64,000 nt of DNA, taken from the NCBI GenBank assembly GCA_042408215.1, contig JAYFMW010000001.1:59627-123626 (forward strand). The letters are read 5' to 3'. The position numbers and the translations under genes were made by a program. A model generated the notes under the pieces. That model saw only the letters and a list, made by a program, of their open reading frames with translations, was not told where the DNA came from and ran no database searches. This stretch comes from Microcoleus sp. (GTDB taxonomy: Bacteria; Cyanobacteriota; Cyanobacteriia; Cyanobacteriales; Microcoleaceae). Below are positions 1 to 64,000 of this stretch, one piece after another (positions within the stretch are counted from its first letter, which is position 1; each line of letters begins with the position of its first letter).

Positions 1-970
1 AAATCGCCTGGATGTCCAAAGCGTTGAGAGCTGCGATCGCCGTTGGAATCAAAATCAAAACATAGACGATCGTCCCGACAATCCACGACAGCGATTGACC
101 GCCCGCAGTCCGCGAAATTCCGAACCGAGCGCCCAAACTGTCCGCCCCAGCCGCCGTCAGCAGATTCGTGACAATCCGCCGCACCACTTGAGCCAGCAGC
201 CAGCCCACAAACCCAATCAGCACCGCTTCCAAAATCTTGGGAATAGCAGCCAGAATTTGGTTGAGCAAATTATTCACCGGCAGCAGAGCCTGAGACAATT
301 GCAGGGAGTCGAGAATCAGCGGCAAAAACAGCAGAAAAATGAACCAGTACAGCGCATTCGCCAGAGTATCGCTCAGCAGCAAAGGACTCTCGCTGGGCCC
401 AGTACCCACCTGCTGATTCAACCGCTCGTCCACGCTAAAAGTCCCCATCGTCCGCGATACGGCCAATTTGGCGACTGTTGCTAACACCCAAGCAATCCCC
501 AACCAAATTAGCGCGCCGCCTAACTTCGGCAAGAAACCGGTAATTTGATTGAGAAAAGTATTGAGCGGTTGCGAGACAGCCGTTAGATTTAGCTGGTTGA
601 AAAAGGCAACTATGAAAAAGATAAAAATGATCCAGAACACGACTGCGGAAATCCACTTTTCCACTGGCGGTGCTCCAGCTCCTTCCGGGCGGCCGGTAAT
701 CCAAGCAGCCAGCCGATTGTCGATCGTAGTCTTCTTGAGCAGTCCCCCGACTAAAGATGAGACAAGGGCTGACACTATCAATCCAATTAGCAGAATAACT
801 ATGGCCAAGATCAGATTTCCAATGTTTGATCCCGGAAATAGATTGTTAATTCCGCGTTCGGCTGCTGTCAGCGGATTCGCGGCGGGCTGCCCCTGTGCCA
901 AAATTCGATCGGACACAACCGCTATTCGGGCCCAGGTCGGTTGAGTTATTTCTTGCCAAGTTTCATTCAT
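1..970 (-). CDS. Mechanosensitive ion channel / conserved TM-helix repeat protein (runs off window start)
   Basis: Manual minus-strand translation from ATG at 970: MNETWQEITQPTW...NLILAIVILLIGLIVSALV...FLPKLGGALIWLGIAWVLA...LANALYWFIFLLFLPLIL; multiple TM helices; absent from ORF track because no stop is reached. Confidence 0.75.
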   Translation of the reverse strand, partial: MNETWQEITQPTWARIAVVSDRILAQGQPAANPLTAAERGINNLFPGSNIGNLILAIVILLIGLIVSALVSSLVGGLLKKTTIDNRLAAWITGRPEGAGAPPVEKWISAVVFWIIFIFFIVAFFNQLNLTAVSQPLNTFLNQITGFLPKLGGALIWLGIAWVLATVAKLAVSRTMGTFSVDERLNQQVGTGPSESPLLLSDTLANALYWFIFLLFLPLILDSLQLSQALLPVNNLLNQILAAIPKILEAVLIGFVGWLLAQVVRRIVTNLLTAAGADSLGARFGISRTAGGQSLSWIVGTIVYVLILIPTAIAALNALDIQAI

Positions 971-1035
971 TGTTTTCTCAGGTTAACGTCAGATTTGACA
1001 GGGAAAATAAGAAACTGTAAGAATAGTTACAGGTT

Positions 1036-2274
1036 TTATAGGCAAATATTACACTTGCCTGGAGCCACCGTTTTGTAAGGTGTTACCCTTACCGGACGTA
1101 CTACTACGCCCTGTATTCCCTCAGCAAAAGCGTTGGGAAATGCTTTTTTGATAATATTAGCACTGCCATTCACATCCGCATTGATCAGCCTGCCATCACC
1201 AGCACGAAACAAACCTCGCTTAATTCGCTTACCTTTATACTCTGAATGCTTGACACAGGGTTCATTATCCAAAAAAGAACACTTTGAAGTGTAACTTTCT
1301 TCAATAACATTCACAGCAATTCCTGCTAAATGCGCTTTGTAAGTTAGCATTTCAATAAACCTTTCATGAGGTATGGCTACGAAATTCTGATTATTCCGCT
1401 GGCCGAGATTTATGCCCTGTTTCCAGTTATCGTTTTTACCAATCACCAGTGTCCCGATTCGGTTAGCTGCCAGATGATTGACGATAAATCTACTTGCATT
1501 ATGCAGGTAATTATCTACTTTTACATTACGCTTATGAGTTAATTGTTCAATTTTGATTGATACCTTTATCTCCTCCTTCAAGTATGACTGCAATACTGCT
1601 TTCTTTTTGTGATAGTAGGCATTGATTGATTTGAGCGGTTTGCCATTTACTATCAGCGGGACAAACCCTTTTTGATTAGATGTAATTGTCGCTAAGTTAT
1701 TGAGGCCAATATCAATCCCTGCTATCCCTTCAACGCCTGATGCTGATTGAGTTACATCCTTCGGTTCGTAAACCACCTCTATGGAGTAATGGTAAGTTTT
1801 TGGAACGATTCTGACTTGATTTACTTTGCCGACTTTAGTCGTCAGAAATATGTCAGTCAAAGACAGATTGATTATCCCTTTTTTGAGCCATTTTTTACTG
1901 ATGGCTTGAGCCGTGTAAGTCACGACATTTCTGCCTAATGTTTTGTGTTTGTATCTGGGTATTTTGGGTCTGGCTTTGAATTTATCTGGATGTAGGTTAT
2001 ATTCCTTGGTAGCTGCAAAAAAAGATTGCCAGCTTTCATGTAATCTCAATAATACTTGCTGAGATACTTTGGCTGGTAATCCTAGATAGTCAGTCGTTCC
2101 CTGACAGAGTTTCTGTATTTTGTAATAATCGAGGTATTCTCCTGAGCTGATGAATTTTTGTCGGATCTGGTAGTTAGCGTAGTTAAAAAGATTCTTAGAA
2201 AGAAAGCACAAATTATCTAGCTGCTTGTATAGCCAGTGGTTTCGATCGATCGTGTGCTTGGAAACTAGCTGCAT
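1036..2274 (-). CDS. tnpB: RNA-guided endonuclease TnpB (IS200/IS605 superfamily)
   Basis: GIDIGLNN RuvC-I, EESYTSKCS, INADVNGSANI RuvC-III; no tnpA adjacent. Confidence 0.9.
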   Translation of the reverse strand: MQLVSKHTIDRNHWLYKQLDNLCFLSKNLFNYANYQIRQKFISSGEYLDYYKIQKLCQGTTDYLGLPAKVSQQVLLRLHESWQSFFAATKEYNLHPDKFKARPKIPRYKHKTLGRNVVTYTAQAISKKWLKKGIINLSLTDIFLTTKVGKVNQVRIVPKTYHYSIEVVYEPKDVTQSASGVEGIAGIDIGLNNLATITSNQKGFVPLIVNGKPLKSINAYYHKKKAVLQSYLKEEIKVSIKIEQLTHKRNVKVDNYLHNASRFIVNHLAANRIGTLVIGKNDNWKQGINLGQRNNQNFVAIPHERFIEMLTYKAHLAGIAVNVIEESYTSKCSFLDNEPCVKHSEYKGKRIKRGLFRAGDGRLINADVNGSANIIKKAFPNAFAEGIQGVVVRPVRVTPYKTVAPGKCNICL

Positions 2275-2363
2275 TGTTTTGCGGTCTTTTTTGACTATAC
2301 TATACTATAAATGGCTATAAAGTTAATGAAGTTTTACAATACGCTTCTAGCTTGCAGGTTTCC

Positions 2364-2807
2364 ATGTCAATTCGTCAAGTTTTCGAGCAATCAATTGAAA
2401 TTCGCGCTGCTGCTACCTTGGTGGAGCGCTGTATCGCCGATCGCACTTTAATGCACAAATGGCTCAATCCAGTGCTCCGCTGCGAGCCTGTCGGCGAATG
2501 GGATACTGCTATCGGAAGTCGCAGCCTATTTATCATACAAATTCCGCTTTGGCAACCCACTTTAGAGAGTATTGTGTTAGAGCGAGAACCTGGTTTAATT
2601 GTTTGGGGGTTTGACGGATTTTTCAAAGGGTGCGATCGCTGGGAATGTCAGCCGCAAATCCAAGGAACACTTTTGATTAACCGCTTTGAATTTGAGATTC
2701 CCAATCCTTTAATTCGATATGGTTTCAATCGCTTTGCAGCCCCTTGGACGCAGAAAGATATGAAAGACCAACTTCGCCGCCTTAAACGAGTAGCAGAGCA
2801 ATTATAA
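2364..2807 (+). CDS. SRPBCC / polyketide cyclase family protein
   Basis: Typical cyanobacterial pattern (FEQSIEIRA...MHKWLNPVLRC...QLRRLKRVAE); ATG at 2364. Confidence 0.75.
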   Translation: MSIRQVFEQSIEIRAAATLVERCIADRTLMHKWLNPVLRCEPVGEWDTAIGSRSLFIIQIPLWQPTLESIVLEREPGLIVWGFDGFFKGCDRWECQPQIQGTLLINRFEFEIPNPLIRYGFNRFAAPWTQKDMKDQLRRLKRVAEQL

Positions 2808-2812
2808 CCGAA

Positions 2813-2932
2813 GTCATTAGTCATTAGTCATTAGTCATTAGTCAACAGTTAACTGTTAACTGTTGACTAATGACTGTCATTAGTCAACAGTTAACAGTTA
2901 ACTGTCAACAATGCCCAATGCCCAATGCCCAA
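2813..2932. repeat. STRR heptamer arrays (GTCATTA, GTTAACA/GTCAACA, ATGCCCA)
   Basis: Direct tandem 7-mers between convergent genes. Confidence 0.9.
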
Positions 2933-3619
2933 TTACTTCATATTCCCCGATGAATTCGGCTGACAAATCATTTGTCTCGCCGAATTAACTGCTTGACCAG
3001 CCGTACTTTGCAAAGCCGGGGAATTCTGATACATAGCCTGCAAATCTTGCACATCTTTGAACACCCGCTGGTAGACAGCCATAGCTTGATTCCCGTCAAC
3101 TTCTAAAGCCTTCGGGCTGTAATTTTGCATCACTTCCATCAGCGACATTTTGCCATCTTTAGAAGCTGCTACCAAAGCATCCCGCAGTGCTGGTGCGCTT
3201 TCAGCGCGAGTTGCGGGACTATAAGCAACCTCCCCCAATTGTTTGAAAACAATTTCCCCAAAGTAAGTATTTGCCAGCCTTGCTACTAATTGAGAATCTA
3301 GAGGCACTTCTCGCGTTAAGATATCGCGCACTAATTCAGGAGTTTGTTTGGCCAGACTCAGAACACTTTGCAGTTGAGGTGATGGTTTGCCAGTTTGTGC
3401 CAAGCTTTGGAAGTCGCTCATCGGTAAAGTTACGTCAACAGCGCCGTATTTCACGGTGACTTGTTCTAATGCAAAAGCCTTGCCGCTGCTCAGCAACACT
3501 GTACTTGTTCCCAACAAAAGTGCCAAACCTAATGATAAAGACTTGGACATTTTCTTGGTTAAATGAGCTGACTGCCGGCCCATTCCATCGAGAGCACCTG
3601 ATTGAAACTGAAAGTTCAT
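2933..3619 (-). CDS. DUF1400 (alpha/beta hydrolase-associated) exported protein
   Basis: Signal peptide ending AFA-LEQVTVKYG; ALRDALVAASKDGKMSLMEVMQNY motif; true start may be downstream. Confidence 0.75.
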   Translation of the reverse strand: MNFQFQSGALDGMGRQSAHLTKKMSKSLSLGLALLLGTSTVLLSSGKAFALEQVTVKYGAVDVTLPMSDFQSLAQTGKPSPQLQSVLSLAKQTPELVRDILTREVPLDSQLVARLANTYFGEIVFKQLGEVAYSPATRAESAPALRDALVAASKDGKMSLMEVMQNYSPKALEVDGNQAMAVYQRVFKDVQDLQAMYQNSPALQSTAGQAVNSARQMICQPNSSGNMK

Positions 3620-3839
3620 GGGTTTCTGCCTTTTTACGTCAAAATACTTTTTTGAGCGATCGTCTCTGTGCGTGTCAGTCTGGAAAATTGGCTTTCTAGT
3701 TCCCTAAATGACCAATTATTCTACTGTTATGTCAAGCCACTTTAACCTATCAAAATATCGGTGTCAATTGCCAATTTATATGTTAAGTTTTTTGACGGGG
3801 ATTTTTTCGACTTGACCTTAGTTCAATGCCGAAGGAAAG

Positions 3840-4664
3840 TCAGTCGATCGCATCGAGCCGATCGAGCAATTGACGAATTCTAGCAGCATCAGGAGCATGA
3901 GGAGCATTTCTCAGATATATTGCTAAATCACTGCGCGCTTCCGTCAAGCGGCCAAGTTGATAGTAGAGAATTCCGCGATCGCGCCTTTCCCCCAGTGCAT
4001 CTGGAAATAGCAACAAAATCCGTTCCACCGCCCCCAAAACCCCGATCGCATCTCGTTGGCTCAGATAAATCGCCTTCAGATTTCCCAGCATTCGCCCCAA
4101 CAATTGCCTGGGACTTACCGGCGCGAGAAATGCCGGCTGCAACTCCACAGATTGACCGTAAATTTGGGAAATTCTCGCTTGACAATCTTCAGGAAATAAG
4201 ATATCGCCGCTGTTGAACACATCAACAAAAATGCCAGCATCTTCAAAATCTGGCTTAATTAAAAAATGTCCAGGCATCCCAATTCCCACCATCGGAAAAT
4301 CAATCCGTTTAGCAACTTCCAAATAAACCAGAGACAAAGAGATCGGAATACCAGTACGCCGATCGATCACTTGATTCAAAAAGCTATTGCGAGGATCGTA
4401 ATAATCAGCATCATTCCCCGCAAATTCCAAATCCTCGTATAAGTAGCGGTTAATAGTTTGAATTACTCGCAGGGGATAATTCTGTGCCGGCAGGCGATCG
4501 CGCAATTCATCCGCCATCGCATCCAGGATGTTTAAATACTCCTGGGGATCGAAATTTGGGTATTCTTCTAAAGCTATGTAAAGGGCAGCTTTCGCCAGAT
4601 CGATCGAGCTATCTGGCTGATTAATCTCTCGATAAAATAGTTGTCGCGCTCTCGGAAAATCCAT
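3840..4664 (-). CDS. SirB1 family protein (transglutaminase-like + TPR)
   Basis: YYDPRNSFLNQVIDRRTGIPISLS, GIGMPGHFL, C-terminal TPR ERRDRGILYYQLG. Confidence 0.85.
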   Translation of the reverse strand: MDFPRARQLFYREINQPDSSIDLAKAALYIALEEYPNFDPQEYLNILDAMADELRDRLPAQNYPLRVIQTINRYLYEDLEFAGNDADYYDPRNSFLNQVIDRRTGIPISLSLVYLEVAKRIDFPMVGIGMPGHFLIKPDFEDAGIFVDVFNSGDILFPEDCQARISQIYGQSVELQPAFLAPVSPRQLLGRMLGNLKAIYLSQRDAIGVLGAVERILLLFPDALGERRDRGILYYQLGRLTEARSDLAIYLRNAPHAPDAARIRQLLDRLDAID

Positions 4665-4860
4665 TGTTATTATTGATTAATTTGTCATTCACATTCTCTG
4701 CCAATATCACAAACAGGCAAGATGCCTGTTCCACCAGAAATATTTTTATTGTAACATAGACATTTTTTCTGATAAACTAGGCGTTGTATATGTAAAACAG
4801 GCATCTTGCCTGTTGCTAAAAAAAACTTAAAAAGGTACATTATTTCACTTTTAATATACT

Positions 4861-5616
4861 CTAATTTTTTTCATCTAAATCAGCCACTATTTTTAATAAA
4901 GCTTCACGATAGATTTTTTTGCCATCAAGATTAAGATGAACACCATCCGATGTCAAATTAGCCTTCAAAGCTTTACCCTCAAATAACCGCTGCACGCCTG
5001 CTGCATAAATAGGTAACTTTTGGGCCGCAGCCACTTGACGAATCAACTGATTAAACCGATCGACTCTCGGAATAGGAGCCGCAACACTGACATCATGGCT
5101 AGCCTCAACAGTCGAGTAAAAAGCTGTCAGCAAAACCACCTGTTTCGCCCCCATATTTTTTTTGATAGTAGCGATTATTTGCCTCATATTTTTCAGAAAT
5201 TGCTCATCCATAGTTCTATAAATAGCATCATTAGTACCGAGAGCAATAATCGCTCGATCGCACCGAATGTTAGCAGCAGTTAACAACTTTAGCTGTTCTA
5301 GCTGAGAAATCGCACTCATCCCGCCGATCGCAAAATTAAAACTCTCGTTTCCCAGAGTATTTCCCAGCATCGAAGTGATCGAATCCCCAAAAAAACAAGT
5401 TCTTATTTGCTTATTCTGGGTAACAGCAACTTGATATTTTACCTCATCTTGCCACCCAGATTGAGAACTCAGCGTATCTGTTGGCAATTCTAGATAATTC
5501 CCATTCGCCATTACCAAACCTCTACCCAAATAGCCCCGATTCCCTGCATAGAGGAAGATCGCAGATAGCAAAATTATATTCAAAACAATTGACACAAAGG
5601 CAATCAGGTTTTTCAT
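4861..5616 (-). CDS. SGNH/GDSL hydrolase
   Basis: FFGDSIT, LGTNDA and DGVH blocks; N-terminal TM anchor. Confidence 0.85.
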   Translation of the reverse strand: MKNLIAFVSIVLNIILLSAIFLYAGNRGYLGRGLVMANGNYLELPTDTLSSQSGWQDEVKYQVAVTQNKQIRTCFFGDSITSMLGNTLGNESFNFAIGGMSAISQLEQLKLLTAANIRCDRAIIALGTNDAIYRTMDEQFLKNMRQIIATIKKNMGAKQVVLLTAFYSTVEASHDVSVAAPIPRVDRFNQLIRQVAAAQKLPIYAAGVQRLFEGKALKANLTSDGVHLNLDGKKIYREALLKIVADLDEKN

Positions 5617-5639
5617 TTTTCATTTTTCCATTGTAATTA

Positions 5640-7532
5640 TCAAATTCCATGACTTTTGCCAATCACCCAACTGCGGCGAAAAATGCGAGCCAGAGTCGAT
5701 TCTTCCAAAGCAAAATAGATCGGGCGGCCATGAGGACAAGTGCGGGGATTACGAGTTTGTTGCCATTCATTCAACAAATTTTGCATTTCATCCAGACTTA
5801 AAGGAGTACCATTTCGCATAGCACTGCGACAAGCCGTAGCAACTTGAGCCGCTTGCAAATCGGCTACTTTACTGAGTTCAAAAAGAGCATCTGCACAATC
5901 ATCTCTATCGGCCAACAATAGCGGTACTTCCCGCGCCGCCCATAGCTGTTCGCCAAAAGTTTCTACCTCCAAACCCAAGCGGGACAAATTCTCAATTTGA
6001 AGTGCAGATAATTGGCTAAGAATTACAGGCTTGTCTAGAGATTTTAGCTGCCAAGCATTACACAATTGCTCGTACAAAACTCGCTCATGAGCGATGTGTT
6101 GTTCCACCAACCACATTCCGCTGGGATGTTCCGCCACAATATAAGTATTATGAACTTGAGCGATCGCCCTCAATTCCATCAATCCTATTTTGTGATTTTT
6201 TACCTCTTCATCACCATCATTCCGTGAAGTAGAACTACTGGCAAGATAAGCACCCTTTTGTTCCGATGCCTTCAGCAATTGTCCGACTCGATCGGGAATG
6301 GTCGGCTGCGGCAAAACATCTTCATTCAACTCCAAAGCTCTAGCAATTGCTGCTCTAACTTGCTCTTGCCAAAAACTCGGATTGTGCAAATAAATTTCCA
6401 CCTTAGCCGGGTGGCGGTTCCAGTCAATTTCAGAGGGAGAAATTTGTAAGTGAACAAAACAAACGGGATAGCGATCGCGCGGACAAGTGCGTGCAAAGGC
6501 GCTGAGAATAGTTTGCTCTAATTCGGGCGATCGCACAACTCGCCGATTCACCCCAACTTTCACCCAATCCGGCCGCCTGCGGTGACAGCGATCGGGCAAA
6601 CCAATTACTAACTCCAAAGATTGGGAATTGGGCATGGGGCATTGGGAATTGGGAATTGGGAATTGGGAATTGGGAATTGGGAATTGGTAACTCGGCTCGG
6701 TTTTTGACAAAACCAATTGCGTCTTTGCCAAATAATCTGGTGCTTTACTAATGCTTGGAAAAGAGGGCAAACTTACCTTGAAATACTGCAAATCATTCAC
6801 GCGAATTCCCCGCACAAATTGAGGTAAAATTTGTTGTGCTGTGCTACCAGGAGTTATGTGGAAACAAGGCGTATTTTCTTGTCGCAACTGCCAATTAACC
6901 TGCGGGTGACAAAGAGCAATTTGCTGAATCATTAATTGTATCGATCGCACCTGGGGACCTTGGGCCAAAAAACCCCGACGGACTGGCCAATTCCCAAACA
7001 AATTACTAACAGTGACTACCGTACCGGGTGCGATCGCAGTTGATGCCACCTCCACAGGCTCGCCAGCGCCATCATAAACCACCCGCCAGCCCGATCGAGC
7101 ATTTTCAATTCCCCCCCTTAACAAAGAGAGATTTTCCCCGGTCACAGGCTCTCGCTTTTCCCCAAAATCGGCGAATCCCAAATCATTTGGCCGGCTACAA
7201 ATCTCCAACTCACCCAACTGAGCCAAACTGTGCAAAGCTTCCCCACGAAATCCCAAAGTAGCAATTTTATAAAGATCTGCTTCAGTGCTAATTTTGCTCG
7301 TACTGTGAGCCGAAGCCGCCTGCTGCAAATTTTCCAAATCCATACCCACACCATTATCTGCAACTTGCAGCCGCCACTGTTGGGGCCAGATAGAAACAAC
7401 TATCCGAGTTGCGCCAGCATCCAGAGAATTTTCCACTAATTCTCGCACCGCAGCAGCGATCGAGTCTACGACTTCGCCAGCGGCAATTAAATCGATCACT
7501 TCTGCGGGTAAGGTTTGAATAATAGCTGTCAT
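5640..7532 (-). CDS. mutL: DNA mismatch repair protein MutL
   Basis: [47 protein letters not shown]. Confidence 0.95.
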
Positions 7533-7666
7533 CAGAATTTTAGATTTTAATCTTTATAGGAACCAACTTTTCGCCTTCACCAGAAATATTTTTTTTGAAA
7601 CAGGTATTTTCACTGTTCCTACATTCAATTCTACTCGATCGCGCAACAGCTATTAAACTCGATCTG

Positions 7667-8761
7667 CTAACTGGTAATTTTCGGCAACCGAATATAAAAA
7701 GTTGTCCCTTGTTGGTCTTCCGACTCATAAGTAATTTCCCCTTGATGAGCATCCACGATCGACTTAGCAATCGCCGTCCCCAACCCAGTACCAGTCCGCT
7801 TTCCATAAGTCACAAACGGTTCAAATAACTTCTCCTTAATTGACTGCGGAATGCCCGGCCCATTATCGTAAATGCTAATTTCTGCCCATTCCTCACTTTC
7901 CCACGCAGCAATCTCCACCCGCCCCCCGCGTCCGCCAAAAGCCTCAACAGCATTCCCAACTAAATTTTGTAAAACGCGCAAAATCTTATTTTCGTCCGCT
8001 TCGACTATCACTTCTGTCACCCGTATTTCCAAATCTACTTTTGCCGCATCAAAATAAACCCTATTCAATTTTAAAAACTGCTGCAACGTCTGGATTAGAT
8101 GAACTGGTTTTTTATTTAAAACTGAGTTACCACGCGAAAATTCTAACACTTCCTCGGCCATCCCCAACATTCGCAGCACCTGCAATTGAATCAGTTCGCA
8201 CCACTCCTGACTTTCCTCATCCGGGTGCATTTCTTTGAGCATTTCACTTGAGAGTTTAATCCCCGTAAAAGGACTTTTGAAATCGTGAATAATTGTGCTG
8301 ACCATTTCGCCCAGCAACACCATTTTCTGTTTGTGTACGAACTGGTTAACATATTGATCGGTTGTATCCCGCAAATTTTTAGTAATGAAACTAAACATTT
8401 GCAGTACCGCACTGCCTTTAGCAAATTGGAGAGTTTCTATCAGTGCTTCGCGGCCGATTTTTGCCAAAGTCGAACCGCCACCCGCCACAGCTCTAGCACT
8501 GCGTGGCTCCCCGTCTAAAACTCCTAGTTCCCCAATAAAATCGTCCGGTTTAGCTACAGCAACAGTTTGATATTTATTGCTGTCTATTCGCTTGCTCAAC
8601 TCGACTTCACCTTCTAAAACTAGATACAAAAAATCCGCTTGTTGTCCTTCTTCAAAAACCAGCGTTTCCTCGACAAAACTCTCCAAGACAGCTATTTGGC
8701 ATAGGTGCGCGGCTTGCTCTGGTTCAAAATAGGACATAAATCGATGAGATGCCAGATCCAT
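7667..8761 (-). CDS. Cyclic-nucleotide-binding domain sensor histidine kinase
   Basis: cNMP motif FIGELGVLDGEPRSA; H-box IIHDFKSP; N, G1 and G2 boxes; ATG at 8761 preferred. Confidence 0.88.
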   Translation of the reverse strand: MDLASHRFMSYFEPEQAAHLCQIAVLESFVEETLVFEEGQQADFLYLVLEGEVELSKRIDSNKYQTVAVAKPDDFIGELGVLDGEPRSARAVAGGGSTLAKIGREALIETLQFAKGSAVLQMFSFITKNLRDTTDQYVNQFVHKQKMVLLGEMVSTIIHDFKSPFTGIKLSSEMLKEMHPDEESQEWCELIQLQVLRMLGMAEEVLEFSRGNSVLNKKPVHLIQTLQQFLKLNRVYFDAAKVDLEIRVTEVIVEADENKILRVLQNLVGNAVEAFGGRGGRVEIAAWESEEWAEISIYDNGPGIPQSIKEKLFEPFVTYGKRTGTGLGTAIAKSIVDAHQGEITYESEDQQGTTFYIRLPKITS

Positions 8762-8985
8762 GTGAGAATACCCAAGACTTAATTTAAACAGTTTCTTTCT
8801 TCTATCTTCGCCGATCGCGCTCGGTGCGTTAATAAAATACAATACTGCTGTAATCTGCTTCTAATTTCTGGCATCCCCGGCTTTGATAGACGCCCCTGTG
8901 TCTGGGATGCACAGCCAGACTAGGATAGCAGCAGCAATCTCACTAAAATTATCGCAAAGACGACAATACATAAATATGGTAACTT

Positions 8986-10294
8986 TTGAAATACTCACCG
9001 GGCTAAAGCCACGGTGATTCTTGACGCTTCATCGGGTTCTGCTACCGAAATAGTCTGACAATCCCTCTGCGCCCGTTTAGAGTCGTGGCGATTTCCCATC
9101 CCGACTTTCTCAATATTTTTAGCTGCATTTTCATCTCTATCTTGTTCAGTGCCACAATTCAAGCAAAGCACTGAGCGGATAGACAAGTCGATTTTGCCCC
9201 ATTTAAAGCCACAGTCTGAACATATCTGACTGGTTGGTTCCCATCGACTAATTACTTTGAACTCTCTGCCAAACTTTTCAGACTTAGCCTCGCAAAGCGT
9301 TCGGAATTCGTACCAGCCTTGCTGACTAATTGCCTTTGAGAGTTTCCGGTTCTTGACCATGCCCGATACATTTAAATCTTCCAAAACAATCACTTGGTTT
9401 TCGTTGACTATTTTGGTGGACAATTTGTGCAAGAAATCTTTGCGAGTATCGGCAATGCGGTTGTGCAGTTTAGCGATTCTAATCCGAGTTACATTCCTTC
9501 GTTTAGAGTCTTTGGGCTGGCGGGCTAATTTGCGCTGTAGTTTGCGAACATTCCGGTCTAGTTTCTTATAGCTAGGACTTTCGGCTTTCTCGCCGTTACT
9601 CATTACCGCGAAGGTTTTGATTCCTAAGTCAATTCCGACACTAGGGTTTTTAGCCTCAGACTGAATTGATTGAATTTCTACTACAAAACTCAGGAAATAA
9701 CGATTTGCACAATCTTTGATTACCGTAACGGAACTGGGTTCAGACGGTAGCTCTCTCGACCAAATTGGGTTAACAATTCCAATCTTGGCTAGATAAACTC
9801 CATCACCTTTCAAGGAAAATCCACGAAGAGTAAATCTTGCCGATTGACTGCTGGTTCGTTTTTTGAATTTAGGATATCCGATTTTACGTCCTTTTCGATT
9901 GCCTTTACAGGAATTGAAAAAGTTCTTAAAAGCAATATCCAAGTCGGCAACGGACTGTTGTAAAGGAACGCATGACACATTCTCCAGCCAAGTTCTTTCC
10001 TCAGTTTGTTTTGCCCCGGTTATGACAATTTTTTGCAAATCTGCCGAACTTGGCTTTTTCTCGGACTGTTTGCAGAGGGCAAGCGCATCGTTCCAGACCA
10101 CTCGAACGCAACCAAATAGCTGAGCAAGGCTCTGTTGCTGTTGGTCGGTTGGGTAGAATCTGTAGCGATATCTTGCTTTCATTATTTACTATTATTTGAT
10201 TGTTTTATTTTACTATGTATTGCTGATACAATTAACAGGAATGAAGAAAATTAAATCCGTCCTATAAGGACGGGGCTTCAGACCCCGTTTTTTG
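8986..10294 (-). mobile_element. IS200/IS605 (IS1341-type, tnpB only) element
   Basis: Left end on minus strand TTCAC|CAAAAAACGGGGTCTGAAGCCCCGTCC-TTATA-GGACGG hairpin; right end GAAGCGTCAAGAATCACCG...CGGTGAGTATTTCAA. Confidence 0.85.
8995..10182 (-). CDS. tnpB: RNA-guided endonuclease TnpB, catalytic triad intact
   Basis: MKARYRYRFYPT HTH; GIDLG / VLEDL / DRDENAA (D-E-D); CSDC..CLNC zinc finger. Confidence 0.95.
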   Translation of the reverse strand: MKARYRYRFYPTDQQQQSLAQLFGCVRVVWNDALALCKQSEKKPSSADLQKIVITGAKQTEERTWLENVSCVPLQQSVADLDIAFKNFFNSCKGNRKGRKIGYPKFKKRTSSQSARFTLRGFSLKGDGVYLAKIGIVNPIWSRELPSEPSSVTVIKDCANRYFLSFVVEIQSIQSEAKNPSVGIDLGIKTFAVMSNGEKAESPSYKKLDRNVRKLQRKLARQPKDSKRRNVTRIRIAKLHNRIADTRKDFLHKLSTKIVNENQVIVLEDLNVSGMVKNRKLSKAISQQGWYEFRTLCEAKSEKFGREFKVISRWEPTSQICSDCGFKWGKIDLSIRSVLCLNCGTEQDRDENAAKNIEKVGMGNRHDSKRAQRDCQTISVAEPDEASRITVALAR

Positions 10295-10304
10295 GTGAAT
10301 AAGA

Positions 10305-11513
10305 TTAAAGATACTGAGCTAAAGCGATCGCAGCATTCTGACCGCCAAAGCCAAAACTCAAACAAACCGCATTTCTCACTTGGGTCGATCGCACCCACCT
10401 CACAAAATCCAATTCAAACTCCGGTTTTTTCAATCCAGCGCAAGGCGGCAAGATCTGAGCCTGGATACTCATCAAACAAAAAGCTACACCCAAAGCTCCC
10501 GAAGCCCCCAAAGTATGTCCGGTAGCTCCCTTAGTCGAACTAACAGCAACTCCTCGATCAAACAACTTTTGAATCAACAGCGCTTCGTGTTTGTCATTTA
10601 ACTCCGTTGCAGTACCGTGAGCGTGAATCAAATCTAGATCGACCGCCGATAAATTACTGCGTTTCAAACATTGATTTACCGCAGCGATCGCACTTTTTCC
10701 TCCCAAGTCTGGCGCATTAACATAACAAGCATCATTTGTCAAGCCAAAACCCAAAACTCGACCGTAAATTTGAGCACCGCGACTCATTGCCAAATCCGCC
10801 GATTCTAATACAAATAAAGCCCCACCTTCGCCGAGCACAAACCCTTCCCGGCCCCGATCAAAAGGATAACAACCAGTTTTTGCCAAAGCACCCATCCGGT
10901 TAAATCCAGCCAGAGTTAGCGGTGTAATTGGCGCTTCCACAGCACCTGCAACAACACGCTGACACTGGCCCGTTTGGATTAACTCAACAGCTTGGGCGAT
11001 CGACCAAATACCCGTCGCACAAGCCGCCATCGGCGCTTTGACCGGCCCCGTCGAGCCAATTTCTCTCGCCGCCGCGATCGCCCCCATATGAGGCAAAAAA
11101 TCCAGGAATTGGGAATTGGGAATCGGGAATCGGGAATTCTCTTCCTTCTTCCATCCATCCGTTACATCCGTTACATCCGTTACAGAATCCGTTGCCGAAC
11201 TTCCCTCTTCCCTCTTCCCTCTTAGCAACTGTTCCAAATTGCCCTGAAAACCACGGCTAGAACCAATCACAATCCCACAATCAGGAATCGGCAAAGTCAA
11301 ATTAGCATCTTGCAAAGCATCTGCCAAAACCAGCCGAATTACAGTGATTAAATCCGCAGGTTTTGTGCCAATTAAAGCCAAAGGTTGCGGTTCAAGTTCT
11401 AGAAAAGGTTGATGTTGCCGAATTCCCGACTCCCCAGACAACAATCCTTTCCAGCTATTTTCCAGAGAGCCTAAAGCAGAAACAAGACCAATTCCCGTAA
11501 CAACAACATCCAC
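10305..11513 (-). CDS. Beta-ketoacyl-ACP synthase (FabF-like)
   Basis: AACATG active Cys, HAHGTAT, TKGATGHTLGA, SFGFGGQN. Confidence 0.9.
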   Translation of the reverse strand: MDVVVTGIGLVSALGSLENSWKGLLSGESGIRQHQPFLELEPQPLALIGTKPADLITVIRLVLADALQDANLTLPIPDCGIVIGSSRGFQGNLEQLLRGKREEGSSATDSVTDVTDVTDGWKKEENSRFPIPNSQFLDFLPHMGAIAAAREIGSTGPVKAPMAACATGIWSIAQAVELIQTGQCQRVVAGAVEAPITPLTLAGFNRMGALAKTGCYPFDRGREGFVLGEGGALFVLESADLAMSRGAQIYGRVLGFGLTNDACYVNAPDLGGKSAIAAVNQCLKRSNLSAVDLDLIHAHGTATELNDKHEALLIQKLFDRGVAVSSTKGATGHTLGASGALGVAFCLMSIQAQILPPCAGLKKPEFELDFVRWVRSTQVRNAVCLSFGFGGQNAAIALAQYL

Positions 11514-11684
11514 ATCTGCCCTCAGCCTCCAAAGTTTTTAGTCATTAGTCAGCAGTCATTGCAGTGCGAGCTTCTGCGCGAGCTCGCGCAGAAGCTCGCA
11601 CTTACAGCATTTCCTCGCTCGCGGGACGCTCGCACTGCAATTGTAACTAATAATGACTAATGACTAATGACTAATAACTAATGA

Positions 11685-12479
11685 CTACTGACTAACAGCC
11701 TTAAAATTTTCCAAACCCTGAGTCACAGTAGCCTTCTCAATGCGATCGCCCGCCTCAATCTGATCCACCACTTCCATCCCTTGCTTCACGTAGCCAAAAA
11801 CCGCATAGCTACCATCCAAAAACGGTAAATCGGTCAAAGTAAAATAAAACTGAGCAGAAGCCGAATCAGGAGCATTCGATCGAGCCATAGCCACAGCCCC
11901 ACGACTATGCAGCAACACAGGTTTCGCCACCACCTTAGCTTGCTCTAGCGTCGCGCTATAAGTCGGACTTGCGGCACCTTTAGCTTGAATTTCCAGAGGA
12001 ATGTAGCGTTCCTGAGCCGTTTTTGGGTCAATAAAACCCCCAGTTCCCAGTCGCGCCGTGGGAAATTTAGGGTCTTTACCCTGGGGGTCGCCGCCCTGAA
12101 CCACAAAAGGCTGAGGTTCCCGCACAACTCGGTGAAAAACCAATCCGTCGTAGACTCCCTTCTGAACCAAATCGACAAAATTTCCCGCAGTAATTGGAGC
12201 ATTTGTACCGTCAAGTTCGATCGAAATCGGCGCTCCTTTAACCGTCATCACCACCGTTGCTTTTCCTTGTAAGCGCGGCAAATTGCTAAATTGCGAACTC
12301 GCTGTTTGAACAGCACCAGACGGAGACGGGGACAAAGAAATACTTTCGGCCGACGCAGGATTCGGCGTCGGAGTAGAATTTGCAGATGGCGAACTACCGC
12401 AGCCACCTACAAAAAGCGCACCAATTATTAAAAGTGAGAACAACCACCGCTGAATTCTGATCTGCATTTTCACTTTCAC
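11685..12479 (-). CDS. Cyclophilin-type peptidyl-prolyl isomerase, lipoprotein
   Basis: [33 protein letters not shown]; lipobox VGGC. Confidence 0.9.
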
Positions 12480-12685
12480 TCACTTAGAAACTTTGCAACT
12501 AGAGATTTTTATGAGAAATTTAGAAATTGGTAACGAGCAAAACTCTTTAGTCCCCCTTTTTAAGGGGGATTTAGGGGGATCGAGACTTAGATACAAACGA
12601 GAGAGAAAGAGGGTTTCAGTCTTAAGTTGACAAGCCAGGAGTACAGCTTACCAATCCCAAATCCCCAATCCCCAATCCCAAATCC

Positions 12686-13252
12686 TTAAAGTCCTTCCAA
12701 AGGAACTTGCAAAAATCTAGCCAATTGAGCAGCTTGATTTTCCACCTCAGACAAAGCCAGCGGCTGTCCGACCCTAGTCAGAGGAAACTGACGGCGGTCT
12801 TTGAGCTTCAGATAGATACTGCGGCGGGGACTCAGCCCTTCTTTGATGTCTACCCGCACAGATTGAACGTCCGATGTCTTGCAGGTAAAATCTATCTTGC
12901 GGTTTTTGCCAGGAAAACCCCAGCGAAAGATGCGAATGCTTCCGGTTTCGCGATCGAACTCATTGTAGCCGCCGCCGAGATCCCAGAGAACGGTCAGCCA
13001 CAAGTAAAGCCCCAAAAGCAGCGCACAGACACCGTAGAACCCCATCGCGATGCCTTGGGGGATAAAAATGAGCTGAGTCGGGTCAGCAAACGGCAGCAGG
13101 TTTTTGTGCAAATAGCTGGAAATGCTCGACAGCAGGAAGCCAGTCCCTCCAATGCTGACAATAGTCGCCCACCAGTAGTTGCTGAAGCGGCGGGAGCCCA
13201 AAACCTGCAGGTGCATTACGCGATCGATCGAATTTGTTGTTTGTGCAGTCAT
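12686..13252 (-). CDS. ycf4: Photosystem I assembly protein Ycf4
   Basis: GSRRFSNYWWA, FIPQGIAMGFYG, FRWGFPGKNR. Confidence 0.97.
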   Translation of the reverse strand: MTAQTTNSIDRVMHLQVLGSRRFSNYWWATIVSIGGTGFLLSSISSYLHKNLLPFADPTQLIFIPQGIAMGFYGVCALLLGLYLWLTVLWDLGGGYNEFDRETGSIRIFRWGFPGKNRKIDFTCKTSDVQSVRVDIKEGLSPRRSIYLKLKDRRQFPLTRVGQPLALSEVENQAAQLARFLQVPLEGL

Positions 13253-13470
13253 AAATTCAAAAGCCTTAAAGCCAAATCTTAATTCAACTACCGATCGAGT
13301 TGAAAATTTGTGAACTTCTAATATATAGTTATGTTAACTTTAATTAGAACCGCCGGGAAGTCCCCACCTATACGAATGTTAGGTGGGGACAGGTGGCGGG
13401 ACGACGAAAACACCCCCGACTAAGATCAACGAAACCTTAGCCTGTTAATAAGCAAGAGGATTTTACTAAA

Positions 13471-14529
13471 ATGACAATCGCCGTCGGACGCGCCCAGAAC
13501 GAAAGAGGCATCTTTGATGTCCTCGATGACTGGCTCAAACGCGATCGCTTCGTCTTCGTAGGCTGGTCAGGCCTCCTCCTATTCCCCTGCGCCTACATGG
13601 CCATCGGTGGCTGGCTGACAGGGACCACCTTCGTCACATCCTGGTACACCCACGGTTTGGCAAGCTCCTACCTCGAAGGAGCCAACTTCCTCACCGTCGC
13701 AGTTTCCACCCCAGCCAACAGCCTCGGACACTCCCTGCTGTTCCTGTGGGGCCCCGAAGCACAGTGGGACTTCACCCGCTGGTTCCAACTCGGCGGCCTG
13801 TGGGCATTTGTCGCCCTCCACGGCGCTTTCTCTCTGATCGGCTTCTGCTTGCGTCAGATTGAAATCTCCCGTTTAGTCGGCATCCGCCCCTACAACGCCC
13901 TAGCATTCACCGGCCCCATTGCCGTGTTCGTTTCCGTGTTCCTGCTTTACCCCTTGGGTCAATCAGGCTGGTTCTTCGCCCCCAGCTTCGGCGTCGCAGC
14001 AATTTTCCGCTTCCTACTATTCCTGCAAGGCTTCCACAACTGGACGCTCAACCCCTTCCACATGATGGGAGTTGCAGGCATCTTGGGCGGTGCACTACTG
14101 TGCGCCATTCACGGTGCTACCGTGGAAAACACCTTGTTTGAAGACGGCGAAGGTGCTAACACCTTCCCCGCCTTCAACCCAACCCAGTCTGAAGAAACCT
14201 ACTCGATGGTTACAGCCAACCGCTTTTGGTCGCAAATCTTCGGAATTGCTTTCTCCAACAAGCGTTGGTTGCACTTCTTCATGCTCTTCGTGCCCGTCAC
14301 AGGCTTGTGGATGAGCTCTTTGGGCATCGTCGGTTTAGCATTAAACCTGCGGGCCTATGACTTTGTATCCCAAGAATTGCGTGCAGCAGAAGATCCTGAG
14401 TTTGAAACGTTCTACACTAAGAATATTCTGTTGAATGAAGGTATTCGCGCTTGGATGGCTCCAACGGACCAACCGCACGAAAACTTCATCTTCCCAGAAG
14501 AAGTTCTGCCTCGCGGTAACGCACTTTAA
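13471..14529 (+). CDS. psbD: Photosystem II D2 protein
   Basis: MTIAVG...[16 protein letters not shown]...[10 protein letters not shown]. Confidence 0.99.
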
Positions 14530-14680
14530 TAGATTCAAGATTTGGATTTAAGATTAATATTTTAATACTAAAATCCAAATCTCAAACCCTGGTGTAGTGG
14601 CGGCGCACTCGTCCCTGCCCAGGGAACAAAAAACCTGAAATCCCAAATCCCAAATCCCAAATAGATGGAGGTTATACCGC

Positions 14681-16060
14681 GTGGTAACGCTCTCTAATTC
14701 CTATGTAAGCGGTCGCGACCAAGAGTCCTCCGGGTTCGCTTGGTGGTCTGGTAACGCTCGTTTGATCAACCTTTCCGGCAAACTGCTGGGCGCCCACGTC
14801 GCTCACGCTGGCTTGATCGTTTTCTGGGCCGGAGCAATGACTTTGTTTGAAGTCGCTCACTTTATTCCAGAAAAGCCCATGTACGAACAAGGCTTAATCT
14901 TGATGCCCCACGTCGCTACCTTGGGTTGGGGCGTCGGCCCTGGCGGTGAAGTCACGGATATCTTCCCCTTCTTCGTAGTTGGCGTTCTCCACTTGATTTC
15001 ATCTGCTGTTCTCGGTTTGGGCGGCATTTATCACGCCGTTCGCGGCCCGGAAGTCCTCGAAGAATACTCTTCTTTCTTCGGCTACGACTGGAAAGACAAG
15101 AACCAGATGACCAACATCATCGGCTATCACCTGATTTTATTGGGTGGCGGTTGCTTGCTGCTGGTTGCTAAGGCCATGTTCTTCGGCGGTGTCTATGACA
15201 CCTGGGCTCCGGGCGGCGGCGACGTGCGTATTATCACGAACCCAACTCTCAACCCCGCTGTGATTTTTGGCTACTTGGTTCGCTCTCCTTTCGGTGGCGA
15301 AGGCTGGGTAGTTAGCGTCAACAACATGGAAGACATCATCGGCGGTCACATCTGGCTGGGCCTGATTTGTATCGGTGGCGGTGTTTGGCACATTTTGACC
15401 AAGCCTTTCGGCTGGGCTCGTCGCGCCTTAATCTGGTCTGGCGAAGCTTACCTGTCTTACAGCTTGGGCGCTTTGTCCCTCATGGGCTTCATCGCTTGCT
15501 GCTTTGTCTGGTTCAACAACACTGCTTACCCTAGCGAATTCTATGGCCCGACGGGCCCGGAAGCTTCTCAAGCGCAAGCTTTGACCTTCTTGATCCGCGA
15601 CCAACGCTTGGGTGCTAACGTCGGTTCTGCACAAGGCCCGACCGGTCTGGGTAAATATCTGATGCGCTCTCCTACTGGCGAAATCATTTTCGGCGGTGAA
15701 ACGATGCGTTTCTGGGATTTCCAAGGCCCTTGGTTGGAACCTTTGCGTGGTACTAACGGTTTGGATTTGAACAAAATCAAGAATGATATTCAGCCTTGGC
15801 AAGCTCGCCGCGCGGCTGAGTATATGACTCACGCTCCTTTGGGTTCTTTGAACTCTGTGGGCGGTTTGGCGACTGAAGTGAACGCATTTAACTTCACTTC
15901 TCCTCGTTCTTGGTTGTCCTGTTTCCACTTTGTGATGGGTTTCTTCTTCTTGGTCGGCCACTTGTGGCACGCGGGTCGCGCTCGCGCTGCTGTCGCTGGC
16001 TTTGAGAAGGGTATCAATCGTGAGACGGAAGCGGTACTTTCTATGCCTAACTTAGACTAA
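14681..16060 (+). CDS. psbC: Photosystem II CP43 protein
   Basis: GTG start with GGAGG upstream; [18 protein letters not shown]... Confidence 0.99.
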
Positions 16061-16096
16061 TCGATCGCATTTATTGCTGATTTGATTGTCTGATTT

Positions 16097-16131
16097 AAAA
16101 AAGCTCCAGCTTAACGGCTGGAGCTTTTTTT
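16097..16131 (+). terminator. Intrinsic terminator after psbC
   Basis: AAAAAAGCTCCAGC-TTAACG-GCTGGAGCTTTTTTT hairpin with U tract. Confidence 0.85.
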
Positions 16132-16253
16132 GACTGCTGATTAACTGCTTAACAGCAGGAGCTTTTTTTGACTGCTGATTAACTCAGATTATGACTCTTA
16201 AAAATAGCAGCGATAGTCTATAATCACTTGGAAACAGTCAATTAAGTTGATGG

Positions 16254-17204
16254 ATGTCACTTAATATGGAATTAGCACTGCCTGATATTTCTCAAAGCTT
16301 TCAAAAGACAAAAGGATTGTTTACGGAACAAGTCGGAAAAGCAGTTAATTCTACTTCAGAAGCAACAGCACAAGCTAAATCTTCTCTCTCCGAAACTGCT
16401 GACAAGGCAAAAGAAGCTCTCACTCACACTACTAATTCTGCCGTTAATGCTGTTAATCAAGCTACGAACAATGCTTTAGGTACTGTAGCGGAGACAACTG
16501 AAAAAGCGAGGAATTCTCTATCTGAAGTCGCGAATCAAGCAGTGAATCGCGTTAGTGAAACTACCAACAAAGCTGTTGATGCTGTTTCTCACTCTGCCAC
16601 AACTGCGAAAGAAACTATTACTCAAACTACTAACTCTGCGGTCAATACTCTGAATCAAACAACTAGCCAAGCTGTAGAGAGTGTAAATCAAGCAACAGAA
16701 AAGGCTAAGGCGTCATTACAAAATAGCATTGATCGGGCTGAAAATATTAGCGGTGCGGCTTCAGATGCGATCCAAAGTGCGATCGATGCTATCGTCAAAA
16801 ATTGGATGGATTCTCATCCTGCAATCTTCTGGTTGGTGAGTCATCCGCTGATAGCGTTAGCAATGCTGCTGCTATCTATATTTATTATATTGGGTTTGTT
16901 CCAGGCTTTAGGTAGCTTTTTTGCAGAAGGATGGTTATCTATTTTGCAAATACCTGGAAAATTTATACAAGGGGTTTTCAGTGTCGGCTCTAAATCTGTA
17001 AGTAATCTCGGTGGAGTGGCTGTCAACTCATTGGTTTCAAGGAATCCGGGATTACATAATAATTCAGCTTTACAATTGAGCGGAGTTGAATCAAACAGTT
17101 TGGAGTCTCAGGAACGACTTGCTAATATTTTGACAAGGTTAGAGGCAATTCGACAAGAGCAAAATCAGCTTTTACAAGAAGTGTCGGCTATTTTAGGGAA
17201 GTAA
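16254..17204 (+). CDS. Helical 11-mer-repeat (LEA/apolipoprotein-like) membrane protein
   Basis: A/T/N/S/K-rich repeats (ETADKAKEALT, ETTEKARNSLS, QATEKAKASLQ) followed by a TM segment and C-terminal coiled coil. Confidence 0.6.
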   Translation: MSLNMELALPDISQSFQKTKGLFTEQVGKAVNSTSEATAQAKSSLSETADKAKEALTHTTNSAVNAVNQATNNALGTVAETTEKARNSLSEVANQAVNRVSETTNKAVDAVSHSATTAKETITQTTNSAVNTLNQTTSQAVESVNQATEKAKASLQNSIDRAENISGAASDAIQSAIDAIVKNWMDSHPAIFWLVSHPLIALAMLLLSIFIILGLFQALGSFFAEGWLSILQIPGKFIQGVFSVGSKSVSNLGGVAVNSLVSRNPGLHNNSALQLSGVESNSLESQERLANILTRLEAIRQEQNQLLQEVSAILGK

Positions 17205-17239
17205 TTTAATGCAGAGTGAGAAGGTAAAGCCGATCGCAC

Positions 17240-17480
17240 TTATCGACTAATCGGTAAATCTATTGTCCCATTTTCGCTTTTTACAGTGCCATAAACAACA
17301 CCTAAATATTCGCGTCTGGCGGTTTTAGCCTTGAATTGAGCTTGTAAATGTTGGTGGGCAAAATCGCGATAAGTCTGGTAACTCGTTAGAAAGCCAAAGG
17401 TCTAAACGCTGAGTAAGTTTTGATTCTGTGGACTTTCCAATATCTTCAACTTCTCTAAAAATTGATGCTTCGCTTTTCAT
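17240..17480 (-). pseudogene. RluA/RluD pseudouridine synthase remnant (internally deleted, truncated)
   Basis: MKSEAS...QRLDLWLSNELPDLSR joined out of frame to DFAHQHLQAQFKAKTARREYLGVVYG...GTIDLPISR*. Confidence 0.75.
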
Positions 17481-17543
17481 ATTTAATTTACTAACTAACC
17501 ATTAACCGTTAACTGTTAACCGTTAAGTGTTAACCGTTAACCG

Positions 17544-19421
17544 TTAATCACTTTCTATTTTAACCTGCCAAGTCTCCAAAGTAGTACCAATTATTTGATC
17601 GAGATTTGTCAAGGCATTAAAGTACGCAATTCTCGCATTGAGTTCTGCATTCTTATCTTGCACTAAAGCATTCTGAGCATTTACAATATTGATAGTCCGA
17701 GAAATTCCCAAACCCAATCTTAGCTTGTCTTGCTCTATTTCTAATTGCTTCTCAGCTAACTCTCGCGACTTTTTTGCCATTTCCATTTGCTTACGATTAT
17801 AATTGATAGCTCTAATTGCATTTGTCACATCTACTTCCAGTTTTTGGTTTTGCTCCTTTAAATTATTCTCAGCTTGTAATAGACTAACACGACTGCGCTG
17901 AAAATCTCGCTCAATTCCTCTATTTCCGAATTCACGATTCAAAACCAGTCCCGCTCTCAAATCCGAGGTGCTTTCTGAAAGATTACTAGCATTATTAGTA
18001 TAACTTGCATTTACCTTTAAATCCCAGCGCCGCTTATTTTCCGCTAGTAATAAGTCATATTTAGCGCTTTCTAGTTGTAGCTGTGTTTGTAAATATTTAG
18101 GATTATTTGACATAGCTAATTGTAGGATCTTATTAAAGTCCAAAGAATTAGATTCCTCTGGAGGCGATTCCACTGCAATAATATTGATATTGCGGTCAAT
18201 GTCTAAAATTTGCAGCAGTGCTAATCTTGCCGTCTTTAGTTGATTCTCACTATCTAACACTGCTAGTTCCCGATTTGCGACATCTGTTTCATTGGTAAAA
18301 ATATCAACTTTGGCTTTTCTTCCGGCCTGAATTAAAGCCCGATCTATCTGAAATTGCCGACGGGCAATTTCCAGAGAACCTTTTGAAATTTTAACTCTTT
18401 CCTGAGCCTGAATCAAGTTTCGATAGGCTGAAATAGCTGAATTGATTGTGTTAATTAAGGTCGATTTCAAACTCAGGAGATTTCTTTTTTCATTCAGGCG
18501 AGCAATCTCAATTGGCGCTTTATTGACAGCAACTCCAGCTCCCCTTAACAGAGGTTGATTGAAATTCAACGTTAGATTTTGACTTAAAGAATCTTGGGTT
18601 TGATTCCCAACCCAGGCAAAACTTATATCTCCTCCAGTGGGAATTTTGACACTCACCTTAGCTGATAACTTGGCTTCCTCATTAATGTTGACACTTCCCC
18701 CATTCCTGAGACGAATTGCTGACACTGATAACTCTGGTGTAAAAATAGGGAGGAATTGGCCTTCTGCTACGGCTAAATCTTGTTTTTGCACTATGCGATC
18801 GAGGTATTGATTTTTGATATCTCTGTTGTTTTCCAAACCTAAAAATACCACTTCCGGTAGTGTCAGTTCAACCCCTGGTTCATCCTCTATATATTGCTGT
18901 TGAATAGTTGGCTTTGGGCTATTTTCAGGTGTTGGTTCTGCTGTTTTTTCTGGATTTGGTATAGCTTCAGGAATTACTATTAATTCTGGTTGAACTGGAG
19001 GTTTTTGAGTAGTAGAAGTTGTTAATACTTGGGAATCTGGACTGGGAGATTGGGAATTAGGAATTGGTGAGTCTTTGATTTTACTTGTTTGATTTTTCCC
19101 TTGGGATTGAGGAATAACTATTCCCGGGTTTGTAAGCGTTTTTCTCTGATTTTGGGGTTTGATTAGCGCCTGATTTTGCGGTATATTTTGGATGTGTGGG
19201 AGATATTTTTCAGTGGGAAGTGGCAGGATTTTGGGCGCGATCGCAGATTTAGAGCTCACATCAGTTTTGACTGTTGAACTAGACTTAAAAGCAACAGCAA
19301 ATATCGCCAATAGCCCACAGGTTGCAACCATAACTAGGCTAAAACGCAATATCCAAGGCATATCGTAGCGAGGAGAAGAATCGCTATTTTGGAGATCATC
19401 TTCGTTCGGATGCTCAGTCAT
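17544..19421 (-). CDS. TolC family outer-membrane efflux protein
   Basis: LTLPEVVFLGLENNRDIK, NFNQPLLRGAG, two OEP-like helical repeats. Confidence 0.88.
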   Translation of the reverse strand: MTEHPNEDDLQNSDSSPRYDMPWILRFSLVMVATCGLLAIFAVAFKSSSTVKTDVSSKSAIAPKILPLPTEKYLPHIQNIPQNQALIKPQNQRKTLTNPGIVIPQSQGKNQTSKIKDSPIPNSQSPSPDSQVLTTSTTQKPPVQPELIVIPEAIPNPEKTAEPTPENSPKPTIQQQYIEDEPGVELTLPEVVFLGLENNRDIKNQYLDRIVQKQDLAVAEGQFLPIFTPELSVSAIRLRNGGSVNINEEAKLSAKVSVKIPTGGDISFAWVGNQTQDSLSQNLTLNFNQPLLRGAGVAVNKAPIEIARLNEKRNLLSLKSTLINTINSAISAYRNLIQAQERVKISKGSLEIARRQFQIDRALIQAGRKAKVDIFTNETDVANRELAVLDSENQLKTARLALLQILDIDRNINIIAVESPPEESNSLDFNKILQLAMSNNPKYLQTQLQLESAKYDLLLAENKRRWDLKVNASYTNNASNLSESTSDLRAGLVLNREFGNRGIERDFQRSRVSLLQAENNLKEQNQKLEVDVTNAIRAINYNRKQMEMAKKSRELAEKQLEIEQDKLRLGLGISRTINIVNAQNALVQDKNAELNARIAYFNALTNLDQIIGTTLETWQVKIESD

Positions 19422-19474
19422 GCTAACTCAAGTTAGTTTTGCAAGTAAGTTTATTACGATTTCCTACGGGATAG

Positions 19475-20647
19475 CTACGCTTGACGTAGCGCTTTAACAG
19501 GATCGAGTTGGCTAGCTCGCAGAGCCGGGAAAAAACCTGCTCCCACCCCCACTGCTAATGCTGCTCCTAGAGCCAAAGCTGCTGTGTTGCTATCAAATTT
19601 ATAAGGTAACTTAAAAACATCGGCAACAACAGTTGTCAACCCATGTACCGTCACAATAGCAGCAATTCCACCTACTAAACTTAGAATAACTGCTTCTAAA
19701 ATAAACTGCAACATGATATCCCGCTGAGTAGCCCCAATCGCGCGTCTCAAACCAATTTCTGGGGTGCGTTCCATCACTGCTGCGATCGTAATATTAGCAA
19801 TCCCCACTCCTCCCACCAGCAGCGAAATTACCCCCACTGCTAAAAGTGATCGCGAAACCATTTCCAAAGTTTCTTGCTGCTCCATAATATCGTCTACATT
19901 ATTCCAAACATAAACCTTTGCCTTGGGAAAGCGCTGCTGAAAAACCTTTTTTGCCTGCTTTTCCATCCCTTTCATATCTTTAAGATTGTAAGGGCGCACC
20001 ACAATTGAGTCAATCCCCTGGCTACCTGTCATTGCTTTGTAAACCGACATCGACACCCACATTTCACCTTTAGGTTCCCCAAAAAGGCCTTCCTTGCTCT
20101 CCATTACGCCGATAACAATGTAAGGTCTGCCTTCAGCATAAATGCGCTGACGTAAAGGTTTTGTGCCACCTTTAAAAAGTTGTGTCGCCAGCATTTCATC
20201 AATTACTACGACAGGTCGATAGTTAGCAAAATCATTAGGGGAAAAAAAACGCCCCGCTATTAATCGCCGCCCCGATGTCTTTAAATGATCTTGAGAAACA
20301 GCGGCCATATTAGGTTTCGCTTCCACGGCCTGAAACACAACTTTTTCGTTATAATAACCAAACGAACTTGCTGCGCTAATCGCCTGAATTCCATTCAGCC
20401 GATGCCGCCAAAATTCCATATCTTCTAACTTTAACATCACCTCATCCCACATGATGTAAATTTGAGGTGCTTCTCGCTTGGCTAGTTGTTCACTAATTAC
20501 GGCGTGACTAATATTGCCCACTTGCAGCGTTGCGCTGACCGCAGCTACACCCATAAAAACTCCGACTGTAGTTAGGGAAGACCGCAAAAGATTGCCACTG
20601 AGGGAAATGCAAGTAAGGCGGATTAGGTCAACAAGAGAAAGGCTCAT
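19475..20647 (-). CDS. MacB/FtsX-type ABC permease (copy 2)
   Basis: RSSLTTVGVFMGV, LLVGGVGIANI, ERTPEIGLRRAIGA, LDPVKALR; no NBD. Confidence 0.92.
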   Translation of the reverse strand: MSLSLVDLIRLTCISLSGNLLRSSLTTVGVFMGVAAVSATLQVGNISHAVISEQLAKREAPQIYIMWDEVMLKLEDMEFWRHRLNGIQAISAASSFGYYNEKVVFQAVEAKPNMAAVSQDHLKTSGRRLIAGRFFSPNDFANYRPVVVIDEMLATQLFKGGTKPLRQRIYAEGRPYIVIGVMESKEGLFGEPKGEMWVSMSVYKAMTGSQGIDSIVVRPYNLKDMKGMEKQAKKVFQQRFPKAKVYVWNNVDDIMEQQETLEMVSRSLLAVGVISLLVGGVGIANITIAAVMERTPEIGLRRAIGATQRDIMLQFILEAVILSLVGGIAAIVTVHGLTTVVADVFKLPYKFDSNTAALALGAALAVGVGAGFFPALRASQLDPVKALRQA

Positions 20648-20870
20648 TGATAGTTTAAGTAGGTAGGTGCAAATAAACCTTTAATAATGCTCTCGATAGC
20701 TAAGTAGGGACACGGCAATGCCCTGTCCCTACTATCATGTCATTGCGAGGAGTTGCGAGGCGTTGCAGGCCCGCGCCAACTAAACTAATCCCAAGCCTTT
20801 GCGATCGCTTCCTACCTCGCAATGACACACAATATAGCAGGGTAGGGACACGGCAATGCCCTGTCCCTAC

Positions 20871-22052
20871 TTACCCTGTACGCAGCGCTTTCACAGGATC
20901 GAGTTGACTAGCTCGCAAAGCCGGGAAAAAACCTGCTCCCACCCCCACCGCTAATGCCGATCCTAAAGCCAAAGCTGCTGTGTTGCTATCAAATTTATAG
21001 GGTAATTTAAAAACATCGGCAACAACAGTTGTTAACCCGTGTACCGTCACAATAGCAGCAATTCCCCCTACTAAACTTAGAATAACTGCTTCTAAAATAA
21101 ACTGCAACATGATATCCCGCTGAGTAGCCCCAATCGCGCGTCTCAAACCAATTTCTGGGGTGCGTTCCATCACCGATGCGATCGTAATATTAGCAATCCC
21201 CACTCCTCCCACCAGCAGCGAAATTACCCCCACCGCTAAAAGTGCTCGCGAAACCATTTCCAAAGTTTCTTGCTGCTCCAAAATTGTTTTAACATTATTA
21301 CGAACATAAATCTCTGCCTTGGGAAAGCGCTGCTGAAAAACCTTTTTTGCCTGCTTTTCCATCTTTTTAATATCTTTAAAATTGTAAGGGCGCACCAAAA
21401 TTGAGTAAATTCTCTGGCTACCTGTCATCGCTTTGTAAACTGACATAGACACCCACATTTCACCTTTAGGTTCCCCAAAAATGCCTTCCTTGCTCTCCAT
21501 TACGCCGATAACAATGTAAGGTCTGCCTTCAGCATAAATGCGCTGACCTATAGGTTTATTACCACCTTTAAAAAGTTGTGTCGCCAGCATTTCATCAATT
21601 ACCACTACAGGTCGATAGTTAGCAAAATCATTAGAGGAAAAAAACCGCCCCGCCATTAATCGCCGCCCCGATGTCAATAAATGATATTGAGAAACGGCGA
21701 AGATATAAGTTTCCGCTTCTTCAGCCTGAAATATAACTTTTGTGTTATAATGACCAAACCAATTTGATGCACTAATTGCCTGAACTCCTTTCAGCCGTTG
21801 CCGCAAAAAATCCATATCTTCTAACTTCAAACCCACCTCACCCCCCATACCAATGCGAATTTGAGGTGCTTCTCGCTTGGCTAGTTGTTCACTAATCACG
21901 GCGTGGCTAATATTGCCCACTTGCAGCGTTGCGCTGACCGCCGCTACACCCATAAATACTCCAACCGTAGTTAGGGAAGACCGCAAAAGATTGCCACTTA
22001 GGGAAATGCAAGTTAGGCGGATTAGGTCAACAATAGAAAGGCTCATAAGCAA
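20871..22052 (-). CDS. MacB/FtsX-type ABC permease (copy 1)
   Basis: Close paralog of 19475..20647 with the same motifs. Confidence 0.92.
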   Translation of the reverse strand: MLMSLSIVDLIRLTCISLSGNLLRSSLTTVGVFMGVAAVSATLQVGNISHAVISEQLAKREAPQIRIGMGGEVGLKLEDMDFLRQRLKGVQAISASNWFGHYNTKVIFQAEEAETYIFAVSQYHLLTSGRRLMAGRFFSSNDFANYRPVVVIDEMLATQLFKGGNKPIGQRIYAEGRPYIVIGVMESKEGIFGEPKGEMWVSMSVYKAMTGSQRIYSILVRPYNFKDIKKMEKQAKKVFQQRFPKAEIYVRNNVKTILEQQETLEMVSRALLAVGVISLLVGGVGIANITIASVMERTPEIGLRRAIGATQRDIMLQFILEAVILSLVGGIAAIVTVHGLTTVVADVFKLPYKFDSNTAALALGSALAVGVGAGFFPALRASQLDPVKALRTG

Positions 22053-22144
22053 TTATATAGCGGTTTTTCGTTGCAGGAGAACAGGTAATTGGTAATTGAT
22101 AATTGGTGATGGGTGATTGGTGATTGATTGATAGTCTTTAATTG

Positions 22145-23644
22145 TTATTTTCGATCGTCACCCTCTGTTTTTTCTTCTTGAATAGGAGTTCCTGGCTTTA
22201 AGGAAGGTTCAGAAGGGGGTATCACAGCACTGTCACCAGGCCGCAAACCTGAAGTTACTTCTACCTGCGTTAATCCTTCTAAACCTAATGTAACTGGCCG
22301 TTTCTGGGCTTTACCTTGACTGTCACGAATCCAAACAAAAGGCTGAGATTCCGATCGCACAACTACCTCTGTATTCAAAACTACTACCTTCTGACGCTGC
22401 TGCAAAATGATCTCCACATTAACTTGACTCCCTGGAATTAAAGTACCCGATGGATTGTCCAGTTTCACTCTTGCAGGAACCGTTGCTTGAGCGCCTTGAT
22501 TTGATTGATTATTTCCGCTACTATCACCCCTACCCGCCAGAATAGATAAGCTTTCAACTCTTCCTGAAAACTGCTTAGGATTGGGGCCTATAATGCTGAT
22601 ACGGACGGATTGATTCGGTTTAACTTTAGCAGCATTTAGCGTAGAAAGCTGTAGTTTTACCAGTTCTTTTGTCGGGTCGCCTAACGTTAAAAGTTCTTTT
22701 CCCAGCGCTACCCCGTCGCCATTTTTAACCGTGATATCAAGGACCTTGCCATCTATTGATGCCGTCAAAATATTGTTTTTAAATTGTTGTTGCTTTTCTT
22801 GGTAATCAAGCTGTGATCTTTGGAGATCGCGGCTATTTGTGCTAACAGTTAACTGAGCTTCTCGCAGTGCCGACTCAGCAGTTTTCACCTGGTCCTGAAG
22901 TTCTTTTTCTTTGTCTCGCAGCTTACTTTGCTTGCTTTTTAGATCGAGGAGATCGTTGTTGATTTGAAGCTGTGCATCTCGTAAAGTAGCTTTAGCACTG
23001 CGAACTGCTTTTTCCTGAGATTGCACGTCATTTCCCGGAATATAACCTCTTTCAAAAAATGCTTTATCCTCGGTGAGTTTTCGCTCAGCCACCGCTAAAT
23101 CTTCCTTAGCTTCAACAACTTTTTGGCGATCATTTGCCAAGGTAATTTCCTGTTTTTGAATGTCTAATAAATCGTCATTTTGCCCGGATTTATAATCTTC
23201 TATTTTCCCTTGGGCAGTCCTGAGCTTTTCTTGGGCTTCGACAACTTTTTGCCGTAAGCTTTCCAGGGTGAGTTTTTGTTTCTCAATATCCAACTCTACC
23301 TGGCTAAGAGTTATTTTACTTTCCTTGTTGCGAAGAGTGATTAAGTTCTGACCAACTGTCACATTGTCCCCGATTTTTACTAACACCTGATCGACTGTAG
23401 CCTCGGCGGGAGATTTAAGAGTTTGTTGACCACCCAATTCAATAGTGCCGCTTTCATTAATCGTATCTTCAATATCGCCAAGTTTGACGGGAATTAAGCT
23501 CACTCCTATGGGTGCGGGAGGTCGATTTTGATACCACCCGTAGGCAAATAAGCTGCCGCCGATGCCTAGAGTGAGAACACCTGACCACATTAACCATTTG
23601 AGTCCTGTTTTGAAACTATTTTTTTCTTGATGTTTCACTGTCAA
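22145..23644 (-). CDS. MacA/HlyD-type efflux periplasmic adaptor
   Basis: N-terminal TM, lipoyl halves, long coiled coil, VTLGLEGLTQVEVTSGL. Confidence 0.88.
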   Translation of the reverse strand: MTVKHQEKNSFKTGLKWLMWSGVLTLGIGGSLFAYGWYQNRPPAPIGVSLIPVKLGDIEDTINESGTIELGGQQTLKSPAEATVDQVLVKIGDNVTVGQNLITLRNKESKITLSQVELDIEKQKLTLESLRQKVVEAQEKLRTAQGKIEDYKSGQNDDLLDIQKQEITLANDRQKVVEAKEDLAVAERKLTEDKAFFERGYIPGNDVQSQEKAVRSAKATLRDAQLQINNDLLDLKSKQSKLRDKEKELQDQVKTAESALREAQLTVSTNSRDLQRSQLDYQEKQQQFKNNILTASIDGKVLDITVKNGDGVALGKELLTLGDPTKELVKLQLSTLNAAKVKPNQSVRISIIGPNPKQFSGRVESLSILAGRGDSSGNNQSNQGAQATVPARVKLDNPSGTLIPGSQVNVEIILQQRQKVVVLNTEVVVRSESQPFVWIRDSQGKAQKRPVTLGLEGLTQVEVTSGLRPGDSAVIPPSEPSLKPGTPIQEEKTEGDDRK

Positions 23645-23950
23645 CTCCCCTCCTGCAAACTATCAATATCAGGACTTATACCAATTTAATAGGTCGTTGC
23701 ACATATCCCGCTCCCCCTAAATCCCCCTTAAAAAGGGAGTAGGGTGTGAGTAGGGGTTGACTTTGAATTCTTGCTCCCCTTTTTTAAGGGGGCTGGGGGG
23801 ATCGGATTCTATGCAGCCTCATAAAAAATTGGTATTAGGCACTAACTACGATTTTCTGTCATTTCAAGCGAAGCGAGGCAATCTCCAACCCTAATTTCTC
23901 CCGATCAGTGCGTAAATCCTAAATATCTGAAATCGATCGCTCTATTTGAC

Positions 23951-24335
23951 GGGAGCATCCCGATTTTGCACAAATATTAAACTGCAAATTCACCATTCAA
24001 GTAGGTACTACGCAGTTGTAACATTTGAGAAACACTTTCAGATTTCGGCACTGTTAAGCGTGCGCGATCGCCCTTTGACTGTTTTGGTGACTTTTTGGCT
24101 CAAAAAAGGGCGATTTTGGGGCTGACATATTCTAGCATCTGTTGATGTACTACTTTCTCAAGCCCTTCTCAGGCGGCTATTTCTTCTGAATCTGTATGGT
24201 TGTAGAGGATTTGGGCTATCTCCTGAATACAGGCCGATCGGCGTAGTGCTTCGGGGGTTATGCTCATTTTTTCCCCCGATCTACTCTGTTTATTTTGCCC
24301 GCTGGTAGTCTCTTTGCACCCATCGGGATGCTCCC
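23951..24335 (-). mobile_element. Internally deleted ISKra4-like element
   Basis: 14-bp TIRs GGGAGCATCCCGAT / ATCGGGATGCTCCC; decayed transposase ends (ACIQEIAQILYN..QQMLEYVSPKIALF and KSESVSQMLQLRSTYLNG). Confidence 0.7.
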
Positions 24336-24871
24336 GTGTAACTCAAGCAACAGAAAAGGCTAAGATGACCTTACAAAATAGCATTGACAAGGCTGAAAAT
24401 ATTTGCGGTGCGGCTTCAGATGCGATCCAAAGTGCGATCGATGCTATCGTCAAAAATTGGATGGATTCTCATCCTGCAATCTTCTGGTTGGTGAGTCATC
24501 CACCGATCGGGTTAGCAATGCTGCTGCTATTTATATTGATTATATTGGGTTGGTTCCAGGCTTTAGGTAGCTTTTTTTGCAGAAGGATGGTTATCTATTT
24601 TGCAAATACCTGGAAAATTTATACAAGGGGTTTTCAGTGTCGGCTCTAAATCTGTAAGTAATCTCGGTGGAGTGGCTGTCAACTCATTGGTTTCAAGGAA
24701 TCCGGGATTACATAATAATTCAGCTTGACAATTGAGGGGCTTTGAATCAAACAGTTTGGAGTCTCAGGAACGACTTGCTAATATTTTGACAAGGTTAGAG
24801 GCAATTCGACAAGAGCAGAGTCAGCCTCTTTGAGAAAAAATGCAGAAGTGTCGGCTATTTTAGGCAAGTAA
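24336..24871 (+). pseudogene. Decayed duplicate of the 3' half of 16254..17204
   Basis: Near-identical to 16681..17204, with an extra T in a T run, a TTA>TGA change and small insertions. Confidence 0.9.
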
Positions 24872-24985
24872 TTTAATGCAGTGCGATCGAGTGTGGCCCG
24901 ATCGCACTTATGGTAAATTTAAGACATCCAGGCTTTCCATCAAAGCCAGATCAATAAAGGCTTGTAGTCGATCGCCCAATACGCC

Positions 24986-25171
24986 ATGCCCGATTCCGAA
25001 TTCTCCGATGATTTAAAATGGACACCCGAAGCCAAAGCCAAGCTGAAAAATATTCCCTACTTTGTCCGGGGAAAAGCTCGCGTCCGCATCGAGCAGTTGG
25101 CCCGCGAAGCTGAAATGGAAGTTGTAACGGTTGAGCTGGTTGAACAAGCTCGCCTCGAATTTGGGCAATAA
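24986..25171 (+). CDS. PCP reductase family small protein
   Basis: [25 protein letters not shown] motif. Confidence 0.85.
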
Positions 25172-25246
25172 GGGCTCGAAATGTACCCTAAAGCTTTAGA
25201 CTATAAATTGCCCGATCTTAATGTTCACAGAGCTACTGAGTCACCC

Positions 25247-25972
25247 GTGCGGAAAATAGTTATTGCTGGCAACTGGAAAATGTACAAAACCCAGGGTGAA
25301 GCCCTGGAGTTTCTCAAAGGGTTCACGTCTTGCTTGACGGAAACCCCAGAAGAGCGGGAAGTTATTTTATGCGTTCCCTTCACTTCATTGGCCCTCCTCT
25401 CGAAAAATCTCCACGGCGGCCGGGTGCGACTCGGTGCTCAGAATGTTCACTGGGAAGAGTCGGGTGCTTACACCGGGGAAATTTCGGGCCCGATGCTGAC
25501 AGAAATTGGGGTTAGCTACGTCATCATCGGGCACAGCGAACGCCGTCAATATTTTGGTGAAACTGACGAAACGGTGAATTTGCGACTCAAAGCTGCTCAG
25601 AAGTACGGTTTAATTCCGATTTTGTGTGTCGGGGAAACCAAGCAACAGCGAGATGCAGGGGAAACTGAAGCTCACATTTTCTCTCAGTTGGCAAAAGATT
25701 TGGTTGATGTTGACCAAGAAAAGTTGGTTATTGCTTACGAACCGATTTGGGCGATCGGCACTGGTGATACTTGCGAAACCAAGGAAGCTAACCGAGTGAT
25801 TGGTTTGATTCGCTCTAAATTGAGCAATCCTGACGTACCGATTCAATACGGCGGTTCTGTGAAACCGGAAAATATTGATGAAGTCATGGCTCAGCCAGAG
25901 ATTGACGGGGTTTTGGTTGGCGGTGCGAGTTTGGAAGCTGCGAGTTTCTCGCACATTGTCAATTATCAGTAA
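25247..25972 (+). CDS. tpiA: Triosephosphate isomerase
   Basis: [41 protein letters not shown] start at 25247. Confidence 0.97.
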
Positions 25973-26093
25973 TATCATTTCCGTTTAATTCGGAATTGTA
26001 TCTGATGAAGTTCTGTAGGGACGGGTTCACCAACAATATCTAACAAGTACCAGCAATCTCAAGAAACCCGCCCCCACCCAACAGTAAATCGCC

Positions 26094-26653
26094 ATGAGTA
26101 CCATCGTTAAACCCAAACCCACCTTAGAGCATTTCCTCAAACTTCCTGAAACTGAGCCGGCCTCAGAATTTCTGGACGGAGAAATCAATCAGAAGCCCAT
26201 GCCGCAAGGTGAACATAGCGTACTTCAAGGTGAACTCTGCAAGACGATCAATCAAGTAGCGAAAACTCGGAAAATTGCCCATGCTTTTCCAGAGTTATAC
26301 TGCACCTTTGGCGGCGCGTCAATCGTCCCAGATGTAGCAATATTCCGATGGGAAAGAATTCCTTTTTTGCCCTCTGGTAGAATTGCTAACCGCTTTGAAA
26401 TCAATCCAGATTGGTCGATCGACATTCTATCCCCAAATCAAAGCCAAACAAAAGTGCTGAGTAAATTACTCCACTGTTCGCGACACGGAACTGAGTTGGG
26501 GTGGTTATTAGACCCAGAAGAAGAGAGTATTTTGGCGGTATTTCCAGGAAAAAAAGTAGAACTAATAAAGGTTCAGCTCTATTGCCAATAATTGATAAAA
26601 TTGAATTAAAATTGACAGTTGATACTGTTTTTAGCTGGTTGAGTTTTGGTTGA
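26094..26653 (+). pseudogene. Uma2 family endonuclease, frameshifted near 26560
   Basis: FLKLPETEPASE, MPQGEHS, VPDVA, PDWSIDILSP; expected tail KGSALLPIIDKIELKLTVDTVFSWLSFG* lies in another frame. Confidence 0.7.
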
Positions 26654-26894
26654 ACAGTCCTGGACGCATTAAGACTCAAAGAAACCGGGTTTTTTACAGA
26701 ATCTGTGGGTGGCCACGAAATATTGTCGTGAAAAAACCCGGTTTCTGGCTACCCGGACGTCTAGTAAAATCTCAAATCCCACTATCCCATGATATCAAAT
26801 CCGGTAGCATCGGAATTATTCATCTCTCTCTTCTCTCCCTCTGCGCCCTCTGCGCCCTCTGCGGTTAAATCATTCCGATGCAACCGGAAACGAT

Positions 26895-27764
26895 ATGACA
26901 AATAACAACAACAAAATGATAATTAGAAATAAAGTTTTCGAGTGGGGAAAACGCACTTATTTAATGGGCGTTTTGAATGTTACCCCTGATAGTTTTAGCG
27001 ACGGCGGCGATTTCAATACCATAGAATCGGCTTTAGCGCAAGCTGAAAATATGGTAAAATATGGAGTAGATATTATTGATATTGGCGGTCAATCTACTCG
27101 ACCCGGTGCTGCGGAAATATCCTTAGAAGAGGAGATCGATCGAGTCATTCCTGTTGTCCAAATGCTGCGACAAAAAGCAGATGTTTTTGCAGATATACCT
27201 ATTTCTGTTGATACTACCAGAGCGGATGTTGCCCAAGCTGCTGTGGCTGCGGGAGCCGATATAATTAACGATATTTCGGGAGCTACTTTTGACTCGGAAA
27301 TGCTGTCAACCGTTGCTAAATTAGCAGTTCCCATAATTTTGATGCACCTGCGGGGAACTCCCCAAACGATGCAAAAACTCACAGATTATCGGGATTTAAT
27401 TGGGGAAATTGGCGAATTTTTAGAGAGTCGAATTGCCGCAGCATTAGCAGCAGGAATTGACAAATCTCAAATAATTATCGACCCCGGTATTGGCTTTGCT
27501 AAGACTTACAGTCAAAACTTAGAAATTCTGCGCGATTTGCCAAAATTTCGTTCTTTAAACTGTCCGATTTTAGTCGGAGTATCGCGAAAAAGCTTCATCG
27601 GACAGATTTTGAATCAGCCAGAAGCAAAACAAAGAGTTTGGGGGACAGCGGCGGCTTGTACAGGTGCGATCGCGAATTCTGCCGATATTTTGCGAGTTCA
27701 CGATGTCAGAGAAATGCACGATGTCTGTCAGGTAGCCGACGCCATCTTCAGAAATCAGTCTTGA
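26895..27764 (+). CDS. folP: Dihydropteroate synthase
   Basis: MGVLNVTPDSFSDGG, STRPGA, DPGIGFAK, SRKSF, RVHDV. Confidence 0.97.
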   Translation: MTNNNNKMIIRNKVFEWGKRTYLMGVLNVTPDSFSDGGDFNTIESALAQAENMVKYGVDIIDIGGQSTRPGAAEISLEEEIDRVIPVVQMLRQKADVFADIPISVDTTRADVAQAAVAAGADIINDISGATFDSEMLSTVAKLAVPIILMHLRGTPQTMQKLTDYRDLIGEIGEFLESRIAAALAAGIDKSQIIIDPGIGFAKTYSQNLEILRDLPKFRSLNCPILVGVSRKSFIGQILNQPEAKQRVWGTAAACTGAIANSADILRVHDVREMHDVCQVADAIFRNQS

Positions 27765-28594
27765 GCAGTGTGAGCATCAATAACTTTCATTTCCCCTGGG
27801 TGAGAGTTCGGCTCAAGTTCAGACATAGAACCCATCAACTCGCCCAGAGCTTCTGTCATGCACTTCGGGTCCATAAACAGAATTTTGGCATTATCGCTTT
27901 CGCCCAATTTTTGTTGAGCTTCCAAGTATTTTTCTGTTACTAAGTAATTCAAAACTTGCTGGCTATTGGGATGGGAATCGAGAGCCTCAACTAAGACTCT
28001 CATGTACTCTTTAGTACCAGTAGCTTTATTGACCATTGCTTGACACTCGCTCTTGGTGGCCTGCTCCAATTCCATAGCTTCTTTCACCCTTTTGGGAGGT
28101 GTAATGTTTTGAATTTCCACCCGGATGACTTTGACGCCCCAAGTTTCAGTAGCTTCGTCCAATTTCTTGAGTAACTGCTTATTCATCTCATCTCGTGAAC
28201 TCAAGATCTCTTTCATGGGTAACCGACCAATTTCACCGCGGAACGTAGTTAAAACTAAGTTGGCGATCGCATTTTCAATTTGATCGATTCCGTAATAAGC
28301 TTTCTGCAAATTTACAACCCGCCAATACACCACGGCATCGACGTCGAGAGCCACATTATCTGCCGTGATGGCTGACTGAGGTTTAATATCTAAAACTCTC
28401 TCGCGGCTTGTGTCTACGCAGACGACTTTTTCTACCAGGGGGCTGATCAAGTGGAATCCCGGCTTGAGAGTGCGCTTGTATTGACCCAAACGTTCGACTA
28501 AAGCTTCGTCGCCGCCACTGACTATTTTGACAGAGGAGTTAACAGCGTAGCCGAGGATGAGCGCAACGAGCATGGCTAGAATAGACTGCCCCAT
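27755..28594 (-). CDS. SPFH/band-7 (stomatin-like) protein
   Basis: LVERLGQY, ITADNV, WGVKVIRVEI. Confidence 0.9.
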   Translation of the reverse strand: MGQSILAMLVALILGYAVNSSVKIVSGGDEALVERLGQYKRTLKPGFHLISPLVEKVVCVDTSRERVLDIKPQSAITADNVALDVDAVVYWRVVNLQKAYYGIDQIENAIANLVLTTFRGEIGRLPMKEILSSRDEMNKQLLKKLDEATETWGVKVIRVEIQNITPPKRVKEAMELEQATKSECQAMVNKATGTKEYMRVLVEALDSHPNSQQVLNYLVTEKYLEAQQKLGESDNAKILFMDPKCMTEALGELMGSMSELEPNSHPGEMKVIDAHTAQD

Positions 28595-28804
28595 TTCTAC
28601 TTTCCTGCTAAGGTTGACTGAGAGTTGATTCAGGATTCCACTCTAATTTAACTCAAAATGAGCAGTACAGTGCTACAATATCTCGACTGTTAATAAGTCC
28701 TCACAGTTAGCCACCATTGTCGGACTCTGGAGTGCGATCGTGTACCCTTGGATATCAACAACAAATTTCCCAAAGACATCAACAATCCACCGCGCAGGAA
28801 TAAT

Positions 28805-29584
28805 ATGTTATCAAAGAGGAAAAACGATCGAGAGTTTCGCTTCACAAAACTTTTTACCTGGATTGCCCCAAGCATTTTGGTGGCGGGAATATGCACTTGG
28901 GCAGTTACACCATCGGTAAAAGCTGAGCCAAGCACGCTGCCAAGGCCCCAAAACTTGCAGTCGCAGAACTTACAGCCACCGGGCAGGCCAAGGCCAGTGA
29001 GGGAAGTGATCTCCTACGAGATGAAGGGAGATGAACTCAGGATTTGCAAACAGCAAGGCAACTCCGAGAAAAAGTGCGAAGTTGTAGGCAAAGGATACAC
29101 CGTAGGTTTGAGAACTGCCAACGACCTTTACAATCAAGGAAATGTCGCCAATGCCGAAATTTTGTACCGACAACTGATTGCTCGCTTTCCGAAACAGGGA
29201 GATGCTTATTATAAGTTGGGAACCGTGCTGTCAGCGATCGGTAAAATGAGCGATGCGATCGCCCAATTCCGCCTCGCAATTCAAGTAAACCCACAACACG
29301 CCAAAGCTTACAACGATTTGGGCGTAGCGATGGCAAGTCAAGGCAAGTTGCCTGAAGCAATTGTCGAGTGGAGACAAGCCATTAAAATCAATAGCCAATA
29401 TCCCGATGCTTTAAACAATTTAGGTGTCGCGTTGTTTCAACAAGGAGAGAAGGAAAACCAAGCAGAAGCAGTAGCTGCGCTCAAAAAAGCTCAGGAATTA
29501 TTCGTCAAACAAGGTAGAACTCAAGCAGCTAATAGAGTCGAGGAAATTTTACAACAAATTAATTCGCAGTCGAGCGGATCTTAA
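28805..29584 (+). CDS. Exported tetratricopeptide repeat protein
   Basis: Signal peptide and TPR units (AYYKLG, AYNDLG, ALNNLG); AGGA before ATG 28805. Confidence 0.85.
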   Translation: MLSKRKNDREFRFTKLFTWIAPSILVAGICTWAVTPSVKAEPSTLPRPQNLQSQNLQPPGRPRPVREVISYEMKGDELRICKQQGNSEKKCEVVGKGYTVGLRTANDLYNQGNVANAEILYRQLIARFPKQGDAYYKLGTVLSAIGKMSDAIAQFRLAIQVNPQHAKAYNDLGVAMASQGKLPEAIVEWRQAIKINSQYPDALNNLGVALFQQGEKENQAEAVAALKKAQELFVKQGRTQAANRVEEILQQINSQSSGS

Positions 29585-29892
29585 GCTGCATAGGTTGTTG
29601 TTATTGGTTATTGGTTATTAGAACCAAGAAATAACAAATAACAAATAACAAATAACAACTAACTAATGACTACTGACTGCTGACTACTGACTACTGACTT
29701 CTTAAAACATAGTAGAGTTTCACAAGCCAACAGAGTCGAGCAAATTTTGCAGGAAATCAATGCACGGTCTAGTGGTTCTTAAGCTGCATAGGTTGTTGTT
29801 ATTGGTTATTGGTTATTAGAACCAAGAAATAACAAATAACAAATAACAACTAACAACTAACTAATGACTACTGACTGCTGACTACTGACTTC

Positions 29893-30987
29893 TTAAAACA
29901 TATCCTTCAAAACTTGTAAAATCAAATCCCCATCCACTCGATCGCTCACCGCAGCCTCACCCAAGCGCACCGGTAGCACAAACCGCACCTTGCCATCCTG
30001 CACCTTTTTGTCCAATTGCAAACTCTTCAAAATCTCCTCAACATCTATACCAGCCGGCAATTTCGTAGGCAAACCAGCCTTTTCGATCAAAGCTAACTGA
30101 CGCCCGTCGCACTCAGCATCCCACATTCCCAACTCCACAGCCAACCGGCTCGAAGCCACCATCCCGATACTCACACCTTCCCCGTGATTCACCAGCTTGT
30201 AACCAGTCAAACTTTCCACCGCATGGCCGATAGTGTGTCCGTAATTCAAAATCGCCCGCAAACCCGACTCCTTCTCATCCTTGCTTACCACCTCCGCCTT
30301 AGCTTGGCAAGACCTGCTCAAAATTTCTGCCAGCAAATCCGCCTTCACGTAGCGCATTTGATCCAAACGCCTGCAACTCTCCAACTTCCCGAACAATTCA
30401 GCATCCCAAATCACCCCATACTTAATCACTTCCGCCATTGCCGATCGAAACTCCCTCGCCGGCAGAGTTTTCAGGACATCCGGGTCAATAAACACCAAAC
30501 GCGGCTGGTGAAAAGCCCCAATTAAATTCTTCCCTAAAGGATGGTTTACCCCGGTTTTACCACCAATAGAAGCATCAACCATCGCCAGCAGCGAAGTCGG
30601 AACTTGCACAACATTAATTCCCCGCAACCAAGTCGCCGCCGCAAAACCCGTGATATCCCCAACCACTCCGCCGCCCAAAGCCACCATTGTCGAAGAACGT
30701 TCTAAGCGGTTTTCCAAAGCCGCGCCGTAAATCTTCTGCACCGAATTTAAAGTTTTGTACTGTTCCCCCGGTGGTAAAATGCAGTTACCGACATGAAAAC
30801 CCGCCGATTCTAGGGCCGCAGCCGTCTTTTCCCCGTAATGCCGAAAAATCGACTGATTCGAGACCAGCAGGACTTTTTTGCCCAAATTCAGCCCGCCCAG
30901 CAGCGTGCCGAGTTCGTCTAAACCGCCGGAACGCACGCAAACATTGTAAGATTGTGGGCCCAAGTCAACTTTAATTACTGATTGCAT
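29893..30987 (-). CDS. aroB: 3-dehydroquinate synthase
   Basis: [39 protein letters not shown]. Confidence 0.97.
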
Positions 30988-31042
30988 ATTTATCTACTTT
31001 AGATATTAGATTTTAGATTATAGTTCTTATAGGTCTTTTTAT

Positions 31043-31341
31043 AAAGAATACCCTGAAAACCCTGTGACTTTAGTCCAGGGATGAAAGGGCGTTGCAGGAT
31101 TTATCCAGCCAGCCCTCTTTATGCAAGACACAAACCACATTCTGTTACCAGAAAAATGTGGGATGGATACACAGACGCAGGTCTATACCAGCAAATGCCT
31201 ACCACAAGTAGCCATAGACTCAGCAATGGGCGAGTGGGTAGTGGGTTATTGACAAACCCTTTAAGAATCAAGATTTGGGTGGATTCATCCCCCAAAGTTT
31301 GTCCTTAAGAATCCCCGTGTCTTTAGACCGGGGAGTGTCAA
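31043..31341 (+). mobile_element. 299-bp non-autonomous IS200/IS605 mini-element retaining tnpB 3' end/omegaRNA
   Basis: Preceded by TTTAT; LE hairpin CCCTG-TGACTTTAGTC-CAGGG; RE AAGAATCCCCGTGTCTTTAGACCGGGGAGTGTCAA; near-identical copy at 50409..50707. Confidence 0.85.
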
Positions 31342-31363
31342 TGATTGTTTTGGAGAAATTGCA

Positions 31364-31824
31364 GTCAGCACCCCGCACTCTCTGTAACGGCTTCATGCCT
31401 AAAACTTCAGTTAGTTGACCAGCTATCGTCTTAACTGACTACGTTTTTTGAGTCACGACACCGGGAGAATGCGTAGCTAGTTCCTCGCTCTGTCGTCAGT
31501 GGTTAAACAGTTTTACTCTTAGGTAAGACAGTGCTGCTGACCTAACAAGCTCATTAAACATTGACCGACAAGCTAACATTACCCCGAAAGGGAGGCTCTA
31601 AAAAAGAGCAAACCATTATGCGTACAGGGTGAAAGGTTTGAAGCAGTAATTGTCCTGTTGAAAGTTCATTACAAAAGAACCCCGAACTAAGTAATTCCAA
31701 GGCGGTAAATGTGTAAATATTCAAGGCGGTTTCAACCGCTAGTGTGATGCCCTTCCTCGTAGTCGAAGGGTCGTTTCCCTCTCAGGTCTAAAGACGCTGA
31801 GTTTCCCACTTACCGAGGATTTTT
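31364..31824 (+). ncRNA. HEARO / IscB-type omegaRNA element lacking iscB
   Basis: GTCAG start; TTGACCAGC..CTACGTT..GTCACGACACC..ATGCGTAGCTAGT..CTCTGTC..TAAACAG..ACAGTG..AACATTG..GCTAACATTACCCC; 3' hairpin CTCAGGTCTAAAGACGCTGAG; followed by ATGA. Confidence 0.8.
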
Positions 31825-31926
31825 ATGACTCTTAGCGGAATAATAACTTATTTCGGGCTGTTCGGCGGAATGCTGGGCGTGGCGACAGTGTTGATGTTTG
31901 GTCTGCGGGCTGTCAAACTCATCTAA
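31825..31926 (+). CDS. petL: Cytochrome b6f subunit PetL
   Basis: Manual translation MTLSGIITYFGLFGGMLGVATVLMFGLRAVKLI* (33 aa, single TM, GLRAVKLI tail); divergent from aroB. Confidence 0.88.
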   Translation: MTLSGIITYFGLFGGMLGVATVLMFGLRAVKLI

Positions 31927-32177
31927 TTTACCCTCTAATTTAGATGTGAGAACCAGAGGATTTAATCTCTGGTAAAAGTAAGATTTTGGCGATCGCATTT
32001 TCGGAAAAAATCTCTAGTTTGCTCTGTAGATTTACGGCGCAAGTGCGATCGCCCCTGAGCAAATAATTGATTTAAAGCAAAAAATATATTAACTCGCAAT
32101 CCTGCTTTCCCGTAAAATAACTCGTACCTCCCCCAAATCTCCAATCCAAAATCTAAAATCTAAAATCTAAAATTGAG

Positions 32178-32768
32178 ATGACTCATTCCACCGATATCGT
32201 CAGCCTCGCCCGCTGGATGGCCGCCGACTTCAGCAACCAAGCCCAAGCCTTTGAAAATCCGCCCTTCTTCGCCCACATCCGCGTCTGCATGAGACCCCTA
32301 CCCGTGGAACTTTTGGGCGGCGTAAGTCTGTATCTAGAACAAGCCTACGACATCGAACTGCACGCTCCGTACCGAGTTCGAGTTTTAAAATTAGTCCCGG
32401 TGGGCGATCGCATCGACATCGAAAACTACGCGATCGAAAACGAAGCACAATTTTACGGAGCCTCCCGCGATCTCCAACGACTCCAAGAACTCAAACAAGC
32501 AGAATTTAAACTAATGCCTGGGTGCACCTTTATTACGCACTGGACGGGCAATAGCTTCAAAGGGTTTGTTGAACCCGGAAAAGGCTGTATGGTGGTCAGA
32601 AAGGGCAAAAAAACCTATCTAGACAGCGAATTCGAGATCGATGGAGACAAATTTATTAGTCACGATCGCGGGCGCGATCCAGAAACCGACGCCCACGTCT
32701 GGGGAGCCCTAGCCGGCCCCTTTGAATTCAGCCGTCGAGCTAGCTTCGCCGATGAAATTCAGGTTTAA
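32178..32768 (+). CDS. cpcT: Phycobiliprotein chromophore lyase CpcT/CpeT family
   Basis: DFSNQAQAFENPPFFAHIR, EQAY, PYR, DRGRD..VWG. Confidence 0.92.
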   Translation: MTHSTDIVSLARWMAADFSNQAQAFENPPFFAHIRVCMRPLPVELLGGVSLYLEQAYDIELHAPYRVRVLKLVPVGDRIDIENYAIENEAQFYGASRDLQRLQELKQAEFKLMPGCTFITHWTGNSFKGFVEPGKGCMVVRKGKKTYLDSEFEIDGDKFISHDRGRDPETDAHVWGALAGPFEFSRRASFADEIQV

Positions 32769-32879
32769 TAGAAAAAAACAGGGGGCGATTTAGCAAAAAC
32801 TCCCTTGATTAAAGGTTCACAATGCACCATTACCTGATACATTAACCCAGTATTGGCAAGCAAGATTCACCGTTGTTGA

Positions 32880-34031
<1,152 letters not shown>

Positions 34032-34361
34032 ATTCTGGCATCTACCTGCGGGGAAAGAGATTTTTTAACGAACCGCGAAGGCGCGAAGGGCGCGAAGTAA
34101 GAGAAGAGAAAGATGTGCAAGTTCTGAATGAATTTCCCTGTATATTACTTTTTATATCTCTCTTTTCGATCTTTCTCTCTGTGTCCTCTGTGTCCTCTGC
34201 GGTTAATTGAAAAAAATCATCAGGTTTTTACGAATTGCTTGTTTGGGAATGAATACCGTGAAAAGTAGAATTCTCATCCTGTTGCTTTTAGATGGGATAA
34301 TTGTCTCTATTGGAATTCACGGAATGTGTATGTTGCCCCAAAAACATTTATATCGTAATTA

Positions 34362-35009
34362 GTGGCAATGAATCTGCTAACAGAACCCTACTTAAGTCAA
34401 GTAAGTAATTGGCCGAAAACAGGTCGTCATATTCTGGCACAATTTGACGAAAATACTGTTGTAGTGTACCAAGCTTACCGTCCGGCTATCGGTCATTTTG
34501 CAGCGGAACACGGTTATTTCGGCGGTGAATTCAGTCTCAATCGCATGAGTTGGATTAAGCCAAATTTCTTATGGATGATGTATCGATCGGGATGGGGAAC
34601 AAAACCCGGACAAGAAGTAATTCTGGCTGTTTGGCTGAGGCGATCGGCTTTTGACGAAATTTTAGCATCCGCTGTCTATTCTAAGTTCGTTCCAGCAGTG
34701 TATGGCAGCGAAAAATCATGGCAACAAGCTGTTAAAAATTCGACTGTACGGCTGCAATGGGACCCCGACCACCATCCCAGCGGAGCCAAACTGGAACGGC
34801 GGGCAATTCAACTGGGTTTGCGCGGCAGTGTTTTAGCTAGTTACGCGCGAGAATGGATTGTTAAAATCGAGGATATTTCCCAATTCGTGCAGCAACAGCG
34901 TCAATATAACGGAGGCGATCGCCCGCAATTACTCACCCCCTCCGAGACAGTCTATCCTGTCATCGACCCCGACATCTTCCAGAGGCTAGGATTATCATCG
35001 GTTTCCTAA
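34362..35009 (+). CDS. DUF4291 family protein
   Basis: VVVYQAY, RMSWIKPNFLWMMYRSGW, RLQWDPDH, RRAIQLGL. Confidence 0.85.
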   Translation: MAMNLLTEPYLSQVSNWPKTGRHILAQFDENTVVVYQAYRPAIGHFAAEHGYFGGEFSLNRMSWIKPNFLWMMYRSGWGTKPGQEVILAVWLRRSAFDEILASAVYSKFVPAVYGSEKSWQQAVKNSTVRLQWDPDHHPSGAKLERRAIQLGLRGSVLASYAREWIVKIEDISQFVQQQRQYNGGDRPQLLTPSETVYPVIDPDIFQRLGLSSVS

Positions 35010-35019
35010 ATAATTTATT

Positions 35020-36153
35020 ATGAGAATCGCTCTTTTCACTGAAACTTTCCTGCCGAAAATAGACGGCATTGTCACCAGACTGATTCACACCGTAGACCAT
35101 TTGCAGCGCGCAGGCGAACAAGTTCTGATCTTTTCTCCAGATTACGGAATTACAGAATACAAAGGAGCTAGAGTTTACGGTGTGGAGGGTTTGCCTTTAC
35201 CTATGTACCCGGAATTGAAAATGGCACTTCCTTCTCCGGCTGTTGGTCGCCAATTAGAGCAGTTTAAACCGGATATTATTCATGTTGTCAATCCCGCTAT
35301 TTTGGGATTGGGCGGCATATATTATGGCAAAAAGCTCAACATTCCGATTTTGGCTTCTTACCACACCCATTTACCTAAATATTTGCACCACTACGGTTTT
35401 GGAATGCTCGAACCTTTATTGTGGGAATTGCTCAAAAGCGCTCACAATCAAGCTGAACTAAATCTGTGCACTTCCACAGCAATGGTGGAGGAACTAACAA
35501 CCCACGGGATCGATCGCGTAGACTTATGGCAGCGGGGCGTAGATACTGAAATGTTTGTACCTGAATTGGCCAGTCGAGAAATGCGATCGCGCCTTTCCCA
35601 AAATCACCCAGACAGTCCCCTGTTGCTTTACGTCGGCCGCCTCGGCGCAGAAAAGGAAATCGAAAGCATCAAACCAGTTCTCGAAGCAATTCCGAACGCC
35701 CGCCTCGCCCTCGTCGGAGACGGCCCCCACCGACAAACCCTCGAACAATATTTTGCCGGAACGCCCACAAATTTTGTCGGCTACCTCAAGGGCCAAGAAC
35801 TAGCTTCTGCTTACGCATCTGCCGATGCCTTCATTTTTCCCTCCCGCACCGAAACCCTGGGCTTGGTGCTCCTAGAAGCGATGGCTGCGGGGACGCCTGT
35901 AGTCGCGGCACGCAGTGGCGGAATTCCCGATATCGTCACTGACGGCGTTAACGGATATTTGTTTGACCCCGCCGATGAAGCAGGAGCCCTCACCGCCACT
36001 AGGCGTCTGTTTGCTAACCCCCAAGAACGGGAAACCCTGAGCGAAAGCGCGCGCCGGGAAGCAGAACGCTGGGGTTGGGCCGCCGCGACTAACCAACTGC
36101 GGCGCTACTATCAATCAGTGATTTTTGCCCAGTCTATGTCCTCCGTTGCGTGA
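35020..36153 (+). CDS. sqdX: Sulfoquinovosyltransferase (GT4)
   Basis: MRIALFTETFLPKIDGIV, ETLGLVLLEAMA; near sqdB. Confidence 0.88.
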   Translation: MRIALFTETFLPKIDGIVTRLIHTVDHLQRAGEQVLIFSPDYGITEYKGARVYGVEGLPLPMYPELKMALPSPAVGRQLEQFKPDIIHVVNPAILGLGGIYYGKKLNIPILASYHTHLPKYLHHYGFGMLEPLLWELLKSAHNQAELNLCTSTAMVEELTTHGIDRVDLWQRGVDTEMFVPELASREMRSRLSQNHPDSPLLLYVGRLGAEKEIESIKPVLEAIPNARLALVGDGPHRQTLEQYFAGTPTNFVGYLKGQELASAYASADAFIFPSRTETLGLVLLEAMAAGTPVVAARSGGIPDIVTDGVNGYLFDPADEAGALTATRRLFANPQERETLSESARREAERWGWAAATNQLRRYYQSVIFAQSMSSVA

Positions 36154-36875
36154 CGCAACCATAAGATCAAGTCCAGTTAATTGCTGATAAATCCTGTACG
36201 GGCCTAGGGCCTAGGGCATGGTTGAACAAAAGTACGATAACTATTCAACCGGACTAGATATAACTCGCAACTTTCTCCATCTCCTCCGACTAGGGCGTGT
36301 TTTCAAACCCGGAGATCCCCCCTTAGCTTGCCCCCTACTCCCCCTTAATAAGGGGGGGACAAGAGCACTCAAAGTCACCCCCTACTCACACCCTACTCCC
36401 TTTTTAAGGGGGATTTAGGGGGATCTCCGGGTTTGATTGGAAAGTTTGAAAACACGCCCTAGCCCCCCCAGTCAAGAGTCGAGCCTTCTTGGATCGCATC
36501 TGCTGCCCAGATTCCGGTAGCTATTCTCCTGTTGCGTTTACCATTAAACTATCAGTAGCTTTGCAGGAATGTCTGTCCCGTGGCAAACAGCGTTTTCATC
36601 TGACCGGATACGGTCGCCTTGTGCGCTAAAACGGTAACACCAGGCAGCCGTAGAGCACGGAGCGTAAAATCCAGAAGGATTGATTAAGTATATGTAGCAA
36701 GCGGACTGAAGTTGCGTCCGTCACTCTAGAACTCGCGATTCACTCTCAGCGACTTGTCAAGCAGGCTCCGAGCAAACAACTTAAAGGGGTTTGCACTGCC
36801 ACACTCTTTGATAAATAACTTAACGCCGATCGAGTCGCAGGTCAATCTACCCCCCCCCTGAGAAAGCAGTTAATC

Positions 36876-39545
36876 ATGACATTCCCCGATGCTGGTAGCG
36901 TTCTGGCTACACTGACTCAAGTCAATTTGATGGGGGCATTGACCTCCCGTGTTAAGAGCCTACCAGTTCCTGAATTAGTGTGCCTGCTGGACTTTATCAC
37001 GGCTGAATTTCAGCAATTTATCCGGGCGATGGATCTGATCAACAATGAAGCCCTCGAAACTCTCTTAGATCAACTGTTAGATGCCTTCACTGTTAAAATC
37101 GGTCAAATTCTGCAAGCAGACCAGACGACAATTTTTTTGGTGGATTCTAGCAAAAATCAACTTTGGCACAAAAGGGTCAATGTTAGCACGGGTATAGATG
37201 TAGAAATTCGCTTGCCGATGGATGCAGGCATTGTAGGCTACGTAGCCACTACCGGAGAATTAGTAAATGCTGCTGAGGCTCGCGATCATGAGCATTTTAA
37301 TTCCGAAGTTGATGAACCTCCGGGCTACCACATCAACACCATCCTCTGTATGCCGATTTTTAGCAGCAAGAGCCAAGGTGAACCCCTAGCGGTGGTCAGA
37401 CTGTTAAATAAAGCTGGCAATGTTCCTTTTAGCGAGGAAGATGAACAGCAGTTTCGGGTTTTTGCTGATTCGATCGGGATTATTCTCGAAAGCTGTCAGT
37501 CTTTCTACGTCGTGGCCCGTAACCAGCGAGGGGTGGCGGCACTGTTGAGAGCTACCACGACTTTGGGTCAAAGTCTTGACTTGGAAACAACTTTGCGATC
37601 GGTTATGGATCAAGCTCGCGATTTGATGCAGGCCGATCGCAGTACCCTATTTTTGCTAAATCGGGAAACCAACGAACTCTGGACAAAAGTAGCTAAGGCT
37701 GATGGGAAAACCATCGTAGAAATCCGCATTCCTGCTAATAAGGGAATTGCTGGTTACGTCGCTTCTACAGGTCAAACTCTCAATATTACAGATGCTTACG
37801 ACGATCCCCGATTTGACCCCTCTACTGACCAGCAAACTGGGTATCGCACTCGGACTGTCTTGTGTATGCCGGTGCATAACGCTAAAGGTGAGTTGATCGG
37901 GGTGACTCAGCTCATTAATAAGAATCTAGGTAGCTTCACGAGTTCCGATGAAGAGTTTCTGCGGGCGTTTAATTCCCAAGCGGGAATGGCTCTGCAAAAT
38001 TCTCAACTGTTTCAAAATGTGATGGTGGAAAAACAGTATCAGAAAGATATGCTGCAAAGTCTTTCTGATGCAGTAATTTCCACGGATTTGAAGGGGCGAG
38101 TTGTGACGATCAACGAAGCGGCGCTAGAATTGTTGGGCTGTCCGGTAAATCAAGCTAAAAGCAAACATAATCCCCAGTTTTGGGAAGATAAACTTGTGAA
38201 TCGCTATGTTTGGGAAGTAGTGCCGATCGACCATTTGCAATTTCGACTGGAAGACAGTCTCAAAAATGCTGCCAGACATTACGTTCCCGAACAAAGTTTA
38301 ATTTTGGGACTGTTGGTGGAAAAACCCCTAAATTCCCAACAAAAAGAAGCAGAAGAAGCAGAAGAAGAAGCAGAAAGTTATATTTTGGCAGTGCCCGATC
38401 GGGAAAACCCCGGTTTATATTACGCTTGGGGCGAAAACAGTGCGTGGACTGAAGAAGTCGCACTGGCAGAATTAATTAATTCCCAATCTTTATTTTCGCT
38501 TCCCCATGCTGCGCTATTTCACCCTTATTGTCCGCTCCCCATCTCCGGCCCTCAAATTAAAAGAATTGAACGCAGTTTGAATTTGACTGTCAACCCGCTG
38601 ATTAATCCAGAAGGCGGCGTGCGGGGCGGTTTGGTGGTACTCGAAGATATCAGCCGCGAAAAGCGGATGAAAACTACTATGTACCGCTACATGACTCCCG
38701 AAGTCGCCAACCAAGTGCTCGCTTTGGGCGAAGACGCGCTGATGGTGGGCGAACGCAAAGAAGTGACTATTTTATTTTCTGACATTCGCGGCTATACCAC
38801 ACTGACCGAAAATCTGGGAGCATCGGAAGTTGTAGCTCTGCTGAATCAGTATTTTGAGACGATGGTGGAGGCCGTTTTTCACTGCGAAGGTACTTTAGAC
38901 AAGTTTATCGGCGATGCTTTAATGGCGGTCTTCGGCGCGCCATTGCCGCTCCATCCTCCCGAAAGTCATGGTTGGAAGGCCGTTCAGTCGGCTTTGGACA
39001 TGAGGCGGCGACTCCAAGAGTTTAACGATTCTCGCCCTCTTGAAGCTCCTTTTCGCTTCGGTATCGGGATTAGTTCTGGAGAGGTGGTTTCGGGAAATAT
39101 TGGTTCCCAAAAGCGTATGGATTACACGGTGATTGGGGATGCGGTGAATTTGAGTTCGCGTTTGGAAGAGCTGACTAAGGAGTACGGCTGCGATATTATT
39201 TTGAGTGAGTTTACTTATAGTTTGTGCAGCGATCGCATTTGGGTGCGAGAGTTGGACAAGGTGCGGGTTAAGGGCAAAAATCAGCCGGTGGGCATTTATG
39301 AGTTGCTGCAAAATAGTTCCGATCCCCTAGATGGGGAAACTCAGAGGTTTTTGGAACTTTACAAAAACGGTCGAGCTGCTTATATTTCTCGAAATTTTCA
39401 GAAAGCTCTGGGTTTTTTTGAGGCTGCTTTGATGATGCGACCGAGCGATCGACCTGTCGAAGTTCACATCGATCGCGCTTTGAGCTATTTGGAAGTGCCT
39501 CCACCGGACGACTGGGATGGGGTGCATACTATGACAACAAAGTAG
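36876..39545 (+). CDS. GAF-GAF-PAS adenylate cyclase (CyaB1-like)
   Basis: Two GAF domains with NK.F...DE motif, PAS, class III cyclase FSDIRGYT / DKFIGDALMA / YTVIGDAVNLSSRLE. Confidence 0.92.
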   Translation: MTFPDAGSVLATLTQVNLMGALTSRVKSLPVPELVCLLDFITAEFQQFIRAMDLINNEALETLLDQLLDAFTVKIGQILQADQTTIFLVDSSKNQLWHKRVNVSTGIDVEIRLPMDAGIVGYVATTGELVNAAEARDHEHFNSEVDEPPGYHINTILCMPIFSSKSQGEPLAVVRLLNKAGNVPFSEEDEQQFRVFADSIGIILESCQSFYVVARNQRGVAALLRATTTLGQSLDLETTLRSVMDQARDLMQADRSTLFLLNRETNELWTKVAKADGKTIVEIRIPANKGIAGYVASTGQTLNITDAYDDPRFDPSTDQQTGYRTRTVLCMPVHNAKGELIGVTQLINKNLGSFTSSDEEFLRAFNSQAGMALQNSQLFQNVMVEKQYQKDMLQSLSDAVISTDLKGRVVTINEAALELLGCPVNQAKSKHNPQFWEDKLVNRYVWEVVPIDHLQFRLEDSLKNAARHYVPEQSLILGLLVEKPLNSQQKEAEEAEEEAESYILAVPDRENPGLYYAWGENSAWTEEVALAELINSQSLFSLPHAALFHPYCPLPISGPQIKRIERSLNLTVNPLINPEGGVRGGLVVLEDISREKRMKTTMYRYMTPEVANQVLALGEDALMVGERKEVTILFSDIRGYTTLTENLGASEVVALLNQYFETMVEAVFHCEGTLDKFIGDALMAVFGAPLPLHPPESHGWKAVQSALDMRRRLQEFNDSRPLEAPFRFGIGISSGEVVSGNIGSQKRMDYTVIGDAVNLSSRLEELTKEYGCDIILSEFTYSLCSDRIWVRELDKVRVKGKNQPVGIYELLQNSSDPLDGETQRFLELYKNGRAAYISRNFQKALGFFEAALMMRPSDRPVEVHIDRALSYLEVPPPDDWDGVHTMTTK

Positions 39546-39695
39546 TCGATTATATGAGATCCGATTCTCAAAAAGTAGAAAATTTGCCAAGGGTTTTGAG
39601 ATCTTCCTTATGACAGATTTAACAAGTGGAGAAATGTGAAACTATAAATGCGATGCCACATTAAAGTTAGTATTTATTGCCCGGTAAACAATTGA

Positions 39696-40838
39696 ATGAA
39701 ATATTTATCTGTTCCGAATGCCACCAAAGCCGATCGCATTTTGGTTGTCGATGATGCTCCAGATAATGTCTTGTTAGTGCAGACAATTCTGGAAGAAGAA
39801 GGTTACGAAATTAGCACTGCGGATAACGGCTTTTCCGCTTTGAAGCAAATTGACAAGTCGGTTCCCGATTTGGTATTGCTAGACGTAATGATGCCGGGAA
39901 TGGACGGTTACGAAGTCACCAAGCGAATTCGACAAAACACAGAGTTGCCGTTCATCCCCATTTTGCTGATCACGGCTCACGACAATGCTAGCGTAGTCCA
40001 AGGATTGGACATGGGAGCCGACGATTTTATCCGTAAACCGGTGGAAATGGACGAACTGCTCGCCCGGGTGCGATCGCTCCTGCGCCTTAAACACAGCGTA
40101 GACGAGCGAAATTCGATCGCCCTTCAGCGAGAAGATTTTGTCTCCCGACTCGCTCACGACTTGCGTACTCCCCTGGTAGCCGCCGATCGAATGCTAACTT
40201 TAATGCAGCAAGGAGCTTTGGGAGAAATCTCCCTCCCCATGCGCGACGCTTTCGGTACGATGGTTCGCAGCAACAAAAACCTGATCGATATGGTAAATAT
40301 GCTGCTGGAAGTCTACCGCTACGAAGCTGGCCGAAAATCTCTGAGTTTCGCTGCGGTTGACTTGCGGCAACTGATAACTGAGGTAGCTCAAGAACTCGCA
40401 CCCTTAGTCGATGCTAAAGGTTTGTCGCTGAATTTAGACTTGACAGAAAGTGCAAAAAGTGCACCCATTGCTAAGTATCCGGGCGATCGCCTGGAGTTGC
40501 ACCGTTTGCTGACAAATTTAATCGGAAATGCGATTAAATTTACCGACAGCGGCTCCATAGACATTCACTTAAAAGCGGCTAATTCTCCAGCTTTTACTAG
40601 CTTCACAAACCAACCGCTGGCCTGGGTAATAATTGAAATCCAAGACACCGGTGCCGGCATTTCCCCCGCCGAACAAACAAAGTTATTTGAAAGGTTTCGG
40701 CCGGGAACTCACAAAAGATCGGGCACCGGTTTGGGGCTGCATTTGTGTCGCCAAATAGTGGAAGCTCACCGCGGCACAATCGAGGTAAAATCCGAATTGG
40801 GCAAAGGGAGTTTGTTTACGATTCGCTTGCCTTGTTAG
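39696..40838 (+). CDS. Hybrid response regulator-histidine kinase
   Basis: REC (VVDD, LLDVMMP, KP), HisKA LAHDLRTPL, HATPase boxes. Confidence 0.92.
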   Translation: MKYLSVPNATKADRILVVDDAPDNVLLVQTILEEEGYEISTADNGFSALKQIDKSVPDLVLLDVMMPGMDGYEVTKRIRQNTELPFIPILLITAHDNASVVQGLDMGADDFIRKPVEMDELLARVRSLLRLKHSVDERNSIALQREDFVSRLAHDLRTPLVAADRMLTLMQQGALGEISLPMRDAFGTMVRSNKNLIDMVNMLLEVYRYEAGRKSLSFAAVDLRQLITEVAQELAPLVDAKGLSLNLDLTESAKSAPIAKYPGDRLELHRLLTNLIGNAIKFTDSGSIDIHLKAANSPAFTSFTNQPLAWVIIEIQDTGAGISPAEQTKLFERFRPGTHKRSGTGLGLHLCRQIVEAHRGTIEVKSELGKGSLFTIRLPC

Positions 40839-40979
40839 AGGGATATAGTTGAGTTTTCTGCTGCGGGCGATCGGATTTGATGTAGGATCGATTGTATTCA
40901 AAACAGATTCCTCAGAAGCCCGACTTATTAAACAATTCGGGGAGCTAACACAAATAACAAATAACTCATAACCAATGCT

Positions 40980-41810
40980 ATGCCTAATTGTCCGGTTTGT
41001 GCTACTGAATACATAGAAGAAAAAGCAGAGTTTTGCTCAACTTGTGGCTGGGATTTGACACCGTACCCGCAGCGTTCTAAGCTTTCCAAAGCTTATTTAA
41101 AAAAAGAACAAGTTAGATTGCAGTGGGCAAAGCAAATGTGGGAATTTGCCCGCACTCAACTAAATTGGTCAGCGCGATTTGATGAGTTGCAAGGACAATT
41201 GCAGCAAGGTGCGATCGATCGCACTTATCTTCAATCTCAGCTAGAATGGGTTTTGTACCGCCTCGAACAACTAAACCCAGAAGCTATGGCTAGCACTCTA
41301 CTGCGACTGGAAGAGAAAATAGGCGAAATGCCTGACCAAACTCCCCCACTGTCTGAAGTCGGGATGGACTACCGGCAACTGACAAAGCTGTTAGAAACTA
41401 GAAAATGGCGCAAAGCTGACGAACATACTTGGGAAATTTTGCTTCAGATCACTTTGAGGGAAGAGGAAGGTTGGCTGAGTGCAGCGGATATTGACAGTTT
41501 TCCTTGTACAGACCTTCGCACGATCGACCAACTATGGCAACACCACAGCAACGGGCGGTTTGGCTTGAGCGTACAGCAGCAGATTTGGGAAAGTGCAGGC
41601 GGTAAATATACAGAATTTTGCGATCGAATCGGCTGGAGAGTCAAGGACATTTGGAAATTCTACGAAGAGCTCTCCTTTAGTGACAATTCTGTGCCCGGAC
41701 ATCTCCCCATAACCGCATGGCGACGGCGCGCGTGTTACGGTGCCGGAAAACTCACCGCAGCAGAAAACTTTACCCGCATCGCTTCGAGACTTTCAGCTTG
41801 CTATAGGTAA
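40980..41810 (+). CDS. GUN4-domain protein with N-terminal zinc ribbon
   Basis: CPVC..CSTC; DYRQLTKLL..WRKAD, FPCTDLRTIDQLW, GRFGLSVQ, PGHLP. Confidence 0.85.
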   Translation: MPNCPVCATEYIEEKAEFCSTCGWDLTPYPQRSKLSKAYLKKEQVRLQWAKQMWEFARTQLNWSARFDELQGQLQQGAIDRTYLQSQLEWVLYRLEQLNPEAMASTLLRLEEKIGEMPDQTPPLSEVGMDYRQLTKLLETRKWRKADEHTWEILLQITLREEEGWLSAADIDSFPCTDLRTIDQLWQHHSNGRFGLSVQQQIWESAGGKYTEFCDRIGWRVKDIWKFYEELSFSDNSVPGHLPITAWRRRACYGAGKLTAAENFTRIASRLSACYR

Positions 41811-41946
41811 TCAGCTATCAACCAAACTGTTGTGGAATGGGCGTCCCGCCCGTTCGCGCGATCGAAATTAAAGGCGCAACAGGTGAATCTCAAATTAAAA
41901 ATCCCAAATCGACATAAGCTGCTATAATCGTAACGGTTCAGCAACT

Positions 41947-42263
41947 GGGGCTGTGGCTCAGATGGATAGAGCAAGCGCCTCCTGAAGAATCGGGCACCTT
42001 GGCGGGAAACTCCAGGAGTGAATGTGGTCAAATTCGGTGAAACCTAAAGAGTTAATAGGTTCCTATGACTCTAAGGCAATACCAAGCCAAGCCTGAATTC
42101 ATGGCGATTATGCGATCGCCTACACTTGGAATCAGGAAGGTCTAGAGACTAGACGGCCACCACCTAAAGGCTGCAAGCCCACGGTGAAGGTATAGTCCAG
42201 AGAGTGGGGAAACTCACACAAATCTGAAGCGCTAGGTCGCCGGTTCGAATCCGGCCAGTCCCG
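41947..42263 (+). tRNA. tRNA-Arg(CCU) interrupted by a group I intron
   Basis: Exon 1 41947-41983 GGGGCTGTGGCTCAGATGGATAGAGCAAGCGCCTCCT; exon 2 42227-42263 AAGCGCTAGGTCGCCGGTTCGAATCCGGCCAGTCCCG; cloverleaf closes after splicing. Confidence 0.92.
41984..42226 (+). ncRNA. Group I self-splicing intron, 243 nt, no ORF
   Basis: Upstream exon ends in U and intron ends in G; core elements AAATTCGGTGAAAC (P), AATACCAAGCCAAG (Q), TAGAGACTAGA (R), AAGGTATAGTCC (S). Confidence 0.9.
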
Positions 42264-42284
42264 TTAAAAAAATCTTTTGTTTTA

Positions 42285-42600
42285 TACAGGGTATTCCAAG
42301 TTTATGCAGTAGGGAGACTCCAGGAACCCTTCTTTGTGTCAACAATCGCCTGAAACCCTTGAGAAATCTGGGTTTTACGCCAAGTCTAGATCCCCCTAAA
42401 TCCCCCTTAAGAAGGGGGACTTTGATCGGAATCTTGTCCCCCCCTTCTTAAGGGGGGCTAGGGGGGATCTAATTTTAATAGTCAAACAGCAGTCTGTGAC
42501 AGGGTTTGACGTTAAGTTGACACTAATGGGCAATGAAGAGTCCCTACTGTGGGGATAGATCGATCGCGCGGTGTCCTTCATAAAGGTGGAATCTGCTGTA
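42285..42600. repeat. Composite palindromic MITE-like element (TACAG...CTGTA shell, CCCCCTTAAGAAGGGGG core)
   Basis: Nested inverted repeats; relatives at 46496..46604 and 56412..56740. Confidence 0.7.
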
Positions 42601-42718
42601 GATCCGCGTGGGACCCCTGGGATGATGTTTAATTTTTAATTCCTGTGAGTGGGTTGTAGATGCGGTATTTTTGGTTAAGGTTTCCTGTGTTAGCTACGAA
42701 AAGTTTTTATAGGTTTAG

Positions 42719-43309
42719 ATGTGGTTAAGAATCAATTTAAACAAGCGGCGCTACAAGCGTTTGACGAATTCACCCAATTTTCGGCTACTGCTAGCACTGT
42801 TGACGGTGTGTTGGTTTGGGTATCAGCAACTCAAGAGCGAATTTCAAAGACCCCAAGCTTTGTTAGTTCTAGGTGGGGCTACGGAGCGAGAGGTGTTTGC
42901 CGCCCAATTTGCTCGCAAGCATCCTGATTTGCCGATTTGGGTGTCTTCTGGGAGTAATCCAGAGTTCGCAGAATGGGTGTTTTCAGAAGCCGGGATTGAG
43001 TCCGATCGCGTGCATTTGGACTACAGAGCTGTAGATACGGTGACAAATTTTACCACCCTGGTAGATGAATTGGGCGATCGAGGGATTGACAGCGTGTATC
43101 TAATTACTTCTGACGATCATATGCGCCGAGCTCAGATTATCGGCGAGATTGTTCTAGGCAGCCGAGGCATTAGATTTAAGCCTGTGGCAGTGCCTTCGGG
43201 TCGAGATCCCGAACCGATGGAAAAAGCAGTTCGTGATGGCGCCAGAGCTATCCTGTGGTTAACTACCGGTTATACAGGTGCGAACTTCAGCCAGGCCAGA
43301 ATTCGGTAG
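42719..43309 (+). CDS. YdcF / DUF218 family protein
   Basis: LVLGG, WVSSGS, AVDTVTNF, LITSDDHMRRA. Confidence 0.88.
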   Translation: MWLRINLNKRRYKRLTNSPNFRLLLALLTVCWFGYQQLKSEFQRPQALLVLGGATEREVFAAQFARKHPDLPIWVSSGSNPEFAEWVFSEAGIESDRVHLDYRAVDTVTNFTTLVDELGDRGIDSVYLITSDDHMRRAQIIGEIVLGSRGIRFKPVAVPSGRDPEPMEKAVRDGARAILWLTTGYTGANFSQARIR

Positions 43310-43610
43310 CAAAGCAAGTTGCTATCCGCTAATTTTAACTGCTTCCTAGGGCGTGTTTTCTTGACCCGGAGCTCCCCCTCGCATCCCCCTTAAGAAGGCA
43401 GGGCTGTTTCATTCTTTGTAGGGGCGGTGCCAAGAGTGCCCGCCCAGAGGTCTGAAACGCTGATTTGATGGTTGGTGGGGGTAGGCACGGGGAGTAGGGG
43501 TCGCACTACCCCTACAAAATCGCGGTTTTTCCGAGAATGAAACAGCCCTGCTTCTTAAGGGGAGTGGGTGAGTAGGGGGCAAGAATGCGGGGGTATCTGG
43601 GTATTCTGTG

Positions 43611-44249
43611 TTAACGACCCAAATCGTGCATGGCATTAATCTCCGAAGCACATCTTTGAGTCAACGCTTCCAACTCCGCGCGATCCGAGGAAGTAGGTGC
43701 TTCAATTAAATTCCCAATTCGCACCGTCAGTGGCACCGAAAGCGGCAGTCCAGAATCTTTTAACGCAATGGCGTGAGTTCCCCACAAACTAACAGGTAAC
43801 AGCGGTGCTTTAGCCTTAGCAGCTATCAGTGCAGCACCTAATTTCGGTTCAGTAATTCTGCCGTCAGGCGTTCTTGTTCCTTGCAAAAAAACCCCTGTCG
43901 CCCAGCCATTTTCCAAATATTGGATAGCCGATCGAATTGCACTGCGATCGGCACTTTCCCGTTTCACAGGATAAGCACCATAAAGGGCGATCGCCTGCTT
44001 CAAAATAGGCACTTTAAATAACTCTTCCTTCGCCATAAAAGCCACCGGACGCCTCATGCAATTCGACAAAATAGGCGGGTCAAAATCGCTAGCATGATTG
44101 CTGACTACCACCAGCGGCCCAGAGTTGGGAACATTTTCAGCACCGTAGATGCGGCCCCGAAAGTACAGGTGCAGCATCGGGCTGACAATTGACCATTTGA
44201 ATAAATAGTAGAGAATTAAACTCTCCACAGGTTCGCGACTTTTGCTCAC
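43611..44249 (-). CDS. plsC: 1-acyl-sn-glycerol-3-phosphate acyltransferase
   Basis: NHASDFD (HX4D), FMAKEELF, FLQGTR. Confidence 0.9.
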   Translation of the reverse strand: MSKSREPVESLILYYLFKWSIVSPMLHLYFRGRIYGAENVPNSGPLVVVSNHASDFDPPILSNCMRRPVAFMAKEELFKVPILKQAIALYGAYPVKRESADRSAIRSAIQYLENGWATGVFLQGTRTPDGRITEPKLGAALIAAKAKAPLLPVSLWGTHAIALKDSGLPLSVPLTVRIGNLIEAPTSSDRAELEALTQRCASEINAMHDLGR

Positions 44250-44459
44250 AGAAAAACCTGAGATTTTAAATTACATCGAATATTAGCCTATCAGATCGAG
44301 TCCGTTTGAGTAGTTTAGTCCTGGATCCATGAGAGTCCAGCAACCGGGTTTTTTATCGAATCTGTCGGTAACAACAAGTATTTTGGTAAAAAAACCCGGT
44401 TTCTTTAGTTGGAGTGCATCCAGGAATGTAGCTGCTGAATGTCGAAACTTTGCAAAGGC

Positions 44460-45407
44460 TCAATTTTCGGCAAGCATCGCTTTTTGTCCTTCAGGGGAAG
44501 TCGCGTAGCCCAAGAAATCCTTAACTGCTTGGCTGGGAGGATTTTTGTAAGCGTAGTACAACTGTCGCTTGTAAGGATAATTACCAGCATCCGGCGTCGC
44601 ACCGTCTACGGGCACAACCCGCACCGTTTTCTGATTGACTACTTGAGCGAAAGTCGCATAGCCAATGCCGTTATTCCCTAAAGCTTGCAACAGGGGAGTT
44701 GTCGCATCTCGATCGAGCGTAGTGATATTTGACCCCGTACCAAAATTACCACCGTTCAGAACTTGTTCTTTAAACGTCTGGTGAGTGCCGCTAACTTCTG
44801 GTCGATTAATTACTTTAATCGGGCCCGCCGGACCGCCGACTTTCGACCAATCTTGAGCAGTTCCCTTGAAAATATCTTGAACTTGAGCGACGGTTAAACC
44901 TCCTTTGAAGGGGTTGTTCGCGCCAACTACAAGGGCGATCGCATCTAGGGCAAGGGGCACTGCTGCCAAACCCTGACCTTGTTCTTGAGCGTTCAAAGGT
45001 CGCGATACCCCAGCAATATCGGCTGTTCCTGCCACCAAATCTTGAATTCCCTTTGCAGAACCATTTGCTTTGGTATCGACTGTAGTGCCGGGAAACCTGC
45101 CTTGAAAGCCCTTCTTAAGGTTCAGGTTGATTGTCACCATACTGGTAGAACCTTGAATCCTGACAGCCGTACCCGCAGGAACAGAAGCTGGAAGCGCAAA
45201 GGAACTAGGCGAAACAGGCGCAGCACCACCGACTACTGGCGCGACGGGAAGCTGATTGGCTCCACCACCGCTTGCGGGTGTGGGAGTGGGTGTATTATTG
45301 GCATCCAGGGACGCTGGTTTGTTCAGAAAAAAGAACGCGCCGCCACCGGCGAGCAAGAAAAATAACAGAATAAAAACTATGGGGGGAGGCCCGCTACTAT
45401 TAGCCAT
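44460..45407 (-). CDS. Membrane-anchored PstS-like (PBP-like) substrate-binding protein
   Basis: IQGSTSM, GSAKGIQDL, DIAGVSR, RPEVSGT, IGYA; N-terminal TM; no ABC permease adjacent. Confidence 0.8.
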   Translation of the reverse strand: MANSSGPPPIVFILLFFLLAGGGAFFFLNKPASLDANNTPTPTPASGGGANQLPVAPVVGGAAPVSPSSFALPASVPAGTAVRIQGSTSMVTINLNLKKGFQGRFPGTTVDTKANGSAKGIQDLVAGTADIAGVSRPLNAQEQGQGLAAVPLALDAIALVVGANNPFKGGLTVAQVQDIFKGTAQDWSKVGGPAGPIKVINRPEVSGTHQTFKEQVLNGGNFGTGSNITTLDRDATTPLLQALGNNGIGYATFAQVVNQKTVRVVPVDGATPDAGNYPYKRQLYYAYKNPPSQAVKDFLGYATSPEGQKAMLAEN

Positions 45408-45438
45408 AAAATTCTCCTTGATTGCGAGGTTTACTAAG

Positions 45439-46136
45439 TTATTTGTTGTCGGAACCGTCTAACATTTTCAGCCTGCGATTAACTTCATCGTCTATGGTCA
45501 TATTTTCTAATTCTACCTGAAGTCTTTCTTGGGGATTCTCGGATAGCTCAGAAGAAGCTTGCTGTTGGAGGTTGCGGCCTTGGACGGCGTTTTTGGCTTG
45601 GTCAAATTGCGATCGAGCTGAATCGATACTCAAGTCGTTATTGACTTTGGCTATGGCTCCGAGGGCTTCGTTAATCTCGGCCAGATCTTTCATATTTTGC
45701 ATATCGGTTTTGTAGGCTTCCAGCTTTGTCCGCTCTCGATTTAGCTTGTCTTTGGAAGCGTTGACGTACTGTTCGGCTTGTTTTACTTGGGCTTCTAACT
45801 GTGGCAAAATTTGTTCTGTCTGAATTACCTTCGACATTGCCAAGCGGGCTGCTTCTTCGTTGCCGTTGCGCTTGGCTGTTATGGCTTGGCGCTCTACAGT
45901 TTGCATTTCCCTAACTTTTTCTTCATATTTTGTTTTGGCGCGCTGGTAGGCTGCAACTTGAGTTGAGACTGCTGTTGCTAGTTTTTGCACTGATTCTTGC
46001 ATCGATCGCAAAGACTCTTCGGCCACCGCCACCGCCACCTTACCACCGGATTCTACGGGGATTCCCCACATCCAGTTCCACGCACTATGGTTCTGCTTGC
46101 CTTTTCGCCCATCCACCAGTAAAGAAGTTTTTTCAG
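45439..46136 (-). CDS. PspA/IM30 family coiled-coil protein (possible 5' frameshift)
   Basis: GNEEAARLAM motif and long coiled coil; upstream frame reads LKKLLYWWMGEKASRTIV and shifts near 46082 into WNWMWGIPVESGG. Confidence 0.75.
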
Positions 46137-46288
46137 AGGAATACCAGAGCAGTTTGATTTTTACGCAAGCGTCTACATCAGGATTTGTCGATCGCCCGAC
46201 TGACCGATCGATTATACATTTTTGACAGGACTTAGGCCTTGTAATGGTGTTGCAAGGGTTTGAGATTCTTCGCTTCCCTCAGAATGAC

Positions 46289-46473
46289 CAAAAAACTGGG
46301 ATACAAGCCCCGTCATAAGCTTGACGGCTTTTTGCTAGAATACAGATAGTCGCCTCGCGGGCATTGGGAGACTCTAAACGGACGTGGAGCGACGGTAAGA
46401 CTACCGCTTGCGGAGCGCGTTGCTATGAAGCGTCAAGGAATCCTCGGACTTGATAGACGGGGAGGTATGTCAA
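46289..46473 (+). mobile_element. 185-bp IS200/IS605 mini-element: left end plus TnpB omegaRNA/right end only
   Basis: ATGAC|CAAAAAACTGGGATACAAGCCCCGTC..GACGGCTT; GACTCTAAACGG..AGACTA..TGAAGCGTCAAG..GGGGAGGTATGTCAA, motifs shared with the 3' end of tnpB 8995..10182. Confidence 0.82.
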
Positions 46474-46756
46474 ATAATTACCCCTCAGAATGACATACAG
46501 CGGAAACCGCTGTTATGAGGTACACCCACTTATCGTTCAATCCTCCTAGGGACACTCCAAGAGCCGTGTCCCTACCGTGTTTCATAACAGCGGGAACTGC
46601 TGTAATTACGTTGTTAATGCGTCCAGGACTATTTGATTGGGATTTTCAACGTGACCAAAAAAGTAGTCGGTCACTCTAATTAAACAAATTAGACCCCCGA
46701 CTTCTTTAAGAAGTCGGGGGTCTGCCTCTTCTGTTTTTTTTAGGTTAACAAATAGA

Positions 46757-47635
46757 TTATTTTGGCAAATCTGCAAAACTGCTAACATTTACCAGTGTTA
46801 AATCTGGAGTTGTCCGTTTAATCAAACCTGTCAGGACTTTACCGGGGCCAATTTCCACAACGCGATCGATTCCCTGTTGTGGTAATTGCAGCGAAATTTC
46901 TCGCCAGCGCACGCCTTTGGTCATCTGCTGAGTCAACCGCTGCTTCAAAGTAGCTCCGCTTGTAGTGGCTGACGGTTCAGAGTTAGAGAGCACCAGCATC
47001 TTAGCATCTGAAAACCTTGCAGATTTTAAAACTTGTTGAAACTCATTCGCCACTGGTGACATCAGGGGAGAGTGAAACGCGCCGGAAACATTCAATTTAA
47101 CCGCGCGTTTGACTTTGATTTTGGCAAGCAATTCTTCTACTGCTGTCGGCGTTCCAGAAATGACGACTTGTGCTTCGCTGTTATCGTTGGCCAGCACCAC
47201 GTCTCGGCTGTATTGAATTTGCAGTTCTAGTTCCTGTCTGTCAAATCCAATCAAAGCCACCATTTGCCCGCCGGAGACATTCTCCATGAGTTCGGCGCGG
47301 CGTTTAACTAAGCGCAATCCCGTTTCAAAGTCAAAGACGCCTGCTGCGTAAAGGGCAACATATTCTCCTAAACTGTGACCTGCAACCACTGCGGGCCGAT
47401 CGAACTTTTCGCGCACTAAATCGGTCAAAATGCTTTCGATCACGTACAAGCAAGGCTGAGTGTAGAGAGTCCGAGAGAGTTTTGCTTCTTCTTGGCAAAT
47501 TTCCGGGACAGACCAGCCTAAAATCTCTTTTGCTAGCTCAAATTTGGCTTTGGCTTTTGGCAAGTTTAATAAGTCTGCACCCATCCCGATCGCCTGGGAA
47601 CCTTGTCCGGGAAATACCCATGCTGTTTTAGTCAT
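46757..47635 (-). CDS. fabD: Malonyl-CoA:ACP transacylase
   Basis: FPGQGSQ, GHSLGEY, SGAFHS, EIGPGKVL. Confidence 0.97.
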   Translation of the reverse strand: MTKTAWVFPGQGSQAIGMGADLLNLPKAKAKFELAKEILGWSVPEICQEEAKLSRTLYTQPCLYVIESILTDLVREKFDRPAVVAGHSLGEYVALYAAGVFDFETGLRLVKRRAELMENVSGGQMVALIGFDRQELELQIQYSRDVVLANDNSEAQVVISGTPTAVEELLAKIKVKRAVKLNVSGAFHSPLMSPVANEFQQVLKSARFSDAKMLVLSNSEPSATTSGATLKQRLTQQMTKGVRWREISLQLPQQGIDRVVEIGPGKVLTGLIKRTTPDLTLVNVSSFADLPK

Positions 47636-47959
47636 TTTTCCGGTAATTTGCTAATTGGTAGTTGCTAATTGGTGATTGCGGATGTTATTTAAAAGAGTTA
47701 TTTGTTTCTCGCTCATAATTTCGCTGGCTGGTATCCACTATCTTTCGGTTGACTAACTCTCTATGCGCGACTCACAATTATAACATACAACTGCGATTTT
47801 TTTTTGAATTTGTCTGATTTCTTTGGGCTGGTGGCATCAAATTAATATTGACAGGATAATTACCCAGCTTCAATCCAGGGAAAGTCGATCGCGCCAAAAC
47901 AGGATTTTCAGTCTCCCACTCAAAAACAGGGCGATCGCCAGCAGCCGGCTACCCAATAT

Positions 47960-48961
47960 TTACCTTCCCCATTGAAAAATCACCGCCCCCCAAGTCAAAC
48001 CAGCACCGAAGCCAGCCGCAGCAATAGTATCGCCCGCTTTAACTTTACCCTGACGCACAGCTTCATCTAGAGCCAGGGGAATAGAAGCCGCTGAGGTATT
48101 GCCGTAATTTGCCAAATTGCTGATGACTTTTTCCGGCGGAATCTTTAGCCTTTGGGCCACTGCATCGAGAATCCGCTGATTAGCTTGGTGTAACAGCAGC
48201 CAGTCAATGTCTGTGACGCTGATATTTGCCCGAAACATCGCTTTTTCGATCACTTCCGGGACTTTCCGCACAGCAAACCGATAAATTTCTTGACCATTCA
48301 TGGTGATGGGTTGAAATGCACCTTGTCCGATCCTGACGCCATCTATTAATTCTTTTGACTCTCCTTGGTAAGCCAAGTTGAGAGAGGAATTTTGGGCACC
48401 GTCGCTGCGAATTTCAAATCCCAACAGGCGATCGGTTTCTGAAGCTTGCAATACTACCGCACCCGCCCCATCTCCAAATAAAATGCAACTACCTCGATCG
48501 GACCAATTCACCCAGCGAGATAAAATATCCGCTCCGATCAGCAAAACATTTTGATAAACCCCTGTCCGAATGAACTGCGAGGCTGTCACTAAACCAAAAA
48601 CAAAGCCCGAACAAGCTGCTGTCAAATCAAAAGCCACAGCTTTTGTCGCGCCCAACCGATATTGAATTTGACTAGCACTACCAAACAAATCGTCAGGGCT
48701 TGAGGTAGCCAAAATAATCAAATCGATATCAGTCGGCAAAATTTCTGCCATTGCGATCGCCTTTTGAGATGCCTCTGTGGCTAAATCGCACAAAGACATT
48801 CCATCAGTCGCCAATCTGCGGGAGTGAATTCCCGTTCGCGCCGCTATCCACTCGTCAGAGGTTTCCACAATCTGACTCAAACCGTGATTATCCAGCGAAA
48901 CCTGCGGCGTACAAGAACCGCTACCCGTGACGACAATGCCGAACCCTGATTGCTGCAACAT
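47960..48961 (-). CDS. fabH: Beta-ketoacyl-ACP synthase III
   Basis: AACSGF, LHQANQR, YGNTSAAS, FGAGLTWG. Confidence 0.97.
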   Translation of the reverse strand: MLQQSGFGIVVTGSGSCTPQVSLDNHGLSQIVETSDEWIAARTGIHSRRLATDGMSLCDLATEASQKAIAMAEILPTDIDLIILATSSPDDLFGSASQIQYRLGATKAVAFDLTAACSGFVFGLVTASQFIRTGVYQNVLLIGADILSRWVNWSDRGSCILFGDGAGAVVLQASETDRLLGFEIRSDGAQNSSLNLAYQGESKELIDGVRIGQGAFQPITMNGQEIYRFAVRKVPEVIEKAMFRANISVTDIDWLLLHQANQRILDAVAQRLKIPPEKVISNLANYGNTSAASIPLALDEAVRQGKVKAGDTIAAAGFGAGLTWGAVIFQWGR

Positions 48962-49292
48962 TCCTCTCCATTTATGAGCGATGGGTCGAGAAATTAAAAA
49001 TTAAAAACTACAAATTAAAAGTCTTTTTGACAGGACTGAAATTACTTTTTTTAACAGGAGTTACGCCAGGAGTCTATGGTTAAACAATTTGTAGTAAGGT
49101 GCGATAGTTGCACCCTACAACTAGAGTCTGTGCGTAAGTCCTATTTAGTTTAAACACTACCTGTAATAGTAAGGTGCGATAGTTGCACCCTACAACTAGA
49201 GTCTGTGCGTAAGTCCTATTTAAGCAAAACAGCTTGTTTAAGCTTACATTTTTAATTGGACATTTTTAATTTTTAATTCCCGCGTACTGCCT

Positions 49293-50342
49293 CTAATTCC
49301 TAGCTTCTTGTTCCAGAGCGCTTTTGCGATATTCCTCCAGAATTCGCTCCTGCACTTGGTTGTCAATAGCTCCCTTAGCCAAACGAACAGCATTGCAAAT
49401 TGAAGCAGCTTGAGACGAACCGTGGCTGATAATGCAAACTCCAGCAACGCCCAACAGCAAACCGCCGCCGTGTTCAACGTGGTCTACCCGCTGCTTAAAC
49501 CCTCTCAGGCTTTCTTGCAGTAGGGGAGCGCTAATTTGATTTTGGAGTCCCGCAGCCAATTCTTCCTTAAGCACTTGCACCACGACTTCGCCCACCGCTT
49601 CAGCAAACTTCAACAAAACGTTGCCGACAAACCCGTCGCAGACAATCACGTCGAAGTTCCCCGATAGTACATCGCGGCCTTCGGCATTCCCCACAAAAGG
49701 AATGTGAGGATTGTCCACCAATAACTGGTGAGTGCGTACCGCAGCGTCGTTACCTTTAGAAGGTTCTTCGCCAATGTTGAGCAAACCGATTTTGGGTTCG
49801 GCGACGCCCAGCACGTACTGGCTGTAAATAGTTCCCATAACAGCGAACTGCTCCAAAAATTTGGGGCGGCAGTCCACATTAGCGCCGACATCGAGAATCA
49901 GTACAGCGCGGTTCGGTATCATTGTCGGCAACACCGCACCGATCGCGGGGCGATCGATTCCGGGTATTCGCCCTAATCTCAGCAGGGCCGCAGCCATAGC
50001 AGCGCCGGAGTGACCGGCGGACACCACAGCATCGGCTTGCTGGTGCTTCACCAAGTTCATCGCTACGTTAATCGAAGCTTTGGGCTTGCGTTTGAGGGCA
50101 CTCAAAGCTTCTTCGTGCATTTCCACCGTTCCTTCAGAAGGAACGATTTCTAGCTGACCTTTACAGACGCGGCCGATCGCGTCTTGTTGCAGGAGCGAGG
50201 CTTCTATTTGCTGTGGATCACCCACTAGCAAAATCTCTACGCCTAATTCTTCTTGTGCTTTGAGCGCTCCCGCCACAACTTCGGCGGGGGCATGATCCCC
50301 GCCCATAGCGTCTATTGCAATTCTTGCGCGTGTCGATCCCAT
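49293..50342 (-). CDS. plsX: Phosphate acyltransferase
   Basis: IAIDAMGGDHAP, SAGHSGA, DVGANVD, CDGFVGN; ATG at 50342. Confidence 0.97.
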   Translation of the reverse strand: MGSTRARIAIDAMGGDHAPAEVVAGALKAQEELGVEILLVGDPQQIEASLLQQDAIGRVCKGQLEIVPSEGTVEMHEEALSALKRKPKASINVAMNLVKHQQADAVVSAGHSGAAMAAALLRLGRIPGIDRPAIGAVLPTMIPNRAVLILDVGANVDCRPKFLEQFAVMGTIYSQYVLGVAEPKIGLLNIGEEPSKGNDAAVRTHQLLVDNPHIPFVGNAEGRDVLSGNFDVIVCDGFVGNVLLKFAEAVGEVVVQVLKEELAAGLQNQISAPLLQESLRGFKQRVDHVEHGGGLLLGVAGVCIISHGSSQAASICNAVRLAKGAIDNQVQERILEEYRKSALEQEARN

Positions 50343-50408
50343 TGACCAATGTTTGATAAACACTAAAAATTCTACCAGGAAGTTGGGAGCCTGAGTTCAG
50401 AATTCTGA

Positions 50409-50707
50409 TTGACACTCCCCGGTCTAAAGACACGGGGATTCTTAAGGACAAACTTTGGGGGATGAATCCACCCAAATCTTGATTCTTAAAGGGTTTGTCA
50501 ATAACCCACTACCCACTCGCCCATTGCTGAGTCTATGGCTACTTGTGGTAGGCATTTGCTGGTATAGACCTGCGTCTGTGTATCCATCCCACATTTTTAC
50601 GGTAACAGAATGTGGTTTGTGTCTTGCATAAAGAGGGCTGGCTGGATAAATCCTGCAACGCCCTTTCATCCCTGGACTAAAGTCACAGGGTTTTCAGGGT
50701 ATTTCTG
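50409..50707 (-). mobile_element. Second copy of the 299-bp IS200/IS605 mini-element
   Basis: Reverse complement of 31043..31341 with few substitutions; again preceded by TTTAT and ending in TCAA. Confidence 0.85.
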
Positions 50708-50859
50708 ATAAAAAACTATAGCAGAAGCAAGAAGCAAGAAGGAAGAAGGCAGAAGTCAGAAGGGAAATGCAATAAAATCAATGGTTTCAGTCTTAAGTTG
50801 ACACCAATTATCGGCCGGGCTTGGGCCCTACCGATCGAGTTGGTGCGTAATTCCTATGT

Positions 50860-51102
50860 CAATTAACTGTTAACTGTTGACGGTTGACCGTTGACAGTTA
50901 ACAGTTAATTGTGGTCATGCCGCCAGCGAACAGTCAACAGCGAACAGTCAACAGCGAACAGTCAACAGCGAACAGTCAACAGCGAACAGTCAACTTTTGA
51001 CGGTTGACAGTTGACGGTTGACTGTGGTCAGACCGCCAGCGAACAGTCAACAGCGAACAGTCAACAGCGAACAGTCAACAGTCAACAGCGAACAGTCAAC
51101 TT
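50860..51102. repeat. STRR arrays (GTTGACA/GTTAACA and 14-mer CAGCGAACAGTCAA)
   Basis: Two blocks of direct tandem repeats, no unique spacers. Confidence 0.85.
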
Positions 51103-51166
51103 TACTATTCTTGACTGCAAATTGAAAAACTGAATGTCATAGTTATTCAGAATTTAGGAGTAAAAA

Positions 51167-52501
51167 ATGCTGGATTTATTTAGTTCGGGAATCATGTCTC
51201 TGTGGCTGGAGATGGCTGGGGTACGCAGTGTGGGGCTGAATGCTGCGTCAGTTCTGGCTTGGGAAGGAGGAATGCCCGGGTTGGTGTTGGCGGTCGATTT
51301 AGCTGTGGGGGGAGTGCCCTTGGCTAATCCAGATTTGCCCGCAGCAGCGACGGTGCGAGAATTTTTAACAGATTTGAAGGCGAAGGGGCTGATTGAGGGG
51401 AATCAGGGAGTTTGGATGCAGTCGGGAATGGTGCCGCTGGTAAGTCAGCAGGGGACAACGCTGATGCCGGGGGCTTCCCTGACTAAGATTGCGACTTCTT
51501 TGGCGTCCCTGGAAACTTGGGGCGCAGATTATCAGTTTGAAACGCGGTTCCGGGGGACCGGACCGATCGCCCAGGGTGTGTTGCAGGGGGATTTGGTGGT
51601 CAGTGGCGGGGGTGATCCGCTGTTTGTGTGGGAGGAGGCGATCGCCGTTGGTAATGCTCTCAACCAAATGGGTATTAATCGGGTGGCAGGAAATTTAATT
51701 GTGACTGGCAATTTCCGCATCAATTATCAGTCCGAGCCTGTGGCTGCGGGGGAGATGTTGCGGCAGGCCCTCGATGGTCGCAGTTGGCCACCGGATGTGC
51801 AGGCAATTTATTCTAAGATGGCTCCGGGAACTAGAAAGCCGCAGGTGGCGGTGGATGGCGGCGTGATTGCTCGGAAATTTTTACCTGCTTCCCGTTTGTT
51901 GCTGAAGCGTCGATCGCTCCCTTTAGCGGAAATTCTCAAGCAGATGAACGTCCACAGCGATAATGAAATTGCTCAGATGCTGGCCGACAATTTGGGCGGG
52001 GCTAAAATAGTGCAGCAGCAAGCGACTTGGGCGGCGGGTGTGCCGGCGGCGGAACTTCAATTAGTGAATGGTTCGGGATTGGGAGTCGAAAATCGGATGT
52101 CTCCGAGGGCGGCTTGTGGGATGATGCAGGCGATCGGGCGCTACCTTCAGACTACTCCACTGACGATTGCTGACTTATTTCCGGTGTCTGGGCGCGATCT
52201 AGGCACTGTCGAATACCGACACATTCCCCCCTACGCTGTGGTGAAAACAGGCACCTTGGACAGCGTGATTGCCTTGGCTGGAGCGATACCGACGCGCGAT
52301 CGGGGTTTAGTTTGGTTTGCAATTATCAATCGCGGCACGGATTGGGACTCTTTGAGAGCGCAGCAAGATTTGTTTTTGCAAAAGTTGGTGCAGCAGTGGG
52401 GAACCGCACCAACGTTGCCTCTGGCAATGGAGCCCCACATTGACGGCGCGAAACCCGCCTTGGGGGCGGCAAATCGTAGCGATATTTTATTGGGAGGCTG
52501 A
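51167..52501 (+). CDS. dacB: D-Ala-D-Ala carboxypeptidase/endopeptidase (peptidase S13, PBP4)
   Basis: ASLTK (SxxK), SDN, NGSGL, KTGTL. Confidence 0.9.
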   Translation: MLDLFSSGIMSLWLEMAGVRSVGLNAASVLAWEGGMPGLVLAVDLAVGGVPLANPDLPAAATVREFLTDLKAKGLIEGNQGVWMQSGMVPLVSQQGTTLMPGASLTKIATSLASLETWGADYQFETRFRGTGPIAQGVLQGDLVVSGGGDPLFVWEEAIAVGNALNQMGINRVAGNLIVTGNFRINYQSEPVAAGEMLRQALDGRSWPPDVQAIYSKMAPGTRKPQVAVDGGVIARKFLPASRLLLKRRSLPLAEILKQMNVHSDNEIAQMLADNLGGAKIVQQQATWAAGVPAAELQLVNGSGLGVENRMSPRAACGMMQAIGRYLQTTPLTIADLFPVSGRDLGTVEYRHIPPYAVVKTGTLDSVIALAGAIPTRDRGLVWFAIINRGTDWDSLRAQQDLFLQKLVQQWGTAPTLPLAMEPHIDGAKPALGAANRSDILLGG

Positions 52502-52674
52502 GGGAAGAAGTCCTTAGTCCGTAGTCATTAGTCCTTAGGTAGTAGGCAGATTAATGCCCCATTCCCAATTCCCGATGCCCCATTCCCAATTCCCGATGCC
52601 CAATTCCCACAGCATAATCTGAGATTTCGCGCCTGTTGTATGTCACAATTGGGACAGGACTATTGTGCAAGAAG

Positions 52675-53105
52675 GTCAGTAACTCATGTCTAAAGACGCT
52701 GAGCTTGTAAGAGTAATCGAAGCAAGCTGTACTGACCAGCCTCAGACTTTCGAGGTCTACGTTTTTTGAGTCACGACACCTTGGGATGCGTAGCTAGTCC
52801 CCTGCTCTGTCATCTGTAATTAAACAGTTCTAAAGTCACTGGAACAGTGTTGCAGGTCTAACAAGCTCTTAAAACATTGGCGAAGCTAACATTACCCCAT
52901 ACATGGGAGGCTCGTCGATCGAGCAAACCATTACGCGATCGCGGGTTGTGAAATTTGAAATGGTAATTGTCCCATTGAAAGTGCATTACAAAAGCACACC
53001 GAATTGAACAATCCCCCTGTAATGGACAGGGGGATTTCAATCCCCCTTGTCGTTTCCCACGAGCGGGCCGGGGCCGCTGAGTTTCCCACTTACCGAGTTT
53101 TTCTG
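52675..53105 (+). ncRNA. HEARO / IscB-type omegaRNA element lacking iscB (copy 2)
   Basis: GTCAGTAACTCATGTCTAAAGACGCTGAG 5' hairpin; same scaffold motifs as 31364..31824; shared end GCTGAGTTTCCCACTTACCGAG; followed by ATGA. Confidence 0.85.
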
Positions 53106-53393
53106 ATGATCAAACTGCGATTGAAACGATACGGCAAAAAACGCGAGGCCAGCTACCGCATTGTAGCGATGAACAGTTCCACCCGCCGCGATGGCCGTCC
53201 TCTAGAAGAGCTCGGCTTTTACAACCCCAGAAATAACGAAACGAGGCTGGATGTTCCAGCGATTGTCAAGCGCCTGCAACAAGGTGCTCAGCCAACAGAC
53301 ACTGTGCGTGACATCCTTAGAAAAGCCAATGTATTTGAACAAGTCGGAGCCGGAGCCAACCTTGAATCCAGCAACTCAGCAACAGTCGCCTAG
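53106..53393 (+). CDS. rpsP: 30S ribosomal protein S16
   Basis: [34 protein letters not shown]. Confidence 0.97.
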
Positions 53394-53829
53394 CCCCAAC
53401 TACGCAGGACTGGTGCAGTTTTTAATTGGGCCTTTTTTAGAGTCGCCCGCGTCTTTGCGGGTTGATTGTGAATTGCACCCGCGACAGTCGCGGGTCTGGG
53501 TTCGGCTCGCTTTTGACGATCCGGACAAAGGACGGGTGTACGGTAGGGGTGGACGCAATATTCAGGCAATTAGAACTACCCTCGAAGCGGTGGCGCAGAC
53601 TGCTGGTCAGTCCCTCTACTTAGACATCTATGATGGCGAAGCAGGTGAGATGCGCTCACCCGCACCCAGGGGCGATCGCCCCGATCGTGGTACGCGCGAT
53701 CGAGGCGACTTCCGACCCCGAACTTCCGCACCCCCACCCACGACCTTAGCTAGCAGACCTCCGAGAGAGCAACCTCGCCGTACTAACACACCAACGTTTA
53801 GAACCAGTAGAAATACTCCCGGCTATTAA
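53329..53829 (+). CDS. KH domain RNA-binding protein (KhpA-like)
   Basis: [17 protein letters not shown]; rpsP-KH-phoH synteny. Confidence 0.88.
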
Positions 53830-54339
53830 CTGTTCTGCTACCCAAAAATTTTAGATTTTAGATGACCTGTTGTAGACTTTTTGTTACAAGCCCCGTGTGA
53901 TTTTAGATTGTCGATTGTTCGATGGGACAAAAATCTCAAATATAAAATCTCACTTGGATGAGGTCAATCTAAAATCTAAAATCTCAACTCTCAACTCTAA
54001 AATCTCAACTCTAAAGTTGCCTGACTTGATAGAAAGGAGACTTAATTTGTACCTGAAGCACCAAACTCATTTGGGAGCTAAATCTAAAAGACGCCTTAGA
54101 TACTAGGTAAAAGCTAGTACCGGGCATCTTTTTTGTTGGGAAGATGTTGCTGATTTAACAGTTAATTGTGAACTTTTAATATCGTTTCCGGTTGCATCAG
54201 AATGATACCGAGTGACAAGACAGTCGTGTCCCTACCCCATTAATTGTAGGGAAAAGGCACTGCCTTGTCCTCCGTTGATATCATTCCGATGAAGAGAGGA
54301 TTTAATATAAGTGCTGATTTAGGGAGATATTATGTTGGC

Positions 54340-54840
54340 TTGACATCCTCCCCGCGCTCTCTGCGACGGGGATTCCTAAGCCTTACAACTTAGGTTTCTG
54401 TTTCATAGCAGAAGCCTTAATAGCAATTTAATGGGTCGTTGCATAGATCTCGATCCCCCTCGCATCCCCCTAAATAAGGGAGTAGGGTGTGAGTAGGGGT
54501 TGACGAAAGAGCAGAATCTTGTTCCCCCCTGATTAAGGGGGGTTAGGGGGGATCAGATTCTATGCAGCCTCATAAAAAACTGGTATAACAGATTTACTCT
54601 GTTCTGTTTTTCGTACCATGCTTGAGTTCTGATCTGGAGAGCTTTGTTGTAAACTAATCTTACACAGCCCAATGTGCGTCGCAATAGCGACTCTTGTTCG
54701 GGTGTTGGGTAAAATCGGTAACGGTGGGCTTTTTCCATCTTCACATTCTCGGTTGCTAATTGTGAAACTGTCAATCCCATATAAAGCCGTCCTTCTAGGA
54801 CGGGGTTTCAACCCTGGGCTTCGCTCCGCCCATTTTTCTG
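54340..54840 (-). mobile_element. Deleted IS200/IS605 tnpB element (LE, 5' tnpB fragment, inserted palindromic repeat, RE)
   Basis: TCAT|CAGAAAAATGGG..AAACCCCGTCCTAGAAGGACGG LE; MEKAHRYRFYPTPEQ..GCVRLVYN fragment from 54738; RE GGAATCCCCGTCGC..GCGGGGAGGATGTCAA. Confidence 0.85.
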
Positions 54841-55794
54841 ATGACTGAAACACTGACAATAGAGTTGCCGAACACTCAAAGCGCCATGTCCCTCGCAGGC
54901 CATCAAGAAGAAAATCTGAAAATGATCTCTAAGCAAACCGGCGCAAATTTGGTAATGCGAGGCCAAGAACTGCTGATTTCAGGCACAAAAAATCAAGTAG
55001 AATTGTGTCATAAATTAGTGCGATCGCTCTCCGAATTCTGGAAAGCCGGCAAAACTATTACCGGAGTGGAAATCCAGACGGCGCGCCACGCTTTGGATAC
55101 CAACCGCCAAGACGATTTGCAAGATTTGCAGCGAGACGTTCTCGCCAAAACCCGCCGCGGCGAAGAAATCAGAGCCAAAACATTCAAGCAGCGACAGTAC
55201 GTCCAAGCTGTACGCACCCACGACCTAACTTTTTGCATAGGGCCAGCCGGTACTGGTAAGACGTTTCTAGCAGCTATTATCGCCGTCCAAGCACTGTTGA
55301 GCAAGCAGTACGAAAGGCTAATTTTAACGCGACCGGCTGTAGAAGCAGGGGAAAAATTAGGATTTTTGCCTGGAGATTTGCAGCAAAAAGTCGATCCATA
55401 TTTGCGCCCGCTTTACGACGCCCTCCAGGAAATGATGGACTCGGAAAAAATGGCCGACTTAATGGAAAGAGGGCTCATAGAAGTAGCTCCTTTAGCTTAT
55501 ATGCGGGGGCGCACTCTCAGTAATGCTTTCGTAATTTTGGACGAAGCTCAAAATACGACGCCAGCTCAAATGAAAATGGTGTTGACTCGTCTGGGTTTTC
55601 GATCGAGAATGGTAGTGACTGGCGATATCACTCAAACGGATTTACCGCCGAACCAACCATCGGGATTAGCAGTTGCACAAAAAATTCTGCGCCACGTTGA
55701 GGGGATTGCTTTCTGCGAATTCTCTCAGGCGGATGTGGTGCGACACCCGCTAGTACAGCGGATTGTTGCTGCTTACGAACTGCATGAACAATAG
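54841..55794 (+). CDS. phoH: PhoH family ATPase
   Basis: GPAGTGKT, LTRPAVEAGEKLGFLPG, YMRGRTL, DEAQN, VVRHPLV. Confidence 0.95.
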   Translation: MTETLTIELPNTQSAMSLAGHQEENLKMISKQTGANLVMRGQELLISGTKNQVELCHKLVRSLSEFWKAGKTITGVEIQTARHALDTNRQDDLQDLQRDVLAKTRRGEEIRAKTFKQRQYVQAVRTHDLTFCIGPAGTGKTFLAAIIAVQALLSKQYERLILTRPAVEAGEKLGFLPGDLQQKVDPYLRPLYDALQEMMDSEKMADLMERGLIEVAPLAYMRGRTLSNAFVILDEAQNTTPAQMKMVLTRLGFRSRMVVTGDITQTDLPPNQPSGLAVAQKILRHVEGIAFCEFSQADVVRHPLVQRIVAAYELHEQ

Positions 55795-55983
55795 TCAGTA
55801 GTCAGCAGTCAGTAGTCATTAGTCATTAGTCAGTAGTCAGTAGTCATTAGTCAGTAGTCATTAGTCATTAGTCATTAGTTATTGGTTATTTGTTGATCGT
55901 TAGTTGTTCGTGATAATAACCAATGCCCAATGCCCAATTCCCAATGCCCAATGCCCAATTCCCAATTCCCAAATTACGAAATT

Positions 55984-56388
55984 ATGCCTAACCTGAAAGA
56001 ATTCTTAGAAGCTTGCGAAAAATTAGGAACGCTGCGTTTAATTGTAACTAGCAGCGCCGCTGTCCTGGAAGTGCGCGGTTCAATTCACAAGCTGTTTTAT
56101 GCGGAATTGCCGAAAGGTAAATATGCAAATATGCACGCAGAAATATTTGAATTTCACCTGAATATGGACAAAATAAAACAGGTTAAGTTCGAGACGGGTG
56201 AGGCAAAAAGAGGCAATTTTACTACTTATGCAATTCGTTTTTTGGATGAGCAAAATGAGCCTGCTCTGAGTGCATTTTTACAGTGGGGAAAACCGGGTGA
56301 ATATGAACCGGGACAGGTGGAAAATTGGCACGAATTGAAGGAGAAATACGGGGAGGTTTGGGAACCCGCACCTGTTGAGGAGATTTAA
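55984..56388 (+). CDS. ChuX/HutX-like heme utilisation carrier protein
   Basis: LGTLRLIVTSSAAVLE, FEFHLN, FLQWG; the ORF-track N-terminal extension is translated STRR. Confidence 0.7.
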   Translation: MPNLKEFLEACEKLGTLRLIVTSSAAVLEVRGSIHKLFYAELPKGKYANMHAEIFEFHLNMDKIKQVKFETGEAKRGNFTTYAIRFLDEQNEPALSAFLQWGKPGEYEPGQVENWHELKEKYGEVWEPAPVEEI

Positions 56389-56411
56389 AGCTATTTTTTT
56401 TGAGGGCTGGA

Positions 56412-56740
56412 TACAGCAGATTCCACGTTTATGAAGTACACCCCAGATCCCCCTAGGGACACTCCACCGTGCCTATTGGTGTCAACTTAAGACTGAAACC
56501 CTTGATAAATATCGGTTTTACCTAAGTCTAGATCCCCCTAAATCCCCCTTAAGAAGGGGGACTTAAAGAGGCTTCCTGTCCCACACCCCCTACTCCCCTA
56601 CTCCCCTTATTAAGGGGGGTTAGGGGGGATCTGGGCCTAATCGTCAAACAGCATTCTGTGACTGGGTTAGAAGTTAAGTTGACACCAATGGGCACGCTTG
56701 AGTGTCCCTACTACACTTCATAAACCTGGAATACGCTGTA
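56412..56740. repeat. Composite palindromic MITE-like element
   Basis: TACAGCAGATTCC..TTATGAAGT / ACTTCATAAAC..GGAAT..GCTGTA outer IR; TAGGGACACTC, TGGTGTCAACTTAA and CCCCCTTAAG inner IRs. Confidence 0.72.
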
Positions 56741-57039
56741 TCAGCGGTTCAGAACCCCGACTTCTCCAATAATTCGGGGATCTGGATTATTTTTGCTTCA
56801 GATTATGTCCGGTCAATTACCGTTAATAAAAATGCCTGTTCAACCTGAAGATAATATTAGTTTAACGTTCAATTAAGTAGCTGGACATATATATTGTGTG
56901 TCATTGCGAGGTAGGAAGCAATCGCAAAGGATTGGGATTGCGCGTACCTCGCAATGACATGATGGCGTTTATTTATGTCCAGCTACTTATATATCTAAAC
57001 AAGCTAAGAAAATTGTAGCAGAATTATCAAAACATCAGG

Positions 57040-57150
57040 ACATTGAAAATTCCAGATCGAAAGCTATCGAAGCGGAATTCGAGCCGCTGACTCTTGAAAA
57101 TATTTAGGGTTATTTTACCTATTACTGTTAGTGTACCTGCATAGACTAGG
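57040..57150 (+). pseudogene. Decayed IS630-family transposase 3' end
   Basis: KAIEAEFEPLTLENI*GYFTYYC*CTCID* resembles cyanobacterial IS630 C-termini (WFTHCCYCTS). Confidence 0.45.
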
Positions 57151-57753
57151 ACAGTTCATAGTCGATCGAGCTAGTTAATAAATATTAACAAAATTTCAGC
57201 TTGGTAAAGCTTAGAATTTTTGACAACTCAGAGCTCCTAGTTCTAGCTATTGTCAGCTCGCAGGTAATTTCTGATACCGAGGCTTGAATTCTCGGAGATT
57301 CCTTGTCCACCGCCACGGTGAGCGACTGTCTCGCGACTGTGCTGACAATTGACTGTTTGAGGGAATGTTAGTCGCCCAAAGCCAGACGAGAGAGTCACAA
57401 AACCGTGAAAGGCACAAATCTTATTAAGTAGCGATCGCTACTTGAAATGTTGTGTCAGCTATGATACTCTCAAAAAACTAAATATGGGTTTTGAGAGTGG
57501 TGATTGAATTGCGAACAATTCAAATAAAAATCGCCTTAATAGATGATGGCAATTACCAGGAATCTCAACCCAAAGGTTACTGCGATGACAAATTAGTCGA
57601 TCGCGCCGAAAAACGGAAATCTAAAATGAGAGGCGATCGGGCAAAGCGGTTAGTTGTTGACCGCTGCATCAAACATCAAATGAGCCCGGTTTTTCGTTGA
57701 GGTTAGAGAGAGTGGCTGAATTAAAGAAATGTCAAATCAGGGAAAATATTTTC

Positions 57754-59913
57754 ATGACAAACAATAAAATGTTACCGAAGAGAGTCCGTGCAATTTTTTT
57801 CATCGGAGTTGTTAGTTGTTTCGCACTCTGGGGAATGCCAGGGCGATCGCAACCAGCCGACGAAGCCACAGCCTCAGAGGAAGCCACAGCCTCACCTAAA
57901 GCTGAGAAAATTGAGCCTCCACCAAACGCAGATCCCAAAGCAGCAGTTACGACTAAAGATCCTGAAATTCCAGTTGAGGAATTGCAACTGCTAGTCAAAC
58001 CGCTCGCCCTGGATGAACTCGCAAACGAAGCCGCAGCATGGCAATTGTTGCTCAAAAACAAAGTCAAAGAAATTAGCGATGCCGAAATCGCCATCAAGCG
58101 TCAAAATCGCTCCATCAACAAACAACAAGAAGTTGCAAGTTCCCTAGAGGAAGCTAAGAAAGCACTAGAAGAAAGCGACAAAGCTCTCAAAAGCGCCGCC
58201 CCAGACTCAGCAGAATATAAGGAAGCCACTAAAAAGGCAGAAGAAGCTAAAGAACAACTCAAAAAAGCCCAGGAAGGGCTGAAAGAAGCAACTCAAACCA
58301 AAAAGGAACTTAAACAGGACGATACCCTAAACAATGCCTTGAAAAAAGCCGAGCAAACAGGCGAAGTAGATCAGGCCAAACAAACCCTCGACGAAGCGAA
58401 AAAAGAGCGAGAGAAAATAGCTCCAGACTCGGCGGCGTATACTGCGGCTACTGAAAAAATTGACGCCCTAGACAAGGCGATCAAAGCCGGTGAGGACGCA
58501 GAAAAAGCCCAAAAAGCTATTGCCGATCCCAAATCTCCGGAATACCAGGAAGCCACCCAAAAATTAGAAGAGGCTACCGCACAAGTCAAAAAAGCGCGGG
58601 AAGCGATTAGCGGAACTACTACCACTGGTGGTACAGGCGCTGCGGAAAAATCTGCTCAGAAACTCGATGAAGCCACAAGCACCCTTGAAAACACGACAAT
58701 CAAGACAGGCGGTGAAACACCAACTGCGGGTTCGTCTGCTGCTGCTAACAGTCAAGCAAACCAAGACAAAAAAGGGCAGCAGCTTGAAAAAACGTCAGAC
58801 AAGTTGCAAGCGAATGCTAAAGATGAATCAGTATTGAAGAACCAATTGGTGGTCAATGCTACCAATCTCCAGTCTGGGCGAACAGCAGTTGTAGACCGCT
58901 TCAACGTGATTTTAGAAGAATTAGACCGCAAAGGTGGGGAATCCAAATATTACCGCAAATACATTGAAGCTATCACTAAAGCCGAAATTGATGTGAAGGA
59001 TACTGAAGGTCTAGGCGTCAGAGTCCTCAGTTGGTTGAAATCAGATGAAGGTGGTTTGCGTTGGGTCAGTAATATCGGTAAATTTGTCGGTATTGTCTTG
59101 GCTTCCGCGATCGTTTCTCAAATAGTGGGCTTCGTGATTAGCAAGCTGCTGAAACTTTCTAATACCTCCAAATTGATGCGCCAATTTACCGTTGTTGTCA
59201 TCAATCGAGGGGGAATTGTAGTTGGCGTACTCTTAGCTTTGACAGCACTAGAGGTTAGTCTCGCGCCTGTTTTGACTGTACTTGGGGGTGCGAGTTTTAT
59301 CTTTGCCTTTGCTTTGCAAAGCAACCTCGGTAACTTTGCTAGCGGGTTGATGATCATGGTTTACAAACCCTTTGATGTCGGTGATGAAGTGAAAATCGGC
59401 TCCCTATGGGGATGGGTAGATTCCATCAGTTTAGCCAATACCAAAATCAAAGGATTTGGGGGTCAGATGTTTACTATTCCCAACAACACAGTTTGGGGTG
59501 ATACCATCGAAAACCTCACCACCAGTGACACTCGCAAAGTTAAATTTAGCTTTCGGATTAGCTTCGATCAAGATGTGACAAATATAGAGAAAGTGCTCGT
59601 AGACATTTTCAAATCCCACCCGAAAATTTTGGAAGAGCCAGCGCCTTCAACTTTTGTGTTTGACCTAGAAGACGAATACATTAATCTGATTGCTAGCGGC
59701 TGGGCAAAAACTGACGAATTTTGGAAAGTATCAGCCGATATTCTCCGCACAATCCAAACCAGGTTTGAGCAAGAAGGGATTAAACTCGGGGCGCCCCCAC
59801 AAGATATTCGGATTCTCCCTGAAAGTGGTGAGAATAATTCTCTAACTCTCGATCTAGAATTCGCTCAAAAACAATTGCTACAGCCAGAAACTGCAAAGCC
59901 AGCGATCAAATAA
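57754..59913 (+). CDS. MscS family mechanosensitive channel with large coiled-coil periplasmic domain
   Basis: FALQSNLGNFASGLMI..KPFDVGD, IPNNTVW; signal peptide and A/E/K-rich helices. Confidence 0.9.
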   Translation: MTNNKMLPKRVRAIFFIGVVSCFALWGMPGRSQPADEATASEEATASPKAEKIEPPPNADPKAAVTTKDPEIPVEELQLLVKPLALDELANEAAAWQLLLKNKVKEISDAEIAIKRQNRSINKQQEVASSLEEAKKALEESDKALKSAAPDSAEYKEATKKAEEAKEQLKKAQEGLKEATQTKKELKQDDTLNNALKKAEQTGEVDQAKQTLDEAKKEREKIAPDSAAYTAATEKIDALDKAIKAGEDAEKAQKAIADPKSPEYQEATQKLEEATAQVKKAREAISGTTTTGGTGAAEKSAQKLDEATSTLENTTIKTGGETPTAGSSAAANSQANQDKKGQQLEKTSDKLQANAKDESVLKNQLVVNATNLQSGRTAVVDRFNVILEELDRKGGESKYYRKYIEAITKAEIDVKDTEGLGVRVLSWLKSDEGGLRWVSNIGKFVGIVLASAIVSQIVGFVISKLLKLSNTSKLMRQFTVVVINRGGIVVGVLLALTALEVSLAPVLTVLGGASFIFAFALQSNLGNFASGLMIMVYKPFDVGDEVKIGSLWGWVDSISLANTKIKGFGGQMFTIPNNTVWGDTIENLTTSDTRKVKFSFRISFDQDVTNIEKVLVDIFKSHPKILEEPAPSTFVFDLEDEYINLIASGWAKTDEFWKVSADILRTIQTRFEQEGIKLGAPPQDIRILPESGENNSLTLDLEFAQKQLLQPETAKPAIK

Positions 59914-60298
59914 GTGACGAATTAACTCAGAGCACTTTTTCTAGGAAAAACCATGCAGATTGCTGGGAAAGCAAGTTATAGCCGTCGCCAAGGCGAAGAA
60001 GGTCATCGCTCAGGGAGCGGAGTCGAAGGGAGCAATGTTCTTAAATGCCCTAACAACCTTGGTGGTTGCTATAACTATAAGGAGTCTACAATCTGTTTCA
60101 TTTTCTGTTGTGATTTAATAATACCAAATCCGAGTTTGCCACCCTTTTTATGATTCGGCGGTTGAAACCGCTACTACACAAACGAAGTCTGCCGGAGCAG
60201 ACTAAGGGATAAAGGAGGTGTTTAAGCCGGATTTGGCATTTTCCTAATGCTTGGAATGGGTGGCAAAATTTCTGCCTGCTGATTCAGCAAAACCCTAA

Positions 60299-60868
60299 TT
60301 ATACCGACGCAACCAGCAAACCACATTGAGTCGAAATAATCGTTAAATTGAGGGCAATTGAGGGAAACCAATCCAGAAAATCGGCAAGTTCCTGCTTCCG
60401 ATCTTCCACATTATCAGCAACCAGAAGTATCTGCTGACCACCACAGCTTTCAATAATAGCAGAAACATCGTCTTTATAAGGCCGTTTCGCGTGATCGATA
60501 AACACAAAATCTGGCACAGGAATCTCCAGGGGGATTTTGGAAATTGCCTCAGAAGAAGGACACACCCACTGTTTAATTCGATGGGAAATTCCCGCTAATT
60601 CAAAGTGTTTCTTAGCTTCCTCGGCCACAGCACTATCAAACTCGACAGTATGAATGATAGTTTCGCTATTTCCCAATGCTAGATAACAAGTAGAAAGACC
60701 ATAACCAGTGCCTAATTCAAGGACAGTCTTGGGTTGGGATGCCATCACAAGTGCTTGCAAAATTGGGCCGGTGTCTTTGCGAATAGGATTTCGCCAAGCA
60801 CTTTCCCCGTACTGTTCGCCACCAAGGACACTGATTTTCTCAATTACTGCTAAAACTTGTTGGTTCAT
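60299..60868 (-). CDS. Class I SAM-dependent O-methyltransferase
   Basis: VLELGTGYGLST, DFVFIDHAK, LVADNV. Confidence 0.85.
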   Translation of the reverse strand: MNQQVLAVIEKISVLGGEQYGESAWRNPIRKDTGPILQALVMASQPKTVLELGTGYGLSTCYLALGNSETIIHTVEFDSAVAEEAKKHFELAGISHRIKQWVCPSSEAISKIPLEIPVPDFVFIDHAKRPYKDDVSAIIESCGGQQILLVADNVEDRKQELADFLDWFPSIALNLTIISTQCGLLVASV

Positions 60869-60894
60869 CAGAAACTCTTGATAGGTTATTTAAG

Positions 60895-62520
60895 TTAAAA
60901 AGAGAAGGTTGTTCTCACTACTCCCACAACAACATCCGGGTTGCGATCGTCATGGTTGGGGGCGGTCAACCAGATTATACCAGGGGTAATAGTGATATTG
61001 TCGGTCAGTAGATGGGTGTAAAAGGCTTCGATGTGAAATCCCGTGTCGCGATCGCGGCGTTGTCCTGCGGGTAAACCAATCGCTTGAGCGATCGCCCCAT
61101 TGCTCGTATTGGTCAGCCGGGGCTGCACCCCAAAAACAATACCAGCTAAGTTACCTTTTTTACCTATGTCATAAAAAGCCATAGAAAAACGATAGTCCAA
61201 CACATTAGCATCTCCCTTAGTACCATTGCCCAAGGCACGAGCATTAATCAAACCAACAGAACCACTTAACCCCAAAGTCGGGGAGACTCGATAGGAGATT
61301 CCAGGAAGATATGCGTTACCGACAACGGGCCCAGCCCCCACAACTTTGGCAGCGTTACTACCACTCGCCGTATCAGCCCCAAATTGAGGAGAGTAGAAGT
61401 GGATATAATTTAAAGCAAGATTGAGCGCCCCGAAAGTGAAGATCGTTCGTACAGAACCACTGTAGCCACCACTGAAGAGACCTACAGTCGGGTCGTTTGT
61501 CCGGGATTCGCTGCCGGCCGAGAAATCGACGTTCAACCACGGAGTTGCTTTCCACTGTACGCCAATCCCTGTTTGCTGACCGGTGGGGTACAGGATCGGG
61601 TTCATTGAACCAAAGTACGATATAGATCCTGTTGTAGGGCTGGAAAATGGACTCAGGGGTGCTGAAAGTATCCGATCGCTAGAAAAGGCATTTAGAAAAA
61701 CCTGTAGTTTGTCACCCACCGGGAAACTGTATTGCAAAGCGTTGAGCTTAAAACTTCCATCCCCAGATGTGTTAGTGGCAGAAAAAAGCGTTTCATCAGT
61801 TGCACCCCTCAAACGGCTTTGCGGAAATTCGGTAGCAGCGTCAAGCCGTCTTAAATTTGTGGCTTCCAGTCCGACTAACAAGTTATCTTTACCCGTGAAG
61901 CTGGTATTTAAGTTGAGTCGGACTCTATAGCCGAATGCAGTATTATTCGCTCGATCGGCATTTTTACCAAAAGCATCTCCCAGATAAGTCAACACCTGAC
62001 CGCTCAGCTTTGTGGTTGTGGAGAATTGGTTGGCTTCGAGTTCAGCCGATCGAGCTTCCAGGGTATCTACGCGCCCCCGCAGAGTCGCCAATTCCGCTGC
62101 AAATTCTTCTTGCAGCCGTTGGACGATACCCAAGTCTTCTTTGGTAGCTAAAGTTGATCGTCCCTGTGGTAATTAGTTCCCTCACCTTATCCAAGCAAGC
62201 GTTTAAACCGGCTGCAAATTCGTAGCGAGTCATAGCCCGGTTGCCGCGAAATGTGCCGTCGGGATATCCCGCGATACAACCGTACCGTTCGACTAGAGAT
62301 TGTAATGCTTGAAATGCCCAATCCGTTGGCCGCACGTCGGATAGCTGGGAGACTGAGGTCACTTGGTCGATCGATGTGTTGTCCTCTGATGTTTTTTTGT
62401 CAAAGAGGGGGTTGACGGTTTTTCCCCTTGCTGGCAATATGTGATCAAAGAGTGAGGTATCCTGTTGTGGAAGTTCTGCTGTTTGTCCAGAGATAGGAAT
62501 TACCTGTTCCGTCAATGTGT
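60895..62520 (-). pseudogene. SLH/OprB cyanobacterial porin (iron uptake porin family), frameshifted near 62150 and lacking its start
   Basis: DQVTSVSQLSDVRPTDWAFQALQSLVERYGC SLH, NQFSTTTKL, ITPGIIW, RTTFSF C-terminus; split over two frames. Confidence 0.85.
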
Positions 62521-64000
62521 TCTCTGGACAAACAGCAGAACTTCCACAACAGGATACCTCACTCTTTGATAACATACTGCCAGCAAAGGGAAAAACCGTC
62601 AACCCCCTCTTTGACAAAAAAACATCAGAGGACAACACATCGATCGACCAAGTGACCTCAGTCTCCCAGCTATCCGACGTGAAGCCAACAGATTGGGCAT
62701 TTCAAGCATTACAATCTCTAGTCGAACGGTACGGTTGTATCGCGGGATATCCCGACGGCACATTTCGCGGCAACCGGGCTATGACTCGCTACGAATTTGC
62801 AGCAGGTTTAAACGCTTGCTTGGATAAGGTGAGGGAACTAATTACCACAGGGACGACAAATTTAATTACCAAAGAAGACTTGGGTATCGTCCAACGGCTG
62901 CAAGAAGAATTTGCAGCCGAATTGGCGACTCTGCGCGGGCGCGTAGATACCCTGGAAGCTCGATCGGCTGAACTCGAAGCCAACCAATTCTCCACAACCA
63001 CAAAGCTGAACGGTCAGGTGTTGACTTATCTGGGAGATGCTTTTGGTAAAAATGCCGATCGAGCGAATAATACTGCATTCGGCTATCGAGTCCGACTTAA
63101 GTTAAATACTAGCTTCACAGGTAAAGACAACTTGTTAGTCGGACTCGATAGCCGAATGCAGTATTATTCGCCTCACTAGCATTTTTACCAAAAGCATCTC
63201 CCAGATAAGTCAACACTGACCGCTCAGCTTTGTGGTTGTGGAGAATTGGTTGGCTTCGAGTTCAGCCGATCGAGCTTCCAGGGTATCTACGCGCCCGCGC
63301 AGAGTCGCCAATTCGGCTGCAAATTCTTCTTGCAGCCGTTGGACGATACCCAAGTCTTCTTTGGTAATTAAATTTGTCGTCCCTGCGGTAATTAGCTCCT
63401 CACCTTATCTAAGCAAGCGTTTAAACCTGCTGCAAATTCGTAGCGAGTCATAGCCGGTTGTTCGCAGGCTAGTGCCCGTCGGGCACTAGCCTGCGATACA
63501 ACCGGGCTATGACTCGCTACGAATTTGCAGCAGGTTTAAACGCTTGCTTAGATAAGGTGAGGGAGCTAATTACCGCAGGGACGACAAATTTAATTACCAA
63601 AGAAGACTTGGGTATCGTCCAACGGCTGCAAGAAGAATTTGCAGCCGAATTGGCGACTCTGCGCGGGCGCGTAGATACCCTGGAAGCTCGATCGGCTGAA
63701 CTCGAAGCCAACCAATTCTCCACAACCACAAAGCTGAGCGGTCAGGTGTTGACTTATCTGGGAGATGCTTTTGGTAAAAATGCTAGTGAGGCGAATAATA
63801 CTGCATTCGGCTATCGAGTCCGACTAACAAGTTGTCTTTACCCGTGAAGCTGGTCTTTAAGTTGAGTCGGACTCGATAGCCGAATGCAGTATTATTCGCC
63901 TCACTAGCATTTTTACCAAAAGCATCTCCCAGATAAGTCAACACCTGACCGCTCAGCTTTGTGGTTGTGGAGAATTGGTTGGCTTCGAGTTCAGCCGATC
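62521..64000. repeat. Alternating inverted copies of porin 5' fragments (fold-back concatemer)
   Basis: Segments + 62521-63145, - ~63137-63460, + ~63500-63825, - 63817-64000. Confidence 0.9.

Follow-up and report, generated by a model that had tools for sequence, protein, structure and literature searches.

Why should a transposable element that encodes no protein lie exactly between the leader of a gene and its start codon, and how could it remain there? The question arises in a 64,000-nucleotide stretch of DNA from Microcoleus sp. (hereafter the window; host genome G000, 7.36 Mb, 45% GC), in which a 461-bp element carrying an omegaRNA, the guide RNA of the Cas9-ancestor nuclease IscB, directly precedes petL. 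The HEARO RNA is reportedly due to Weinberg et al. in 2009. The petL gene itself (31825..31926, + strand) is intact and encodes a 33-aa cytochrome b6f subunit (Pfam PetL PF05115, 47.9 bits) that is 100% identical to the PetL of the relative G005, with cpcT located downstream. The gene names petL, petM, rpsP, rplS, chlB, psb27 and pntA used throughout are based on Pfam matches and on N-termini read by eye.

On the upstream side, petL is flanked by the divergent gene aroB (29893..30987, - strand), encoding 3-dehydroquinate synthase (Pfam DHQ_synthase and DHQS_C), and by a protein-less mini-element of the TnpB family (IS605-type; 31043..31341, + strand). The surviving part of the native leader of petL, as judged by conservation in empty loci, occupies 31342..31363 (+ strand), contains the GGAG Shine-Dalgarno (SD) sequence at 31352-31355 and is predicted to be the 5′ guide of the omegaRNA. 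The leader ends in GGAGAAATTGCA at 31363, and the protein-less HEARO/IscB element (ISC, IS200/IS605 superfamily) extends from 31364 to 31824 (+ strand). In the window sequence the left junction reads TTTTGGAGAAATTGCA followed by GTCAG, and the right junction reads CCGAGGATTTTT followed by ATGACTCTT, which opens with the ATG of petL at 31825. Within the element, the HEARO/omegaRNA scaffold (31364..31582, + strand) matches the full Rfam model RF02033 with 111.4 bits (gathering score 83). It is followed, in place of iscB, by a non-coding tail (31583..31780, + strand), which recurs with 75-85% identity in some 20 sister elements. The transposon end (31781..31824, + strand), delimited by end comparison and folding, consists of a subterminal hairpin (31781-31801), a conserved GAGTTTCCCACTTACCG motif, GAGG at 31815-31818 and a T run; by position it is now the initiation region of petL. 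Ends of this type were found on 29 HEARO elements as well as on TnpA-bearing elements.

To locate the empty allele, we compared 79 petL loci from 78 other genomes of the genus. At 76 of the 79 loci (75 of the 78 genomes) the site is empty at exactly this junction, which fixes the element boundaries to the base. All 76 empty loci begin with ATGA, and the uninterrupted leader with GGAG at -12..-9, 8 nt before the ATG, is present at 75 of them; the empty allele, the boundaries and the ATGA target therefore stand as a sequence-only reading of the window had proposed. The distance between aroB and petL in the doubly empty allele is 77-80 bp, judging by the spacer lengths in relatives. In the three remaining loci an element sits at precisely this junction. 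Those of G089 and G046 are the element of G000 (94-97% identity over aligned columns); the one in G006 is another HEARO element, with 75-76% identity. The last 16 nt of the predicted guide match the empty petL loci exactly in 49/76 cases and with 0-1 mismatch in 72/76, indicating that the target is conserved between species; the same comparison for a second site, rpsP, gave 27/29. That the petL leader would serve as the guide, as had also been proposed, is supported by the IscB architecture described by Meers et al. (bioRxiv 10.1101/2023.03.14.532601). A search of the host genome for other targets of this guide found no site with at least 10 guide bases plus ATGA.

Several lines of evidence show that the element is a non-autonomous, PATE-like ISC element that carries an omegaRNA only. 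The first base of the omegaRNA coincides with the junction seen in relatives, insertion is at N/ATGA (the slash marks the insertion point) without target duplication, at petL as well as at rpsP, chlB and pntA, and the petL end family is also found on iscB elements (C8, C3) and TnpA elements (C13, C30). No remnants of IscB, TnpB or TnpA were detected within the 461 bp by tblastn at E ≤ 1, and no iscB frame or remnant follows the omegaRNA as it would in a full ISC2/HEARO element. Together with the RF02033 match, this bears out the earlier view of an IscB-less omegaRNA element. The tail yielded no Rfam match beyond HEARO; in several sister elements it contains a conserved short ORF, which is frameshifted in all three petL copies. 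The petL scaffold has two non-standard pairs in the stem closing on its 3′ end and scores below most other copies in the genome, which reach 167.6 bits, and the petL copy may be inactive. We also considered an IStron or another self-splicing element. However, no intron family was matched at E ≤ 10 in 31000-31950, and the joined form seen in RNA library X2 corresponds to the empty allele in DNA. A promoter and terminator scan returned no + strand promoter-like site upstream of petL and no terminator. Elsewhere in the window we noted a group I intron match (41971-42219, + strand, 57.5 bits) and a match to the IsrR antisense RNA (15089-15275, - strand).

An element of this kind would need IscB and TnpA in trans, and a genome search identified candidate intact genes for both in association with the same end family. 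The genome contains 70 HEARO matches, 64 of them over the cut-off. Long IscB frames lie behind HEARO in 19 cases, 14 of which possess a start codon along with the complete set of four catalytic motifs; two of these 14 end in the petL element's end family, and one of the two is confirmed as guided_IscB. Twelve strong TnpA matches lack an internal stop, and two identical TnpA (IS200/IS605 transposase) genes lie in elements with the petL end family and an ATGA junction. These proteins are plausible helpers of the petL element. Six iscB elements have different 5′ ends and yielded no ATGA end (C30:110370, C5:414672, C5:441871, C21:57733, C7:93727 and C14:56949), with several of them running out near a GCGATCGC-like palindrome. 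In the petL elements of G089 (L086) and G046 (L118), the conserved GAGTTTCCC end motif is changed at its three T positions, where the transposase guide would be expected, and the two copies may no longer be excisable.

The mini-element upstream, missed in the sequence-only reading, is 299 bp long, is inserted after TTTAT and ends in TCAA. It has 14 genomic copies of at least 95% identity, and its ends match those of longer elements of 1.45-1.55 kb, one of which encodes guided_TnpB. It is absent from most relatives, and the two insertions can occur independently: G005 and G008 carry the 299-bp element without the HEARO element, and G089 and G046 the HEARO element without the 299-bp one. In G000 the two elements are separated by 22 nt, the only stretch of native leader that still adjoins the HEARO element. 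This short segment would act both as the 3′ guide of the TnpB-type element and as the 5′ guide of the HEARO element. A HEARO element lies within 20-22 nt 3′ of 2 of the 14 copies of the 299-bp element, compared to a rough expectation of 0.007. A near-identical copy lies on the minus strand of the window at about 50400-50700 and precedes a plsX-like ORF. A third element, 440 bp long and ending in TCAA, follows another TTAT of the same 77-bp aroB-petL spacer in 12 genomes (G004, G010, G016, G020, where the end alone was seen, G045, G047, G061, G071, G086, G087, G088 and G094). One genus thus offers four petL alleles: empty, TnpB-only, HEARO-only and doubly occupied.

To assess whether the position at petL is exceptional, we located the 3′ junctions of 58 HEARO matches out of 70 (of the 12 dropped, one later proved start-abutting), cut the elements out in silico and classified the restored sites with a home-made gene caller, which misses petL and petM. 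The junction patterns required ATG after the end, and the resulting tally of 57 ATGA and one GTGA is therefore not an independent test of the target, for which the empty alleles are part of the independent evidence. Of the 58 junctions, 31 fall on called starts and 3 near a start, with 20 between genes and 4 within coding sequence, against a genomic ATGA background of 2,040, 586, 13,859 and 33,401, respectively, in which start codons make up about 4% of all ATGA sites. Even when compared only to ATGA sites that are non-coding, near a start or at a start (2,040/16,485, 12.4%), 31/58 is a strong excess (p = 6e-14 assuming independence, although the copies are not independent). A rule that does not use the caller gave 36/58 versus 3,134/49,886 (6.3%). 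The ORFs downstream, where picked as likely genes, match Pfam families in 16 of 20 cases, mostly from near the first residue. Start-codon parking is a genome-wide property of these elements and is not due to chance. The window itself contains a second example, a protein-less HEARO element at 52675..53105 (+ strand, Rfam 150.1 bits) that ends at the ATG of rpsP (Ribosomal_S16 from 53106); of 58 relatives with a match, 29 were examined and all 29 have this junction empty, and the element end contains no SD.

Next, we compared groups of copies, with the control groups (HEARO-less elements and relic ends) sorted by hand. Elements that lack HEARO but share these ends and the ATGA target lie at starts in 6/23 cases (26%; p = 0.06 versus background), less often than the 31/58 of the HEARO elements (p = 0.03), and bare or degenerate relic ends lie at called starts in 11/14. 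Enrichment at starts increases as copies decay: HEARO copies with a sibling of at least 93% identity are at starts in 4/12 cases compared to 32/46 for the rest (p = 0.04, counts including five starts added by hand); the age effect is weak, with p = 0.06 at a 90% cut and p = 0.09 in a rank test. Of 15 HEARO copies located between genes, 11 have a gene on the same strand ahead of them (background 45%), in 9 of the 15 within 200 nt (versus 23%, p = 0.002). Taken together, the HEARO-less, relic, sibling and same-strand counts point to selection after insertion, plus an extra part linked to HEARO. Speaking against this, occupied ATGA starts resemble the remaining ATGA starts in the orientation of the upstream gene (22/36 versus 1,375/2,003), operon position (3/36 versus 351/2,003, p = 0.18) and the -10 motif.

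Related ends also occur without a full element. In the window, a bare related transposon end at about 54770-54840 directly precedes a 317-aa ORF (54841), which we take to be PhoH-like, next to a short TnpB-like fragment on the opposite strand. Elsewhere in the genome, bare ends of 25-60 bp persist as leaders in front of genes resembling hisG, GH57 and SDR (C6:923550, C20:689448, C14:104256 and others), and some elements carry tandem ends, type B followed by type C with GAGG (C28:196387, C30:557246, C4:3521 and C30:230698).

The distribution of single copies among species suggests how such sites become occupied. The petL element is found in 3 of 79 genomes (G000, G089 and G046), with their closest relatives empty: G008 (7.6% from G000) and G005 (21%) lack it, as do G002 and G003, the near kin of G089. 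G000 differs from G089 and G046 by 31% at aroB fourfold sites, compared to 7-8% in the element and 3-4% in its tail, and G089 differs from G046 by 16% at aroB fourfold sites and by 3% in the element. No whole-length match to the petL element was found elsewhere within the carrier genomes. With regard to co-conversion of flanking markers, codon 6 of petL is ATA in all three carriers and in 13 of 80 sequences overall, and the rest of petL is typical of each lineage. An aroB tree (174 columns) resolves few branches; the carriers require three changes on it, and one origin is possible. A similar picture was observed at chlB, where the same element is found in at least six genomes (G000, G057, G086, G013, G023 and G056), with 12 other genomes checked and found empty; the five aligned copies differ by 1.6-3.2%, versus 10-29% at chlB fourfold sites. 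At both petL and chlB, patchy occupancy of one conserved site goes together with an element younger than its flanks, as in homing. Given that sister copies have diverged by 15-25%, constraint from structure alone would probably not keep one copy at 97%. The simpler reading of these alignments is that the occupied allele spread laterally, while ordinary recombination, or an old insertion followed by many scarless losses, may also account for them. Copies seem to exchange patches, with one variant motif occurring in different elements, which blurs the dating.

Among four of 20 listed RNA library runs examined, contigs from three libraries (three studies) bridge both junctions of the petL element with few differences, and library X2 additionally contains the empty joint. 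Such contigs, which may derive from DNA and are uninformative on strand, start or level, indicate that the occupied allele exists in other populations, and beside the empty one in one library.

The sequence-only reading had offered a different answer to our question, namely that the element supplies a replacement SD and that start codons serve it as a safe harbour. In its strong form, this would be an evolved design in which the element end provides an SD to any gene on which it lands. The petL copy does have such a sequence: GAGG at 31815-31818 lies 6 nt before the ATG, its predicted pairing with the anti-SD (-5.9 kcal/mol) approaches that of the native leader (-6.4 kcal/mol), the 16S 3′ end of the genome carries the standard anti-SD, and GAGG is kept in all three petL carriers. 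petL would then be translated from a leader built by the element. The replacement SD is real at petL, but it does not extend to the family as a strategy. An SD of -3.4 kcal/mol or better, a level reached by 41% of 4,669 called ATG genes, is present at start-abutting copies of family A, to which petL's own end belongs, in only 2/24 cases and of family B in 0/8. These two families make up 32 of the 40 start-abutting copies, and we reject a general replacement SD on this 2/32 and on the 8 matches at three loci to the GAGGA end versus 360 to the non-GG end pattern across 79 genomes. Families C and D carry SD-like runs (3/3 and 5/5), but in family D the run is also present at 6/6 non-start sites. 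All three GAGGA loci precede real ORFs, as expected by chance at the base rate. In longer folds the GAGG is predicted to be mostly paired (unpaired probability 0.16-0.54, depending on the folding window; z -0.9), and the accessibility of the start region did not clearly differ between filled and empty alleles (0.52 versus 0.53 in family A). A safe harbour alone also leaves the enrichment above ordinary intergenic ATGA sites unexplained. We consider the design very improbable; the GAGG looks like a later, site-specific change, possibly selected, rather than a feature of the family. At L190, L194 and L196 (G043, G053 and G042), a relic end preceding a 496-aa ORF has acquired GAGGA together with an A-rich spacer and has the look of a domesticated leader.

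Improbable too, if less so, is a preference of TnpA for start-codon ATGA at the moment of insertion, caused by local single-strandedness or the wider context. Repeated occupation of the same start, by four different elements in four genomes at pntA and by two at petL, is what such targeting predicts, and young copies are still at starts in 33% of cases. However, by a rough estimate each start should have gained about one further occupant across 78 genomes in any case, and on these grounds we do not regard petL and pntA as special hot spots. Moreover, five identical HEARO-less copies are at starts in 0/5 cases and their family in 2/9, and no common flank motif beyond ATGA was apparent by eye. 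A more serious rival, although we still regard it as unlikely, dispenses with the nuclease altogether. Elements would land on ATGA at random, copies in genes would be purged and those between genes eroded, and copies at starts would last because they become leaders; the omegaRNA would be a passenger, and the patchy sharing would result from ordinary gene flow and scarless loss. The concentration of relic ends at starts agrees well with this account, as do the HEARO-less elements found there, the lack of a promoter-context signal among occupied starts and the gene flow reported between Microcoleus lineages (PMC10923798). It does not account for the roughly twofold stronger enrichment of HEARO elements over same-end elements that lack HEARO, for the same-strand genes ahead of intergenic HEARO copies, or for elements that are several-fold less diverged than the silent sites of the adjacent gene while the gene itself is typical of its lineage.

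The explanation we favour, with slightly better than even confidence, is retention: start codons are over-represented mainly because copies of this non-autonomous ISC element are kept there after insertion. The sites are probably ones of homing at transcribed, conserved leader-plus-ATGA sequences and not a built-in safe harbour. The element is observed at N/ATGA, here the petL start, where a TnpA from elsewhere would have placed its ancestor. A host transcript directed at petL would then run through the leader, the omegaRNA and petL, the leader becoming the 5′ guide. IscB from elsewhere would load this RNA and cut chromosome copies with the empty leader-ATGA joint, and repair from an occupied copy would restore or spread the element, as in the scheme of Meers et al. 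Insertions at starts would be kept since the reading frame stays whole, the host promoter lies upstream and the target is conserved between species; the last 55 bp or so of the element would become the new initiation region of the gene.

Extending retention further, we tentatively suggest that protein-less omegaRNA elements are chromosomal homing elements that move between cyanobacterial species, with IscB in trans converting empty start-codon alleles. Under homing, start codons would be converted because leader plus ATGA is the sole harmless site that is both transcribed, providing the guide, and conserved, and over time the ends would be left behind as 5′ UTRs of core genes. Because the TnpB- and IscB-type elements would share the 22-nt guide at petL, an allele would have to be doubly occupied to be safe from both nucleases.

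Much of this builds on known systems. Earlier publications cover the element kind, the N/ATGA target, the dependence on a host promoter, derivatives without a protein and retention through cleavage; what we add are the controls pointing to retention and the sharing of site-resident copies between species. In the parts of Kapitonov, Makarova and Koonin (2016, PMC4810608) drawn on here, cyanobacterial ISC transposons such as ISC1-1_MA of Microcystis aeruginosa insert at N/ATGA. The petL element shares with the ISC1-1_MA type a 5′-GTCA terminus, a position directly before ATGA and the lack of target duplication, and with ISC elements in general the ends and target common to TnpB-type IS605B elements and, as predicted, mobilisation in trans by a Y1 transposase; unlike them, it has no iscB. 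The term 'start codon' occurs nowhere in the main text of that paper. The petL element is likewise a full-length match to HEARO RF02033 (Aliaga Goltsman et al. 2022, PMC9755519), but no HNH ORF follows. Among the titles and abstract openings searched, we found neither start-codon parking nor cross-species sharing of site-resident copies.

The closest parallel is with ISGst5-type IscB elements and their PATE derivatives, for which the portions of Meers et al. covered here describe a guide transcribed from outside, cutting of the empty joint for retention, and a bias towards upstream genes in the same orientation, 'preferentially generated or retained'. As in ISGst5/PATE, the petL element is protein-less and has a predicted 5′ guide from the host flank, and the ISGst5 TAM TTCAT reads ATGAA on the RNA strand; the first four bases of petL, ATGA, are both the insertion target and the predicted TAM. 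Unlike our analysis, that study, in the same portions, counts the orientation of the upstream gene rather than abutment to a downstream start codon and contains no cross-species sharing of one site-resident copy. Since the upstream gene is divergent at petL, transcription here must come from the petL promoter or from the upstream mini-element. Similar to homing endonuclease genes, as outlined in the sections used of a 2026 review (PMC13565253), a selfish element occupies a conserved site while an endonuclease would attack the allele that lacks it, but the petL element is neither an intron nor an intein and has no nuclease in cis. In the same sections, 'non-restorative' allele-to-allele homing of transposons is presented as theoretical, with plasmid and IStron support, and as awaiting validation. 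If the population pattern holds, the petL and chlB sites would be natural chromosomal test cases for such homing by OMEGA transposons, would explain why the ATGA target persists in this element family, and would reveal how transposon ends can take over as leaders of conserved genes such as petL, petM, rpsP, rplS, chlB, psb27 and pntA.

Follow-up and report, generated by a model that had tools for sequence, protein, structure and literature searches.

Two ORF-less elements at host start codons

The window, a 64,000-nucleotide stretch of DNA from Microcoleus sp. (host assembly, 7.36 Mb in 30 contigs), carries two small elements on the + strand, each ending where a host gene of the same strand begins. 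Copy 1 (461 bp, 31364 to 31824) is docked on the start codon of petL (31825 to 31926; Pfam PF05115, E = 1.3e-12), whose ATGA is the transposon target motif, and copy 2 (431 bp, 52675 to 53105) is docked on the start codon of rpsP (5' part, 53106 to 53360; PF00886, E = 7.5e-20). Both elements open with the HEARO scaffold of the IscB omega-RNA (RF02033), at 31364 to 31582 with 111.4 bits against a gathering score of 83 and at 52675 to 52895 with 150.1 bits. The left end of copy 1 is the start of its HEARO match in the Rfam scan, a GTCA, and its right end lies just before ATGA, where similarity among 20 aligned copies ceases. In IscB omega-RNAs the guide lies 5' of the scaffold, and by that layout the 16 nt that flank each element on the 5' side (31348 to 31363 and 52659 to 52674) are presumed guides; the letters of the second also abut ATGATC at empty sites in three other species. 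Elsewhere in the window, Rfam reports IsrR, the antisense RNA of isiA (15089 to 15275, - strand, 160.8 bits), and a group I intron (41971 to 42219, + strand, 57.5 bits).

What follows HEARO is not iscB. As read from the alignment, positions 31583 to 31609 of copy 1 hold a GNRA hairpin (CCCGAAAGGG), a Shine-Dalgarno-like GGGAGG, and a small hairpin, GGCTC..GAGC, that is specific to the ORF-less class with the domain described below and that covaries, with changes on both sides in 4 of 4 pairs. A leftover start codon comes next in copy 1 (ATG, 31618 to 31620) and opens the short frame ATG CGT ACA GGG TGA (31618 to 31632), and the corresponding codon of copy 2 has mutated to ACG (52933 to 52935). 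Neither copy has a long ORF, and the longest that start within 90 nt after HEARO encode 10 and 34 aa in copies 1 and 2, respectively, just as the first-pass annotation had claimed in reporting that no iscB ORF follows. Instead, a structured domain extends from about 31613 to 31711 in copy 1 and from about 52928 to 53025 in copy 2. The right end of copy 1 (31716 to 31824) contains a subterminal hairpin, CTCAG..CTGAG, at 31781 to 31801 and is shared with other ORF-less copies and with full-length iscB elements, in which it directly follows the stop codon. In copy 2, a consensus scan places a terminator-like hairpin just 3' of the domain (53028 to 53047). From 5' to 3', the element thus consists of the omega-RNA, the GNRA hairpin and former ribosome-binding site, the domain where iscB would be, and the right end.

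The host genome supplies the comparison needed to read that layout. There are 70 HEARO matches, 64 of them above the Rfam cut-off, and what follows them was read by eye as full-length iscB (388 to 445 aa) in 18 cases, broken iscB in 8, the domain in 20, another filler in 22, and neither in 2. In two of the full-length copies, the right end, which consists of a small GC hairpin, the CTCAG..CTGAG hairpin, and a T-run, comes directly after the iscB stop; the remaining full-length copies have a different right end that likewise stops before ATGA. Because the right end directly follows the iscB stop in full-length elements, the domain, lying between HEARO and the right end, occupies the iscB slot exactly, and the position first assigned to it was correct. 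The other filler defines a second ORF-less class of 22 HEARO copies (e.g., C14:66098-66311), in which the iscB slot holds different small hairpins, namely, two with CAACCAUA loops followed by a GNRA hairpin. Moreover, 2 of the 22 places in the genome that hold the domain have lost most or all of HEARO. At C30:395316-395412 and at a locus called L104, the HEARO part is gone and the domain and right end are kept directly before a host gene; the host gene at L104 is anti-sigma antagonist-like, and its counterpart in this genome also carries an element.

We conclude that each window copy is an ORF-less mini-transposon of the IS200/IS605 type (ISC). Cyanobacterial ISC transposons have a 5' GTCA terminus and an N|ATGA target and insert without duplication (Kapitonov, Makarova, and Koonin 2016, PMC4810608), and HEARO is placed at the transposon end, with mention of gene-less PATEs that encode omega-RNAs (Meers et al., PMC10055086). 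The window elements resemble PATEs in several respects. No protein gene lies between the ends (longest ORFs, 10 and 34 aa), the ends are shared with protein-coding relatives, and a hairpin similar to the one at the right end lies in the 5' part of HEARO. Insertion is site specific and without duplication (N|ATGA), all 20 aligned copies end before ATGA, and a Y1 transposase is available in trans, with 20 PF01797 matches in the genome, 19 of them above the cut-off. The rpsP site, moreover, is empty in 3 of 3 other species examined, where ..GCAAGAAG is joined straight to ATGATC, and the 431 bp of copy 2 (52675 to 53105) are inserted exactly between those two sequences. In a genus-wide search, rpsP matches of other species begin at the right boundary, among the matches listed. 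The type of element, a gene-less omega-RNA mini-transposon, is already known in outline, and the domain appears to be the new part.

Regardless of class, an ISC/HEARO element stops right before an ATGA whose ATG in most cases starts a host gene. Of 56 right ends that a pattern search recovered across the genome, 34 lead into an ORF that begins at this ATG and spans 100 aa or more, compared to 14.7% of 5,000 random ATGA sites. Several of the docked ORFs begin like well-known proteins when read by eye. The start codons occupied include those of essential genes (rpsP, petL, and, by N-terminal reading, fusA and chlB), so that the module would belong to the leaders of host mRNAs with high expression. 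One rival explanation is that the domain, along with the right end, is kept as a leader element that lends a stability, promoter, or translation signal to the docked gene. The excess of ORFs after right ends agrees with such a role, as do the copies that lack HEARO and still keep domain, right end, and host gene. Elements with the other filler and full-length elements, however, dock on start codons equally well, no promoter-like site was found in 52450 to 53150, and the rpsP insertion is recent, being missing from most species of the genus among the matches listed. Moreover, the domain also lies inside introns, where no gene start follows. A leader function is unlikely to account for the domain.

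A closed and covarying RNA domain

The part of the domain noticed first is a 54-nt three-way junction of helices P1, P2, and P3, located by sequence, RNAalifold, and pair counts at 31635 to 31688 in copy 1 and at 52952 to 53005 in copy 2. The two copies are as originally described: they are equal in length and share the loops UAAUUGUC and AUUACAAAA and a GAAA linker, and their three stems differ in a compensatory way. The motif had also been taken to be the structured unit itself, and here the fold is real but the 54 nt are merely the top of a larger domain. Similarity among the 20 aligned motif-bearing copies extends well past the motif and ends just before ATGA, and RNAalifold, applied to the 16 HEARO-linked copies without large insertions (aligned by MAFFT), predicts 32 pairs, 13 of them with compensatory changes, including two helices, P0 and P-1, outside P1. 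In P-1, the former start codon and its neighboring letters pair with a GGCGGUA-type strand. The whole is a long stem (P-1, P0, P1, and a conserved 3-by-3 internal loop) capped by the three-way junction, and hardly any variation is seen in the internal loop, where ACA faces AAG, or in the GAAAG junction. It is very probable, in our judgment, that the motif is the tip of an independently folding RNA domain of about 100 nt with this anatomy.

Support for the fold comes from pair counts in two alignments, each of which contains related, and hence not independent, copies. Across the 16 in-genome copies, 94.3% of cells form standard pairs, compared to 33.6 to 40.7% when partners are slid, and 16 of 33 pairs are altered on both sides. 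Shuffles reached the observed value 0 times in 500 on four of five measures and 142 times in 500 on the fifth, further pair types. A larger alignment of 67 distinct sequences (from 75 matches in several genera) was fitted to model R1, which was built solely from the 16 in-genome HEARO-linked copies, so that it leans toward the model in a way that the MAFFT alignment does not. There, 94.8% of cells are paired, compared to 30.6 to 44.0% with slid partners, 28 of 33 pairs are altered on both sides, and 0 of 500 shuffles reached the observed value on any of the five measures. The start codon falls within P-1 (pairs 34 to 38 with 238 to 242), and helix 2 is paired in 96.4% of the larger alignment. 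Covariation that had been seen between two copies thus persisted among 16 and then 67 sequences, with pair counts far above those for slid partners. Together with the HEARO matches, it bears out the proposal of a protein-free OMEGA element with a second RNA domain selected for structure.

Single copies depart from the consensus to different degrees. R1 matched 31593 to 31711 of copy 1 with 106.5 bits and 52908 to 53025 of copy 2 with 104.3 bits. Copy 2 alone folds to the consensus, its minimum-free-energy structure being the consensus fold (z = -2.38; 3 of 200 shuffles). The minimum-free-energy fold of copy 1 is not the consensus (z = -0.70), and with a one-base loss in P0 it is a somewhat decayed copy. 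In 5 of the 20 in-genome HEARO-linked copies, a variant 3' strand does not pair in P1. Copy 2 shows a further variation, as the conserved internal loop is rewritten on both strands (52930 to 52945 and 53010 to 53020), creating a GCGATCGC (HIP1) site, and the overall fold is kept. In four copies, GC-rich inserts of about 25 to 50 nt break the same P2 hairpin loop (C29:75689-75857, C26:114191-114333, C12:36905-37045, and C30:395316-395412), and small repeats similar to these inserts also lie within hairpin loops of other elements.

The two hairpin loops had been proposed to contact one another through either of two pairings, and only one of them survives. The UUGU/ACAA pairing is kept in 89% of cells; at the last pair, 47 sequences have U-A, 11 have C-G, and 4 have U-G. 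Most of the C-G pairs belong to intron-linked copies, so the switch from U-A to C-G may be a single event. The alternative, UAAU/AUUA, was rejected, since it is paired in 69% and shows no covariation.

The strand of the fold also stood as first proposed, with 94.8% of cells paired on the + strand and 82.0% on the - strand. The reverse complements of both window copies fold no better than shuffles. G-U pairs make up 321 of 2,154 cells (15% of paired cells), and the fold thus belongs to the omega-RNA sense strand. The same count bears on whether the structure acts in DNA, where a fold in the single-stranded form might aid the Y1 transposase. IS200/IS605 elements do move as single strands with end hairpins (PMC4810608 and PMC10055086). 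A G-U pair, however, would be C-A on the other strand. Moreover, according to the two papers, iscB and the omega-RNA have a sense strand opposite to that of tnpB elements whose ends they share, which makes it probable that the strand that folds is not the one that moves. In addition, the transposase requires only subterminal hairpins, and group II introns, in which the domain also lives, move via RNA. A role in DNA therefore seems most improbable.

The domain is a new RNA by the standards of Rfam, which had been suggested when only two copies were known. HEARO matches stop at 31582 and 52895, the domain starts at least 30 nt later and the 54-nt motif about 50 nt later, and the motif is therefore outside the HEARO model; the elements as wholes contain HEARO (111 and 150 bits), and the domain itself falls outside RF02033. 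Rfam at its gathering threshold gave nothing for the domain anywhere in the window, and a permissive scan (E values up to 10) of 31575 to 31830 and 52888 to 53110 gave only chance-level matches. A remnant of iscB, moreover, it is not, in agreement with the original view. A whole-genome nhmmer profile of the domain gave 23 hits at 22 places, all with E < 1e-7, every one at an ORF-less element and none inside an iscB ORF. A search near domain copies found no IscB-like ORF inside a domain-bearing element, and the few hits were a neighboring small HNH gene and a separate RRXRR element. Rfam 15 contains neither the domain nor any record that OMEGA elements and group II introns share it. In the article texts that it covered, a literature search likewise met with no account of a structured element filling the iscB slot or of a module shared in this way, and the passages covered of the Trichodesmium twintron paper do not describe the module.

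Spread of the domain and its group II intron relatives

The domain is more widespread than the window suggests. The first-pass annotation knew of only two copies, a count that falls far short, as the profile found 22 places in the host genome and R1 likewise gave 22 matches. Within the family, R1 matched 96 of 144 genomes and 10 of 15 genera, and within the genus it matched 73 of 78 genomes. In an even sample of the phylum, matches occur in 16 of 151 genomes, all belonging to the order of the window. This sample understates the range, because an exact-pattern scan of named genomes, which gave at least 115 loci, also reaches Nostocales and others; the matches listed include Microcoleus, Tychonema, Spirulina, Lyngbya, Okeania, Coleofasciculus, and several Nostocales. 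Eighty pattern loci were fetched with their flanks, and 73 hold the domain by profile; of the other 7, which are chance matches, 6 come from other phyla and 1 from a Nostoc genome.

Outside the genus, the domain is often found in a different kind of element. R1 matches there score 43 to 73 bits (E = 6e-16 to 1.5e-7 per genome), and Rfam finds HEARO beside the domain at 4 of 20 loci of other genera, Intron_gpII without HEARO at 10, and neither at 6. Domain V/VI of the intron lies 77 to 227 nt downstream of the domain on the same strand at those 10 loci. The six loci with neither comprise one with a weak HEARO match and, by eye, one decayed intron and four 5'-truncated HEARO-type remnants. Named genomes contributed two further intron-linked copies. 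Five domain matches in one genome (G118; L092 and L094 to L097) have identical scores, which suggests recent multiplication of an intron, and the one that was checked is an ORF-less group II intron.

Where the domain sits within the intron was worked out by comparison. The intron loci are ORF-less elements of about 915 nt that start with GUGCG, in which, by our reading, domain I closes by pairing CUCGUUCC with GGAACGAG and is followed by a branched domain II and a short domain III; the assignment rests on our reading because Rfam has no model for those parts of these introns. ORF-bearing relatives were located by DNA search. One of them is 80.8% identical to an ORF-less copy of the same genome over 569 nt of domains I to III and 90.2% identical over domains V and VI, and its ORF, which stops 12 nt short of domain V, encodes a 503-aa reverse transcriptase that has an HNH motif. 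In the ORF-less intron, the first part of this ORF survives as a remnant (0 of 300 shuffles), and the domain starts about 20 nt downstream of it. Because the ORF-bearing relative shares the flanks and the ORF-start remnant precedes the domain, we place the domain in intron domain IV, in the place of the ORF. Placement in domain III was rejected by the mapping of the domain I closure, domain II, and the short domain III and by alignment to the ORF-bearing relative. Nucleotide BLAST gave no similarity of the domain to the reverse-transcriptase ORF, although the domain might stem from coding sequence that has diverged strongly, and ORF-bearing introns gave no R1 match with filters off (best, 9.9 bits).

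Intron-linked and HEARO-linked domains have the same helices and the same unpaired letters and differ by many compensatory changes in the stems. We hold homology of the two to be likely, with good confidence. The earlier statement that the motif cannot be assigned to a family thus needs revision, as ORF-less group II introns carry clear relatives of it in their domain IV. The window copies themselves are not introns. The hallmarks of such an intron, domain V/VI and a 5' GUGYG, are found only with related copies in other genera, and the Rfam scan gave no Intron_gpII match beside either window element. Moreover, the domain is absent from the host genome's own nine group II introns, in which nhmmer gave a single weak hit (E = 0.43).

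A third setting was found in several named genomes. There, another leader, about 230 nt long and without an Rfam match, stands upstream of the domain (at L216, L224, L225, L177, and L184), and a right end of the type seen above, with ATGA behind it, comes after the domain. The same leader, at positions 2281 to 2481 of locus L057, directly precedes an ORF of the RRXRR family (PF14239, E = 7.7e-35), and it is probably the omega-RNA of another IscB/IsrB-type lineage. In a tally of 164 domain loci by home-made profiles, in which some places were counted twice and which was not a random set, 121 have HEARO just upstream, 22 have intron domain V downstream (15 distinct places), 5 have the third leader, 6 lie too near a contig end, and 10 have nothing. 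A quick tree of the domain, built on 103 columns and with support values not considered, nests HEARO-linked copies of two genera within the intron-linked group and so hints at more than one exchange.

Another conceivable reading is that the domain is a passive remnant, a piece of a group II intron captured once by an element, or the reverse, whose covariation is mere inheritance. Recombination does occur among mobile elements, the sequences on either side of the closed stem are unrelated from one context to another, and copy number mirrors transposition rather than selection on the host. Compensatory changes, however, have accumulated within the HEARO-linked group of a single genome (16 of 33 pairs), pairing of about 94% persists despite sequence divergence, and the retained unit is always the complete closed domain. 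We consider a functionless remnant very unlikely.

Possible roles of the domain and comparison with known systems

Our overall explanation, to which we assign a probability of roughly 0.6, is that a structured domain, with relatives in introns, occupies the vacated ORF slot of non-autonomous elements and, as the tentative part of that explanation, would act as a cap at the level of RNA. The domain would work as RNA and in cis, to the benefit of the non-autonomous element. A compact cap would shut the slot left by the lost gene, the orphan start codon, still behind a ribosome-binding site, would be locked in helix P-1 so that ribosomes do not load, and the fold of the omega-RNA or intron would be held apart from flanking sequence, here the leader of a host mRNA. 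The more specific function, that the cap closes the vacated slot and hides the orphan start codon, we offer only tentatively. A plain hairpin would suffice to hide a start codon, and copy 2 has lost the codon (ACG) and has had its internal loop rewritten, and nonetheless keeps the fold. Moreover, P1 is broken in 5 of the 20 in-genome copies, copy 1 alone does not fold to the consensus, and 22 other ORF-less HEARO elements of the genome make do with a different filler. Finally, strict conservation of the loop and junction letters across three contexts favors something more specific than a cap.

That conservation is the main reason to consider a docking platform, in which the domain would bind a protein, of the host or of the element, or another part of the RNA, such as the upstream GNRA hairpin, that all three ORF-less kinds of element need. 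In HEARO-linked and intron-linked copies alike, the stems covary, whereas the unpaired letters hardly change; these letters make up the 3-by-3 loop, the GAAAG junction, and the two hairpin loops. Moreover, the domain is a compact three-way junction with a loop-loop contact, and the same module recurs in three types of element. IscB/IsrB-type proteins and intron reverse transcriptases, however, are unrelated save for the HNH domain, the internal loop of copy 2 is rewritten, and any resemblance to tetraloop receptors or kink-turns is conjectural. Docking is a strong rival of the cap, if one that we regard with some doubt.

The elements appear to be present in RNA. In RNA libraries from four studies, assembled contigs run continuously from the 3' half of HEARO through the domain and the right end into rpsP, and one bridging contig extends for 767 nt without a difference. 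Such assembled contigs cannot prove a single transcript or show ends and might include DNA carry-over, and they fit a common leader transcript. Upstream of copy 2, tandem short CCCATTCCCAATTCCCGATG-like repeats lie at 52546 to 52627, and in one RNA run the summed contig depth rises from about 7 to more than 800 near 52577, by those repeats, which is a hint at most.

The position of the domain between omega-RNA and host gene also fits a processing signal that would set the 3' end of the omega-RNA and free it from the host mRNA, either as a self-cleaving ribozyme, as an RNase substrate, or as a block to exonucleases. Ribozymes are often found near IS605-type elements, and the long imperfect stem could serve as an RNase III site. 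Models of known ribozyme families (hammerhead, twister, twister-sister, pistol, hatchet, and HDV-like), however, gave no match at E values up to 10 in 31575 to 31830 and 52888 to 53110. A hammerhead reading, in particular, was rejected from the junctions, as their letters do not fit the hammerhead core and both the CUGANGA strand and a U-H cleavage dinucleotide are absent. Moreover, the RNA contigs of the four studies span the domain uncut, although contigs cannot show ends, and a role in setting ends is implausible within domain IV of an intron. Processing is an improbable function, and the cap remains our preferred explanation.

Whatever the function, a wider proposal follows from the three settings. 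A portable and functional RNA module may have moved more than once between IscB/IsrB-type transposons, the ancestors of Cas9, and group II introns, and it may be kept for a common need, perhaps a shared protein recruited in trans. We regard this scenario as speculative and rather less than likely. If true, the module would be a direct link at the level of RNA between OMEGA systems and group II introns. Its presence in introns and behind a second type of leader suggests either that two very different families of mobile elements exchanged RNA parts or that their non-autonomous forms have a common need. It bears on the survival of stand-alone guide RNAs and their use in trans, and on the old proposal of a shared history of IscB and group II introns. 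Moreover, the domain may provide a small and stable RNA fold for the engineering of guide RNAs.

Known systems resemble the window elements in part. Hammerhead and other small ribozymes share with the domain a three-way junction, a GAAA-containing junction strand, and a loop-loop contact, but the domain has no Rfam match, and on reading it lacks the CUGANGA strand and the U-H dinucleotide. ISC transposons agree in their 5' GTCA, insertion 5' of ATGA without duplication, subterminal hairpins, and mobilization by Y1 in trans, whereas the paper that describes them, in the passages covered, treats protein-coding elements and suggests that the HNH domain of IscB came from group II introns, not that an RNA module is shared (PMC4810608). 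HEARO, the IscB omega-RNA, and PATEs are the counterparts of the element as a whole: HEARO is matched in full, each end has a subterminal hairpin of the IS605 type, the target is N|ATGA, no ORF is present, and the Y1 transposases and full-length iscB genes of the genome could serve in trans. The difference is that the HEARO model does not extend to the domain of the window elements. The domain itself has its counterpart in domain IV of ORF-less group II introns, which in introns of about 915 nt from related cyanobacteria holds a homologous domain of about 100 nt after a remnant of the reverse-transcriptase start. The window copies, however, carry no intron parts, and neither the ORF-bearing relative nor the nine introns of the host have the domain.

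Follow-up and report, generated by a model that had tools for sequence, protein, structure and literature searches.

The window analyzed here, a stretch of 64,000 nucleotides of Microcoleus sp. DNA, contains an ORF-less HEARO/IscB omega-RNA element of 431 nt, which lies downstream of a D-Ala-D-Ala carboxypeptidase gene (dacB) and ends exactly where the ribosomal protein gene rpsP begins (Table 1). The Rfam HEARO model RF02033 matched the first part of the element over its full length (model positions 1-211 of 211) with 150.1 bits and an E value of 1.5e-31. This is well over the gathering score of 83 bits and the sixth-best score among the 70 HEARO matches in the genome. At E <= 1, HEARO was the sole Rfam family found in 52500-53300, and no intron match was obtained in this region. 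No IscB ORF with RRXRR and HNH domains adjoins the RNA within 52675-53105, where rpsP follows directly on the 3' side, and two small minus-strand ORFs of the element had no Pfam match at E <= 0.1. The S16 profile matched once in the whole genome; rpsP is thus a single-copy gene. Its 3' neighbors are a KH-domain gene, which probably starts further downstream than its listed ATG, an N-terminal fragment of TnpB on the other strand, and phoH. An earlier note on this DNA had described an IscB-less HEARO element of about 430 nt abutting the rpsP start and tolerated in the leader of a normally essential operon. The Rfam match, the position of the ATG, and the lack of a further S16 gene bear out this description. 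Another HEARO copy in the window (31364-31582) belongs to an element that ends on the petL ATG at 31825.

Table 1. Features of the dacB-rpsP region, in positions of the window
Feature	Position	Strand	Basis
Second candidate -10 box, CATAAT	52613-52618	+	Sequence
Candidate -10 box, CACAAT, preceded by TGT (extended -10-like)	52644-52649	+	Sequence only (predicted)
Native rpsP leader, displaced and flanking the element on the 5' side; predicted to form the guide of the omega-RNA	52655-52674	+	
HEARO/IscB omega-RNA element	52675-53105	+	
HEARO/IscB omega-RNA scaffold	52675-52895	+	RF02033
Hairpin CCCA-UACA-UGGG, GGGAGG, then hairpin GGCUCGUCGAUCGAGC	52896-52942	+	Alignments of 17 own and 50 many-genome copies
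Covarying RNA domain; closing helix 52943-52949 with 53008-53014 around two hairpins	52943-53014	+	RNAalifold
Copy-specific G+C-rich hairpins ATCCCCCTGTAATGGACAGGGGGAT and terminator-like AGGGGGATTTCAATCCCCCT, T-rich tail	53011-53047	+	
3' transposon end: subterminal hairpin CGAGCGGGCCGGGGCCGCTGAG, TTTCCCACTTACCGAG, U-rich tail TTTTTCTG	53060-53105	+	
ATGA, target site of the transposon and predicted target-adjacent motif for IscB; contains the rpsP start codon ATG	53106-53109	+	
rpsP, ribosomal protein S16, 95 aa	53106-53393	+	PF00886, E 1e-19
KH-domain (KhpA-like) gene, in the stretch transcribed with rpsP	53251-53829	+	PF13083

The element opens with GTCAG and closes with ...GCTGAGTTTCCCACTTACCGAGTTTTTCTG, and ATGATC follows immediately. 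Its first scaffold hairpin, CTCATGTCTAAAGACGCTGAG (52683-52703), doubles as the subterminal hairpin of the 5' transposon end. The end motif at the 3' terminus is common to 29 copies of the subfamily designated A below, each followed by ATGA. Directly after the scaffold, the GGGAGG motif is likely what is left of an iscB ribosome-binding site; the iscB start codon of intact copies is situated about 240 nt from the element start. The stem of the adjacent GGCUCGUCGAUCGAGC hairpin differs among copies, and at the place of the copy-specific hairpins, which include a terminator-like site at 53028-53047, sister copies have a GGCGGTTnAAACCGCC hairpin. Upstream of the element, the stretch around the CACAAT box is kept in congeners with a longer spacer, and the displaced leader provides the predicted guide sequence GACTATTGTGCAAGAAG. 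Folding of the individual sequences, i.e., the whole element (Z of -3.9) and its 3' part joined to the rpsP start (Z of -0.9), did not clarify how accessible the start codon is. An in-frame TTG at 53004, which would extend S16 by 34 residues, was considered and dismissed as a chance occurrence: this frame is open only in the rpsP-site copy with its 8-nt tail and closed in sister copies with 7-nt tails. In another frame, the tail (...CTG^ATGA, the caret marking the insertion point here and below) creates a tandem TGATGA, and the sole upstream ORF there comprises 19 codons from a TTG.

The part of the element following the Rfam model deserves separate attention. The earlier note had reported an extra domain of 54 nt; in our alignments, conservation extends instead over about 120 nt (52896-53014), with a covarying core of about 72 nt (52943-53014). 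This stretch is shared by the ORF-less copies of subfamilies A and B and absent from the full-length copies of the genome. Comparison of the rpsP-site element with an intact IscB copy revealed scaffolds that are 85% identical over 211 nt; homology ends at position 224 and comes back only in the last 30 nt. In an alignment of 50 copies, RNAalifold predicted 18 pairs, 12 of which had compensatory changes. In this alignment, 94.2% of cells were paired, as opposed to 86.0% upon shuffling (none of 500 shuffles attained 94.2%) and 30-45% with partners slid out of register. Cells that were doubly changed yet still paired numbered 103, compared with 28 in the shuffles, and therefore selection on the RNA is indicated. 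At the one pair where the search pattern permitted A-C, no A-C occurred among the 50 sequences. When public cyanobacterial genomes were searched with a degenerate 23-nt pattern derived from this part of the element, at least 118 occurrences were detected, with Microcoleus, Tychonema, Dolichospermum, Anabaena, Nostoc, Scytonema, and Calothrix among the genera. A HEARO match was found directly upstream of the pattern in 15 of 20 sampled loci, and inspection of 30 loci by eye revealed no IscB ORF after it. The slot of the nuclease gene thus holds a covarying RNA domain, in a lineage that extends across several cyanobacterial orders.

A search of 30 relatives with 51700-53450 returned the matches to the dacB end and to rpsP separately. 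In all 10 congener loci holding rpsP, the sequence ...GACTATT[G/C]TGCAAGAAG runs straight into ATGATCAAACTGCG without duplication, with ...CAAGAAG placed directly on ATGATC. The empty site that the earlier note had predicted, CAGGACTATTGTGCAAGAAG^ATGATCAAA, was thus recovered nearly letter for letter in this comparison of the dacB-rpsP spacer. Insertion before the rpsP ATG is precise and without duplication, at N^ATGA. Altogether, the element was present at this site in G000 and G008 and absent in 15 of 18 congeners. Ten of these were empty by sequence, including G005, whose rpsP is 98.6% identical; four had no HEARO in the spacer, one of them (G004) carrying an IS607-like element there instead; and one (G006) was judged empty by coordinates only. 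The occupied congener, G008, is 98% identical, and its HEARO is cut by the contig end. Two congeners were undecidable, so that the element occurs in only 1 of 16 decidable congeners. Since ten congeners are empty and one 98%-identical relative is occupied, the insertion is recent. The presence/absence pattern among close relatives is evidence of mobility. In the rpsP-site copy, the two subterminal hairpins differ from each other, so that it is uncertain whether this copy can still move.

The cut-off was exceeded by 64 of the 70 genomic HEARO matches, and bit scores went down to 33. A 3' end was assigned to 55 copies; the remaining 15 of the 70 were left out, as the end motifs did not define their ends. 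Subfamily A comprises 25 short and 4 long copies, both ending in ...GAGTTTCCCACTTACCGA[GA]-T-rich tail, subfamily B 13 short copies ending in ...GGACGGGGTTTCAAACCCATTTTTCTG, subfamily C two short copies ending in ...CCGTGAGGTTTTT, and subfamily D 10 full-length copies (11 tried, 10 assigned) ending in ...GGGGGAAGACAG. One more copy, on contig C6, is in tandem arrangement, upstream of an already counted copy. ATGA followed all 54 elements with a defined end, i.e., 44 of subfamilies A to C and 10 full-length copies of subfamily D. The hairpins near both ends are related across the 44 copies, and the two ends co-vary between subfamilies A and B. Candidate helper proteins are encoded elsewhere in the genome. 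The long subfamily A copies contain ORFs for 423-aa IscB proteins with RRXRR and HNH domains, of which two full ones were checked. Matches to RRXRR, the N-terminal domain of IscB, numbered 31 genome-wide, about 16 of them uninterrupted, and those to Y1_Tnp (PF01797) numbered 20, at least 13 of them uninterrupted.

Sister copies are in strong excess on start codons. At 36 of the 44 elements of subfamilies A to C with a defined end, the ATG in the flank opens an ORF of 30 aa or more, and 33 of these start-codon copies have an ORF of at least 50 aa with no more than 46 open codons upstream. These calls are based on ORFs and Pfam, not on annotation: 32 of the 36 flanking ORFs had a Pfam match, one of them below the Pfam cut-off, and in 24 flanking ORFs the profile started within the first 26 residues. 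Among the genes hit are rpsP, rplS, an EF-G-like gene, petL, petM, chlB, psb27, ftrV, cemA, cbiC, and speA. When subfamily D is included, 42 of 54 copies are situated on ORF starts; the 12 others consist of 8 of the 44 short copies and 4 of the 10 full-length subfamily D copies. For 7 of these 12, a co-oriented long ORF ends within about 330 nt upstream, by a crude count. For at least one sister copy, located at a tail-sheath gene on contig C30, another ATG in the same frame precedes the insertion by four codons. As a null expectation, 11.2% of the 49,951 ATGA sites in the genome satisfy the 50-aa ORF criterion, and start-like sites, as defined by a crude gene set, account for 5.7% of ATGA sites overall and for 17.7% once sites in coding interiors are set aside. 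Against the latter value, 36 of 44 corresponds to P = 3.6e-20. The earlier note had made its case depend on whether copies end at start codons more often than ATGA frequency predicts, and the tally, set against an expectation of at most 18%, came out in its favor. The association was also seen beyond this genome. In six congeners, all 13 subfamily A-type copies selected because the match in the relative search reached the element 3' end finish T-rich^ATGA, 11 of them on ORF starts, including those of prfC, lysS, and rpmJ. A T-rich^ATGA end was present at 50 of 80 public cyanobacterial loci, 36 of them on ORFs. Pfam matched 29 of 35 such ORFs, mostly at the N terminus, with psbA-type, psaJ, HU, fabI, and upp genes included.

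Transcription of the locus was assessed from assembled contigs of RNA libraries, in which bridging is visible, strand, starts, and ends are not, and DNA carry-over is possible. Contigs from five studies bridge the junction 53105/53106 between the element and rpsP: X14 (52818-53350), X15 (52734-53566, no differences), X16 (52842-53793), X18 (52713 to beyond 53450), and X19 (52968-53523). The 5' junction 52674/52675 is bridged by an X14 contig spanning 52577-52847. For dacB, used as a control, depth was 3-7 in X14, and the remaining RNA runs had no coverage of this gene, as opposed to 9-828 over the element and rpsP, and two DNA runs showed flat depth across the locus. Contig depth in X14 goes up from 7 to 828 near 52577-52580; the contig start at 52577, like the uncovered parts of runs, was given no weight as a sign of the transcript start. 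A strict sigma-70 scan of 52400-53200 revealed no promoter-like site, including inside the element. We consider it likely that the element is transcribed from the rpsP promoter together with rpsP, in agreement with the read-through suggested in the earlier note. The processing considered there as an alternative is only hinted at: in X16 and X19, depth over the scaffold, i.e., the HEARO part, is 3- to 18-fold above that of rpsP, a weak hint at accumulation of a shorter RNA, contig depth being a poor measure. No RNA joint from 52674 to 53106 was present in the contigs of eight runs, in which rare forms are dropped. The proposed rpsP-KH-phoH operon does not hold for its last gene. RNA contigs extend from rpsP to about 53990 and cover the KH gene; phoH, beyond the opposite-strand TnpB fragment, is outside the rpsP transcription unit because depth in X14 falls from 65-198 to about 5 after 54089, before phoH.

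Our main interpretation, to which we assign a probability of about 0.7, is that the element is a protein-less, non-autonomous transposon of the IscB kind (ISC, IS200/IS605) that recently and precisely inserted at the rpsP ATG and is likely co-transcribed from the rpsP promoter. Because the IscB guide is located outside the transposon end, omega-RNA production would depend on transcription from outside. We propose that the rpsP promoter generates a read-through RNA in which the displaced rpsP leader serves as guide and is joined to the scaffold, and that IscB from full-length copies takes up this guide-scaffold RNA in trans. Binding of this RNA by IscB and cutting of the empty site are predictions: the complex would cut the element-free site, where the guide match is followed by ATGA, and would spare the occupied site, where it is followed by GTCA. 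Repair from the sister chromosome would then restore the element, and TnpA would move it in trans. The start-codon bias might result from a fixed ATGA target combined with a need for sense transcription from outside and a loss of intragenic insertions; the start codon would be the main ATGA in sense-transcribed non-coding DNA because upstream ATGs are rare in leaders. Translation of rpsP on the read-through RNA would begin from the U-rich tail of the element, with no Shine-Dalgarno sequence involved.

Such retention after insertion would not be the only way to produce the observed bias, and the tallies do not tell retention and targeted insertion apart. If TnpA preferred single-stranded or marked DNA at gene starts, or recognized a motif longer than ATGA, the excess would arise at insertion itself. 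A bias of about 80% is greater than the 50-60% that we would roughly guess for any sense-transcribed non-coding ATGA, and polymorphic, recent insertions leave little time for sorting. However, the downstream flanks and the 5' flanks of the 44 copies contain no conserved bases besides ATGA, published ISC targets comprise only 4 bp (PMC4810608), and 12 of 54 copies are off gene starts; we regard targeted insertion as unlikely. The notion of a dead, tolerated remnant whose RNA does nothing for element or host is less probable still. The lack of a nuclease gene, the 3' hairpin unlike the 5' hairpin, and the degenerate state of some sister copies, with bit scores down to 33, are in line with it, but the scaffold ranks sixth among the 70 HEARO matches, and ORF-less copies reach HEARO scores as high as those of IscB-encoding ones. 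The excess of doubly changed paired cells in the extra domain and the recent movement implied by presence or absence at 98% identity likewise speak against a relic.

Two further explanations assign the element an active role in the expression of rpsP, and we consider both very improbable. In one, the insertion brings its own ribosome-binding site or promoter, and the genes hit survive for this reason. Some relatives would suit this idea: the ends of subfamily C (GTGAGGTTTTT^ATGA, -6.9 kcal/mol), of subfamily D (GGGGGAAGACAG^ATGA), and of a Nostocales type (CGAGGTCTT^ATGA) carry Shine-Dalgarno-like motifs of the GAGG type. The end typical of subfamily A, however, has no such motif. At rpsP, pairing between the 16S rRNA tail and the last 18 nt of the element amounts to -2.5 kcal/mol, which rules out a replacement Shine-Dalgarno motif at this end. 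The mean over 36 start-codon ends of subfamilies A, B, and C is -1.7, compared with -2.3 for random 18-mers and -3.3 for native flanks. Nor does the element contain a promoter-like site, and RNA depth does not rise inside it. In the other explanation, already raised in the earlier note as domestication, the host uses the structured RNA to control rpsP, e.g., as a sensor or attenuator. The location in the leader of an essential gene of an autoregulated class, the terminator-like hairpin inside the element, and the elevated contig depth of the HEARO part over rpsP in X16 and X19 might be read in this way. Nevertheless, we find this explanation hardly credible, the least probable of those weighed here: the conservation at the locus that marks cis-regulatory leaders of ribosomal protein genes was not found among the congeners, even where rpsP is 98.6% identical; the same element type precedes dozens of unrelated genes; and this family of more than 40 copies retains its transposon ends.

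Returning to the protein-less transposon read through from the rpsP promoter, it is tempting to speculate further, albeit tentatively and with somewhat less than even confidence, that cyanobacteria harbor a widespread lineage of omega-RNA-only mini-transposons in which a dedicated covarying RNA domain takes the place of the IscB gene and which are located on the start codons of well-expressed genes, such as those of ribosomal proteins, photosystem and cytochrome b6f subunits, and elongation factors. The host promoter and the short leader would make the guide RNA, the element end would replace the displaced leader, and the outcome in polyploid cyanobacteria would be an RNA-guided gene drive by which every insertion reaches all copies of the chromosome at little cost to the host. 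How IscB guide RNAs, which start outside the transposon, are naturally transcribed would thereby receive a testable answer, namely from the 5' leaders of active genes, base-exact on the start codon. An essential single-copy gene that runs while its leader and its ATG are separated by 431 nt of folded foreign RNA also bears on translation start in cyanobacteria, and so does the refilled nuclease slot, with its conserved RNA domain, add to the interest of these elements. Moreover, natural guide/target pairs with a known ATGA motif represent ready substrates for the biochemistry of compact nucleases.

The kind of element described here is already known, in the form of HEARO/omega-RNAs, ISC elements with an N^ATGA target, and omega-RNA-bearing PATEs. 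The rpsP-site element is like HEARO RNA in its full-length RF02033 match and differs from typical representatives in having no adjoining HNH/IscB ORF and in the conserved 3' domain beyond the Rfam model. IStrons, in which a group I intron is fused to an IS200/IS605-type or IS607-type element, splice out of RNA. They resemble the present case as transposons of the same superfamily that survive in or next to genes while the host gene stays expressed, but neither an intron fold, HEARO being all that Rfam finds, nor a spliced RNA joint across 52675-53105 was detected. A literature search, which covered mostly titles and the beginnings of abstracts, returned no paper on the start-codon association or the slot-filling RNA domain. 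The original HEARO description, by Weinberg and colleagues in 2009, reportedly remarks on insertion next to ATGA or GTGA, and for this reason a prior link to start codons is possible. Neither "ATG" nor "non-autonomous" occurs in a 2026 review on OMEGA systems (PMC13565253), HEARO is unmentioned in Weinberg 2010 (PMC2864571), and "start codon" does not occur in the text of the ISC study (PMC4810608).

According to a preprint (Meers 2023, 10.1101/2023.03.14.532601), the IscB guide lies outside the transposon end and omega-RNA production relies on outside transcription, IscB elements are preferentially oriented like the gene upstream of them, the RF02033 model in general lacks downstream elements, and PATEs are protein-less elements encoding omega-RNAs for use in trans. 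Like PATEs, the rpsP-site element has no protein gene, keeps its transposon ends, and has an omega-RNA that needs a nuclease encoded elsewhere. The preprint speaks of TnpB proteins acting in trans, and its PATEs are related to Geobacillus ISGst1 and ISGst5 elements, whereas the rpsP-site kind has an IscB-type scaffold and many copies, mostly on start codons. IsrB relatives read NTGA-type motifs (PMC9581776). A 4-bp target without duplication, imperfect subterminal hairpins in place of terminal inverted repeats, and Y1 TnpA in the genome were all found here and assign the element to the IS200-IS605 superfamily. For ISC elements of cyanobacteria, N^ATGA is the published target, and their movement relies on Y1 transposases acting in trans (Kapitonov, Makarova and Koonin 2016, PMC4810608). 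Among them, ISC1-1_MA of Microcystis aeruginosa shares with the rpsP-site element the 5'-GT(CA) start, the position upstream of ATGA, the lack of target duplication, and the subterminal hairpins. The ISC elements of that study encode IscB, unlike the rpsP-site element with its covarying RNA domain in this slot. A further likeness to elements of the ISC1-1_MA type is that these are non-autonomous, depend on Y1 TnpA in trans, and have a terminus in common with IS605-type elements of the same genome; here, an IS605-like element with TnpA on contig C20 has the same terminus as the rpsP-site element. As a side observation, tnpA and tnpB of this C20 element are co-directional with the shared terminus, an arrangement at odds with the published layout.

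Mobile elements appear to have landed more than once in the dacB-rpsP spacer. Just 5' of the rpsP leader, CCCCATTCCCAATTCCCGATG is present in tandem copies, and the summed contig depth over these copies is very high in all runs, indicating that the stretch is repeated in the genome and that contigs break there. Downstream of rpsP, the opposite strand carries a fragment of the TnpB N terminus, flanked by the KH gene and phoH, and RNA contig depth falls before this fragment. In one congener, the spacer is occupied by another kind of mobile element, about 1.9 kb long, which contains an ORF for an IS607-type serine recombinase as well as TnpB-like fragments.

The other HEARO element of the window, a 461-nt member of subfamily A, exactly abuts the petL start codon (31825) with its 3' end, and its tail, CCGAGGATTTTT, carries a weak Shine-Dalgarno-like GAGGA (-5.9 kcal/mol). 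Full-length IscB elements of another subfamily in this genome (D) end in ...CCAAGGGGGAAGACAG directly followed by ATGA, which puts a Shine-Dalgarno-like GGGGGA 8 nt 5' of the flanking ATG; this ATG begins an ORF in 6 of the 10 copies. The start codon of an EF-G-like GTPase gene (MKDLTRYRNIGIFAHVDAGK) is occupied by a HEARO mini-element in this genome, two congeners, and one Chroococcales genome, reflecting either an old insertion that they share or a site that was hit repeatedly. Two public copies in Limnofasciculus records (L095 and L149) end in ...CGTTTTT(T)(C)G followed by GTGA rather than ATGA and suggest that GTGA can serve as a target besides ATGA.

The subfamily A terminus, ...CCCACTTACGGAGTTTTTTT followed by ATGA, is also that of an IS605-like element with a TnpA of 132 amino acids and an interrupted TnpB. 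The genes of this element are oriented towards the shared terminus, which is at odds with the published layout. Two elements of about 100 nt lack the HEARO scaffold but have the two hairpins and end in the terminus of subfamily A; they are candidate minimal PATEs (protein-less IS200/IS605 derivatives) of the same family. The end of the C28 element adjoins ATGA; that of the C5 element, ...TTTTTTTATAATT, lacks an adjoining ATGA. Two further RNAs of the window are included in the table.

Locations of the elements and RNAs described (G000, genome of the same organism; G004, congener; L, loci from other genomes)
Feature	Location	Strand	Evidence
IsrR (antisense RNA of isiA)	window 15089-15275	-	Rfam, 161 bits
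HEARO element at petL	window 31364-31824		
Group I intron	window 41971-42219	+	Rfam, 57.5 bits
Tandem copies	window 52544-52615		
TnpB N-terminal fragment	window 54553-54780	-	HTH_OrfB_IS605, E 1e-21
Element in dacB-rpsP spacer	G004:C31:27900-30000 (L053)		
EF-G-like locus with HEARO mini-element on start codon	G000:C9:13236-14585; L063, L064, L089		
Subfamily D element (example)	G000:C17:708317-709903		
IS605-like element	G000:C20:689446-692100		
~100-nt element	G000:C28:259541-259570		
~100-nt element	G000:C5:672436-672491
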